NCBI GenBank assembly: GCA_976551045.1
Contig: CDPCPM010000043.1
Location: 2,976,001-3,040,000 of the forward strand
Reading direction: 5' to 3'
Source: Glaucostegus cemiculus
Taxonomy: Eukaryota
Length of the DNA: 64,000 nt
Position 1 is the first letter of the stretch; every line of letters begins with the position of its first letter. The translations under genes and the position numbers were made by a program. The notes under the pieces were generated by a model. The model made no database searches. It saw only the letters and a list, made by a program, of their open reading frames with translations, and was not told the DNA's origin. Shown piece after piece: positions 1 through 64,000 of the stretch.

Positions 1-439
1 ACTTTTCTTTCATATTAAGTTCAGTTTAAACTATAGCCTAACATAAGAATTTCAATAACAGCAGCAAATATCTACAAAACTGGACAAAAAGAGGAAGCAG
101 GGAAAAGATTAGAGAAAGAGGCAAATTATTTTATGCATAAGTAAAGCCCTTTTAAACATTGTATGATGAAGATTCCCCTGAGGTCAAGTATTTACAGTTT
201 CTCACTGAGGCTGCTATGTGTTGGCAAGCATTTCAATCTCATAGGTCATTGCACATAGTTGGTTGCATCAATTTAGTTGACTTACGAGATATCCACTGTA
301 CATACTGCCAGCTGAAACTCTTTTGTCAAGAACAAGAGCTGAGCCGAGTTCCCCTTCTGTATCACAAAGTTACAACATAGCTTCTTTTTCTGCGGTGGTG
401 ATAGCACATGATGTTCTGGAGGCAGCTTATGGTGTCTAA

Positions 440-1230
440 TATGGGCACATAAGTGTTGACCATATTGGCTGGAATGGATTGGAGGGCAAATTTTTTTATG
501 ATATGTTACATTATTTGACTTCTACTGCTGCAGTCTACCAGGACTTTGCATTTCACTCAATGTAAAAGATGGTCAAACTTCCTTTATCAAGTTCAAATCC
601 CATTTAGGGTTATCTTTGGAAAGTCTAGTCAAGTACCAATGAGGTCTTTGTTCAGGATATGTTGTTCCATTGAGATTTCCTATTGTTCCATTCTATTAAA
701 CAAGGGTATGTCATTGAAGTCATCATGGTGGCTATTTGAGTTCCTATCGTAGTGTGCCTTCCATTTTGTGATGGATTGGATTATAGGTGTACAAAGATAT
801 AATTAACAAAATGAGCAATAGAGGATTCTTTCCTCATGTCTTCAGGATCACAGTTTGCTTGTGTTAGGAGCCAGTTTACTTAAGTACTCGGGTGTTGTAA
901 CACATGGCTGTGTTTAGTTGCATGTCTAGTGTCTTGTGTGGTGACAGTCATCCATACGGGAGTGCAGCTCTCCATTGTGGAGTACACAAAGGCCAAAACA
1001 GCCATTTGCAGGGTCTTTGCTCTTTGGATTCTGCAGGAGGCTTATCTACATCTTCAGCTTTCCCCTAGACATTAACTTACTTGAAGATGAAGTGATAATC
1101 GAGCTATATTCATCAGTACCTTCCAAAGTCCATATATTTCACCTTCTGCCAGAAGGAGTTAACATCTAGTTTATGAGCAGCAGATTTATTGTGGAGGTGT
1201 ATGGATAATAAATGCTGGTTTTTGTTAGCC
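440..1230 (-). mobile_element. Highly degenerate Vingi/Ingi-like LINE, 3' part of the RT ORF
   Basis: Broken-frame peptides HLHNKSAAHKLDV, AKTLQMAVLAFVYSTMESCTPVW, LDMQLNTAM, NWLLTQAN and DCSSRSQIM*HII occur in the order of Vingi ORF motifs; boundaries approximate. Confidence 0.6.
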
Positions 1231-1474
1231 TGTGGAATGAATTAAAAAGTAGTTGTTTTCAAATAAAATCTTAAAATCTGTAACCTAATTTGCAAGCTTG
1301 ACTAATAATGGAACAAAAAAATTACAGCATTCAAGAAATACATAAAATGTAGGATTTTTTAAATTATTAGCATTCTTTTAAAATATGATAAAATGAAATA
1401 CCTTGGCCAGTGAGTGATAATACAGCTTTTTGATATTTATAACATTCTTCTCTTCTGTACTGTTATGTTCATAG

Positions 1475-1585
1475 ACCTCTGTCGTGGAGATTGTTACTCT
1501 CAATTTCGAGCTTATTGAAACAACCTGTCCTAACAGTAATGAGACTGTAACTGACACGTGTGGTCCAAAGATCCCTGCAACAGCA
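1475..1585 (+). CDS. Internal exon of a cystatin-superfamily (SPP2/Spp24- or cathelicidin-like) gene
   Basis: Pyrimidine tract + catag|ACC...GCA|gtaagt; phase 0-0; 111 nt; TSVVEIVTLNFELIETTCPNSNETVTDTCGPKIPATA, with the LxFxxxETTC-X10-C cystatin motif. Confidence 0.82.
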
Positions 1586-1732
1586 GTAAGTTGCTGGCAT
1601 TGTAGTTTTAATTGCCTTTTACTGCATTTTGTATCAGATAATGTAGACCACTGCTTTGAAGACTACATCTAGCTATACTTTGAGGCTTTATTCATAGTAC
1701 CAGATTTAATCTGTCATATTTATTCTATGTAG

Positions 1733-1846
1733 GGTTCAGCTATCTGTTTAACTACACAGAACAATGACATCTTTGGAAAACTAATATACCACAAGTTACA
1801 GTGCAACGTGACACAAGATTGGAAAGTCTATATACTCAATTACACG
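1733..1846 (+). CDS. Next exon of the cystatin-fold gene (second disulfide)
   Basis: tgtag|GGT...ACG|gtaaac; phase 0-0; 114 nt; GSAICLTTQNNDIFGKLIYHKLQCNVTQDWKVYILNYT; starts with xxAxC as the matching SPP2 exon does; donor position less certain. Confidence 0.75.
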
Positions 1847-2189
1847 GTAAACTCTGATTAATTTTTTAAAAATACATAATTTTCCACATATTTATTTTTA
1901 GAGCTTTACCCAGTGGCCCAGCAGTTTAAGATGGTGAGAACCTTACAGACCTAGAAAATCCAGTCTGTGCTATGTTAGTGAAAATCAACAGTATATCAGT
2001 TGGAATGCTGCACTTTGCAAACCTTGCTATGGGATAAAATTGGCAGTCTTTGCTGATCACTGTCCTTTTGAAAGGGTAGCTTTGTGTATCCTCTTTTTCT
2101 TCTTTTTTTCTTACCTTCTTAGTCCCTCAAAGTTGAGGATGACTTTCTTTTCCCCTTACAATGGCCAATTAATCTCTCCATCCAAAAAC

Positions 2190-2365
2190 GTTTGGATTAA
2201 TTGGCCATTGTAAATTGCCAATAGTGTGTAGGTGAGAAGTAGTATCTGGGGAATGCTGGAAAAGTGGAGAGAATAAAATGGAATCAGTATAAGATTAATG
2301 TAAATGAGTGCTTGATGGTCAACACAGACTCAGTGAGCTCAAGGGCACATGTGCTGTATGACTCC
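2190..2365 (+). mobile_element. Degenerate SINE 3' fragment (HE1-like)
   Basis: ggattaattggccattgtaaattgcc...gtgtgtagg body with a CR1-type tail ending gtgctgtatgactc. Confidence 0.5.
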
Positions 2366-4318
2366 AAGATGTAAGTGCATGATTTCATTATCTCAGCAAC
2401 CTTGTACAAACATAAAACTTCATGCCTCATCTGCTCCTAAGTGAGGCTGTATTAACATCCTTCAATTCCACCAAGTACATTTCATTAATTTAAATTAAGC
2501 CTCACTGGAAATCCTGTAAAACCTCTTAGTTGCAGATGAAGTAGCTCCATTCAACAATGTTTAGCGAGATAAAGTACATCTTTAAGGCCACCCAGAAAAC
2601 ATTCCAATCTGAAACACTTACACTTTCGGCACTTTTCTAGTGAATTATATGCATCTCCAGAATATGCAGCCTGAGTACAGGTGTGGCTGCAGCCAATATG
2701 CTCTGTTCCTAACATAATATTGCAATTATAATTGGAAGTAGTAATTCCTCATCAATGGGGTGGGAATGCCATCAGGAAGAGTTGCTTTTTTATGCTCCAA
2801 TATGTATTTCAAAGTGGTGTGGCAAAATTTGGGAGGAACTATTTGCATTCTTTTAAAATGACTGAATTTTAATGGCTTTGGTTAAGGACATTATTGAAGG
2901 ATAATATACATTTTAATATTGTTACCACCCAATTGATTTGTTTACTTAAACACCTCTAACCTAGTACTCACTGCAATAAAAGTGTGACACTATTGTAATG
3001 TCCAAAGTACAAAATAGCTGGCAGATTAAATTTTCATCTCTTTAATTATATGGCAGCCAAAGTTGGTCTTTACAAGAATAATTCATTCAATTTTTTTTAG
3101 CTTTGATTCCCTTTCACAAAACTGTGTTGACTTTGCCTGATTGCCTTAATTTTTTTTCTGTGGCCTACTCTAACATCCTCATTAAATCTTCGAACATTTC
3201 CCTGTGATGCATTAACTGGCCTTAGTTTTCTGAATTTCTGATGATGTACAATGAAATAAAATTACTGTTGGATAAATAGATTAAGATATTAATATTTTCT
3301 TTGTAAACCCTGCAAAAAAGCTGCTAGTGAAGTCAAGAAACAAAATTAGCGAATAACCTTATGACTTGTATGTATATATATTTTAAGATCTATGCGCCTT
3401 ATTCCCTTTAACAAAATCTTAATGTTTAAAGTTCAATTGACTCGGCATCAAAGCCTTAAAAGAGAATTGTGCAACAACATACTACAACCCTTTGTCTGCA
3501 AACTACTTCCTGATATTTCCACTGGAAAGGTTTAGTTCTATTTTAAGATAATTTCTTCTTGCTCTTAATTTCCCTACCAGAGCCAATAGCTATCCTATAT
3601 CTTGCCTAGAAAATCCTCTTAACATCTGTAAAATGTCACTGATATAATGATTTTTCTCTGAACATAATGAATTTTGCAGGAAGAGAGGATAAACTGCCCA
3701 GCACATGAAGCAAACAGATCATATTGGCATCCATGTATCTGTTATTAGTGGAGGGAATGTACTTCCATTGAAGAAATATTTGCATAATGTCTCATTGTAT
3801 TTTTGTATTGCATTTGTTGTGCCTATTTTAAAGATCAAGGCTGGTCCTTCACAGAAACGGCAGAGGTTTCCCTATAAGTAGAAATATTGATTTAGCAATA
3901 GCAGTTCTTGCTAGTTTCTTCTAAACTGGAACTGAAAACTTACAAACATTTTCTAATTTTCATGCTTTGCTCACTAATGTCAATCAGTCTCCAATTCACA
4001 TCAAGATTTTATGTCCGAGCAATTAGACCTTTGGGCTTAAAAAACAGGGGTCTTAAATACAGCTGCAGTAGAACAATAATTTATGCATTAGATGGTGTGC
4101 ACCTGCCATATCATCTGCCTGTCACTTATAATCCAGTTGTTACTAGAAAGATAAACTAATATTATGAAATGACTGACTTAATGGAAATCATATTTCAAAG
4201 CTTACTTTTTGTCTGGATCCTCTCAATAATGTAGTCAGTAATGCAATACAAATATAAAGCTTTAAATATGTTATTTGTCCCAGTTTATACTTATGGTTAC
4301 TTACCATCCTGTATCTAG

Positions 4319-4537
4319 GAAGTCTCCAGGAATGAAACTAATTACTTAAAAGAGTTGCAGCCCAAGGAGTTGGCGATATCTGAAATCACAATCAAAACTT
4401 CTGTTGAACCTGAAACAGAACACCCAACTGAGGCTCCCGCAGGACCCCAAAGCTCAGAAAAACCAATAATCTTGCTGGAAGAGTCTAGGCCCACTGTAGC
4501 AATTGAAATCACTGATTCTGAACTAATAGATGAATAA
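4319..4537 (+). CDS. Probable terminal coding exon of the cystatin-fold gene; acidic E/T/S/P-rich tail
   Basis: The frame opens exactly at tctag|GAA in phase 0; EVSRNETNYLKELQPKELAISEITIKTSVEPETEHPTEAPAGPQSSEKPIILLEESRPTVAIEITDSELIDE*; polyA signals follow. Confidence 0.62.
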   Translation, partial: EVSRNETNYLKELQPKELAISEITIKTSVEPETEHPTEAPAGPQSSEKPIILLEESRPTVAIEITDSELIDE

Positions 4538-4747
4538 AAACAGAGAAAGTAAATTGACAGATAGTCTAATTTTCAAATACATCTGATGATCAGATTGTGG
4601 AAGTATACTCACAGACCAGTAAAACAACTAGATTCAAGCAGTATGTTTAGTTCTCTGAAAATATGCAATACATTTTAAATACATAGCAAATCTTTGTACC
4701 TAGAAAGAGTGGTAGATGTTGATATTTCAAAAGATTTTAATGCATCC

Positions 4748-4753
4748 AATAAA
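4748..4753 (+). terminator. Candidate polyadenylation signal of the plus-strand gene
   Basis: AATAAA followed about 20-40 nt later by a GT-rich tract (ctgttctattgtgtgtttttgg); a second AATAAA overlaps the stop at 4533-4538. Confidence 0.55.
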
Positions 4754-6004
4754 TATAATTAGTAAACAGCCTGTTCTATTGTGTGTTTTTGGGATACGAA
4801 AATCGCCCACGTTTATGCCACTGATAATGCACTCTAATTGTGGATTGAGTACTCTAGTACGCACATTGTATAAAATGGCTGTGACCTATCAGATTTTAAG
4901 TGGTCAGAACCCTCATCTTATTTTAGAACTAAAACTGTCTTGTTAACATGCTTGTACTTTAAACATCATGGGGTAGAATTTTCACATGAAGTCTCCTGCT
5001 CTTCTGCATTAACATTGGAAAATGTTCAGTGGAACCTCTAGTTAAATGGTACAGATGGTTATTTATTGTATCTCCTCAGATTTCTGCGTTACTTTTGCCA
5101 GATATACCTGTGCAGTCAGAGGAAGCCCTGCAATGTATTAAATCCAACTGTATTTCACTATTGATTCATTGTAGAAAACCCCAAATGAATCTTCATTTTA
5201 GAGATCACTGTGATATTTTCATAACCTCTTAGGCCATTCAATCCATCAAATATATGCCAGCTCTCAAAGCAATGCCAGCAATTCCACTCCACTCATTTTC
5301 CTGTAACTTATTCTCTCACATGCCCATCAGTTGCCCTGTCACCCATCTACAATCATGATAGGCTAATTGGCTACAGTAAATTGAGTGTGGTATAATAAAT
5401 TGTCATGTTTTAAGATCTACATTGATTTACAGATATGCATACTGTCTCTCTGTATTAAAGCAGATTCCCAAATGACTAATATCCTTACATTGAAAAGATA
5501 ACATAAGGAGTTGGAATCTTATCAAGATTAACATGTTAGGCTAGTGGTCTTTCTGAAATGGAAACAGAAATTGCTGGAAATACTCACCTGGTTAAGCAGC
5601 ATCTATGGGCAGAGATTTGACTTGAACCATTGTTTCTTGCTCCATATGCCCTGCCTGAACTGTTACATATTTTCTGGTTTTTATTTCAGTGAATGCAATA
5701 AGAACTTAGCAATATCTTTAAGAGTTAATTGAAGGTCATTAAATTTCAATTCCTTCCCCCATACATGCAAATACCATCTATCAAAAAAAAATACCAGTTT
5801 CCCACTATTTCTTGAGAGTTCTTTGGTTTGGTACTTTTTCAGGTGATTAGGCAACACATCCAAAGCTATATGGGAAGGAAATGGTGTCATTATAGCCAAT
5901 ATGATGGACGCAGGAGTGATAAAGTTCTGACATGAATTATTCTACAGAAAAATGTTAGGCCCTCTTAAACTGGTTAAAAAAAAACATCGAAAGATGCAAA
6001 AAAC

Positions 6005-6145
6005 GAAAGAACTTTGATTTATATAAAACCTTTCACAACCTCAGCATGCCCTAATGTGCTTTACAATGGATAAAGTACCTTTGAAGTACACCACTGTTAT
6101 AAAGTAATTGAAAACTAACTGCAAAATGATAGCCACAAAGCAATA
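6005..6145 (-). mobile_element. Deu-domain SINE (SacSINE1/AmnSINE-like) 3' fragment
   Basis: The reverse complement resembles the Deu-SINE end (aacagtggtgtacttcaaaggtactt...gtgaaaggttttatataaat). Confidence 0.5.
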
Positions 6146-7097
6146 AGTAGTATCAGTGATAATAGTTTTATTGAAAGTTTTGATCTATCTCAGTAAATAA
6201 CATAGTGATATATTAAGTCACTCTATCTAATTTTAGATAATGTTACATTGCTGTTATAGCTATGCTAGGTCAATACAACACTATTTCACTCAGAAGTTAC
6301 AAACATGACCCAGCTTTCAATCAGTGGAAACAAGTTCAAAATGAACACAATTAACATCAATTTGTCATATTGAATAAGCATCATCACCAATGAATTACTG
6401 CCAGAGGACACAAATGACAGCTAGAATGAGGATTTACATTAAAACCAATATTAATGTTCAGCTAGGATATACACACTCAAACTGCAACACACTGTTATTT
6501 CTAATGGCTTTGAAGGCTTCAAAAGGTAAACTACTCAGTTTCACAAATAATCACCATCTTTTAATAAATTTCCAAACTCTGGCATTCTTTGTTGAATATG
6601 TTTTTTTTGTATTTTTGTTAGGTTTTACTGATAATAGAAAACAAAGACAACCATTGTTTGCCATTTAGGATTATACGGACAGAAATAGGCCTGTCACCTC
6701 ACCATTTGCTTTGCAATTGTGTTAACCATGGCAGAACCACCTAACATCTTTTCATATTTCCTTATACCCTTAAAACTCTCAAGTAAGTAATTGCTTTAGA
6801 ACAATAATTTTGCATTTATAGTCATTTGGAATAGTGCATACTACATTTTTACATCTTGGTGTGAAACAGTTTTTTGTCAATTTATTTTTAACTGGCTCAG
6901 TTTGATTTTTATTTTCTCTCCTAGATTCTATTTTAAAAGGAATTCAGGATTTCACATCTAACCTGTCAACCCTCTTATTTTAGACATATTTAACTTACAC
7001 AGATTTGTATGTGATGAGCACCGTTTGATATTGTTCAAATAATTGTGCAACTAGACTATAAGGACAAATACATTGCAAAGTAAATTGTACTTTTACA

Positions 7098-7103
7098 TTT
7101 ATT
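7098..7103 (-). terminator. Candidate RELN polyadenylation signal (AATAAA)
   Basis: Plus-strand tttatt about 250 nt past the stop. Other AATAAA hexamers occur near 7255 and 7311, so the site actually used is uncertain. Confidence 0.55.
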
Positions 7104-7209
7104 TATGATACGGTCACAGAAACTGACACTACAACATACCACATAGCACACAACCACAAAAAGAGTAAAAGACAATACATTTCAGAATATAAGCCACTTC
7201 ATTCATCAA

Positions 7210-7218
7210 TTCACAGTG
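7210..7218 (-). promoter_or_regulatory. Overlapping miR-128 and miR-27 8mer seed matches in the RELN 3' UTR
   Basis: mRNA strand reads CACTGTGAA = CACTGTGA (miR-128 8mer) plus ACTGTGAA (miR-27 8mer). Confidence 0.55.
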
Positions 7219-7353
7219 TGTAAAAGATGTCATATCTTATAGTCTTCAAACTATTTTATTTCATTACATTCCTATATTTGACACTGGCCCCTTATGAGAA
7301 CAGTGCTTTGTTTATTAGAATCATGAAGCATGACAGGGACGTATTGTAATTCT

Positions 7354-7450
7354 TTAAATGTTTCGTCTGAGTGACCTTCGCCTTCTGCTGTAGTAGTGCC
7401 TGAGCATATGTTGCCTTGAGAAGTTCATCATGTAGTTCTGTTTACGAGTC
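7354..7450 (-). CDS. RELN: Reelin terminal coding exon (~65), basic C-terminal region
   Basis: tgcag|G ACT CGT...ATT TAA; [31 protein letters not shown]. Confidence 0.98.
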
Positions 7451-10400
7451 CTGCAATCAAAGGAAATGAGCTGAATAAAGCACTGACACTGCAAAAGACA
7501 CTCAGAAAAACTAGCTTTCCATTTTTCAATAATGGATCTTTTTCAGCATAAGCCAACTATTGACATTCCTTGAAGCTTCTCAAATTGCCAGTGACTGCAG
7601 ACAAAAAAAAGGAATAAATACCATCTTCACAGCACAGAACTCAGATACTTACAAGACAACCTCCACATGATCTAAAGCCCATTGGTCATGACCTGCTCCA
7701 TTGTGACGTGGTTGCCACCATCTTAGTAGTACACCTTTAACTCGTGCCTCTCTGTTGCAACAAGGATCAAGATGTTAGCCAACTATTCAGAGTAATTTCA
7801 AAACATTTGAGGATATTTTGTTCTAAAACTTTTAGGAAAAGTGATTTCCTTTGTAGTATATGAATTACCCATGCAGGCCATCGTCTGGATGAAGAACGCC
7901 CGGCATATGGACATCCCTACATATGAGTGAACTCCCATAATATTATTAAATTCAGAAGTCCGCCATATGTATACACATTCGTTCCTATGAACAGCAGAAC
8001 TAGTCTCCACTTTTAGTAATTGTTCTTTCTTTCCAGTCTTGTGTTTTTGATACCATTCATTATAATACTGTGGAGGTATGTTTAGCTTATTGAGTGATTT
8101 TTGTGTATTTTCTGATTTAGGGACAAAATAGACATGAAAATCTGTAAACAAAGAACCCTTTCATTTACTGGGGTCAGCCTATAATAGGTACCATGAGACA
8201 GAATTGTTACAATTCTACTAAGCTGTTAAAATGAAGTATTTATCCTTTAATCTCAGGAGGGAAGACAGCAGTGTGCAGAATTGGAGACCTCTGTTTCATA
8301 AATGAAGCAGCAACGATGACCCTGAAGTATTTCCTAGAATTTTGCAAACTGATATTAATTTCTTTAACACAAATGCCTTCTAATTTTTTAGATTTAGTAA
8401 AATGTTTCCTTTCAATTGTAAATAGTGTCATTGATTATGTAGCACTTAATGACAGAAGTACACTTTTAATGTCTATGATGAACAATGTCATCAAAAGTAT
8501 TCAGGTGCAATTGTTTTTCAAACATAATTCTTGATCTAATTTTTCTTTATATCGAGAACATCTGTACAACTTGTACCACATGCACGAGGGAGCTGTGGAT
8601 AGCAGTAATTCCTAGCATTATGAAATAATTAAATACAACCGCCAAGACAAACCACTGAATAGACTGGTGGCCAGATCCATTATCATACAAGTCAGTGTAC
8701 ATATGACTTAAACCAGGTTAGACCGTGCTAACTGGGAAATTAGCCCAGGCACTTATGTATGCAATTCACATTAGAGCATTCAACATTTTCCAGCATCAGT
8801 TGTGCACGTATCGACTTTACAAATCATGCACTGCGTTTCCTGCTCTGTTGGCATCAATTGCAGTTTTAGTATGCAACCTATAACCTTTGTTAAATAGCCA
8901 CAGTAAAACTGGGAGTACATTGTGCTTCTTTATTACATTTTTGTCCATATAAAGAACATTTCCTTGACATTGAGACACCTGAGAATTAACTGCAGGCTGC
9001 TCAATCATCCTCCAAAGGACATGGTGTGCTTAAATTAACAGAGTTGTTAATTGATGTGAGCTGAGATACACATTTAATGAATAGTTCATTCAGGACATGC
9101 TGGCAGCATTCCATTATTATGGAGATAATGACACTGGGAAGTCAGTGAAGAGGAGGCAAACATCTGCATAGAGATGACCTTCCACTAAGTCTTCAGAGAC
9201 ACCAGAAAATATCTGCACCTCTCTGATGTAAGCACAGGCTCAAGCTTTCAATGGTTTCAGCTAAACTCTCATGGACTGCTCTCTACTTCGTGGTCAAGGT
9301 CACCTTGACTCCCAGCCACCTCACCACAGGATTTACCAAACGACCATAGTACAGCCCCGTCATGCCTCTCATTTGGTTACATTAAAGAGGTCACCAGTCA
9401 CTGCATTTGCCCAGAGATGTATTTTTATATTTTGATTTCATTAACAAACAGGTGACATCTTGGGCACAGGAATTAATCAGCCTTGCCAGCTTCCCACAGG
9501 TGCAGGCAGCCACTGACCTCACTCATGCCCAGTAAGGACTCCTCTTAATAAGCCAGGTGGTGTGCATCATCAGACCTTCCTGATGGTGAATCCTCTGTTA
9601 CTGGGAAGCACACATGATACATTCATCCTCGGAGAGAGCAAACAGCCAGATGTTTTTCATGGCCAACACTGCCAGAAGGGATGAATCTTGGGTGATGTGG
9701 GCTCCCCTTTATTTCCCTGGCTGCTGACACTAACTCACAGTCTATAATGTGAGCAACACGGGCACTAGAAGCATAGAAAAGTCTATGGTCTTCCAAGAAT
9801 TATATTCTAGTGTCCTGCACCAGTCTGGAGCTATACAACAGTTCAAGCTTAGTAAGGGAGAGACTTCATGCCACACACCCAGCAATGTGAAGACAGCAAC
9901 CGGTGCCGGAGTAAGAGCAGCATCTGGCCCTGGAGGCCGAGGGACACAAGTTACAGGCCAAAGAACAGCAGGAGGACAAGGAGCGAGAGAACAATGAAGG
10001 AAACCAGGGCAGCCCCAGCAGAGCAGGGGAAGGAGGCCTTGTTTACACAGCCGATGGAGAGAAGGTTTTCCATAAAGAGTCTGTAAAATCAACCTAGTTA
10101 AAGAGCTCAGTCTCCACATTCAACACGTAATTCACCAGTGGGAGAGCCCGACTCGCACACAGGGCTGGATCGTCGTAACCGCCCAGCTGCAGTAAGAGCT
10201 GGTGTTTGCCTGTTTCTGTGGAGCAGCTGGCAAACCAGCCAGCTCTCTGCCTCCTCACCACCTGCTCACCGGTAAGGCTGGTCCCTTACCACACTGCTGG
10301 GAGCTGGGCTCTTCCCAGGCCCCGAGCTGGTGGGTGGCTCCCGTCCCTCAGGTGAAACTGAACAAACCAGTCAAGAGACTGACTCGGGTTTGGCCTGAGG

Positions 10401-13400
10401 GAAAAGTCTTAGCCCTACAGGATTGCCTGGAAACTATGGACTGGAACACCTTCAAAGAAGCAGCCACTCAGGACAACCACATTGACATCCAAGAGTATAC
10501 AGACTCTGTGCTATGCTACATCAGGAAGTGCACTGAGGATGTAACTGTGGACAAAGTGACTACAGTGAGGGCAAATCAGAAGCCCTGGATGACTGGGGAG
10601 GTTCGCTGTCTGCTACGTACCAGAGATTCAGCTTTCAGGGCGAGGGATGAGGAAGCTTTGAAGTCTGCAAGGAAGGACCTGTCTTGGGGTATTAAAAAGG
10701 CAAAACGACAATACGCAGAAAAGATAAATAATAATTTCACCAACGACAAGGATGCGAGGCGTCTGTGGAAGGGAATCCAGGTCATCACTGACTACAAAGC
10801 TCCACCCCAGGTTTGTGATGGTGACTCATCACTACCAGACCAGTTGAACGAATTTTATGCAAGGTTTGAGGCAATGAACCATACACCTGCCTCGAAAGCC
10901 CGGCCTTCGCCAGAAGAACAGGCTTTGAGACTCACCCCAGCCAGTGTGGGGAAAGCCCGTTCACAGGTTAACCCTCGGAAGGCTGCGGGACCGGATAACA
11001 TACCGAGGCGGATATTCAAGGACTGTGCGGACCAGCTTAAAGATGTACTGGCTGACATCTTCAACATCTCCCTACAGCAGGCTGTTGTTCCTAAGTGCCT
11101 AAAATCTGCCACCATCATACCTGTTCCCAAGAAATCTCCTCCAAAGTGTCTGAATGACTACCGTCCTATAGCTCTAACACCGATTGTCATGAAATGCTTT
11201 GAGAGGCTAGTTATGAAGCACATTAGAGCCTCCCTCCCCCCATCCTTGGATCCTCATCAGTATGCTTATCGGGCAAACAGGTCCACCGATGATGCAGTCT
11301 CCTCTGCCATGCACTCTGCACTACATCATTTAGAGAAGAAGGACTCATACTGCCGACTGCTATTCACTGACTTCAGCTCCGCTTTCAATACCATCATCCC
11401 GCAACAGCTTATCAGGAAGTTGAGCGCTCTGGGCATTAACACTCCTCTCTGCAACTGGATTTTCTAACTTGCAGGCCGCAGTCAGTCAAAATTGGTGAAA
11501 ACACCTCAAGCACCATCACACTGAGCACTGGCTCCCCTCAGGGTTGTGTGCTCAGTCCGCTCCTGTTCACCTTGTTGACCCACAACTGTGAGGCCAGATT
11601 CAGCTCCAACCGCATTGTTAAATTTGCCGATGACACGACAGTGGTGGGTCTTGTCACGGATGACGATGAGTCGGCCTACAGAGAGGAGGTGAACCAACTA
11701 GCCGTGTGGTGCCATGACAACAACCTCTCCTTGAATGTGGATAAAACCAAGGAGATGATAGTGGATTTTAGGAGGGGTCATCGTGTGCACGCCCCGCTGA
11801 CCATCAACGGGTCTGCTGTGGAACAAGTACGCAGCACCAAGTTCCTGGGGGTGCACATCACCGACGACCTGACCTGGTCCACTAGCATTACGGCCCTCAC
11901 GAAGAAGGCTCAGAAACGCCTCTACTTCCTGCGGAGACTGAGGAAAGCGTACCCACATCCCTCAGTCATGAAATCCTTCTACAGGGGGACCACTGAGAGC
12001 ATCCTAACTCAATGTATCACTGTTTGGTTTGGAAGCTGCTCAGCTGCTGGGCGGAAGTCCCTCCAGAAGATAGTTAGGGCTGCGGAGTGGATCATAGGTG
12101 TCTCGCTTCCATCCCTCGCAGACATATACAAAGACCGTTGTGTGAGGAAGACCAAAAGCATAATGGCCGACCCTTCTCACCCCTCCCACCACCTCTTCAC
12201 AATTTTGCCATCAGGGAGGAGGCTTAAATGTATCAGGGCAAGAACGTCCAGGGTGAACAATAGCTTCTTTCCGCAAGCCATCAGAACTGCAAACTCACTC
12301 ATCCCTCCATCTTCCTTTGTTAACACTAAGAGATGCTAGGTGTACAGAAATGCACCAGCACTTTAAATGCCGACACCAGCCCGTTCACTTTAAGAACTAT
12401 TTATTTATTTTCTGGCCATTTTTAATTCAATCTGCGTAATAATTCAATTTCAATCTCCATAGCTTCTAATGTGTAATGTTTTGTACTGTGTATTCTGCCA
12501 AGTGTGTATGTGTCTCTCGGTTGGTTGTTATGTTATTCTTTTTTATGGGACGAGCACCTGAGGAGGACGGTATCTCGCTCCTATGCGTACTATGTATGTA
12601 TATGGTTGTGACAATAAAACTGATTCTGATTCTGATTCAGCGATCCAACGCTGCTGAGATTTTATTTTGGAGTAATTGGTCTGCAGAAAGGTGAGGAGCC
12701 TCTGGCTGAGTGAAACCCCAGCCCTTCTCAGGCTCTCTGACTCAATCCAGAACTACTGTGTCAGTGAGGGAGAACTACACTGGGTGAACATTGCCTTGTC
12801 TCAGCCCGACTTTTGGGCAAACTATAATGCAGGCAGAGGGATTTTGACAAACAATGAAGTGAAATCAAAAGCTGGAGCTAGTTATTTTTAGTTTAAAAGA
12901 AAAACTCCCTCCGTCCCAGATGATTGCGTTGAAAGCCCCAAATGTTTCTCAGCTGTGTGATTATTTTGGAGGTGGGAAGCGGGCAGAAGGGTACAGTCGA
13001 GAGACATCAACAAGAGTTTGATCATCTAGCATTTGTGAAACAAAGGTGGTGATGCCTCAGTGCGTGCATCAGCCAGTCATGTGACCTTTCCCTCGCACAG
13101 ATGATCAGCATGGAGTGCACTGTGAGGTTAGCCTCACAAGCTCATCAGGAGTTCTGGCTTTTGAACGGTTCCTGAGTGGCTGATGTTACAACCACAACAG
13201 CAGGACTGTTGGCTTGGTTGATCCAGCCAAGAGTAATCTCTGACATCCTCCTTTGCAGAACTACCTGCACTGATCACTATGCATCAATGAATGAATCTTT
13301 GATCCATTTTAGTGGTCTGCAGCTCACCCTGACACCTCTTGTAAGAATGTGAAATTTGTTTGTCGTCGCTCATTTGAGTGGAGATTCTTACACCTGGAGC

Positions 13401-16400
13401 AGAAAGCTGAGCCACCTCCTACCAGGATCATCTTATTGTGGTCCCAGTGGGTCTCCTGCACTCACCCTCTCACCCAGCCCACAGGACCTCCCTCCTGGTA
13501 CCTGTGTTACAGACAAGGGTGCACCTCTGTTTCACTAAATCTTTCCCCTTCCCCTGCGATTTCTTTTTCCTCTATGGTAGATATCAATTGTTGGTGTCTA
13601 GCAACAAGTGTGCCTTTAAGGGGCTGATGCATTTCTCAGACAGGTGTGCAGTAAGTTGTTAGAAGCTGCCTTCAATTGAGTTGTTTACCTCAGGAACTGC
13701 ACAGGCCCTGGTTTAGCGCATGATTCTGGGTGTAAATCACAATAACAGTTTCTAAGACACTTCTGGCCATTTCATGATTTGTTGGGGAATCTAATTAACC
13801 TTGGCACAAAAAGCAGCACATTTTTACTTGATTAAAAAAAATGAGAAATCCTATTTATAGGCAAATAAAAATTTAGATGGGGATAGAGAATGGTAGATGA
13901 CGTTAATTAGTAAAATAATCATTCATTGAAGGAACAAAGGCATGTTGTTCATTGGACCCAACTGAAAAAGTGCTGTGTCATTTCTGACTGCAGATAAAAT
14001 TGCATAGCCTGCTATATGTGCAGCATGATGTCTTTATGTTAAACATTGCTTTGGTCAAAACAATTACCCATCTCATCAATCCAAACTGACATAAAATTGT
14101 AGTAAAGGGCCAAAGTACAAAATGGAACAGAGCTAAGCAGTTCTAAACTGAATACAATGTATACCTCAAATGTACAGAAGGTACAAAATATTATGCTGTT
14201 CTCTATGCAACCTTGACATGATACTGAATAACTCCAATTTAAACACTTCCTCCTCCTTTATTTAATGACAGCATGGAACTTAGGCATCACTGACAAGTTT
14301 GGGATTCACTGTCCATCTTCAGATCTACTCGCGAAACTGGTAGTGAGCTGGTTTCTGAAACTGCTGTAGTCTTTCTGGAAAGGTACTGCTACAATGTTGT
14401 TAGGGGGCGAGTTCCAGGATTTAGACCCAGTAATGATGAAAGACCAGTGCCATGTTTTGAAGTCAGGATAGCATGCAACTTGGATGGGAAACTGCAGTGG
14501 TGTTCCTGTGTGCCTGAAGCCCTCCTCCTTCTTGGTGGCTGAGGTTACAGCTTTGGGTGGTCTTGTTGGAGTAGCCTGGTCAAGTAACCACTGTGTATTT
14601 TATAGGTGGGGTAAACACTACAGCTGGTGAAGGAAGGATTGAATATTTAGGGTGGAGGATGGGGTACCAAACATGTGGCTGACTTTGTCCTGGATAGTGT
14701 TGACTTTCTTGAGTGTTGTGGGAGCTACACTCATCCAGGCAAATGGAGGACATTCTATCATGTTTCTGTCTTGCCTGGGAGAAAGTGGAAAGACCTAGGG
14801 TGCCACAGGCTACCCAGCCTCTACTCTGCTCTTGTAGCCATGGTATTTATATGGCTGGCCCAACTGAGTTTCTGGTAAATGGTGATCCTGGGGATGTTGA
14901 TGGTGGGGGACTTGTGATGGTAATGCCATTAAATGTCACATCCAAATGATAAGATTCTGTCGGAATGGTCACTGCCAAGGATTTCAGTGGTATGAATGTT
15001 AATTGCCTCTTATTAAATCATGCCTTAATATTGTAAAGGTCTCCGTTCCTCAAGACTGCTTAATTTGCTGAGGAATTGAGAACAGTATCGAAAATTGAAA
15101 TTCCCTTCCTCCACCCTTATCATGGATTGAAGGTGACTGATGAAGCTGTCCTGAGGAACTCCTGCAATGTGGTTCTGGGGCTGGGATGATTTACCTCCAG
15201 CAATTATAACCATTGTTCTTTGTGTAAGGTGCACTCCAACGATTACAGTATTTTTCCCTTGATGCCCATTGACCAGTTTCACCAGGGCTCCTTGATACCA
15301 CACTCAAGAATATATTTTTTTTACTTACAACGTGGTAACAGGCCCTTTTGGCCCAACGAGTTCACGCCGCCCATTTTAAACCCCCAACTTAACCTACCCA
15401 TACGTCTTTTAGAATGTGGGAGGAAACCGGAGCACCCAGAGGAAACCCACGCAAACACGGGAGAACATACAAACTCCTTACAGTCAGCGACGGGAATTGA
15501 ACCCCGATCGCTGGCCCTGTAACAGCAGCGCGCTAACCGCTACACTACCGTGCCGCCCATCAGAATGCTGCCTTAGTGTCAAGAGCAGTCACTCACACCT
15601 CACTTTTGGAATTCAGCTCCAGTCCCGAGGAATGGTGGGAAGGTTATTGGAGAGTCAATGCCATTTGACAGCACTACCAACAATACCTTTAATCACTTTG
15701 TTGATGATTGAGCGTAGACTGACTGAGTAGTAATTAGTTGGATTGGATTGATCTTTTTTTTTTATGGTCAGGGTGTATACAAGTAACTTTTCAGGTGTAG
15801 ATTGTCTGGTCTCTTTGCCTTTGCTCTACCCAGTCCTTGCAGCCATTTCTTTATATCACTTGGAGTAAATTGAATTGGTTGAAGCCGGGTTTCTGTGTTG
15901 GTGGGAATTGTAGGAGGAAGCTGAGTTACAGATTAAGACCCTAGTAATTTAACCACTGCACCAATACACTACCCAGGGTCCTATGGGAGTCTAATTACTA
16001 TTTTTAAGTACAAATGAGCTAAGTTGCACAGGGCACTAGTGAGCAGCCTTTAAAGTAGCTTCTCGTGACCACTCAAAAAAACAGACCAGGAAACATTTAA
16101 TTTTTTACGGTGGTAGTTTATGAGGTGGGTCAACTCCTTCCCCTACTTACACAGATGTCACATTTCTTCATAAAGGTTTTGAGGAATCCTGCATCTAATT
16201 TTGCAGAGGCTGAACTTTCCTTTCATAAACCATCATTCCAGGGTTCTGAGTGATTTCAGAAAATTTGATACTTACAGTGGGACGTTGTAAGATATCCTCT
16301 GGGCATGTATGAAATCCTTTGGTTGGTGCTGAGCAATAACGTGCCATGTAATTCCACCATTCAAACTGTACTGTAGCAGGATGGCTTTGTCTGCAATGTC

Positions 16401-19400
16401 GGGGTTTGTCAGGTCAATATTGCAGCTTGCTGTATGTGACAGGCTGCCAATCTGCAGCACAAACATGATTTTGCTAAGGAGAAAGGAAAATATTTTCTAT
16501 TTAGTAAGTACACCATCAGAACTCTTCATTTTGGAATTCAAAGTTCAGAAAAATGATTAAACCCAAAGGAGTTCACATATTTACCAAATCTTATCAGTAA
16601 ACATGCAAGTAATTTTATATAAAGAGCAGAAAAGATTGAAGGAATTACTTCTGTAAAAGAGTTTGCTCATTGTCTGTGTTAAACTATAAAATTATATTAT
16701 TTTAAATGATGTTTCAATAACATTTTTAGAATATCAGCCATAGTCATTTTGGGTCTCCATTTTAAAAAGCTTGGAAACAATTCTAAATACAAAATATGCT
16801 GAAAATACTTGGCAAGTCATGCATCTGTGGAGAGGGAGAGAGAGATGATGTTAATATCTTAGGTGTTGAGCTTTTATCACCGATCTTATATTAGAGCATT
16901 GATGACAGGTTAGTGAACCAAAATATTAACTTTGTTTCTCCTCTCACAGATGTTGCCTGCTCTGCTCAGTATTTCCAGCATTTTCTGTTTTTATTTATTT
17001 TAGCTTTCCAGTATCTGCAGCACTTTGTTTCTGCAAGTGGTTTTGCTTCCTGGAACAGCTCTGTTCATTTTAGTAGGAGGGGTAACATTGGACCAGCCCA
17101 GGATATGATTTGGAACCAGATTACTGGAGGTGGGCGCTGCTCCGGGATGATTCATCAGAGTACGGAGCTCCAGATCTCAAGTCACCCACTATCACCCCAT
17201 CAGTGAGCAGCTTGTGGTTAGAACAGAAAATTCACAGTGCAATTCCAACTGTCCATCTCTGCCCCATGTTAGTAGACCCAACTCTTTAAGCAACCTAAGA
17301 TAAAGTCCCAGACATAAATTTAGGACACAGAGATTCAAGGCTCACTTGCTTTGCTGCTCTGCAGCTTGGTTGAGCTTTATCCAGGATTATTGCTCCTCCC
17401 ATATATTGTGTATTATCTTCACAAACCATAGTTTGAATGTGGCACAGAAAAGATACAATCAGCTTGATATCAATTTCATTTTAAAATGTCCTTTTCCATT
17501 TTCAACTGAATATAGTCCCCTGGACAGCTTACTTATTTGAATACCCAGTAGTAAGGCTCTTCTTTTACATATAACTTTCATAAAAACAAATGCAATATTT
17601 TGTTTCTCAATGTCCTTCTGATGTTCAAGCGAAGGACAAGGAAGTTTCTTTTGAAACCATCGTGACCACAGGAATATACTTTCCTGTTAAATGTAGTTTT
17701 GAAAGGTTTCAGCTGTAATTACAGAAACCCACAATGGCTTTAACACTTCTAGCAAAACAAAGCTCACAGGTGTTTCTGAAAGGAAGTCTACCTTGCCCTG
17801 GTCAGATCCAGAAGTTTGGTTACAGCCTGTCTCATCTGACAGCCATTAAAGTACAGAGACTCCCCGTGGGCATAAGGTGCTAGTTGTCCACATCCATTGC
17901 CAATCGCACCTCCCTGAATCACCTGCCAGTTTATTTCGGTCACACGGGATGATTCAAAGTTGTCTTTGATGTAACTGGGCAGGTCATTAATTGGAACAGA
18001 ACAGTCATCTCCTGCACATGGAAGATAAACAGGTTTTAGCTATAATTGAACAAAGAAAAATAAGGGGATATATTTAAAGAGTGGATAAATGTTAATGACT
18101 ACATTTCTGTTTAAAAACATTCTAATTAGAACAATACAGCACAGAACAGGCCCTTCGGCCCATCAAGCTGTGCCATCCTACAAACATCCCAAACTAACTC
18201 TTTCCACCCTCATATCCTACTATTCCACATTCTTCCATGTGCTTATCTAACAATCTCTTAAACCTGTCCAACGTATCTGCCTCCACTACCACCCCAGGCA
18301 GTGCATTCCATGCACCAACCACTCTCTGGGTGAAAAACTTCCCTCTGACATCTCCCCTATACTTTCCACCAATTATCTTAAAGGCATGCCCTCTCGTCTT
18401 GAGCATCTGCGCTCTGGGAAAGAGGCGCTGACTATTAACTCTATCTATTCCTCTCAATATCTTAATCACCTCTATCAAGTCCCCTCTCATCCTCCTCCGC
18501 TCTAATGAGTAGAGCCCTAGCACCTTAAGCCTCTCTTTATATTCCATACCCTCCAATCCAGGCATCATCCTGGTAAATCGCCTCTGCACCCTCTCCAACG
18601 CCTCCACATCCTTCCTATAATGCGGCGACCAGAACTGAACACAATATTCCAAGTGCGGCCTAACTAGAGTTTTGTAAAGCAGCATCATCACCTCTCTGCT
18701 CTTGAACTCAATCCCTTTATTTATAAAAGCCAACATCCCATAAGCCTTCTTAACAGCCCTATCCACCTGCGAGGCAATTTTGAGTGAACTGTGGATATGA
18801 ACCCCCAGATCCCTCTGCTCCTCTACACTGCCAAGAACCTTGCCATTTACCTTATACTCTGTCCTGGAGTTTGTCCTCCCAAAGTGCACCACCTCACAAT
18901 TCTCCGGATTAAACTCCATCTGCCACCTGTCAGCCCAGTTCTGCAATCTATCAACATCCCCCTGTAAGCTCCTACAGTCCTCCACACCATCTACCACACC
19001 ACCGATCTTGGTGTCATCTGCAAACTTACCAACCCATCCCTCCACTCCTTCATCTAAATCATCTATGAATATAACAAAGAGTAGAGGCCCCAGAACTGAT
19101 CCCTGCGGGACTTCACTAGTCACAGCCCTCCAATCCGAGGGCACTCCCTCCACCATAACCCTCTGCCTTCTACAGGAAAGCCAATTTCTTATCCACACAG
19201 CCAACCTCCCCTGGATACCTCGACCCCTGATCTTCTGAAGAAGCCTGCCATGAGGAACCTTATCGAACGCCTTACTAAAATCCATATACACTACATCCAC
19301 TGCCCTGCCCTCATCAAGCTTCCTCGTCACCTCCTCAAAGAACTCTATCAGGCTCGTGAGGCAAGATCTTCCCTTCACAAAGCCATGCTGACTGTCCCTA

Positions 19401-22400
19401 ATCAGTCCATGACTCTCCAAGTGCTCATAGATCCTATCCCTCAAAATCCTTTCCAACAGCTTACCTACCACAGACGTGAGACTCACCGGTCTATAATTTC
19501 CTGAACTATCTCTACTGCCCTTCTTAAACAAGGGAACAACATCCGCTACCCGCCAATCCTCCGGCACCATCCCCGTGGACAACAAGGACTCAAAGATCCT
19601 CACCAGCGGATCAACAATCTCCTCCCTCGCCTCCCGAAGCAGCCTGGGGAATATTCCATCAGGCCCCGGAGACTTATCAGTCTTGATATTACTTAACAAT
19701 TTCATCACCTCCTCCCTCTCTATAGCTACATACTCAAGAACATTACCCTTGTCAGAACTCACCGTCACATCATCAAGGCCCCTCTCCTTGGTGAATACAG
19801 AGGAGAAGTATTCATTTAGTACCTCCCCTACCTCTGCCGCCTCCAGGCACATCCTTCCACCTTTGTCCTTAATAGGACCTACCTTTACGCTAGTCATCCT
19901 TCTGCCCTTCACATAAGAGAAAAAAGCCTTGGGATTTTCCTTAACCCTACGAGCCAACATCTTTTCATGTCCCCTTCTAGCTCTCCTCAGCTCTTTCTTA
20001 AGTTCCCTTCTCACTATACTATACTCCTCACGGGCCACATCAGAGCCTTGCCGCTTACACCTTACGTAAGCCTCCTTCTTCCTCCTAACCAGTCTTTCCA
20101 CCTCTCTTGTCACCCATGGTTCCTTCACTATTCCATTCTTCCTCCATCTTGCCGGAATATATTTGTCCCCAACATCCTGTAAAACATCCCTGAACAACAT
20201 CCACATCTCTACAGTACACATCCCCTCAAAAAGGACTTCCCAATTTACACTCCCAAGCTCTTTCCTTATAGCCTCATAGTCTGCCCTACCCCAATTGAAT
20301 ATCTTCCTACGCTCCCTGCACCTATGTCTGTCCATGACAATTCTAAAGCTTATCGAGGAATGATCACTGTCTCCCAGAGGCTCACCCACTAGTAGATCTC
20401 TCACCTGTCCCGGTTCATTTCCTAAAACCAGATCCAACACAGCATTCCCTCTAGTCGGTTTGTCAACATACTGCTCCAGAAATCCATCCTGGACACACTT
20501 AACAAACTCATTCCCATCCAAACCTCTGGCACTGAGCATGTCCCAGTCTATATTCGGGAAGTTGAAATCACCCATTATTACAACCCTATTATCTTTGCTT
20601 CTGTCCAAGCACTGCCTGCCAATCTGCTCCTCTATATTCCTACTGCTACCTGGGGGCCTATAGTATACTCCCAGCAGCGTAACCACACTTTTCCTATTCC
20701 TCACTTCCACCCACACCGACTCGAAAGAGGATCCTTCCGCAAACTCAGCCCCTTCCGCAGCCGTAACATCATCCCTGACCAATATCGCCACCCCTCCTCC
20801 TCTTCTCCCCCCCCCATCCTTTTTAAAACACTGAAAACCAGGAATGTTGCAAAGAGATGGAAAAAGTTGGACTTCCTGCACAATCTCTATACAATAGAAT
20901 TTTAAAAATATCTCTTTTGGAACATTAGAAATTGTGCATAGTAACAACAAGGCCTCTCCAATTCATCCTCCCCCACCCCAGTAGTCTACTGAGGTAATGA
21001 TTGGTGACTCATCACAGGAGTTAGTCTTCATTGGTGAAACCACACCAGTCATAAGCACAAACTGACCTAACCCCTTGTGATAATACATTTTGGGAACAGT
21101 AAGTCTAAAGTTATTTGCTACTCTGAATCACACAAAGTTCACTATTTACCTCATATGAAATTGCTCACATATTTTCAAAGACATGAAAATACTTTTTTTT
21201 TGAGTAAATCAGTACTATCTGCTTCCACCATCTCCCTAGAGACCCAAGGCACTTAACTGCTTGCTCACTTAAATAACAGGTGAAGTAACAGCACAGAAGA
21301 TATTCTGATCTCCAACCCTCTGCATTCCCCTTCTATTCAATCAGACCCATTCCAATCTCACTTTTCTGATCTCTGTCCAATCTGTCTCCATTTCCAACAT
21401 TGCTTCCAATCTTTGCCCAGTTTGCCTGGTTGCTCCTTCAATCATTGCCCAGCTCAGTCCATGTTTCATTCTCTGCTCTGAACCTCCTTCTCAGTTCTCT
21501 GAATGCCCTTCTGCTCTCTCCTTAAACAAGCTCTATCCACAAACAGAAAAAATGCCCAACATCTGGCTGTGATGCTTTTCTGGAGAACATCCACAACAGA
21601 ATGTCCACCAAATATTTAAGATTAATATTTCTTTATTAGTCGCATGTACATCGAAACACAGAGTGAAATGCATCTTTTGTGTAGTGTGCTGGGGGCAGCC
21701 CGTAAGTGTCACCACACTTCTGGCGCCAACATAGCACGCCCACAGCTCCTAACCCATAAATATTTGGAATGTGGTGGGAACCAGAGCACCTGGGGGAAAC
21801 CCATGCAGACACAGGGAGAATGCACAAAATTCTTTCAGACAGCAGCTGGAATTGAACCTGGGTCACTGGCGCTGTAATATCGTTACGCTAACCGCTGTGC
21901 TACTGTGCCGCCCTATTAAAACAGCCAAATCCTGAGTGGAGTGTTGGTTTAAAGAAAACCTGTGCTATTTTATTACAATTTCCTCTAAACACAAATCAGC
22001 TACCCAACTTCATCCCCTGCTGAGTTCCTCCAGCATCATCGTGTTTTTCACCTAACTTCATCCTACCTCCACCACTAGCCCTTGCTCAAAAATATTTCTC
22101 TTGCTTTGGGCTCTCTGTTTCCAACCAAGCAATCTCCTCCAGCACTGGCATGATTTATTTTAATGAGTCCTCAGACTTTTACCAGATTTGAAAGGTTGAG
22201 AAGAAATAACACAACATTTTTAAATTGCACATTTAGGTGCTATCACAATCAATCATGCTAGGTTTTTGCCCCACTGCAGCATCTTAATGAAGAAAAATTC
22301 GAGCTAGTACCTTGATAACCTTCATCGCAGATGCAGACAGTTCCACTTCTACAGTATCCATGCCCACTGCAGAGCCTGGGACAAGACTCGCCAATGTAGA

Positions 22401-25400
22401 CATTGTCAATTCCCCAGCTTTGTTTCTCTGTGATGCCCTCCTTCTGAATCCATCGGAACTGAGTAGCACTGAAAACAGCAACAATGGCCAAAAGGTTTAA
22501 TAAGTTGCTGCTGTGGTAATGAAGAGCAGCAGGCATTATATTGAGGGCAATAACTGGAGCCCAGGTTAAGAAATTGTATCAGGAAAGAAATGGAAAAAGA
22601 AGTTGGGAACAAAATATCTGACTGGAAAAATTATAGATTGTAAATCAAGAAAAGGGGATCTTGTGTGGACTAAAGGAAACCATAGGTCAATTAAGTTTAA
22701 TTCAGTTGCGAGTAAAGTATTAGAATCCATATCACAGGATGAACTAATTGAGCACGACCATTCAGCACAGAATTTTTTCAGGTAGATACCACTCATCATA
22801 GTTATGGAATCCTTTAAGGCAATAGATGGAATAAGGAGAAAATTTTCTCTGTGTATTTGTATGTGGATGTCACTGGCTGGGGCAACATTTGTTCCTGGGC
22901 AGTTTAGAGTCAACCACATTGGTGTGGGTCTGGAGTTATACAGAGACCAGACTAAGTAAAGGTGGCAGGTTCCCTTCCCTCATGGAGATTGGTGAACCAT
23001 TGGGTTTTTACAACAATCAGTAGCTTCATAGTTTACACTTAATTAATGACCTATTTAATTACTTGAAACTGCCCAGCTGCCGTAACGGAATTCAAACATG
23101 TCTCAGGATGAATCATCCAGATATTAGTCCAGAGCTTAACAGCTATGCTGTCAGAAATGCAATTGGTGAAGTTTAAATGGATTTTTGAAAAACACTTTGT
23201 TTAAGACATGACAGACTTTTTAAAGATAAATGGAATTAAGGGAATTTTTTTTTTGCATGGACAAGGGCAGAAAGCAAGTGTCACGTTAATTGGGGTCTAT
23301 GCTGGGACTTCTGTAAGTTATAATAATTATAAATTATTTAAAATTAGAAACTGAGGGACAATATGGAAATTTGGAAATGGTACTAAAAGAGGGGAATGTA
23401 ATTAATAATAAAGATTTCAAAGTTTTAGGGGACTGTGGAGATGCTAATGGGAGGAGCAGGACGGTGTCAATTGTGGAAAACATTCAGCAACATTAAGAGA
23501 AAGTAAATTCACTTTAAATAGAACAGTTACCCTCCTGTCCTTTCAGCTTTGCAAGGACCTGCTTACAGATGGTGATGCCTCTTTTCAGCATTTGTCCTCC
23601 CCTTTGCATTAGACTACTCATTTCTTAACCTAGAAATATTCCTTTCTCATGAATAACAACTTGTATTGAAAACATCCAAATCTGCTTCATAAAGAAAAAA
23701 AAGACAAAGAAAGATACAGACCATCAAAGGAGAGGCCTAGGCAGCGGGACAGTTTGCTAAATTCTGGCAATAAGAAAGGGGTTAAGATGTCACAAATAAG
23801 AAATGTGGGGAGGTTTACAGAGAGAATTCCACAGGTTAGTGGCTGGATGGTTAATTGCGAAGCCACTAATATTGACAGTGGGAAATGCACAGGAAGCCAG
23901 AGGTGGAGGAATGTAAAGTTTGTGGACAGTTATAGGGCTGCAGAAAGGGAAAGGCAGACCAGGAAGGAATTTGAATGCATGGATAAGAATTTTAAAATCA
24001 AGATTCTGATGGATTGGGAATCAATGTGCATGAGCAAATGCGGAGGGTGGGGTACTGCTGAGTCTGGACCCAGTACAGATTCAGAAGTTGGCAGCAGTAT
24101 ATGTTGAGTTATGTTCTAAAGAGAGCAGCAGGATGCCCAGGAGATAATTGGAACAGTTTGTCTGGAGGTACAAAAGGCATGATCAAAGGCTTCAGTTGCA
24201 GATAGCCCAAAACTATGTCAGCTATGGAGGATATGTCATTTCAGAGACAAATAACACATTAAGGTTGGAAGCAATCTGGCTTAGCCTAAGGCAACGGCTA
24301 GGAGATGGACAGAATTGATGGCTTTTATCTTCTGAGTGTTTATGTGCTGTTTACTCTGGGCTGAATGGTAGATAGGTAATCTCACCACTATCTGGAGTCA
24401 AGAGTGGTGGGGAAAACATTTTTAAAAAGAACATCAGTGAATTTTCTTGAATTAACATTTATCTTTTTAAAAGACAAACAGTAAGGTGAAAGTAAAGAGC
24501 AAAGGTCATAAGTGGTTAGTAAATGTGATGCCATGAAGTGGCCACCTCCCTTTCTGAACCGTACCTGGATGCAACATATTCAGGCAGTTGGATGGTGACC
24601 CTGTTCCAGCTGGAGCAGTTGACGGCAGTGTAAATACTGGCCTCATGGAACTGGAATGGTGAGCAGCCAATGTTGCTGCTTGTAGAAGGAAGACACTCTG
24701 TTTGGACAAGTGACCAGGAGTCCTTTCTGCATAAAAGATAAAGAGAGTGTCTCACTGATTCTCTTGTCATAACTGATCCTCACAAAAGACCGATGCCGCA
24801 AATTGATTGGAAACACTTAAAATTCTGGTTCTAACTGCTCATAATTGCTGTTCCCTGATGAAATATAACTTTATGTTCAGCAGCCACCCTGCCTCAGTGT
24901 TCAAATATAAAATAAATAGGGCAGATGAGACCAGAAATGGAGGCCAGGCTCATGTAGAGCCAATACAAACATTCTCCTACCCACACATAACAGCTTTGGA
25001 GAAAATATGAGCAGATGCAGCACTTAAGAAGTCTATTCAGCCTTCCCAGAAAAAAGACATGCTCAATGGTTGGAGATAGAATTTTAGTGTTTCAGCCTGA
25101 ACTCCCTAATGTACAAGCCTTGAGAGTGTGACTTCTCATTGGGAGACTGGAATATGAAAAATATGCCATAAAATTATTGTAAGGTTGACCATGTTAATCC
25201 ATGATTTTCTAGTCATTAGAATGAATTAAGTGGAAAAGCAATGAGCAAAGAGTACAGGAATAAACCCCCAAACCAATATAACATCGTGAATCACCCATTC
25301 TGATGCTGGGAAGATACACAAATTCATAACTAAATTGTTAAAGCATATGACACACAGTTATCAAATTATTATTATAAAATTAACATTGCTAATCTGTTGT

Positions 25401-28400
25401 CTTACTGTTCGACAAAATGCACAGAATGACATATTCACTATATTTAAAGCTGAATGTTTATTTATGATCTGAACATGTGTATCTAAAGTCCCAGTTCTAA
25501 TGACGGTTGCATACCCAAAATGTTAACTGTTTCTCCTTCCACAGTTGCTGCCTGACTTATGGAGTGTTTCTAGCATTTTCTATTTTCATTTCTCAATTTA
25601 TGCCTAAAAATTATATCTCTTAGTGCTCTGTATTTCAAGTGCCTTGTGACCCGAATTGCAAATACTTCAGAATAAAATGTGACAACCATCACATCAGGGT
25701 CATTTAACATCACTTTGGAAATTAGACCAGCTGCTTCCTCGCTTGCATTCAACCAGATACCTTATGACAAATTCTGCAGTGGACATGTTTCAAATGAGAT
25801 TTTTTTCCAGTGCAACACATCAAAGGGAAAATTAGTCTAATTTGTTCCAAACAGTAAGTCTTTCAGTCTTCATCCTTCAGCCTCCTCCCCCTCCCAGCAT
25901 GACACTAATCCCATCACCAACACCCAGTGATCTCCTTCCTTCCACTTTATGGTCCAGGTCCCAACTTCTAACCTCCACCTGCCCACCAATTCCCCCAAAG
26001 CCACTGATGGAGGCTCTGAAGTCTACCTGCATTTCCACTCCTTTGGCTATTTATTTGATCAACAACACATCTCTCCCCCACCTTATTTAGCTACTTACCC
26101 AACTTCCAACCATCCCCAACCTGGGCCAGCTTACTGGTTCACTGACATCTCCCTGCCCCAGTTAATGCACATCAGAGAAAAAGTCTAATGCCTGTTCAGG
26201 GACATCCAAGGCACTGGGTGCTGATGAAGTTTGCAACAGTTGGTCCATAACAGTAATGACTGTCAAGGCCCCACTGCTGTCAGCACACCATTAGGCTGCA
26301 TGGAATTTCCAGAAACAGTGAGAGGATGAATACAAAGATAGATGAAATCTCTCATCCAATAGAATAATTTGTTCAAGATTGTATGTCATTTTTCTCACCT
26401 AATTTTCTAAAGATTATTTATAAGCTATTACAGTGATGTCACAGAAAGGGAAGATTTGTTTTTCAAGGATGTGGTTAATTCCTTTATTTGTGAATCAGAG
26501 GGTGGACATTCATTATAAAACTAGTACTGTGTGCACCACACAGCTCAGCACTGCACATAGTATTTGCACAATGTGGATGCCAATAGAATAGAATTAAAAA
26601 TCATCTGGGAAAGATGAGGGAATTACGTTCAAGTATTTGGAATATCTCAAATCACAGCATATGATTTTGTTATGGGTACAGTCGGGACTTTTACCATGTT
26701 GGCTGCTGAATTCACATAACATTCTGATGGCAAGATACCCATCTGTTGATCACAAGCTTCTCATAGAGTGTCACTTACCTTGGATCCTTACTATACTCCA
26801 ACAATACAGGCTGGAAATTCCCACAGGAATCAGCTTCACAACCAATTACAATCTGAAAGACATTACAGAAGATAAACTCCAACAAAGATCTGGTCAATGA
26901 ATCATCCAGCTAAAGAACAGAACATTTCTTTGTCCCTTGTTTTAGCATTGGCTCTTGGATGACCCATTTTGATGTGTTAGATTCAGTACAATGGTGAGGC
27001 AAGGTGGGATAGATCCAGGGACAAAATAAGTTCAATGCAGTGAAGAAGCTCTTTGCAGAACATGTAGTATTAAATAAGCAACAGGAGAAAAGAGAATGAA
27101 AGAGAATACAAGAATGAATAAATTATAAAAGAACCATAGAACCATACAGCACAAAACAGGCCCTTCGGCCCACCAAGTTGTGCCATCCTTCAAACATCTC
27201 ACAACTTAACTCTTTCCTCCCACATATCCTACTATTCCACATTCTTCCATGTGCCTATCTAAAAATGTCTTGAACCTGTCCATCGTATCTGCCTCTACTA
27301 CCACCCCAGGCAGCGCATTCCATGTGCCAACCACTCTCTGGGTGAAAAACTTCCATCTGACATCTCCCCTAAACTTTCCACCCAATTCAAAGTTAAAAAA
27401 TTACAGAAGAAAACTTAATGTGGAGAATTATTGACTTTCAGTTCAGGGAGTTTCTGCTTACTGGTTCAACAGTTTTGGCAGGAAATCAACAGAATCCTGT
27501 AATTTAGGCTCAGACCTTTGACACATTGGCAAATGAAGACTGGCATGCCCTGAATACACTTGAAAGATGGTGGGGTGGGGTGGAGTGGAGGGGGAGCTTG
27601 ACTTGAATAATGCATTTCAAAGCCATCTTTTAAAGCTCACTGTCATAGTTACTCACAATCTCCCGCACATTCAAGTCAAAGATCTCATGCACTCACTTAT
27701 ACCTTGCCTTGTCTTGCCCTCTTACAGTAATCCTTTCCCATTAGACACATTACTTGGTCCCTTGATAGCCTCTCAGCCAGCACCCAGCACTCAATCATTC
27801 CTTCCATCCCAGGCTGCCTTCCTTTCTTCAGTTTCCTTCAAAATTATTGGTATTGGTTTATTATTGTTGCTTGTGCTGCGGTACAATGAAAAACTTGTCT
27901 TGCATACCAATCGTACAGGCCAATTCATTACACAGTGCAATTACATTGAGTTAGTACAGAGTCCATTGATGTAGTACAGGTAAAAACAATAACATTAGAA
28001 TAAAGTGTCACAGCTACAGAGACAGTGCAGTGCAATGAGGTGCAAGGTCACAACAAGGTAGATCATGAGGTCATAGTCCATCTCATTGTATAATTACTAT
28101 CATTAACAACCTACCCTCCTCACTTGCCACCTTGAATCAGTTATCTCTAACTGCCATTCCATCTTTGAACCCTCTGGTGCTGAAGTGCAACATTGTAAGT
28201 AGTAATTTTTATGTCTGTACTGCTTCCACAAAACAACAAATCTTATGACATATGTCAGCGATAGTAAACCTGATTTTGATCTCAAGGAATCATCCCAAAG
28301 GCAGGTTTTATGCCATTACTGGGTTAAATGCTGAAACTAGCAGCCAATTAATTCAAAATTATGCAAACAAGCCGGTTTGCTCCACTTCCTTTCATGTGGT

Positions 28401-31400
28401 GATTTCTTTCATATCACTTCCCACTTAACTCGCCTATCGTCAATTACAAAGCGCCCAACATCTAAAGAGAAAATGAACATTTGTATACGTAAACACTCAA
28501 CTAACGCTCATTCATAAATAGTGGAGGAACCAGTAGATTTCTAGTCCTTAAGAAAAGGGTGTCACAGCAAAGGTTGGATTGGAAGAAAATTATCGTTATA
28601 TTTCATGACCTGAAAACAAGTTATGCTGCCCAGAGAACATCCAGAGAGAGAATGGAGACGCAAAAGATTCTGTAGATGTTGTTATTTCCCTCCATAGATG
28701 CTGCCTGACCTGCTGAGTTCTTCCAGCAATCTGTGTGTGTTGAGAGAGAGAGAATGGATTCATGGGAGGGGTGGGGGTAGGGGGAAGGGAAGGATGAGGG
28801 TGAGGATAAGGGAGAAGCAGAGGGATGGGGAAAGGTAGGGGGGAGACGGGAGAGCAGGAGGTGGGGATAGGGTGATTATTAAATGACCCAAATAGAATCT
28901 CACTCTGAATTGCAGAACATATCCTGGTGCTACAATAAGTTCCCGCGAAGCCAGGAAATTGTGCGTCTTGTCTTTCTTCTTATTAGGCCAATAGAGATGG
29001 AATGAGGGATTACCACAGAAACCGGCTGTACGGACTGCATTAGGGTAGAAAATCCAGTTTCCATCATGGTTAACACCTTCTGTAGGAGAAAAATACATTC
29101 CTTAGGAACAGATTTACAAGATCAATCTATATTTCACTGTCTAAAAGCACAGTTTAAAGCCGAGGCTCAATTATTATGCTAACACAAAGGAGGTCTGTGG
29201 TGCATCTTAGTTCACATGAATGCTTATTCATGGCTGTCTGCTCAGATTTAGCATTTTCGGGTGAGCCAGCCTGATGGGAGCAAGGAAAACCTCCTCAAGT
29301 TTAAAGGGAAACTTGGTGCCTTTGATTGATTTTGTCCATAAGTCAGAAAAATACACAAAGTCACTCAATACAGAAACTGTACCTCCACAGTGTCGTAATG
29401 AATGGTGTTCATGAGGGCCAGTTATCATGAACATTTATTTATCATTTTCCCCTCATTAATTACAATGGTACAAAATCAGGATGACCCATGCTCAATGGCT
29501 GGTTTCAATGAGCTTGAAGATTCAGTGCATGTTACATTATTTAATAGAGTATTGTCACATAAGTGTCAAAGTGGCCTCCCATGGTGAAAGTGGCAGCGTG
29601 TTTTCTTAAGAAACAATGGCATCTGATTACTGCAGGGAGGTTACAGGTAAACAAGTTTTTTTTCAAGACTGGTTCTCGTTTGAATTTAATAATATTTACG
29701 GGAGCTCGCTTGTATGGATTGGTGTCCATAAGTCAGGCACTTGTAACCTGGGGAGGGCCAGCATATGTCTAAAATAATTGTTAGCTTTTTTCAAGGCTTG
29801 GTATGTATATTAAGGAAAAGAAAGACAAGCCTAACGCAAAGACATACAGCAGTTACAATGGGTGAATAGTAAGTGAAGCAATGAAGAATAAAGAAACAAT
29901 AAAGATTTTTAAAAAATGAAATAAAAATTAAATAGGATATAAACAATAAAGAAACAATAAGGTAAGGTACCTTTATTAGTTACATGTACGTTGAAACACA
30001 CAGTGACAATGAAGCAGTGAAGCAATAATTTGAAGGCTGGCTCAGGGGGTAACATTTAAAGGAGAGATGATGAAGAAGATGATGTTCACTTTAAGGAAAC
30101 TGGGATGTCACACCATCTATCAAAACAATCTATTAGCTATATGATCAATAATGAATGTTACAACCTGTTCTACATTTATTGTGCTCCCCATTTGCTAGCC
30201 TTCACATAAAACTACAGTTTTTTCTTTGCATCACATTACATCCATTCCTCGATGTACAGCACATACTTACGAAAGAAAATACAATTGAAATTTTCACCAC
30301 ATTCACCTCTCCCAAGGGCACGACCCATCACTGCTGTCACTCTAACACAACCTAGTCACATGATGATGCCTGGCTGCTTACTGACACCAGGCTGACTTGT
30401 AAACTGGACAGATGTTTGTCACTGAGCACGTGTTGCTTCTACTTCAATACATTGAGATATTTTTGCCTTATGCAACAATGTGGAATGTCCAATACATAAC
30501 CCCTGGTCTCTCTGTTGAATGATTAGTGAAAGCATATAATTTGTTGCGTGAACCAAAGGTTGTACTGGACACACACGTGGCCACTGTCTGCTCAGGCCAG
30601 ATTATCACAAGTGAAGGTGGAGCTGCCTTTGTGCAGTCTTGTTAAACGACACCTTATTCTCCAGCTCCCAGGAGTTCCAAGGGAAATGCTGACATTTGGG
30701 ATTTGGATGGTGGAAAAGAGAGGTAGTTAAGGTCCTTAACAAGGTAGGGGAGTTAAACGGAAAGAAACCAAAAATACTCAAGTCTGAAAAGCAAAAGAAA
30801 ACACAAGAAACAAAAGCCATTCCCCAAAACATACAAAGTCAGCCGGCAAAACTACATCTGAAAGTTCAGAAAATAAGATTTCATATAAAGTTTATCTGGA
30901 ACAAAAAATGTACATTAGACGGCAGGGAAGTCCTCCCTGCATTTGAATGACATATAAGCATGTACTGAGTTTGTGCCAGACATCAGCTACAGCACTGGAT
31001 GACCATCATGGAGACACTTGTACTCTGCAGCTCCAGTGCTGATTAGGTATCGAGCCTAATTATGGGTTTTGAAACATTTCTGTGGCAGATTGATGACCTT
31101 TGTGACTGTCACTGGGCACTGCAAAATATCCTCTGTATATTTTTAATTATCCATCAAGTCACAATTAAATTCTTCCATTCATAACTTTCAGTTACAAATG
31201 GTGCCATTAACCAGCCTAACGTTTCCATCTTACCATCGTCGAAAGAATCCATTAGTTGACTTGGGTTGATCTCAGATCCTCCAATCAGGATGTTGTCCAG
31301 TGCCCACTGAGCACGGTCTGAGCTTGCCACCATCAGACCATTGAGAACAACGAAGGGTTGCCACCACCGCAGGCGGGTCGTGTTGGTGTGGGCATCCTCT

Positions 31401-34400
31401 GGGAGCAGGACATAATCCTGACGCACAGAAATATATTTCTGGTAATCCATTTCATGCAGCAGGTTCCAGGTAATTCCTAAAGCACATCACAACGATGAAC
31501 AGAAACAGAAGGTATCATTTCGATGGAAAGGAAGTTGAAAAGGTTCTCTCTTAAATGAAGTTCAACATGTCAGTGGTTTCAATCAATGCTGCTCTCTGAT
31601 AAAGACCAATGCTGATGGGTTTCTATAGAAATTTACAGTATACAAGTAGCCAGTCATCACACCAGATTATGCTTGTCATAGAGCTAGACAGCAAAGAAAC
31701 AGGCTCTTTAGAACACCGTGTCTATGCTGACCTTCATGTCTATCTATATTAATCCCATCTGCCTATGTTAATTCCATGTCCATCCATACCTTGTTCTTTC
31801 AAGTACCTGTCCAGATAGCTCTTAAATGAAGGGTCTCGAGCAGTTTGTTTTATGCTCCTGATTCCAGCATCTGCAGTCACGTCTCCTGATAAATGTTGTT
31901 ACTGTTCCTGCCTCCAGCACCTCCTCTGACAGCTCATTCCAGATACTCACTACACTTTGTGTGAAAAATTCACCTGTCAGCATCACCACACAAGCTTTCT
32001 TCCATATTAAGCCCTCTTTCCTACTAACATGCCTTTCATTTCTTCTTTTCCTCGTGTAATTATCCACGCAATTTTATGAGTTGTCTTCCTCTAAATTCTC
32101 ATTGACCAGCCAGAGGAAAGTTACTCATTCTGACTCCTTGTCTCCAAGTATGCTAATGAAGTGATGCAAATGTGACACATCTAAGTGAGTTACTACCTTT
32201 GGATGAGTTAACCTTTCTCCTTCCAAAGCCTCAGTGATTAATATTTGGACATGATGAAGAAATACTGCAGATCATTATATAATTAGTAAGGCAGGGAATA
32301 AACCTCACCTCCATCAGTTGAATAGTCCAACAAAACGCCCTCCTTCCGACAGATGGGTTGGTGACATGTCGTCATGTTGTTCTCACTACCAATTCTGGCC
32401 CAATACTGCACAAATCTAGCAAAACAAAAGATCAGTATTCAGTTGTAAACTTAATTCATTATGTAATTAGAAACAGTAGGGAAGTATCTATTGACAACAA
32501 ACAAGAACTGATTACTAGGAGACTGTTTCATTAGAAAAGATATTTACTATTTACCCTCAGGTGCTACATCTCAAACAGCACATTATTGGAATATTTCACT
32601 GCTTTCTCAAAAATGGGTCTCCTATTTGTGATTTTGCATGCCATGAATGCTATCTGACCCATTAAGCTACGGAATATGGTTTTGCCACTTGGCTTGAACT
32701 CTGCTTGCAATTCCCATTCCTGACCTTCAAGTAAAATGTAATCAAGCACATTTACAGATATTTGTCAGGCTTGTGCACCAATTAAGGTGGACAAGATGGA
32801 ACATGCTGGAGGCCCAAGTTCTGATTCATGGACAGAATGCAGCATGGCCTCAAGAAATTCTCTCCCACCGCATGGAAACACAATTCAAGGCCATTACAGG
32901 CCATGTAGAGAGCCTTCAGAGAGCCCGGACACAGAATCATTTGCAAGCCAGGAGATGGGTGACTTACAACTGGGCATGGACATGTAGCCACAGTGCGAAG
33001 GTTTGATCCCCATGCATCAGGCTTGTCTCCTACACCTCTGCAAAACACTTTATCACATTTCCTTCTACCTCTCAAGATCATGGATAACCTTCAACCTCCT
33101 GGAAAGGTATAACCGTGCAGAAATGGGTCTGTTCAAAACAGTAGTGATTAAAAGTGCCCAGAATCATGGAGTCTTCTAGGACTCACCCCTAGGCTGGAGG
33201 TCTCTATGATCCCAAATTCTGCCCACAATCCCACTGATCCCACAATCTGAGTTCCTTTCCTGATTTTCCACTGAATCCTCTTGCCTAGTAACTATATTTT
33301 TCCTGCTGTTCAAGTTGCTGGACAGTAAAAGACTGGAGTTTCAGGAATTCTAATCGGGAAGCAGCTTCATCAGTCCCCAGATCTTGGTCACATCATGGTC
33401 CTTATGTAGGCTGGATGAAAGCTCCCTCCCTGTGAGAACTCACCAGAAACCTATGTGGGATCGTTGGTTTTGGGTGGAGGTTTGACAGTTCTGGGTTGTG
33501 TCCAAATTTCTGCCCATCCCAAACCCTTTGCATCTAATTTACCTTCCCATCCCTACAAACCTCCCTCAAATCTTAATAAAATTTCAAAAGCAAATAAAAC
33601 TGCAGACACTGGAATCATGCATGGACAAGTGTGTACCCACGTAAACATTCCGAGTCTTCCCCATCCAGAAGCCTTGAATGAACCAGGAGATTCGTAATCT
33701 GCTGAGGGCTCGATCTGTGGCATTCAGGGCTGGTGACCCAGAGTCATATAAGAAGTCCAGGTACGACCTCTGGAAGGCCATTGCAAGCGCAAAGAGGCAA
33801 CTTCAGACTAAACTGGAATCACAGGTGGACGCTTGACAACTGTGGCAGGGCTTGCACAATATAACTTCATACAAGGTGAGATCGGGTAGCATAAGTGGCA
33901 ACGATCCATCACTGCCATATGAGCTTAATGCCTTTTATAGGGAGAACTATGACACACCCATGTGTGCCCCCACATCTCCAGATGACCCTGTTATTTCAGT
34001 CTCAGAGGCTGACATCCGGGCATCCTTCAAGAGGGTGAATCTACGGAAGGCGTCTGGTCCAGACGGCATACCTGGCCAAGTACTAAAGATCTGTGCAGAC
34101 CAAATGCCTGGAGTATTTATAGACATATCTAACCTCTTGCTTCTGCGGCCTGAGGTTCCCACTTGCTTCAAAAAGGCATCTATTGTACCAATGCCCAAGA
34201 AGAGGGTGATGACCTGTCTCAATGACTACTGTCCAATCGTGGCTACATCAACTGTAGTGAAGGGCTTCGAGAGGTTGGTTATGGTGTGAATCAACTCCTG
34301 CCTCAGAGGTGACCTGGATCCACTCCAGTCTGTCTACCGCCACAAAAGGTCAGCAGCAGATGCAGTTTCTCTGGCTCTTCACTCTGCTCTGGACCATCTG

Positions 34401-37400
34401 GACAACAGGAACTCAAACGTCAGGCTGCTGTTCATCGACTGCAGCTCGATGTTCAACACAATAACTTCATCCAAACTCATCGTCAAGCTTCAAGACCTGG
34501 CCCTCTGTACTTGTCCTTTTGCAACTGGATCCTCAACTTGGCATTTTTTCCTCTCATTGGCAGACCTCAATCAGTGAGGATTGGTAACAAAATCTCCTCC
34601 TCAATGATCATCAACACAGGTGAATCTCAAGGCTGCATGCTTAGCCCCCTGCTCTGCTCTCTATGCACACGTGACTGTATGGCTAAGCACAGCTCCAATG
34701 CCATTTTTTTTATGGGACAAGCACCTGAGGAGGACAGTATCTCGCTCCTATGCATACTATGTATGTATATGGTTGTGACAATAAAACTGATTCTGATTCT
34801 GTTGTTGGATGAATCACAGGTGGTGATGTGCCAGCTTACCAGAGGGAGAGAGGACACCTGGTTGAGTGGTGCAACCTCTCGCTTGGTGTCAGCAAAACTG
34901 AAGAGTTGATTGCTGACTTCAGGAAGGGGAAGAAGGGCGAACATGTGCCAGTCTACATTGGGGGATCAGCAACGGAGAGAGCTGGCAGCTTTAAATTGCT
35001 GGATATTAACATATCAGATGACCTGTCCTGGGCCCAACACATAGATGTAATCATAAGGAAAGCGGAGGTTCAGCTTGTCACTGAACAGTCTAACAAACTT
35101 CTGTAAATGTGCTGTTGAAGGTATCCTGACTGGTTGCATCATGGTTTGGTGAGGCAATTCAAATGCACAGGAACGCAAGAAGCTGCAGACTCTGCCCAAT
35201 ACATCACAGGTACATCCCTCCCCACCATCAGCAGTATCTACAGGAGGCACTGCCTCAAAAAGGCAACATCTATCATCAAAGATTCCCACCACCCGGGCCA
35301 TGCCATCTTCTCACAGTTACCGTTGTTCAGGAGGCATGGGAGCCTGAAGTCCCACATCACCTCAGCAAGTTCAAAAACAGCTACTTTCCTTCAACCATTT
35401 GGTTCTTGAACCAACCAGCAAAATCCTAATCACCACTACAGTTTAGCAGCACTATGACCACTCTGATCACTTTGCACCAAGATGGACTTCTTTTAGTTCT
35501 ATTTGTAATTTTTCTTGTAAAAATTGTGTAATTTATGTTTAATTTATGTTTTTCTTGTGAGTGCTGCTTACATAATGCTATGTGCCTGTGATTCTGCTAC
35601 AAGTCAGTTTTTCATTACACCTGTTCATACATGTACTTGTGCATATGACAATAAATTCAGTTTTGACTTTGATCTGAAATAAAATGAGAAATGCTGGGCA
35701 CAGGTGCAATGAAAAACTCACTTCCAGCAGCATCACAGTCACATAGTATGAGATACACAACATTGACAAGAAAAACATAAAATCATACATAATTAAATAA
35801 GAAAGAACACAATTAGAACAAGAAAAGTAGAAAGTCCATTGTAGTGCAAAGTGGTCAAAGTTTTGCTGCACTGAGGTAGTGATCAGGGTTCAAGAACCAA
35901 ACGGTCGAAGGAAAGTAGCTGTTCTTGAACCTGTTGGTGTGAGACTTCAAGCTTCTGTACCTCCTGCCTGATGGTAGCTGCAAGAAGATAGCATGGTGCG
36001 GATCTTTGATGATAGATGTTGCCTTCTAGAGGCAGTGCCTCATCTAGATACCTTTAATGATTGGGAGTAGTGTGCAATTGATGTACTGGGCTCAGTCCAC
36101 AACTCTCTGCAGCTTCTTATGTTCCTGTGCATTTCAATCCCCATACCAGAACAGGATGCAACCAGTCAGGATACTTTCACCAGTACATCTGTGTAAGTTT
36201 GTTAGAGGGTTCAGTGAACTAGGAGAAAGAATGGAGGGTTTCAATTTTCAAAGCAGAGCTGGGGGGAGGAGTGAGGTGCAAGATAGGTAAGATGCATCAG
36301 GTTGTACGGTGCATGAGTACTGACCTGTTGCAAGGCATTTAAAAAAACGGGGTGAGAAAGGGACTTAAGTGTGGCAATGGGAAACAATGACAGAGCAGTT
36401 TATCTGAAGTTTTAAAATTCAGTGTTCATTCCAGGAGTCTGCAGAGTGCCCATCTGTGGAGAAGCTGCCGACAGACAGGTGGGAAAGGTAGTGGAATTGA
36501 GACTTAAAGCAACATGCAGTGGGAAGCAGGAATGAGCTCAGGTACTTCCCAAAGCGACACCTGATCTGTGTTTGATTTCTTCCAGGTAGAGGAGATAACA
36601 TTTTGAACATACCAGAGGACATGCCTTGAAGGTGAGGGGGGCAGCGGGGGTGGCGGGGGGGTGTTTAAAGGAGATGAGTAGGGCAATGCCATTTTTAAAA
36701 AAAAGAGAGTGGGAGGTGCCTGGAATGGGCTGCCAGGGCTGGTGGTGTAAACCGATATGTTAGTGACGTTTAAGAGGCTGTTACATAGACATATGAATAT
36801 GCAGGAATGGAGGGATATGCATCAGGTACAGACAGACGAGATTTAGTTTAATTCGGCGTCGTGTTTGTTGAAGATATCGCTGGGATGAAGGGCTGTTCCT
36901 CTGCTGTACTGTTCTATGTTCTACGAATGTAGTAGACTAGCTGCTTCACTGGAAAGATTGTTTCGGCCCCTGGGTGGTGGGAAGGGAAGAGGTGAATGAG
37001 TAGGTGCTGAATCTCCTCTGGTGGCATGGGAAGGGACTGAAACAGTGGAAGCAATTAGTTCACATTGGATTGTGTCACTTCAGTCGAGAATGATGACATT
37101 TTTCCTCTTTTCTCTGAGTTTTTTTCATTATTTCTTTCCCTTAAATGGTTTAGGATAAATTTTAAGGATGTTAGCCCTGGTAATTGGAATATTTTCTACT
37201 TCAGATACAGAAGGGCTTGGACCAAGTGCTGGCAAATGGGATGAATAAAGATGGGTTCTTGGTGGTCAGCATGGATAGAGTGGGCCAAAGGGCCAGCTTC
37301 TCTGCTGTATGATTCTATGACCTTAAAATGTACATTTTCCTTATTTTCACTTGAGTGCTAATAACTATATTAACTGGGAGAATACAACAGCTGCCACACT

Positions 37401-40400
37401 CAGGGTATTTTGTTGTAGTTTGTCCTGAAGAAGACATGGAAGTTTCTATAAAAGTGCAAGTCTTTTTCAAAGCAAACATCCAATATATTGCACTGTCAAA
37501 ATAGATGTTGCAGTTTATTTCCTCACCATAGATTTAAAATCTTGCCCCATTTTCCAGCCTAGATAATAATCTCCAAACAATGGGTAAGGAAATCAGCCAT
37601 TGTCAGGAACAGTTCAAACAGAGATGATGTTCCCTTTAATTTGCCAAATAAAATGTCTCACTTTTAACCTCACACAACTATTTTTACAACAAGGTGACAT
37701 TTCTCATTTTTCCAATTTTTTGACCCCTTGAAGCCAGATTGCCAGTGAGGTACCAAAATCAGCAACAATTTTTGACATTAGTAAGTGAAAACCAACAATT
37801 CACAACCAAAAGCCCTATTAATACAGTTTTGATTTGCCCTTTATGAAACAGTGTTTTGTGTAAAAAGAGTGTCAAACTCACTTTGTACCCCTGAGATCAA
37901 GGTCCTGGGTTATTGCCTGTCTCATGCCCACTCCACTGAAATAGAGGGGTAAATCTTCCACCAGAACACCACAGTCTGTGCATGCCTTTCCACCATCCAG
38001 AGAAATCCACGTGTCTGATTTCATGTCATCAACCTCAAAACGTTCTTTCAATGAAGTCTGTAACACATAAAATGGGCATTTACTAGATTGGAGAGACCAT
38101 GGCAATATTTCTATTTTCATCTGGAGCTAACATCCAAATGTTTAAGCTGTTCTCATATCACCTCCATTTCTCTAGCCTTCAGGTTACAAAACAGTTAAGT
38201 TGAGAGAGGTGATTTGCTGTGGAATAAGAGACAAATATCATGGTTGAACTCCACAATTTAGAGACTTCTGGAGCTCCAAGTTTTCCTTCATATCAGGCTG
38301 CAGGTTTGCCTCATTTCTCAAATGTTGCCATTCAACAATGTGGTCAAATGTAACATTATATGTTGTTAGTGGACTGATTTTTATCACAAAATCAAACTGG
38401 AAGAAGTTTGTTAAGTGTGCTTCACAGTCCCACATTTACATGCACCTTGGTGAGAAGCTGCAGTAATTACAGCTAAATATAAACATTAATTAGGCATATT
38501 GGCTGCTTGTTTTACTGTAGCCGCCACACTGGGGGTATTTCGTTGTGGGACGTCCTGAAGAGGACACGAAAATTCCTGTAGAAATACATGTCTTTTTCTA
38601 ACCAAACACTGACATATTGCATTATCAAAATGACATATTGCATTATCAAAACAGATGTTACTTTTTTTTCCTTCCCAACACTCAATTCTTATTGCATATT
38701 GAAAGCATTTCAGTATCTTGACATTTGATCTGTGTGAGCTTCAACCCTGGTTGTTCTTTATGACTGCAACTCAAGCCCATTCTCAACCAATGCACTACAC
38801 TTCCCAACAGAGGTTACTGGGTAGCAATCAGATGTGGGAAGGTTAGCCCAGGGGCCACGGACACCTTTTAACCTCAAATGCTGATTTGCTTAAGATCAAC
38901 TAACATTGCTGAAATAGGGAAATTAAATTTAATACCACCTGGCTTGTGCATTCTAATACTGTGTGATAAGTTGTAGGCACAGGAGGAGGCCATTCAGCCT
39001 TTGAATTCATGGCTGAGCCAACATTTCTCAAGTCCACTTTCCTGCCCTTTCCCCATAACCTTTGATTGCCTAAGACGCCCGATTACAGGAAGGATGCGGT
39101 GCTTTGGAAAGGGTGCAGAAGTTTACAAGGAAGCTGCTTGGATTAGAGGATATGAGCTATAAGGAGAAGTTGGACAAACTTGGGTTGTTTCCTCTGGAGC
39201 GTTGGAGACTAAGGGAAGACCGGCAGAATTAGATAAAGTTATGAGACCCATAGAGGAGGCAGTCAGAATCTTTTTCCCGGGGCAGAAATGTCAAATACTA
39301 GAGGACATGCATTTAAGGTGAGGGGGGGAAAGTTTAAAAGAGATGTGCAAGTCAAGTTTTTGTTTACACAAAGTACATTGGGTGCCTGGAACGGGCTGCC
39401 AGGGTCGTGGTGGAAGTAGATATGATAGTGGTGCTTAAGGGGCTTTTTGATAGACACATGAATATGCAGGGGATGGAGGGATATGAATTATATACAGGCA
39501 AAAGAGATTAAATTTAATTTGGCATTGTGTTTAGTGCAGACATTATGGTACGATGGGTCTGTCCCTGTGCTGTACTGTGCTATGTTCTATGTAACATCTA
39601 AGAAAGACCAGTTATTTTATTCACCTTCATAAGGGGAAAAACAGACCAGCGTTAACAAAAAAGAAAATAATTGCTTATACTAGTTTTTAGCCAGGACAAA
39701 AGGAGTTTTATGCATATAACATTATTCAGATTGCACAATAAGTTAAGAATGACCCACTCAGTATTAATAAAACACAGACTGAAAGTCAGGTTCTGCAGGT
39801 CCACTTTGCTGCTCTTGACCCCTATATAATGCAAGCCTGGATTCAAAGCCCTGTGAAATTTGAAATTAATATTCCATGATCACGTATGATAAGAAACCTC
39901 ATATAATCTAGTAATACCTTTAGAGGGTGACTCAAGTAGCAATTTGACCCAGAGAAGCCAGGGTCACAGAAGCACTGTTTGTTCAGGCAGTCTCCGTGTC
40001 CTCCACAATTATTTGGGCAGGCAGGCCCCACGTAGAAATTATCAATGGCCCACTGAATATCTGAATACTTTTGATAGAATCGGAATCTCACTGGGCTGGA
40101 ATAAAACGGCACATTAGTTTTAATTTCACCTGAAGAATGACAGAATGGCAATGTCACATTTATGAATCAGCCACATGCAGAGAAAAACAAACAAGGTCTT
40201 TTGTTTAAATTTTTGAAAGCAAACTGAAAAAGTGGGTAATATTCTGCAGGTCAGGCAGTTCAGGAGGGGTTCATTAACCTGTAATATAACTGTTTCTTAC
40301 TCCAAAGATGCCAGAGTAAGTCCAGCATGTTTTGCTTTTGTTGTGTACAGACTTCTTAATGTTGCTTCAGTCTCGAGTAATGTGGGTGTGTGGTGAGGTG

Positions 40401-43400
40401 GTGGTGCAGGCAAGAAAGAGCATCACTTGAGAATGGTCAATAGCTCATTTTATTTCGGAAGACCACTGGTTTAGGTGAAAGATAAAGTATTGGTGATGGG
40501 GAGAAGGGATAACATATCCTGTTATTTCATCAATTTGTCATTGAGTTTACTTGGTGCTCAGTGGGAGATGGGATATGTTGCATCACCAGATCTAGTCTGA
40601 TGTCCGTGTTGGGCATCCACAGTAAAACATCTGGATATGGGTTTCTGGTGAGCAGATCAATATAACGCACTCCTTACGACAAAAACTCCTCTTACTCACT
40701 TGCCCACCAGATTGTCAGGCAGCGGATAGATGGCTCTTTTCCATTCTTTGGCAGGGAAGAACACCGATGGCTGAGTGATGTCACCAGAGCATCGTGGGTC
40801 AGCCGGGAGACACTGTAGCATCAGGTACTGCCAATTCACACCAAAGTCAGTCGAATACTGAACGTGGACTTGATTCTGAACGACCTTTTCTGTGGTCTTG
40901 CAGCCTACTGAAATCTGAAAAGAAAACCTGAATGAATTCCTTAAGCTGGGATCACTGATATTTTTCACTGATTAGTATTTTTCTTTACCCTAATTATAAT
41001 AATGTTCCATTTCATTTGCAGAGTGATGATCTGTCTTTCAAAAGGTCCAAACCAATGCTGGATATTTATTACCTTTCATCTGCAGGGATAACGTGAGCTG
41101 AAATAGAAGACAAAATACTGGAAACACTCAGGAGCTCAGGCAACATCTGTGAAAGTGAAACAGAGCTCACATTTCAGGTCTGAGGCCCTTTGTCAGAAAT
41201 GTTGACTATTTCTATTGCCATTGATGCTGCCTGACATGCTGAGGATTTCCAGCATTTTCTGATTTCAGTTTTCTCACATTTGTAGTTTTTTTTTAAATTT
41301 TCATTAATATGAGCTGATGATCTACAAAATAAAATTCCAAGTGCATTATCTAAGCTGATGCTTCAGTGAAATACCAAGGACTTGTGGCACAGTGTAGTAC
41401 TTTTAATCAACATGTTAATCTGAGACATGTATTGATTGTACTGTCTTTCCTCTATATATTTTTATAAAATAACAAAAACTATTTTGAAAGATTTAAGTAT
41501 TGAACCACAATAAAGGGCTAACACTCAATGCAATACTGAAGGAGGGCTGCCCCATTGGTTCTGATCTTTCACGTGGGACATTAAACTGGGGCCTTTTCTA
41601 CTCTCTTGCCTGTGAGGGAGGTGTAGTGGTTAAATTATGGATCAATAATTTGATTTGGAGAATGAAGTTCAAAATTCAGTTAATCGAATACTCCGGAAGT
41701 AAAGAAGAACTAATTTCCAGCATTGGCGATTATCCTAGTTAGGAAAGGGAATCTACTTGCCTCAACCAAGTGATCCGACATGCGACTCTAGACCCATAGT
41801 AACATGGCTGATTCTTAACTGTCCATTGAAAATGGAATCACATATTAATGTGGCAAAGTTCTCCTCACAAAAGTCCAGGGACTAGTGTCATTTCCAAACC
41901 ATTGACCTTTACTTCTAAATAAGTCAGTGGCTGTAAGTGCACGGGAATAGCACAGCCTAAAAGTTCCCCTCCAAGCCCCACAATACTCTGACTTGGAAAT
42001 GTCCTGCCATTCTTTCAGCATCACTGGGTCTAATTCCAACTCTGTGGAAGTATCTTTTACCAGAGGGACTATCCCAAGGGCAATTAAGGATGGGCTTGCT
42101 GGCACTGCCTATTTCCCCTTTCTGAAAAAGTGCAAGACCCATGCCACTGAACACCAATGAACAGGATGGGAGTTCCTCCTGGTATCTTTACCATTATACG
42201 TCCCTCAATAATAACACTAGGAACAAGTATTTGGTCACAATCACATAACTGTTTGTGGGGCTTCTGTGGATAAACTGGTTGCCAAGTTTTCTTTATTATA
42301 AACAGTGACTACTCTTTAAACAAAAAAAACCCAAATAATTCAATGTGATGTTTATAACTAAAATTAGTGCTTGTCAATATGCTCAGTTTATTAACATTCA
42401 TTTCAAATGACTTCAGCTAATCCTGCAAAAAAAAAGTGAAAAAAGAAACAAATAAAAGCAGGAAACTGGAAAAGTGCTGGCTGTACTTCACAGACCAGTC
42501 AGCTTCTCTTCGAGGAATCCACATTAACACCAGTCACAAGACTACCATCTGATGACTGAAATGTTAATGTCTCAATGTAAGGCACTGACTTTCTTTGTTA
42601 TAATTTTGTTACTGCAGAGCTTCCTGAAAACTGAAGTTGGACCAAAGGGTGGAAAATGCAGCATTGCCTTGGCAATGCACTGCAGCATCAACCCAGACTA
42701 GACTTTTACAGCTTTCCAAATCCCTCCCCCTCCAGGTTATTTATTTATTTGTTTGTTTGTTTGTTATTTACAGCATGGTAACAGGCCCTTTCGGCCCAAC
42801 AAGTCCGCGTCGCCCATTTTAAACACCCAAATTAACCTACCCGTACATCTTTCAGAAGGTGGGAGGAAACCGGAGCACCCGGAGGAAACCCACGCAGACA
42901 TGGGGAGAACGTACAAACTCCTTACAGTCAGCGACGGGAATCGAACCCCGATCGCTGGCGCTGTAACAGCATCGCGCTAACCGCTACGCTATCATGCTGC
43001 CCTACTTAAACTCCAGTTAAACTCTAAACATGATTAGGCTTTCCTCTTCCAAAAGTTTTACAATTAGAATTTTTCCTTCAATGTGTATAATAGAATATTA
43101 AATGCTACATTCAATTTTACTTTGCAAGACGATGAAAAGCTTCACCTTGAACTGCACAATCCAGTCTTCGCTAGGTGTGAGGTCATGGGTTGTTGCATCA
43201 ACTTCCCGACCATCATGGCTGCCGCACAGCATCACTCCATCAGGTGAATCACAGAATCTCTCCACAGAGCACTCATCGTGGAACATCCAGTACTTGTTTA
43301 GTTTGTAAGCTGCCAATAATATTTGCAGTTTCCAGCAAGATACAACACGTTTTAGTGAAACATTACAAGTTGCACACAGCTAAAACCAACCTGAGATACT

Positions 43401-46400
43401 CCTGGCAAAAGTTAAGTTAACCTCTGGGATAACCTACAGGTTTGCTTGATTTCAAATTTCCTGTCTACTAACTGGTAAATATTAATGTTAGCCTGTAAAG
43501 TGTTGTTTTATTTGGATCTGCAGAGTAACTGTAGGGCAGCAGTAAAGATAAAATGCATACTAGAAGCTCAGGCCTTTGACAATAGAAATTTGACACTAAA
43601 CACACATAAGAATAGGACTTGAAGATAATACTCTACTTTTCACATCCTGCTCCACTGATCTCAGTGAGGATAAATGTCTTCCCCAGTGAATACTTGTCTG
43701 TGAGCTGGATGGCATTGAAAGTGTCCCTGAGGAATATAATTAGTAGCTAGTGCCTGTATTGTAGGACATAATTACAAAGTTGCAGGCTAGGTCATGATTG
43801 CAATTAGTTTACAAGTCTTTCTCCTGAGACTCCAACCGGGAGTTTGGGAGACTGGGTCTCAAGAGAGGATGTACAAGGTACTCTTGCAATATTCCTGGAG
43901 GAATTACTGCCTGACCCTATTGGTATAATTAAGCCAGAGATTAGCCAGAGGTATATTACTGAAGATCTGTTATGGTAAAATTGTATTTTCAATAAACAAA
44001 ATAAACTATTTAAATCAGAGAGTCACATGGACAGGTAATCATGTCTTCAATGTGAGATCCAGCACGTTTTGTTTCTAGTTGAATATGATCACATTGTTTC
44101 AAGATGACAAAAATGACATTCAAATAATCATGAGTTAAACTTTTCAGAGTCCAGTGTTTAAGAATTATCCAGTAAACCTTTTGTTTTAAGTATCTTAGTG
44201 ACTATTGGAAGCAGAACTATAATTTACCTGTGGGTCTTTCTTGAAATAGGTCAAAGCTGATCCTGCCCACAGGTCCACTGTCAGCAGGGCTTCGGTCATG
44301 TGGTGGGACAGGAGTACTGCTGAATGTATCCAGCATGAAGGTTCTCTCGCTGGCTGAACCAGCTATCAATACATTGTCAATAGCCCAGTCGCTCTGCTCA
44401 TGTCCATCATGGGTAGGTTGCCACCATCGGAAGCGAGCACCAACTACTTTTGCCTCAAATGGAAGGAGAATACTTACAAAGCTATAAACGAACCACAAAC
44501 ATGAATTAGTTTTAATTGTTTTCAAACATATACAAATGAAACATCCATGTAATACAATGACTATAATGCTAATGTTTGCAAGACTTTAAGAGTAAACCAG
44601 AGGCCTGAACTAATGATCCAAAACCTTGGCTTCAAATCTCACCATTGCAGCAGAGAAGTTAATTAGTTACATAAACCTGGAATTAAAAACCTATTATCAG
44701 TAATGCTCATCATGAAACTAGCAGACTGTAGTAAAAATCCAACTGGCTCCCTTTTGAGCTTCTGGAAAGGAAATCTGTCCTATTTATCCATTCTGACTTG
44801 TACACCACCCTAGACCTGTTGAGATGTGTTGACTTTAACTGCCCTTTGATATGACCAAGCAAGCTACTTAGTTCTAAAGTAATAAAGGATGGACAATGAA
44901 TGCTAGCCTTATCAGGAATGCTCACATTAAATGATTTTTTTTAAAAAAAGCATGAATAAGCAATTGTGAATGAAATTGGTTAAATTTAAGTCAATTGGCA
45001 ACAACTGCATTGCTATTCTGTCCAAACCTGCTGCTAATTTCCCCTCTTTCACTTGAAACTTTCTTCCTCAACAGTCATCACCTGAGATTACTCAGATCTT
45101 TGGCTCCTGATCTTTGCACAGGCAGCTGAAGACCAATGAAGAAGAGCCAGTTATGGTGAGAGGGAAGGAAATCAAGATGACAATATAAGCAGCAGTACTC
45201 TCACAAGTCCAGAACGTTTGGCTTAATTCAGGCAGTGGAAACACTGAGAATTTGAAATAAAACAAAAATCATGCGACAAATGGTCGTGTTTTCTCCAGTT
45301 TATTTAAAAGATACATCATGACAGCAACTGATGAGGGCTCTTTGATAAGAAACAGACTCAACACCATGAAAATCATGAAACCGCAGATGCTGGAAATCTA
45401 AAGTAAAACAGAAAATCCAAGAAAACAACAAGTCAGACAGCATCTGTGGAAGCAGAAACAGAGTTAATGTTTCAGGTCAAAGACCTTTTGTCAGAACCGG
45501 GAAAGAGAGAAGCCAAGTTGGATTAAGTCGCAGAGAGGGTGAGGCCAGAGATGCCACTGAGATAAGTTGTAGAATTCATCCAGCTGATGGGTTAATGGGG
45601 GCAGTTAGAGACAGAGAAAATGAATAACAACTATCAACTGAGAGCAGTCAGAGAGGGGGAACACAAACAAAGGAACTCAAAAGGATACTTCTCTTTCTTT
45701 TCTGGATTCTCTGTTTCCGTTTCAGGGGTTAAGTTGGTGATAAACATCATTACAAGCCCACAAACTCCCACAGCTTTTTCAACTAAATTTCCTCCCACTC
45801 TACAGCCCATAAGGACACAATTCCATTTTCCAAGATCCTCCATTTCCATTGTATTTGCTCTGATAGTGAGAATTTTCACATGGTGCCACCAAGGTGTTTT
45901 ATCTGATCCATGGCTTCTGCTCGAGCATAAGTGACAGACCCCTTGACCACATTACATCTACTTCCTATCCTTCTGTACACATATCCTGTCCTGTTGGACA
46001 GAGCTAGGGTAGAGTTCTCCAAGTCCTCACCTTCTACCCTTCAACTTTCACAATCTCCATCAAGTCCAACAGAATTCCATCAGCAGACCACAGCTTCCCC
46101 CTCCCATTCCCACAACCTACTTTCAGCACTTTTAAGGTCAGTTCCCTTTTGCCACGCTGGTCTGCCCTACCAACCACCTACCCACTTACAGCACTTTCCA
46201 TGCAATCGCAGAAGATGCAACATAGAACACAGAACAGTACAGCTCTGGACAGGCCATTCAGCCCACAATGTTGTGCCAATCTTGATGCCAATTTATACTA
46301 AGTGTGCTCCTCCTGTGTATCATCCATATCCCTCCATTCCCTTCATATTCATGAGTCTATCTAAAAGCCTCTTAAACTCCACCAAACTGCCTGCTTCACG

Positions 46401-49400
46401 ACTACCTTTCATAATCCATTCCAGGCACCTACCACTCTCTGCTTAAAACACTTGCCCCTCATGTCGCCTTTAAACTCCCCCCACCAACCTTAAAAGCGGG
46501 TGGTATGGTGTTTGATAATTCTACCCTGGGGAAAAGATTCTGACTGTCTACCTAATCTATGCTTCTCATAATTTTAAAACCCTCCATCAGGTCTCCCCTC
46601 AGCCTCCAATGCACTAAGGAGAACAATCCAACCTTTCCTTATAGCTCATACCCTCTAATCCAGGCAGCATTCCTGGTAAACCTCTTTAGCACCCTTTACT
46701 GTGACATTTTACTCTATACTGTACTGTTTTTACTGTACTACACTGTACTAATTGCACTTTGTACTAACTATGTAAATGCACTGTGTAATGAATTGACCTG
46801 TACCTCAGTACAACTGACAATAATAAACCAATACCAATACCATAGTCTCCACACCTTCCAATTAAATATCTACAATAGAACAATAGAACAATACAGCACA
46901 GAACAGGCCCTTCGGCCCATCAAGCTGTGCCATCCTACAAACATCTCCCAAACTAACTCTTTCCACCCTCATATCCTACTATTCCACATTCTTCCATGTG
47001 CTTATCTAACAATCTCTTAAACCTGTCCAACGTATCTACCTCCACTACCACCCCAGGCAGTGCATTCCATGCACCAACCACTCTCTGGGTGAACAACTTC
47101 CCTCTGACATCTCCCCTATACTTTCCACCTATTATCTTAAAGGCATGCCCTCTCGTCTTGAGCATCTGCGCTCTGGGAAAGAGGTGCTGACTATTAACTC
47201 TATCTATTCCTCTCAATATCTTAAACACCTCTATCAAGTCCCCTCTCATCCTCCTCCTCTCTAATGAGTAGAGCCCTAGCACCTTAAGCCTCTCTTTATA
47301 TTCCATACCCTCCAATCCAGGTATCATCCTGGTAAAACGCCTCTGCACCCTCTCCAACGCCTCCACATCCTTCCTATAATGCGGCGACCAGAACTGAACA
47401 CAATATTCCAAGTGCGGCCTAACTAGAGTTTTGTAAAGCAGCATCATCACCTCTCTGCTCTTGAACTCAATCCCTTTATTTATAAAAGCCAACATCCCAT
47501 AAGCCTTCTTAACAGCCCTATCCACCTGCGAGGCAACTTTGAGTGAACTGTGGATATGAACCCCCAGATCCCTCTGCTCCTCTACACTGCCAAGAACCTT
47601 ACCATTTACCTTATACTCTGTCCTGGAGTTTGTCCTTCCAAAGTGCACCACCTCACACTTCTCCGGATTAAACTCCATCTGCCACCTATCAGCCCATTTC
47701 TGCATCCTATCAATATCCCCCTGTAAGCTCCTACAGTCCTCCACACCATCTACCACACCACCGATCTTGGTGTCATCTGCAAACTTACCAACCCATCCCT
47801 CCACTCCTTCATCCAAATCATCTATGAATATAACAAAGAGTAGAGGCCCCAGAACCGATCCCTGCGGGACTCCACTAGTCACAGCCCTCCAATCCGAGGG
47901 CACTCCCTCCACCATAACCCTCTGCCTTCTACAGGAAAGCCAATTTCTTATCCACACAGCCAACCTCCCCTGGATACCTCGACCTCTGACCTTCTGAAGA
48001 AGCCTGCCATGAGGAACCTTATCGAACGCCTTACTAAAATCCATATACACTACATCCACCGCCCTGCCCTCATCAAGCTTCCTCGTCACCTCCTCAAAGA
48101 ACTCTATCAGGCTCGTGAGGCAAGATCTTCCCTTCACAAAGCCATGCTGACTGTCCCTAATCAGTCCATGACTCTCCAAGTGCTCATAGATCCTGTCCCT
48201 CAAAATCCTTTCCAACAGCTTACCTACCACAAACGTGAGGCTCACCGGTCTGTAATTTCCCGGACTATCTCTACTGCCCTTCTTAAACAAGGGAACAACA
48301 TCCGCTACTCGCCAATCCTCCGGCACCATCCCCGTGGACAACAAGGACTCAAAGATCCTCACCAGCGGATCAACAATCTCCTCCCTCACCTCTCGAAGCA
48401 GCCTGGGAAATATTCCATCGGGCCCCGGAGACTTATCAGTCTTGATACTACTTAACAATTTCATCACCTCCTCCCTCTCTATAGCTACATACTCAAGAAT
48501 ATTACCCTTGTCAGCACTCACTGTCACATCATCAAGGCCCCTCTCCTTGGTGAATACAGAGGAGAAGTATTCATTAAGTACCTCCCCTACCTCTGCCGCC
48601 TCCAGGCACATCCTCCCACCTTTGTCCTTAATAGGCCCTACCTTTACCCTAGTCATCCTTCTGCCCTTCACATAAGAGAAAAAAGCCTTGGGATTTTCCT
48701 TAACCCTACGAGCCAACATCTTTTCATGTCCCCTTCTAGCTCTCCTCAGCTCTTTCTTAAGTTCCCTTCTCACTATACTATACTCCTCACGGGCCACATC
48801 AGAGCCTTGCCACTTACACCTTACGTAAGCCTCCTTCTTCCTCCTAACCAGTCTTTCTACCTCTCTTGTCACCCACGGTTCCTTCACTATTCCATTCTTC
48901 CTCCGTCTTGCCGGAACATATCTGTCCCCAACATCCTGTAAAACATCCCTGAACAACGTCCACATCTCTACAGTACTCTGTCCTTCTAACTCTTCCCTTT
49001 CCACAACTAGGGACTCAAACAGTCTTTCCCAATAAGTCAGAGTACCTGTGATACATTTATTATTCTGCTAAAAAGATGAACTGAAAAATTGCCCTTTAAC
49101 ATGAACTAGGCTCACAACATATCCATTACCCTCCCTGCATCAGAAAATTATGAACACATAAACGTATGGCCATTTGGCTGCTTCAACCAGCTTGTCATTT
49201 AACAAGATCTGATTGTAACCTCATTACTGTATTCCTGCTCACCCTGGATAATTTATCAAGAATCTATCTTTCTCTGCTTTACATATTCCAAAACTCTGCT
49301 TCTAACGTGCTTTGAGGAAAGGTGTTCCAAACATTTCTAACCATCAGAAAATAAAACATTTTGATCTTGTCTTAAATAAGCAACCCCTTATTTTTAAACA

Positions 49401-52400
49401 GTGATGCTTCATTCTAGATTCTCCTACAAGCTTAAGCTTCATCTCCACATGCACTCTGATAAGATGTCTCAGAACCTTTTATGTTTCCCTGCCCATCTTT
49501 ATGCCATTAGCAAATTTAGCAACTATATATTTAGTGCCTTTTTCCAAGTCATTTATGGAATTTTAAAATGTTGAGGCCCAGGAACTCAGTCTTGTGGCAC
49601 ACCATTTCTCCTTATGACATAGGAGGCCATTTGACCCACTGAGTCAATGTCAGCTCTCTGAGCAATCCCATCAATTCAATTCCCCACATTTCCCAGCATT
49701 GTTTCTCATGGTCTCGTCAACCCCCCACCACCCATCCACACATAGTAGCGTTAATCTATCGTAGCCAATTAACCAACCAACCAGTTACATCAAGTCAAAC
49801 AGATCACTGACCCACATGCCCAATCTCTGGTTCCTGTTAGCCACCCAGTTTTCTTTCCACTCCAACATGTTACCTCCGGCACCCTGAGCTTTTATTTTCC
49901 TCAATAACCTTGGACACATCACCTTATAACAACCCTGGCTTTCCCTTTATCACATTATATGTTACATCTTCAAAGAAATCCAATAAGTCACCAATTGTGA
50001 TTTTCTGTTGACTTTGCCTGATAGTCTTGAATTAATTCTAAGTGCCTTTAATGCCTGTAGTAAAAGTCATCTATAATGCCTTTAGTGACAGTTTTGAATA
50101 CTTCCCCATGACAGATGTTAAGCTAACTGGCCTATAGTTTCCTGCTTTCAGTCTCCCTCCCTTTATGAATGAAAAAGAGGGACCTAATATAATTCTGATT
50201 GTAAACCAGCTGCAGAGGCACAAACGGATTTCAGAGCAAAGCAGATTGTGGAAACTTCAACCGGGAAGTTTCATTCCACCTACTCTGTTGTCCAGTGGGG
50301 CTCCATTGCAAGACTCTGGCAGCATTGACACTTCAGCTGCAGCAGTTTGGTCTTATACCCACACCATAGTTAATGCATCTTTTTATTTTGGCAGCTCTCC
50401 AAGGAAGTCCATGTGTATGAGTACTCAAGACACTCACCTTGGCTTATTGTATTGGTCAAAGAAGATTTCCATTAAGATGTTCCATGTGATGCCTCCATTG
50501 ATAGAATAATCCAGAAAGACTCCCTGATTGCGATTGTTTGGGGGAACAAGGCAGCCATACATGAAGTAAAACTGAATAAACTCAGCATCTGTGAGGTCCA
50601 GATCTACCGTCACCAACTGACGTGTGCAACCCTAAAGGAGAGGTATAATTCCATCAAGTTTTAGGCATGTTGGATGTCAATTTCTCTCAGCACAACATTT
50701 TTTAAAACATTATTGGAAAGCAAATAGTTGTGCAACTTAACGCAAGGAGCCTTGGAACACGGATTAACATGACAGCACCCTTGTGCTTTTGTAAAATTTC
50801 TGGTCTTCAGGTTTCTCCTTTTTGGGAAAACTGGCACAAAGTTGTTAATCTTTGTTAATACCCAAGGGTGATTACTGTCATATTCTACAGGGCATTTGTC
50901 CAAAGAGTCAATGGTATAACTCATCTCCTATTTAAGACAAAATGACTGTTTCCTCTCCACAGATGCAGCTCAGCATTTCCAGCACTATTTTATTCCTAAT
51001 TAAAGACTTTAGTGTAAATACGTGGCAATTCTTCAGGCCTTTTAACGGGGTTTGTTTGAAGCTTCTGACGATGAAAGTATTCTGATTAAAATATTGAAAC
51101 CTGCACTTCAACTTTTGTTTTTATATTAAAATGGTTTGTCCTTGTGGAAGTAAAGGAACTAACAGGAAAAAAAAAGTAGTGACTAGAAACAGGTAGTAGC
51201 TCAGGCAGCATCAGTGTGAACAGAAAGAGAATTAAAGTTTCAGTTCAAAGTTGCTGCATCAGAACCTGGAGAGAAAACAAGCAGTAAATTTCAGAGTGAG
51301 CAGGGGATGGATGGATAGGGCAAAGGGAATATCATTGACTGGGGGGGGTGGGGGGGGCAAGATCACAATGGTTTTAAGCTGTTGATGAAGCCATCAGTTT
51401 GATTGATTAATTAGGACAATTATCAAGGAAGAAGACAAACACAGCTGTCAAATGTGTATTTGACAGTAATGCATATTATTTTCATGTATGTTGTCACAGC
51501 ATTTGCATGTCCCTTTGTTAACTGTTTCTCCTTCCATTGATGCTGCCTGACTGGTTGAATGTTTCCAGAATTTTGTTTTCTTATTTCAGATTTCCAGCAT
51601 GTACAGTTTTTGTTTTGATTTTCATTGAAAGGAACTAAGGATCGCCTCAGAAAACTGACATGAGAGAGAGTGTAGGTAAGATGTGCATTCTGAGTTACAA
51701 GTATGGACCTCAGCCCCACCGTAATTGAGAATGGACTCAGTAGCCACAGCTACAGGTGCATCGTTAAAACTGTCTGGATGCATTCCCAATAGGTGCAGCA
51801 CAAAGATAGCAATGACTAATTAGAAATAAACAAGAGTCTGTGCTATATTGTCAGGACTGTGTTTTGAATACAGAGGGGAATCTAAAACTAGAGGGCATAG
51901 GTTTAAGGTGAAGGGGGAATATTTAAAGGGGACCTGAGGGACAAGTTTGGATCGCATTCAAAAATACATGTACACATTACACAACGCCGACAGCAACTTG
52001 CCTTATTATGCATGTGAGAGGGGATTAAGAGCAAGCAATCAGTTGCTCATCTATGTAAGCTGGATCCCACAGAGGAGCCAGGAAAAATCTTGGGACAGGA
52101 GCAAACTTTCAGTGGGTTACAAATCCACAGCATTTTGATTTACTTCTATTCTGATTGGCTGCACATTGAGGCCACATCTGAATTGATTTGACTGCTGTAC
52201 AGATAAGCTTAGGATAATAATTAAAATACAAATACACAGCAGAAATGAAAGCTAAATGTTTGGTAATTAAACCCAGTTATCAGCCATTCCAGGAAACACC
52301 TATGGCTTTTGTTCTTTCTTCTTGCTGTGTAACTCAACATCATTTAGATATCAACACCAATTCAAGGCCATAAAAGCTGTTTATTGCACAAGCACTTCAG

Positions 52401-55400
52401 TGACACATGAATTCCTTTCAATCACCTGAGATTGTTTCTTTAGTCATGCTTAAGATGACTGTAATTGAGTTTGGCAATGCAATAATTATTGATTCTTGCA
52501 ATAGATTATTTAATTGGAAGACTCTAAGGTGAGACTGCCCCCTTTGTGGGACAGGTGGAGTTAGCTAGAACGTAATTCTAGCTATTGCTTTCTTGCACTG
52601 AATTGGCAATGTGCTATAGACAAGTGTACGGGCAAACAGCAGACACCAACCTGGAAATCAATTTTTCACAGTTCTGGGATTGGATACTTCTGTGGCTGTG
52701 CAAGCAAGCACCTGCACAGCTACGGAGGTATCCAATCCCAGCACTGTCTGACCAACTAAAATTGCTGTTTTCCAAGAAGGATCACTGGATAGTGATTAAG
52801 AATAGGAGAACGGATGTTTCCCCTCACCCACCCTGCCACAGTCTCCATTCCCTATCTGTGGTGCTAAGATGGGGTAATACTGTCAACCAGAGGCAGGGTA
52901 ATGTTGGTGAAAGGATTTGCAGAGGATGTGACCTTACTTCACTCCAGTAACACATGATGTTTTCTTGTAAAACACTACGAGGGCCTCTGTCTGAGTTAGC
53001 TCAGGATCAAAGGCCAAGCAAATAAGAACAAAAGAAGCAGGGGAAGGAGTTGACCAATCAGCCCCTCTCGTCTGCATCACATTCAGTTGAACTGGAGGGC
53101 TTGAGTTAAAAGGAGAGACTGGATAGGATGGAAATGTTTTCCCTGGATTGAAGGAGTCTGAGAGTTGACTTTGTAGAGATTTATAAAATTATGAAGGGAA
53201 TAGATAGGGCAGATGGTCACAGTCCTTTTCCAAGGGTAGGGGAATCTAAAACTAAACATTTGGACAGGTACATGGATAGGAAAGCTTTAAAGGGATATGA
53301 GCCAAAAGCAGGCAAATGGGATGAGCTTAGGTAGGCACCTTGGTTGGCACAGATGAGTTGGGCTGAAGGGCCCATCACCATGCTGTCTAACTCTATGAAT
53401 CTATGAGACCATTGCTACATACATTTGGTCTTTAACCTGCTCTCTCACCTTTCTCTTAGGATCCCTTGTAGTTTAAATATTTGTCAATCTCTGTCTTGCA
53501 TATATTCAATGACTGCCTCCAGAGTATTCTGGGTAGAGAATTCCAGAGACTCATGAGCTTTTGAGGGAAGGTCCTCATTTCTGTTTTAAATGGGCAACAC
53601 CTTGTGCCCTTATTCTAGGCACGCCCACTAGAGGCACCGTCCTCTCAGTATTTGCTCAGACTATTGTTTCTATAACATCACCTCTCATTGTTTAAAATTC
53701 CAATGAGTATAGGCCCAACTTACTCAAACTTTTTTCATACTTCAACTTGGACACACACCTATCACCTGCCAGCTTGTGCTCCTCCCTCTCCCCCAACCAC
53801 ATTATTCTGGCTTCTGCCCTCTTCCTTTCCAGTCCCAATGAAGGGTCTTGACCTGAAACATCGACCGTTTATTTCCCTTCATAAATGCTGCCTGACCTGC
53901 TGAATTCCTCTAGTACTTTGTGTGTGTTGTTCATACTTCAACTTGTTTATCCCAGGAATCAACCCGGAGAACCTTCCCTGCACTACTTCCAATGCAAGCA
54001 CATTGTTCCTTAAATATAGAGATGAAAACTGTATACAGGCGTTACCTCACCATGACCCTGTAAAGTTTCCAAGAAGCCTTTCTACTTTTATATTTCACGC
54101 CCTTTACAGACAGTGCTCAGGTTACGGCAGGGTTCGATTCCTGAGAACTGTTTGTAACCTGTGGGTGGGAGAGGGACACAGAAGCAGCTATGATGGGAGA
54201 GTGATGAGACGTGGGAAGAGTGGCTGCCAGCTGGCCTCACTGACTCAGTGAGTGAGCGAGCGAGTGAGGCTGCTCAGAGCTCCCAGCTCTGCTTGGCTTG
54301 ACCCAGCCTTGGCTTGACCTTTGCAGCTCAGGGGGATGTGATGGGGTGAGAAGGCACACAGAAATGTTCCGTTCCCACCCGGCAGAAGATGCCTGCAGCT
54401 CCATAGCAGCCAAAATAATCCATCCCCGCCCCATTCATCCCACTGGTCTCTCAAACACCCATTTGTATGTATAGGCTGTCCATAAGTCAGGCATTTGTAA
54501 CCTGGGGGGAACATGTACAATAAATTCCATTAGCTTTCCAAATTACTTGCTGTACTTGCATGCTAATTTTTGGACCCAGATCTCCTTGCACTTCAACATT
54601 CTGTTTTCTCACTCTGTATAAATTATAATTTGCTTTATCATTCTTCCTTCCCAAGTGGATATTCTCACTTTCTCTCATGTTATAATCCACCTACCTATTC
54701 GTCCCACTCAGTTAAGCTATCTACATCTTTGTATCCTCCTCACAACTTGCTAACCCATCTATCTTTGTATCACGAGCAGATTTGGCTACAGCATACTCTG
54801 TCCCTTCACCCAAGTCATTAACATAAATTATAAACAGTTAAGACCCCGCCACTGATCTTAGGCACCTCACTAGATCACTGGTCTGAAAAATGACGTCTCC
54901 CAATTCCGACTTCTGTTGGTTGGTCACTCCCCTTTCCATGCCAATTCCTAAGTCCATCTGGATAAATAGGGTACATATTTAAAGTAATTGGTAGAAGGAT
55001 AAGAGGAGAGAGGATGAAATATATTTTCATCCAGAAAGGGCTAGGGGTCTAGAACTTGCTAGGACTACAGTTTAGGCTTCTCCTGCCACAGGAGAGAGAG
55101 AGGCAGGGTCAGGCGAGAAAGCCCCTTAAATATTGTAAATATGGGATGGGGTATCACCCCAGCGAGCCACATGAGTGGCATTGGTGTTGTTTTTTGTATA
55201 TAAAAAGGTAAAATTAATGATTGATCTGTACAAGAATATAAAGGCGTGCACTGTTTTATTATTGTATATAGTTTGTCTTTTATTATGAATAAAGTTTATT
55301 TTGGATAAAAATAAAACAAAAGGAACCCTCATCACAGTTAGAAAGCGTCTGGTTGTGGACTTGAAGGGCTGTGACCTGCAGGGCTGTGGATCAAGCGCTG

Positions 55401-58400
55401 GAAGGTGGGACTAAATTAGGTAGCTCATTTTCAAACAGACCAGATATGAAAGGCTGAATAGCCGCCTTCTGAGCTTCAAATTTTCTACAGTTCTTTATCT
55501 GAATTCAATTTCTTACAACCAGATATCATAAGTAGACTTACACACCAACACGCTTGCTAACAACTGAACCTGAAGATCACACTCACTCCGCTAAAGTGAA
55601 GAGCCATTCCAGAGGCCACGACGCCACAGATGGTGGTGAGTTTGCCGCCGTTTACTGTCAGCCAGTTGTTGCTGGAGGGGGATCTGTTGAAGTTGTCTTT
55701 AAGCTGGCGGGGGAGACTTGTCTTTGGTTCATCACAGTACATGCCACTCCACTCCTCATCGCAGCTGGGTTCGAGGAAAAGCCATTGCAAAGGTTATATT
55801 CACAGGGACAAAGGGGATAGAGAGATAATTGCAGACTGTGAAAGCATCCCACAGTTACACAATTAAAGGCTGCATCTTTTAAACCTTTACTCTGAGACAC
55901 AGGTTGTATCCTATACAATATCACTCCGGCAGAACTCAAGCCTCTCATTGTTTGTAAGGGTTGGCCACAGTGCTGGACTACTGATGGTAATAAGCAACTT
56001 TTTTTGGTTTAATTCTGACACTGACTAATGTCCTCCTCCCATCTTACCCTGCCCTTTCTCCTTTGAATTCTAAATTCAGTGGCACATGCACTGTAGCCCT
56101 TCAAGCAGCCCCTCAATAATTGAAACATTTATAAGTAAGGCAATGTCGGACTCGCATTGAATGCTGGAGAAGGCAGATTGGTCAGTCCTTGGTAAAGGTG
56201 GGATATTGACAACAATGTCTTTGACATGCTCTCTTCCCCGCATCTGCCAAACGTTGTTGAAGCATCGAGTTCTATTACCCTTTGTGAACACCAGCCATTT
56301 TTGATTTAATTCTGGGATTAAATAAAACATGCAACTTTGCTCACCTTCAGTTTGACTTATATAGAAATGAAAAAGCATGTGATGTGAAGTGGGGGAGAAA
56401 TCCCACTCAGAAGCCTCAATGGGCTTCCCTTTGCCAAAGCTGCAGTCAGGAGAGGGACTGGGGTTGCCAAACTCTGGTAGGTTGTATTCCAGGAGCTTTC
56501 ATCGCATGAACGACCTGCCGTCCCACCTTCACACCATTAGTCTTCCCATTTGCCCACCTCCACAGCCCCCCTCCTACCTCAGGTGGAAAGTGACCACCTA
56601 ATTTTTTGGCCTTGGGGAGAAGAACAGATTTATTTCTCTCCCTGAGGCTTTAAAATTAATAAACACATTTGAAGAAATAATAACTAGTGTCATTTAATTG
56701 AATGTCCCTATGAATTCCCTCCCAAGTTGCTCACTAATTCCCGGAGACTCCAGGAGGATTAAGCACTGCTGCAGTAACAGCTCCAAGGAAATTCCAGGTT
56801 ATTGTTTTAGCATTCTGTTGGGCAATTGAGAGCCACTTGGCTTGATGAAAGGAGAGGCCTGCCATTGTGATATCATACAAAGTAATTCAGAGGTGAAAAA
56901 TGTACTGCCACAACATTTTAAATCGGAACCTTGAGCATAAAAAAAATTCAAGTCTGAGTGAAGCAGGTGCAACCATCATCAGTATCTGTTTCAAGTTTTA
57001 AATGACTGAAAATGGCCCTTGACCCATTGATTGAGGGACCACTGGATTTCTTATGCAGAATGACAGCATCATCTGCAAAGATTATCATTCGCCCCATTAA
57101 CCCATGAAGGACAGAGCCACAGTCTCATTTCCCATTTCTCAGAAATGTTTAAACTTCCAGTACCACTAATACTCAATCCATGGCTTTTACATTCTCCACT
57201 CCAATATTAAAACAAAGAAACTCAGAAATAGCTTGATCGAAAAACACACTCAGTATCTATTTAGTTCACCTTCTGCCATGCTGGTAGTTCATGCCACGAT
57301 GATAATCACAACAATCAATCAATGTCAATTAGTCTACTATAGGCTCACTCAAGATGTAAGGGCAATCCCAGTGGTGGAGACTTTTACCACCCCCAGGTCT
57401 AAAATCACCTTCTCTTCCCAAGCACACTACACTCACCATTTGTCATGTTCCAAATTACTCATATGCTACATCCAACACGTTGATTTCTGAGAGAGCAACA
57501 TGTTCATTTGCATGAATCAGTGCTAATTATTTACATTTTCCATCCAGAAAGCTATTGCATTGTTTGACCGTTTGCTCAGAGAAATCATTTCTCCGCAGGA
57601 CTTAATTTACCCTCTTATAAGGTCGGACGTCCAGCCTCTGGCTCCACTGTTCCTGATATCAGCTTGCCACTGACCTTATCTTGGGCAATGTAACTGGTCA
57701 AGTGGAGCGGGCATCAGTGAGGGATTGTTTTGGAGAGAGAGACCTTCACTCTGTATAATTTAAAAAGGAGAAAGCCAATTTCCGTCACACAAGGGAGAAC
57801 CTGGCAATGGTAGATTGGAAGCATCAACTTTCAGGTAAGTCTACATCTGCACAAAAACAGGGAGCATATGACAGGTACCAAGAATTAATGAAGTGGGAGG
57901 CCTGTAAAGAGATAAAAAGTGTAGGGAGGCACTTGAAAAGGAAATTAGGAAGGCTAAAATCGCTGGCAGACAGGATTAAGGTAAATCCAAAGGCATTCAA
58001 CAGGTATATTAAGGGCAAAGAACAACCAGGGGAAAAGTAGGGCCTATTTGGGACAACATGGGCAATCAATGCATGGAGCCACAAGGTACAGGTGAGGTCC
58101 TCAATGAATACTTTTCATTGGTATTCATAAAGGAAAGAGACTTTGTAGCTGGAGAATTCAGTGAAGGGGTAGGTGAGACTAGGACATACACCATGAATGG
58201 TAGAGTTTTAGGGAGTATTGAGGGACCTCAGATTACAAGTCCATCGAGTTGAAGGTAGCAACAAAGGTAGCTAACATGGTTAGGAAGGCATATGGGATAC
58301 TGGTCTTCATTATTCAAGGCACTGAACAGAAGTTGTGCTCTAACTTTATAAAACTTTGGTCAGATCTGGAGTACTGCGTGCAGTTCTGGTCACCATGGTA

Positions 58401-61400
58401 TAGGAAGAATGTGAAAGTGCTGGAAAGGTACCGAGGAGATTCACCAGGATGCTGCCTGGAATGGGACAGTTCAGTGATGAGGAGAGACTGGAGAAACTAG
58501 GTGTGTCCTCCCTGGAACAGAGGGGGTTATCAGGGATATGATTGAGGTATATATTGTGAGGGGTATAGATAGGGTGCACTATGGGAAACTCTTCCCCATA
58601 TCTGAGGAAGATAAAACTAGAGGACATAGATTTAGGGTAAGAGATTTAAGAGGGCCTATGAGAGTGGTAAGGACTTGGAATGAACTGCCTGAGAAAGTAG
58701 TTGAAGGTGAGTCACCTACAGCATTTAAATAGTGTCTAGGTGAGCATCTGAGTCACCTAGACATAGAAGGGTACAGATGGGATTAGTACAGAAGAATGTC
58801 CACTGGTCAGCAAGTTGGGCCAAATGGCCTGTTTCCAAGCTATGACTCTATGACTCATTGCTGTCCGTTTAGAATCCAAATACTAGCAATCATATTGCCA
58901 CTCACACTGCTCTTCGCCTCTGAGATAAAAAGTAACAGACCATTGCACCTCATAATCCAAACACTCCCAACCTTCATTTATCTCTCCTACATCCTTTCAA
59001 TTGCCACAAAATCTTTTTCAAGTGATGGAGATGACCAGAACTATACACAGAATACAGGTTTAGTGATACCAATGTTCTCTGAAGTGGGGGGTTGCCCCAG
59101 CATTCCTCCGTATGTTTTAAAGTGGTTTAAAGGATAGGAATGGACCGGTGATAAAGATCTTAAACTGGGCGAAGGCCAATTTCATTAACAAAAAGGAGAA
59201 AGCCAATTTCAGTCACATAAAGGAGGACCTGACAATGGTAGATTAGAATCATCTACTTGCTGGTAAATCTACACATTGGAATACATTCTGATACATTCCA
59301 GCAGTATACTGCCATCAAGCATGATTAAGATAATTTATTGATGGATTGCTTTCATTTTCTTGGCACATTATTTTCTTTGTTTTAGCATTGTTACTTATTA
59401 GTTTTTTTGCATTAATTTTATCTGCCACCTGTCTGCCACCTTCCACATTTATTTAAAGCACTGAGTAGCTTCTCTTATCTGCTCAGCCTCAATCAACACT
59501 CACATCAGATCTCATCTCGTTACTGATACTGCATTTAACATCACTTGTTCCCTACACTTTTGAATGGGTTTTCTAGATAATTGTTAAAGGAAATGCAAAT
59601 TTACATATGTATTAGCAGGATTATTAGGATTAGCATGTGTATTAGGAGCCAGTAGTGAAGCAGTATTAGGAAGAATCAGTTCAAGAATAATATTTGGAAA
59701 GAGTTGGAAGCATTCCCACCAAATGTCCTTCACTTACATGCAGGAACCACGTGAGCACCTTCCATGGCCGGTGCACATGTCCAGGCAGCTGTCCCCAATG
59801 TAAACATTATCAATGGCCCATGTCTGCTGCTTCTCAAAGGGTGCTGGTTGATACCAACGGAAACGAGTGGCCTGGGACCTTTAAGGGATAACAGATTCAA
59901 ATAACATCATCAGTTCACTTACTCTTCAAGTGCTACTGTTTTGGATAATAGTTCTACCACACTGAGCAACTGAAGGCAAGCAGGTCGATTTACATGGCTA
60001 ACCCACAAGCCTGTCAGTCTCAGTTTTCCAGCACAGTGCAGTGGACATTGTTACAATTCATTTGCATCTCTTGCGGTCGGTTCTGTCGCAAACTTGTTTG
60101 TCTGTACTTTAAGTTGATCAATAACTGAATGTGCAGCAGAGAATTCTACCAGTGCCCTGTGGATGTTGATGGCCGGCATGTGTGGAAGAGGGTTGAACGG
60201 TGATTGAGAAGAGATGGTAATGATTGCATTCCCCATCAGCTCTGCTGGGTGCCAAAACCTAACAATAGCTCAGAAAAAGACTGAAGAGGCTTCAGATGCT
60301 AGAATCTGGTGCAACAATGTGCTGGAGCATTTGTGCGTGGAATGGAATTGTCGAGGTTTCAGGTCAAAACCCTGCATCGGTCCCGATTCCTTGCCTTCCA
60401 CAAATGCTGCTCAATCTGCAGAGTTCCTCCAGCAGGTTGTCTGTTTCTACTAGTTAATCCATATACTTCTCAGCAAGTATCTATTTAAATCATGTAAATT
60501 GCCGTGAACTGTTGATTTTTATCAATAAACATGGCAAACTAAACTAAATAGATCATACTTCATGCAGTGGAGGTTGAAATGGACATTACTGGATAATAGT
60601 GATTGGTATTACATAAAAATAAATGAATTTTGTAAAAATAGGTTTTTCTACTTCAAACGTACCTCAAGCAGATATTGCCTTGACAGAATGTGTGAAAATA
60701 TTATCTGTATTGGATTAAAAAGTATCAGATCTGTGAACATGGGAAAGATGCATGTGCTTTGGACACATCATAGATGTCCTGTATCATCAAATCTGAATGG
60801 AATTAAAGAGCCAAATAAACAGCAAACATAGAGTGTAAACTGGAGACCCAATTCAAGCGAGGTGCAACAGAGGACTGGACTCACTTTCTGGGACAGAACA
60901 GTTCCTCCATGTCCCATTTGGGAAAGTTACCCTTAACATATCAAGGCAGCCTCGCAGATTTTCTAGCAGATTCACCTGGTGGCAAAACTGAGATGTCCTC
61001 ATTGTGAAAATTCCTCTAGACCCCATTGTATATCATAGAACCTCATTTGCATTTCTGCCCTCTGGTGCATGGCAGGTACCTCACCTGATGCTAAGCCCAG
61101 TGAGAGGGCAATGGGAAATGTGGTGGTTGCAGTTTAATTGCTACTCTGCTCTATGCCTGTTGATCAAGGAGACTTGTATCTGCCTATTATGAGTGTAGTT
61201 TGGGCCTGGAGATCAGAGGAGCAGCCACTTTGTAAAATTGAACTGGAGAGAGGATATATAATATCTGTTACACTTGTGTTTTAATTTCTGGACTTTCTCC
61301 ACACAAATCAGACCAATAATCTGCAACCCATGGCCTTCATTTTAAATTCTAATAAAGCCATGGCAAGTCAACAAAGAGATGTGAACTAAAGGGTTCTCAT

Positions 61401-62640
61401 GGGGGTCATCGATGTTTGCAGTCCAGATGTGCTGCCTGAGTTTTAGAAATGACTGCTACTCTCACAGCATTGACTGTAGATATTCACAGCACTGATAATT
61501 TCTGCAGTTATGACCCAGGTCTCGCAGTACCAAGGGGCAATTCAGAATATGTGACTCATTTATTAAGAACGATTGTGCAGAGGGGAGTTTCACTGCAAAT
61601 ACTTGAGATGCATGACCTTACACCTGTGCAGCCATAGTATGAACTTGTTAGGGGCCATGCTATGGCTGCACTTCAAGATACCTTGCAGTCAGCATGAGAA
61701 CGATGTGCCTGCCACAAGCTCTGCAGGAATCCTGAAAGTGGCACTTTCACACAGCCAACCATATGCAAACCTCCCATTTTTTGTGGGGAGGGGGAGCGTG
61801 GGGATTTTGTGTCCAATTGGACATTAGGGTTAAACACAGTACTAATTTAGCTGGGTGAAATCCAATTTCTGGGCAATAGTTAGGCTGTGCAGTGCTCACA
61901 TTGGTCATCAGATGGCAGTGTTTTCCACACAAGAGAGATCCACAACAGATAATAGAGAGGAACAATGTACAGTGATTACCCTTTCCACATCAAGTCCAAA
62001 TACAAATTCTCATGTGCGAGTCTAGACAGTGATTGTGGGCAGGCTATTTGACCTGCGTGCCATTTCAACCAAGGCTGATTTATGCAACACCGCTCATTTA
62101 CAAAGATTATAGAACTAGCTCTTTTATTGCTTCCCTGGGGAATTCCTTGATTTCCCACACAAGTTACAGGAGAAGACTGCAACATTACCTAGGGATTAGT
62201 TGATCGGAAGTCAATGGATGGTTTTGACTGAATGGTTTTCTTCTGTTAAAATATGTGGAACTGTGCAGTTTTTATTTCAAATAATGATGGCATTTGATCA
62301 GTGTTAAGAATTCCGATACATTTAGGTCCCAGAAATAGTTATCCCTCTTTTGACACAATCTCTGTTGCCCACTTTGGCAGCCCCTTCCACCAAAATCAAC
62401 AGCTCACTTAAGCTGAAATCCTATTTTTGTCTCGATGTTCTGTAAACTGAAAGAGAAGGCGCAGGAGCTACCTGGTGTACGGTGGCAGGGGCAGGGTGAG
62501 TCTGGTCCACTTGTTGAATGTGTCTGACACCAGGATCTTCTGCAGGTGGTACTTGTTACACTCCACGTTGCTGGGGAGACAGTCAGTCAGCACAGGCTGC
62601 CAAGTCAGTCCCAGATCCACCGAATACTGGAGCTCCACAG
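7354..62640 (-). CDS. RELN: Reelin, 3' part of the gene: 19 coding exons (human-equivalent 46-63 and 65); 5' part continues beyond the window end
   Basis: Spliced translation runs [13 protein letters not shown]...[10 protein letters not shown]. It contains BNR/Asp-box motifs (YSxDxGxTW), EGF-like CxxxCxGHGxC motifs and RWWQP/WAIDN motifs. All junctions are GT-AG and phase-consistent: 3203 nt = 2 + 1067 codons. Confidence 0.99.
7653..7751 (-). CDS. RELN: Reelin exon (~63), end of repeat 8
   Basis: aacag|A GAG GCA...GTC TT|gtaagt; [33 protein letters not shown]; 99 nt. Confidence 0.97.
9180..9900 (+). pseudogene. Harbinger (HARBI1-like) transposase relic
   Basis: Ordered motifs [26 protein letters not shown] (9482), [12 protein letters not shown] (9604), G*ILGDVGSP (9679), [25 protein letters not shown]; contains stops and frameshifts. 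Confidence 0.8.
10349..12639 (+). mobile_element. Rex1/Babar-clade LINE, 5'-truncated, RT with one frameshift
   Basis: [44 protein letters not shown]; a short deletion near 11460 splits the ORF; 3' AATAAA plus (ATTCTG)n tail. Confidence 0.93.
13328..13560 (-). pseudogene. Harbinger Myb/SANT-like DNA-binding gene, first-exon relic
   Basis: RFSETEV...RREVLW...RRP...SW*EVA...[10 protein letters not shown]|gtgag, resembling RFSxxE...W.EVA...KFNDL. Confidence 0.6.
14285..15930 (-). mobile_element. Old degenerate CR1/L2-group LINE fragment containing a SINE insertion
   Basis: Decayed RT peptide (WYQGALVKL...GVPQDS in ORF 15025..15303); the sequence resumes on both sides of the SINE. Confidence 0.6.
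15315..15558 (-). mobile_element. tRNA-derived V-SINE (HE1-like) with CR1-type tail
   Basis: Head GGGCGGCACGGTAGTGTAGCGG (A box), GGTTCAATTCC (B box); V core GGGTTTCCTCTGGGTGCTCCGGTTTCCTCCCACA. Confidence 0.9.
16276..16473 (-). CDS. RELN: Reelin exon (~62)
   Basis: cttag|C AAA ATC...CCA CT|gtaagt; [10 protein letters not shown]...[23 protein letters not shown]...YNVP; 198 nt. Confidence 0.97.
16790..17030. repeat. Palindromic Penelope-derived short element
   Basis: atgctgaaaatactt...gcatctgtggagag paired with inverted ctctcacagatgttgcctg...gtatttccagcatttt; related copies near 5560, 25490, 28660, 41100, 45380, 51200, 53830 and 60290. Confidence 0.55.
17792..18011 (-). CDS. RELN: Reelin exon (~61)
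   Basis: tgcag|GA GAT GAC...GCA AG|gtagac; [20 protein letters not shown]...[34 protein letters not shown]; 220 nt; not in the ORF track. Confidence 0.96.
18127..20849 (-). mobile_element. Young CR1-clade LINE (HER1-like), 5'-truncated, ORF2 uninterrupted (partial APE endonuclease plus RT)
   Basis: GDFNFP, DLVL, SDH endonuclease motifs; [31 protein letters not shown]; open to the stop at 18194; CR1 tail. Confidence 0.96.
21615..21913 (-). mobile_element. V-SINE with the same tRNA head and core but a different (Rex-type) tail
   Basis: Head GGGCGGCACAGTAGCACAGCGG, B box GGTTCAATTCC; tail ...TGTACATGCGACTAATAAAG. Confidence 0.85.
22311..22468 (-). CDS. RELN: Reelin exon (~60), repeat 8 EGF motif
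   Basis: ttcag|T GCT ACT...CAA G|gtacta; ATQFRWIQK...[35 protein letters not shown]; 158 nt. Confidence 0.97.
24565..24726 (-). CDS. RELN: Reelin exon (~59)
   Basis: tgcag|A AAG GAC...TCC AG|gtacgg; [53 protein letters not shown]; 162 nt. Confidence 0.97.
26779..26852 (-). CDS. RELN: Reelin exon (~58)
   Basis: ttcag|ATT GTA...CCA AG|gtaagt; [25 protein letters not shown]; 74 nt. Confidence 0.95.
27133..27383 (-). mobile_element. CR1 3'-end fragment closely related to the young copies
   Basis: Aligns by eye to 18127-18372. Confidence 0.9.
27844..28095 (-). mobile_element. Rex-type LINE 3' UTR fragment with (CCAATA)n tail
   Basis: tattggtattggtttattattg...; same family as 46696-46842. Confidence 0.6.
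28904..29079 (-). CDS. RELN: Reelin exon (~57), start of repeat 8
   Basis: tacag|AA GGT...TTC AGA|gtgaga; [40 protein letters not shown]...VLQFR; 176 nt. Confidence 0.97.
31234..31476 (-). CDS. RELN: Reelin exon (~56)
   Basis: tttag|GA ATT ACC...GAT G|gtaaga; [14 protein letters not shown]...RLRWWQP...[11 protein letters not shown]...DSFDD; 243 nt. Confidence 0.97.
32309..32415 (-). CDS. RELN: Reelin exon (~55)
   Basis: gctag|A TTT GTG...GGA G|gtgagg; [36 protein letters not shown]; 107 nt; not in the ORF track. Confidence 0.96.
32770..33100 (+). mobile_element. Possible RTE-clade LINE 3' relic
   Basis: HQLRW and a terminal WTCSH...IRLVS, resembling RTE QLRW...CxxC...IGLxSH. Confidence 0.4.
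33650..35675 (+). mobile_element. Older degenerate Rex1/Babar LINE
   Basis: [27 protein letters not shown]; multiple stops and frameshifts; AATAAA tail near 35650. Confidence 0.9.
34704..34801 (+). mobile_element. About 98-nt 3' tail of the younger Rex family nested in the older Rex RT
   Basis: Near-identical to 12537-12634, including AATAAA and (ATTCTG)n. Confidence 0.92.
35700..36217 (-). mobile_element. Rex LINE 3' fragment, inverted relative to 35078-35624
   Basis: The reverse complement aligns along its length with the neighbouring plus-strand copy. Confidence 0.88.
36655..36923 (+). mobile_element. CR1 3' fragment
   Basis: ggtgcctggaatgggctgcc...ctgtactgttctatgttcta tail. Confidence 0.8.
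37882..38057 (-). CDS. RELN: Reelin exon (~54)
   Basis: tacag|ACT TCA...ACA AA|gtgagt; TSLKERFE...CTDCG...[14 protein letters not shown]; 176 nt. Confidence 0.97.
39075..39592 (+). mobile_element. CR1 3' fragment
   Basis: Decayed YRKD..LERVQ...TRGHAFKV...GAWN and a gttctatg tail. Confidence 0.85.
39918..40095 (-). CDS. RELN: Reelin exon (~53), repeat 7 EGF motif
   Basis: tccag|C CCA GTG...CTA AAG|gtatta; [52 protein letters not shown]; 178 nt. Confidence 0.97.
40700..40914 (-). CDS. RELN: Reelin exon (~52)
   Basis: ttcag|ATT TCA...GGC AA|gtgagt; ISVGCK...[14 protein letters not shown]...LPDNLVG; 215 nt. Confidence 0.97.
41495..42320 (+). mobile_element. Deu-domain SINE split by an insertion (~41610-42140)
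   Basis: gctaacactcaatgcaatactgaaggag...acattaaac, resuming as gggagttcctcctggt...ctgtttgtgggg...aacagtgactac. Confidence 0.55.
42737..43002 (-). mobile_element. tRNA-derived V-SINE (HE1-like) with CR1-type tail
   Basis: Very similar to 15315-15558; B box GGTTCGATTCC; (AAAC/AAAT)n tail. Confidence 0.9.
43146..43309 (-). CDS. RELN: Reelin exon (~51)
   Basis: ggcag|CT TAC AAA...TTC AAG|gtgaag; [36 protein letters not shown]...WIVQFK; 164 nt; the acceptor is slightly less certain. Confidence 0.92.
44228..44481 (-). CDS. RELN: Reelin exon (~50), end of repeat 6 and repeat 6/7 linker
   Basis: tatag|C TTT GTA...ACA G|gtaaat; [11 protein letters not shown]...RFRWWQP...WAIDN...[22 protein letters not shown]; 254 nt. 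Confidence 0.96.
46220..46860 (-). mobile_element. Older CR1 3' fragment carrying a Rex-type tail (46696-46842, +)
   Basis: catagaacacagaacagtacagc tail and decayed CR1 body; the insert ends aataaaccaataccaatacca. Confidence 0.8.
46872..48976 (-). mobile_element. Second young CR1 copy, 5'-truncated, intact RT frame
   Basis: Protein nearly identical to that of 18127-20849; FADD motif; plus-strand (AATAGAAC)n tail. Confidence 0.96.
50438..50631 (-). CDS. RELN: Reelin exon (~49)
   Basis: tttag|GGT TGC...CCA AG|gtgagt; [27 protein letters not shown]...[10 protein letters not shown]...DQYNKP; 194 nt. Confidence 0.97.
53085..53405 (+). mobile_element. CR1 3' fragment
   Basis: ggagggcttgagt...gagagactggatagg...ctaactctatgaatctatga. 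Confidence 0.75.
54107..54515. mobile_element. Tigger/pogo-like MITE inside a minus-strand CR1 relic (~53400-54960)
   Basis: TA|CAGACAGTGCTCAGGTTAC...GTAACCTGGGGGGAACATG|TA imperfect TIRs with TA flanks; a related end lies near 29720-29760. Confidence 0.6.
55062..55320 (+). mobile_element. Probable L1/Tx1-type 3' tail inserted in a CR1 fragment
   Basis: Ends atgaataaagtttattttggataaaaataaaacaaa; the flanks read as a continuous CR1 3' end. Confidence 0.45.
55587..55764 (-). CDS. RELN: Reelin exon (~48)
   Basis: cccag|C TGC GAT...AGC GGA|gtgagt; [59 protein letters not shown]; 178 nt. Confidence 0.97.
57762..58856 (+). mobile_element. Internally deleted degenerate CR1
   Basis: [32 protein letters not shown], (ATGACTCT)n tail. 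Confidence 0.85.
59738..59878 (-). CDS. RELN: Reelin exon (~47), end of repeat 6A and start of EGF motif
   Basis: aaag|G TCC...TGC AT|gtaagt; [47 protein letters not shown]; 141 nt. Confidence 0.97.
62472..62640 (-). CDS. RELN: Reelin exon (~46), repeat 6A
   Basis: ttcag|CT GTG GAG...ACC AG|gtagct; [56 protein letters not shown]; 169 nt; not in the ORF track. Confidence 0.96.
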
Positions 62641-62749
62641 CTGAATGAATGAGAGACCCAAATGTTCACAACCAACAATTTACACACACCCTCTGACTGG
62701 ATCTAGTGGTAGAATATGGCCAGAGTGTAGCAAGCAATTTCAAATTTGA

Positions 62750-63700
62750 ACATACAAAACATAGAAAAGTATAGCACAGGAACAGGCTCTAATTAAACTA
62801 ATGATGCTTAATTAAACTAATCCCTTCTGCCTGCACATGGTCCATATCTCTCCATTCTCTGCATATTCATGTGCCTATCTAAGAGTTTCTTAAACATCTT
62901 CATCGTATCTACCTCCACTACCACCCCAACAGTGTATTCTGGCACCCTCCACTCTATGTAAAAATCTTGCCTCGCACATCTCTTTTGAACTTTACCCCCA
63001 TCACTTTAAGTGCACGCCCTCTAGTATGAGACACTTCGACCCTGGGAGAAAGATAACAGCTGTCTACTCAATCTATGCCTCTCAATCTTATCGATTTCTA
63101 TCAGATCTCCCCTCAACCTCCACCGCTCCAGAGAAAACAACCCAAGCCTTCAACCTCTCCCCATAGCACATGCCCTCTAATCCAGGCAGCTTCATGGTAA
63201 ATCACTTCGACACCCTCTCCAATGCCCCCACCTTTCCTGTAATGGATCGACCAGAACTAAATGCAATAGTCCAGATGCAGCCTAACCAGAGTTTTATAAA
63301 GGTGCAACATAACTTCCTGACTCTCAGACTCAATGCCTTAGCTAATAAAGGCAAGCATGCCATATGCCCTCTTTACCACCCTCTCAGCTTGTGTGGCCAC
63401 TTTCAGGGAGCTATGGATGTGGGCCCCAAGATCCCTCTGTACATCAATGCTGTTAAGGGTCCTGCCACTAACTGTGTAATTTCCCTTTTCATTTGATTTC
63501 CCCAAGTGCAACACCTCACACTTGTCTGATTAAACTCCATCTGCCACTTCTCCGCCCACATCTGCAACTGATCTTTCTCCCACTGTATCCTTTGGCAACT
63601 TTCCTCACTATCCATAATGCCACTAATCTTTGTATCATCTGTGACCTTACTAGCCCACCCATCCATGTTTTCATCCAAGTCACCTATATATACATCACAA
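62750..63700 (-). mobile_element. Degenerate CR1 3' region
   Basis: GWASKVTDDTKISG...WAEKWQMEFN; catagaaaagtatagc tail. Confidence 0.88.
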
Positions 63701-64000
63701 ACGTGTGGTCAGGGCCCTGCAGGGTCTCAGGCTTTAAAAGCTATAACACAGGAACAGGCCAGTTTCGCATCTTCATAGTGCTGATATTATCCACTGCATT
63801 ATCAACCTGACTAAGTATGTGGCAAAAATCTTACTGAATAAGGGATTAAAACCATTGGTGTTTTGCTAACTGCTTCTGGAGTTCAAGGAACTTCCCCCGG
63901 AGAATAAAGGGCTGATTCTACTTCATCACCAGAGAGCACCATAAAAGGGGAGGTGGTGGGATGTATTTTGTGAGTGCGGGGGGTCCTGATGATTCTCTGC

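Follow-up and report, generated by a model that had tools for sequence, protein, structure and literature searches.

The three exons at the left edge of the window (the whole 64,000-nucleotide stretch of Glaucostegus cemiculus contig CDPCPM010000043.1, here C43, that was analysed) form the 3' end (exons 8-10) of a gene with ten exons, whose 468-aa product has three tandem cystatin domains. We consider it likely that this kinin-less triple-cystatin protein belongs to a separate type-3 lineage as old as the gnathostomes, that its third domain was gained independently of tetrapod kininogen, and that it acts as an extracellular protease-binding regulator.

Gene model and locus

Based on the placement of exons 1-7 upstream, the 3' part of intron 7 occupies positions 1..1474 of the window on the plus strand, followed on the same strand by exon 8 (1475..1585, 111 nt, phase 0/0), which encodes hairpin I and the type-A disulfide (C339-C350) of the third domain (D3), exon 9 (1733..1846, 114 nt, phase 0/0), which encodes the type-B disulfide (C363-C382) and the last strands of D3, and the coding part of exon 10 (4319..4537, 219 nt, stop TAA), which encodes a 72-aa acidic tail rich in Glu, Thr, Ser and Pro. 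All three lengths are divisible by 3, AG acceptors are present at exons 8, 9 and 10, and GT donors at exons 8 (GTAAGT) and 9 (GTAAAC), in agreement with the two well-spliced phase-0 exons and the phase-compatible terminal exon of an earlier note on this DNA. The polyadenylation signal and tail-to-tail arrangement with RELN reported there were also recovered: a candidate AATAAA lies at 4748..4753 (plus strand), and the last coding exon of RELN at 7354..7450 on the minus strand, identified by its match to the reelin C-terminal peptide 8g21 (E 4e-11), with a candidate RELN hexamer at 7098, 2.35 kb from 4753. The gene sits between an SLC26A5-like gene and RELN on C43, the adjacency to RELN being established in the one genome of G. 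cemiculus.

Tblastn with orthologues located the signal-peptide exon that had been expected upstream of the window, although not by itself, as seven exons lie there: exon 1, which encodes the signal peptide and the D1 helix (C43 2959349-2959561), exons 2-4 (C43 2966096-2966206, 2969173-2969275 and 2970870-2971030), and exons 5-7 (C43 2971504-2971614, 2972268-2972373 and 2973899-2974056). The complete model has AG/GT exon borders, intron phases 0,0,1,0,0,1,0,0,0, and an open 468-aa frame 94.4% identical to XP_051890274.1 of the sawfish P. pectinata, named 'kininogen-1-like' in RefSeq. The window exons are not a chance assembly: with exon 8 as the only query, annotated proteins were matched at 90% and 79% identity, and in alignment all three exons are colinear with the C-terminal portion of these proteins. 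Short Logan contigs of 1685 and 1526 nt carry spliced full-length ORFs of 460 and 479 aa, respectively, and we read them as transcripts. A Pfam scan of each window exon singly gave no cystatin-type match, the tail returning only a weak DUF5908 match, and the Spp-24 and Cystatin family searches did not list the window exons themselves. A possible alternative terminal exon lies in the last RELN intron, antisense to RELN (8257..8301, plus strand); it matches the end of sawfish RefSeq isoform X2, with the frame diverging after 7 codons here.

Protein architecture and predicted structure

The protein consists of three tandem cystatin domains (D1-D3, three Pfam Cystatin stretches) and the acidic tail. 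Each domain has four core cysteines, which are presumably disulfide-bonded; in D3 these are C339, C350, C363 and C382, so the 10/12/18 spacing claimed earlier is reproduced in the full model. The CxxC (type-C) motif, defined in PMC6400186 as the opener of later type-3 cystatin domains, opens D2 (C150-C153) and D3 (C275-C278), while D1 has no such trunk. A hydrophobic N-terminal helix at 2-25 in the AF2 model and four NxS/T sites lead to the prediction that the protein is secreted and glycosylated. The tail contains 17 Asp or Glu against 6 Lys or Arg, no Cys and no kinin motif, and is predicted to be disordered (AF2 pLDDT below 50 over 401-468).

The AF2 model of the sawfish protein (mean pLDDT 70), used in place of a first model with a mean pLDDT of 53.6, showed three helix-plus-sheet domains. 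Its best structural match by Foldseek was fetuin-B (E 1e-10), which was also the best match in a PDB profile search (E 2e-15). The structure-comparison (VIA) rows, which covered D1 and D2 and not D3, aligned D2 with cystatin E/M at Z 16.2 and rmsd 2.3 over 113 residues, and Pfam Cystatin scored the sawfish counterpart of D3 at 41.5 bits (cut-off 22.2). The cystatin fold proposed in the earlier note is thus borne out.

The motifs that characterize the known families were searched for in 24 lineage sequences. Two kinin-type patterns gave 0/24, although a very divergent kinin could escape them; QxVxG was absent from 24/24, with Glu or Lys at the D2 Gln position; and CPG[REKQ] was found in 0/24. 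The fetuin-B trunk (CPDCP) and hairpin (QWVxGP) were absent from the lineage domains, and a legumain-loop Asn was not evident in D1-D3. The mature chain has no Cys ahead of its D1 helix, and the tail is free of Cys, hence there is no N-/C-terminal Cys pair of the kininogen type (for the D1-D6 disulfide of kininogen, see PMC8706920). Most sequences, from chimaera to lungfish, retain hairpin I at the same length and with its Gly; the D3 hairpin-I Gly is replaced by Val in G. cemiculus.

Comparison with kininogens, fetuin-B and SPP2

Tetrapod kininogen (KNG1, low-molecular-weight form) has the same signal peptide, three cystatin domains and C-terminal extension, the same CxxC trunk on D2 and D3, and three exons per domain, but it carries bradykinin, QxVxG, the N-terminal Cys and CPGxPWK, all of which the ten-exon gene lacks, and it lies at another locus. 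Chondrichthyan kininogen (P. pectinata, 341 aa, P0023) belongs to the same type-3 class; its intron phases match module by module, and the phase-0 junction to the last exon is common to both genes. It differs in having two domains, QVVAG, a kinin-like GWGPF, CPGRPWK and three fetuin-like neighbours, and in the best local alignment the two proteins are only 29% identical. The G. cemiculus kininogen, on contig C104, likewise has two domains, QVVAG, a kinin-like stretch and CPGxPWK, intron phases 0,0,1,0,0,0, and a cluster of three fetuin-like genes beside it. An RPPG-type kinin pattern had no match on C104; the GWGPF stretch was located through homologues and, from its position, we infer that it is the kinin. 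The kininogen/fetuin cluster on C104 and the ten-exon gene on C43 could still share a chromosome.

Fetuin-B is the best solved relative by both sequence and fold, colinear over D1-linker-D2, with a disulfide trunk ahead of D2 as in the present protein. Hairpin I of D1 is longer than that of D2 here, as described for fetuin-B CY1 in PMC6400186. According to the same paper, the fetuin-B trunk is CPDCP and its hairpin QWVxGP, while the lineage has three domains, a trunk of CE[DGH]C or CTGC, and a hairpin I that mostly reads EVVMG or EVTIG. With SPP2 (Spp24), and with its expansion in chondrichthyans, the protein shares the four-Cys cystatin-like domain followed by an acidic region; as described in PMC13188829, SPP2 is a single-domain protein with a Ser/SxE-rich tail at an nme9/vps8/arl4c locus, whereas the ten-exon gene encodes three domains on a different contig.

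Domain phylogeny and rival origins

In a tree of 72 domains, all 16 lineage domains (D1, D2 and D3) formed one clade with support of 98/91, and in a tree of 479 domains, 66/66 formed one clade containing no other domain, with support of 79; in a first tree of 99 rows, D1 was not joined to D2 and D3. The trees are based on 120 columns, their bootstrap had not yet stabilized, and in the 72-domain tree the outgroup did not fall on one side of a branch. Left out of the 72-row tree were the partial or fused models P0150, P0089, P0120 and P0048 (the last two replaced by the full isoforms P0184 and P0180), the long-branch coelacanth D2, P0069 with its long D3, and, for speed, P0002, P0010, P0024, P0148, P0083, P0147, P0106 and P0072. 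Motifs, and not source names, were the basis of the fetuin-A, fetuin-B and HRG labels, and rows of HRG and fetuin-B were mixed. Clustering D1 with kininogen/fetuin D1 was not rejected by the AU test (p 0.41).

Domain-for-domain descent from an ancestral three-domain kininogen, with the middle domain lost in fish kininogens, would account for the equal domain count, the restriction of CxxC to D2 and D3 and the same intron-phase logic, and a grouping of D2 alone with tetrapod kininogen D2 was not rejected (p 0.095). A C-terminal DxDLL also gives a weak resemblance to kininogen: the tail of the lungfish protein ends in DLDLL, as do 17 of 54 kininogen-type and none of 39 fetuin-type tails, the strict motif occurring in 1/15 of the lineage. 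The joint constraint of orthology with tetrapod kininogen D1, D2 and D3 was, however, rejected (p-AU 0.0068, in a test designed after the tree was seen, in which the constrained search was shorter and the free tree supplied the site frequencies). In the set examined, kininogens of ray, shark, chimaera, bichir, bowfin, teleost and coelacanth have two domains, as reported for teleost and coelacanth (PMC3835742), so shared descent would need several parallel losses, and we regard it as improbable. The three-domain layout was likely reached independently of tetrapod kininogen.

A divergent SPP2-like or cathelicidin-like paralogue, as the earlier note proposed, appears still more improbable. The cysteine spacing is near that given there for SPP2, Spp-24 gave a weak score on sawfish D3 (16.6 bits, cut-off 26, E 0.009), and a clade of D3 with SPP2 was not rejected (AU p 0.14); the best tree separates the two, SPP2 being represented by only two near-identical rows on a long branch. 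Because the tree alone fails to reject it, the SPP2 reading is opposed on the grounds of architecture, exon plan, locus and profile scores. The protein has three domains, so the single-domain description does not hold, and no serine run like that of SPP2 follows D3. Exon 1 joins the signal peptide and helix, which the two SPP2 genes examined split by a separate signal exon. Among the Spp-24 matches in the genome, 12/13 fall in an SPP2 array on contig C115 and none on C43. The gene is not the ordinary SPP2 orthologue, a point on which the earlier note was right. The best structure and profile matches are type-3 cystatins, and the whole sawfish isoform passes the Spp-24 cut-off only by summing its domains (32.5 bits). 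In a cathelicidin, a single cathelin domain precedes an exon for a cationic peptide, but the protein here has three domains and an acidic tail; sawfish D3 scored 14.4 bits against Cathelicidins (cut-off 21), and the family search of the genome gave no match, a result that does not show absence.

Distribution and conservation

Counterparts were found in 13 chondrichthyan species (sharks, rays and chimaera), lungfish and coelacanth, the latter two by profile search only, as a word-based search missed both. The lungfish protein scored 406 bits over its full length, and all 4 of its matches in the G. cemiculus genome lie at the locus of the ten-exon gene; the coelacanth protein scored 152 bits, colinear from the N-terminus, with two domains and a Thr-rich tail in what may be a faulty model. 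The gene is not restricted to cartilaginous fish, as had been suggested, because lungfish and coelacanth have it, and the suggested loss in bony vertebrates is apparent in most of them but does not extend to these two. No ray-finned fish or tetrapod counterpart was recognised among the 150 of 275 profile matches listed (20 named), in protein sets and not genomes, and the gene was probably lost in both groups.

The domains of this lineage are more conserved than those of kininogen. Identity per domain between ray and sevengill shark was 73-80% in comparison to 46-49% for kininogen, and between ray and chimaera 49-60% in comparison to 38-46%. Among chondrichthyans, D1 is conserved best of the three domains; the acidity of their tail is not shared by the lungfish protein. 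RefSeq names the counterparts XP_051890274.1, XP_032895777.1, XP_043944455.1 and XP_014343497.1 'kininogen-1-like', 'kininogen-2-like' or 'T-kininogen 2-like'. The gene is already annotated automatically, and these kininogen names are misleading, the evidence being for a separate lineage. We did not find it described in the literature searched; earlier papers on contact-system evolution may mention it.

Proposed origin and function

It is likely that a kininogen/fetuin-type gene duplicated before cartilaginous and bony fishes diverged, which would have founded the lineage, and that a module of three exons, with phase 1 at either border, then duplicated to give an extra cystatin domain; loss in ray-finned fishes and tetrapods would have followed. 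As to function, our best guess is a protease-binding role with changed specificity. We tentatively suggest that D2 and D3 may each present a wedge of the fetuin-B/cystatin kind, formed by the disulfide-closed CxxC trunk and hairpin I with its Gly mostly kept, and that the tail may serve as a glycosylated spacer. Because Glu replaces Gln and PW is missing, the target might be something other than a papain-type enzyme bound in the standard manner.

It is also conceivable, although rather unlikely, that the same gene with the same history encodes domains that no longer bind proteases, the protein being a non-inhibitory mineral or growth-factor carrier or chaperone comparable to fetuin-A and SPP2, for which PMC13188829 describes such roles. 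Every canonical inhibitory motif is missing, the tail is acidic, and the trunk-less D1 is the domain best kept among chondrichthyans. Against this, net charge is near neutral in the domains (D1 +4, D2 0, D3 0), the whole protein contains only 3 SxE motifs (2 of them in the tail), the lungfish tail is without acidity of the chondrichthyan type, and hairpin I is retained as described above.

In the vertebrate cystatin catalogue (PMC2784779), the multi-domain type-3 families are fetuin A, fetuin B, HRG and kininogen. How kininogen is built in cartilaginous fish has been named as a key open question in the evolution of kininogens (PMC3835742). Sharks and rays have two genes under kininogen names, of which the three-domain one is not a kinin precursor; calling it kininogen would therefore wrongly place the three-domain state in the ancestor of gnathostomes. 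Should the lineage and its loss in two groups be upheld, an extracellular protein of high conservation would have disappeared near the origin of tetrapods, and the gene would offer a clear example of domains gained repeatedly by means of a symmetric exon module as well as a testable target in catshark, skate or lungfish.

Gene structure and locus

The three exons that the earlier note had read beside reelin were confirmed on the sequence. Those at 1475-1585 (+) and 1733-1846 (+) each have an AG acceptor, a GT donor and a length that is a multiple of 3 nt, and the terminal exon at 4319-4537 (+), also a multiple of 3 nt and with an AG acceptor, is followed 3' by AATAAA at 4748 (+). The window corresponds to G000:C43:2976001-3040000, and a DNA search gave a single copy of the stretch. 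A 40-residue query from exon 8 retrieved two kininogen-1-like proteins, one of Pristis pectinata and the other of Amblyraja radiata. Both contain three Pfam Cystatin stretches, and their alignment to 200 kb of upstream DNA showed seven more exons upstream of the window. The ten exons form a single open frame of 468 residues, the product being 94.4% identical to the sawfish protein (P. pectinata XP_051890274.1), 71.8% to that of Heterodontus and 48.5% to that of Callorhinchus. Exon 1 encodes a predicted signal peptide and the helix of the first domain (D1), and the intron phases are 0,0,1,0,0,1,0,0,0. Because the full model has ten exons, three per cystatin domain, the window exons are the second half of the third domain (D3) and the tail; a signal-peptide exon had been expected upstream, as predicted here for exon 1, but seven exons lie there in all. 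Short Logan contigs that carry full-length spliced ORFs suggest transcription in one skate-like and one lungfish-like source.

The tail-to-tail arrangement was borne out, since RELN has its last coding exon on the other strand. An SLC26 gene, two tested exons of which matched prestin and SLC26A6 best, lies on the minus strand about 27 kb upstream, and the gene order is SLC26A5-like, RELN-linked gene, RELN; human SLC26A5 and RELN are presumably direct neighbours. A possible alternative last exon at 8257-8301 (+), within the final RELN intron, aligns with the terminal part of isoform X2 of the sawfish protein, although its frame diverges after seven codons, and a transcript using it would cross the last RELN exon in antisense. 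Long ORFs in RELN introns (10196-12339, +; 18194-20962, -) were judged by eye to be LINE reverse transcriptase/endonuclease-like.

Comparison with SPP2 and kininogen

In the AlphaFold model of the sawfish protein (mean pLDDT 70), three domains, each a helix plus a sheet, precede a disordered tail; fetuin-B was its best Foldseek match, and structure comparison of its second domain (D2) with cystatin E/M gave Z 16.2 and rmsd 2.3 over 113 residues. The sawfish counterpart of the window domain, D3, scored 41.5 bits against the Cystatin profile (cut-off 22.2), in agreement with the proposed cystatin fold, but the SPP2/cathelicidin-like identity did not hold, with 16.6 bits against Spp-24 (cut-off 26) and 14.4 against Cathelicidins (cut-off 21). 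Spp-24 matches in the assembly fell on contig C115 in 12 of 13 cases and never on the RELN contig. The ten C115 matches translated were exons of SPP2 type, and the two SPP2 genes examined there have a serine-rich third domain exon and a separate signal exon, whereas the RELN-linked gene joins signal peptide and D1 helix. An SPP2 identity was rejected on the basis of this array, the three domains and the D3 score; the grouping of D3 with the SPP2 clade was not rejected by the AU test (p 0.14). The array (C115, 4.91-5.94 Mb) comprises at least 12 SPP2-type exons, consistent with the published chondrichthyan expansion (PMC13188829); neither kininogen nor reelin is named in the text of that paper, and 'kininogen' and 'KNG1' are absent from 8 supplementary files.

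A cluster on contig C104 (G000:C104:7454-83248, minus strand) comprises three fetuin-like genes of two domains each and a fourth gene, a two-domain kininogen judged by its homologues. Homologues of the fourth have two cystatin domains, QVVAG, GWGPF and CPGxPWK, with GWGPF occupying the expected kinin position in ray and shark kininogens instead of an RPPG-type motif. Its intron phases, 0,0,1,0,0,0, are those of the RELN-linked gene less one middle module. Two domains are also found in named kininogens of sevengill shark, chimaera, bichir, bowfin, a teleost and coelacanth, as PMC3835742 reports for teleosts and coelacanth. The 24 RELN-linked sequences compared contained no kinin pattern, QxVxG or CPG[REKQ], and with a separate kininogen on C104 the RELN-linked gene was rejected as the kininogen of this genome. 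Several type-2 cystatin-like genes lie on C108 (3.85 Mb and 5.53-5.59 Mb). The tail of the lungfish counterpart (XP_043944455.1) ends in DLDLL, as do many kininogen tails, and shark tails have at most decayed versions.

The RELN-linked gene is already in databases by automatic annotation, under kininogen names. None of the papers listed by a literature search, among them PMC2784779, PMC3835742, PMC6400186, PMC10707392, PMC10499198 and PMC8706920, appeared to describe it, though articles behind subscription, two of them by Ponczek and colleagues, may cover it. A 'cystatin kininogen-type' protein of catshark skin mucus, reported in PMC10707392, is not assignable to either gene.

Taxonomic range and origin

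Counterparts were found in 13 chondrichthyan species by word-based search and cluster look-up. A profile search over 1.84 billion representatives gave 275 hits; among the 150 listed, only two from outside the chondrichthyans scored high and were colinear from the N-terminus: the 479-aa lungfish protein, with three domains and 406 bits, and the 369-aa coelacanth protein XP_014343497.1, which scored 152 bits and has two domains followed by a Thr-rich tail. Two salamander kininogens, one of five domains and one of six, had intermediate scores through summed repeats. BLAST against the sawfish protein gave 298 bits for lungfish, 120 for coelacanth and below 100 for everything outside the lineage, and the lungfish protein matched this genome at the RELN-linked locus only. 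The 20 named hits include bichir, bowfin, paddlefish, salamander, reptile and mammal proteins, so these groups are represented among the sequences searched, yet no outside domain fell within the RELN-linked clade when 479 domains of 176 proteins were placed in one tree; the gene was therefore probably lost in ray-finned fishes and tetrapods, judging from protein sets. Restriction to cartilaginous fishes, which the earlier note had considered, does not stand, and its alternative of loss in bony vertebrates would apply to these two groups.

In a 72-domain tree (LG+C20 PMSF, 120 columns), D1, D2 and D3 of the lineage each formed a clade including lungfish, and all 16 RELN-linked domains fell in one clade (98/91), apart from the 22 of 22 first domains of kininogen, fetuin and HRG (99/98) and from tetrapod kininogen D2 (100/98). 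An earlier 99-row quick tree had joined D2 with D3 (82) and placed D1 near fetuin D2. By the AU test, neither D2 with tetrapod kininogen D2 (p 0.095) nor D1 with canonical D1 (p 0.41) was rejected; the three kininogen orthologies jointly were rejected (p 0.0068), in a test with a shorter constrained search and a hypothesis framed after the tree was seen. One domain may have been triplicated, or a two-domain ancestor may have had its second domain duplicated; under both readings D3 would be independent of the tetrapod kininogen third domain. The middle module, flanked by phase-1 introns, could duplicate without shifting the frame, and three salamander kininogens, whose cystatin domains number six, five and four, indicate that module duplication is recurrent in the family.

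Possible function

Per-domain conservation of the RELN-linked gene exceeds that of kininogen across equal depths. Eight chondrichthyans and lungfish share 94 invariant positions, which suggests a conserved partner. According to PMC6400186, the inhibitory elements are the trunk, QXVXG hairpin and PW in cystatins, and CPDCP and QWVXGP in fetuin-B. The RELN-linked lineage retains the trunk disulfides and hairpin-I length, with Gly in most sequences, but it has mostly Glu in place of Gln and lacks PW. Because of this combination of retained and altered elements, we tentatively and by a narrow margin prefer a secreted regulator that would bind proteases with altered specificity to a non-inhibitory carrier of mineral or growth factor, each of the two being less likely than not; ordinary papain inhibition or kinin release appears unlikely. 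In this genome valine replaces the D3 hairpin-I glycine (1484-1486, exon 8) that most counterparts keep.

The gene is thus real and conserved, and belongs to a separate, kinin-less three-domain lineage, which replaces the SPP2 reading.
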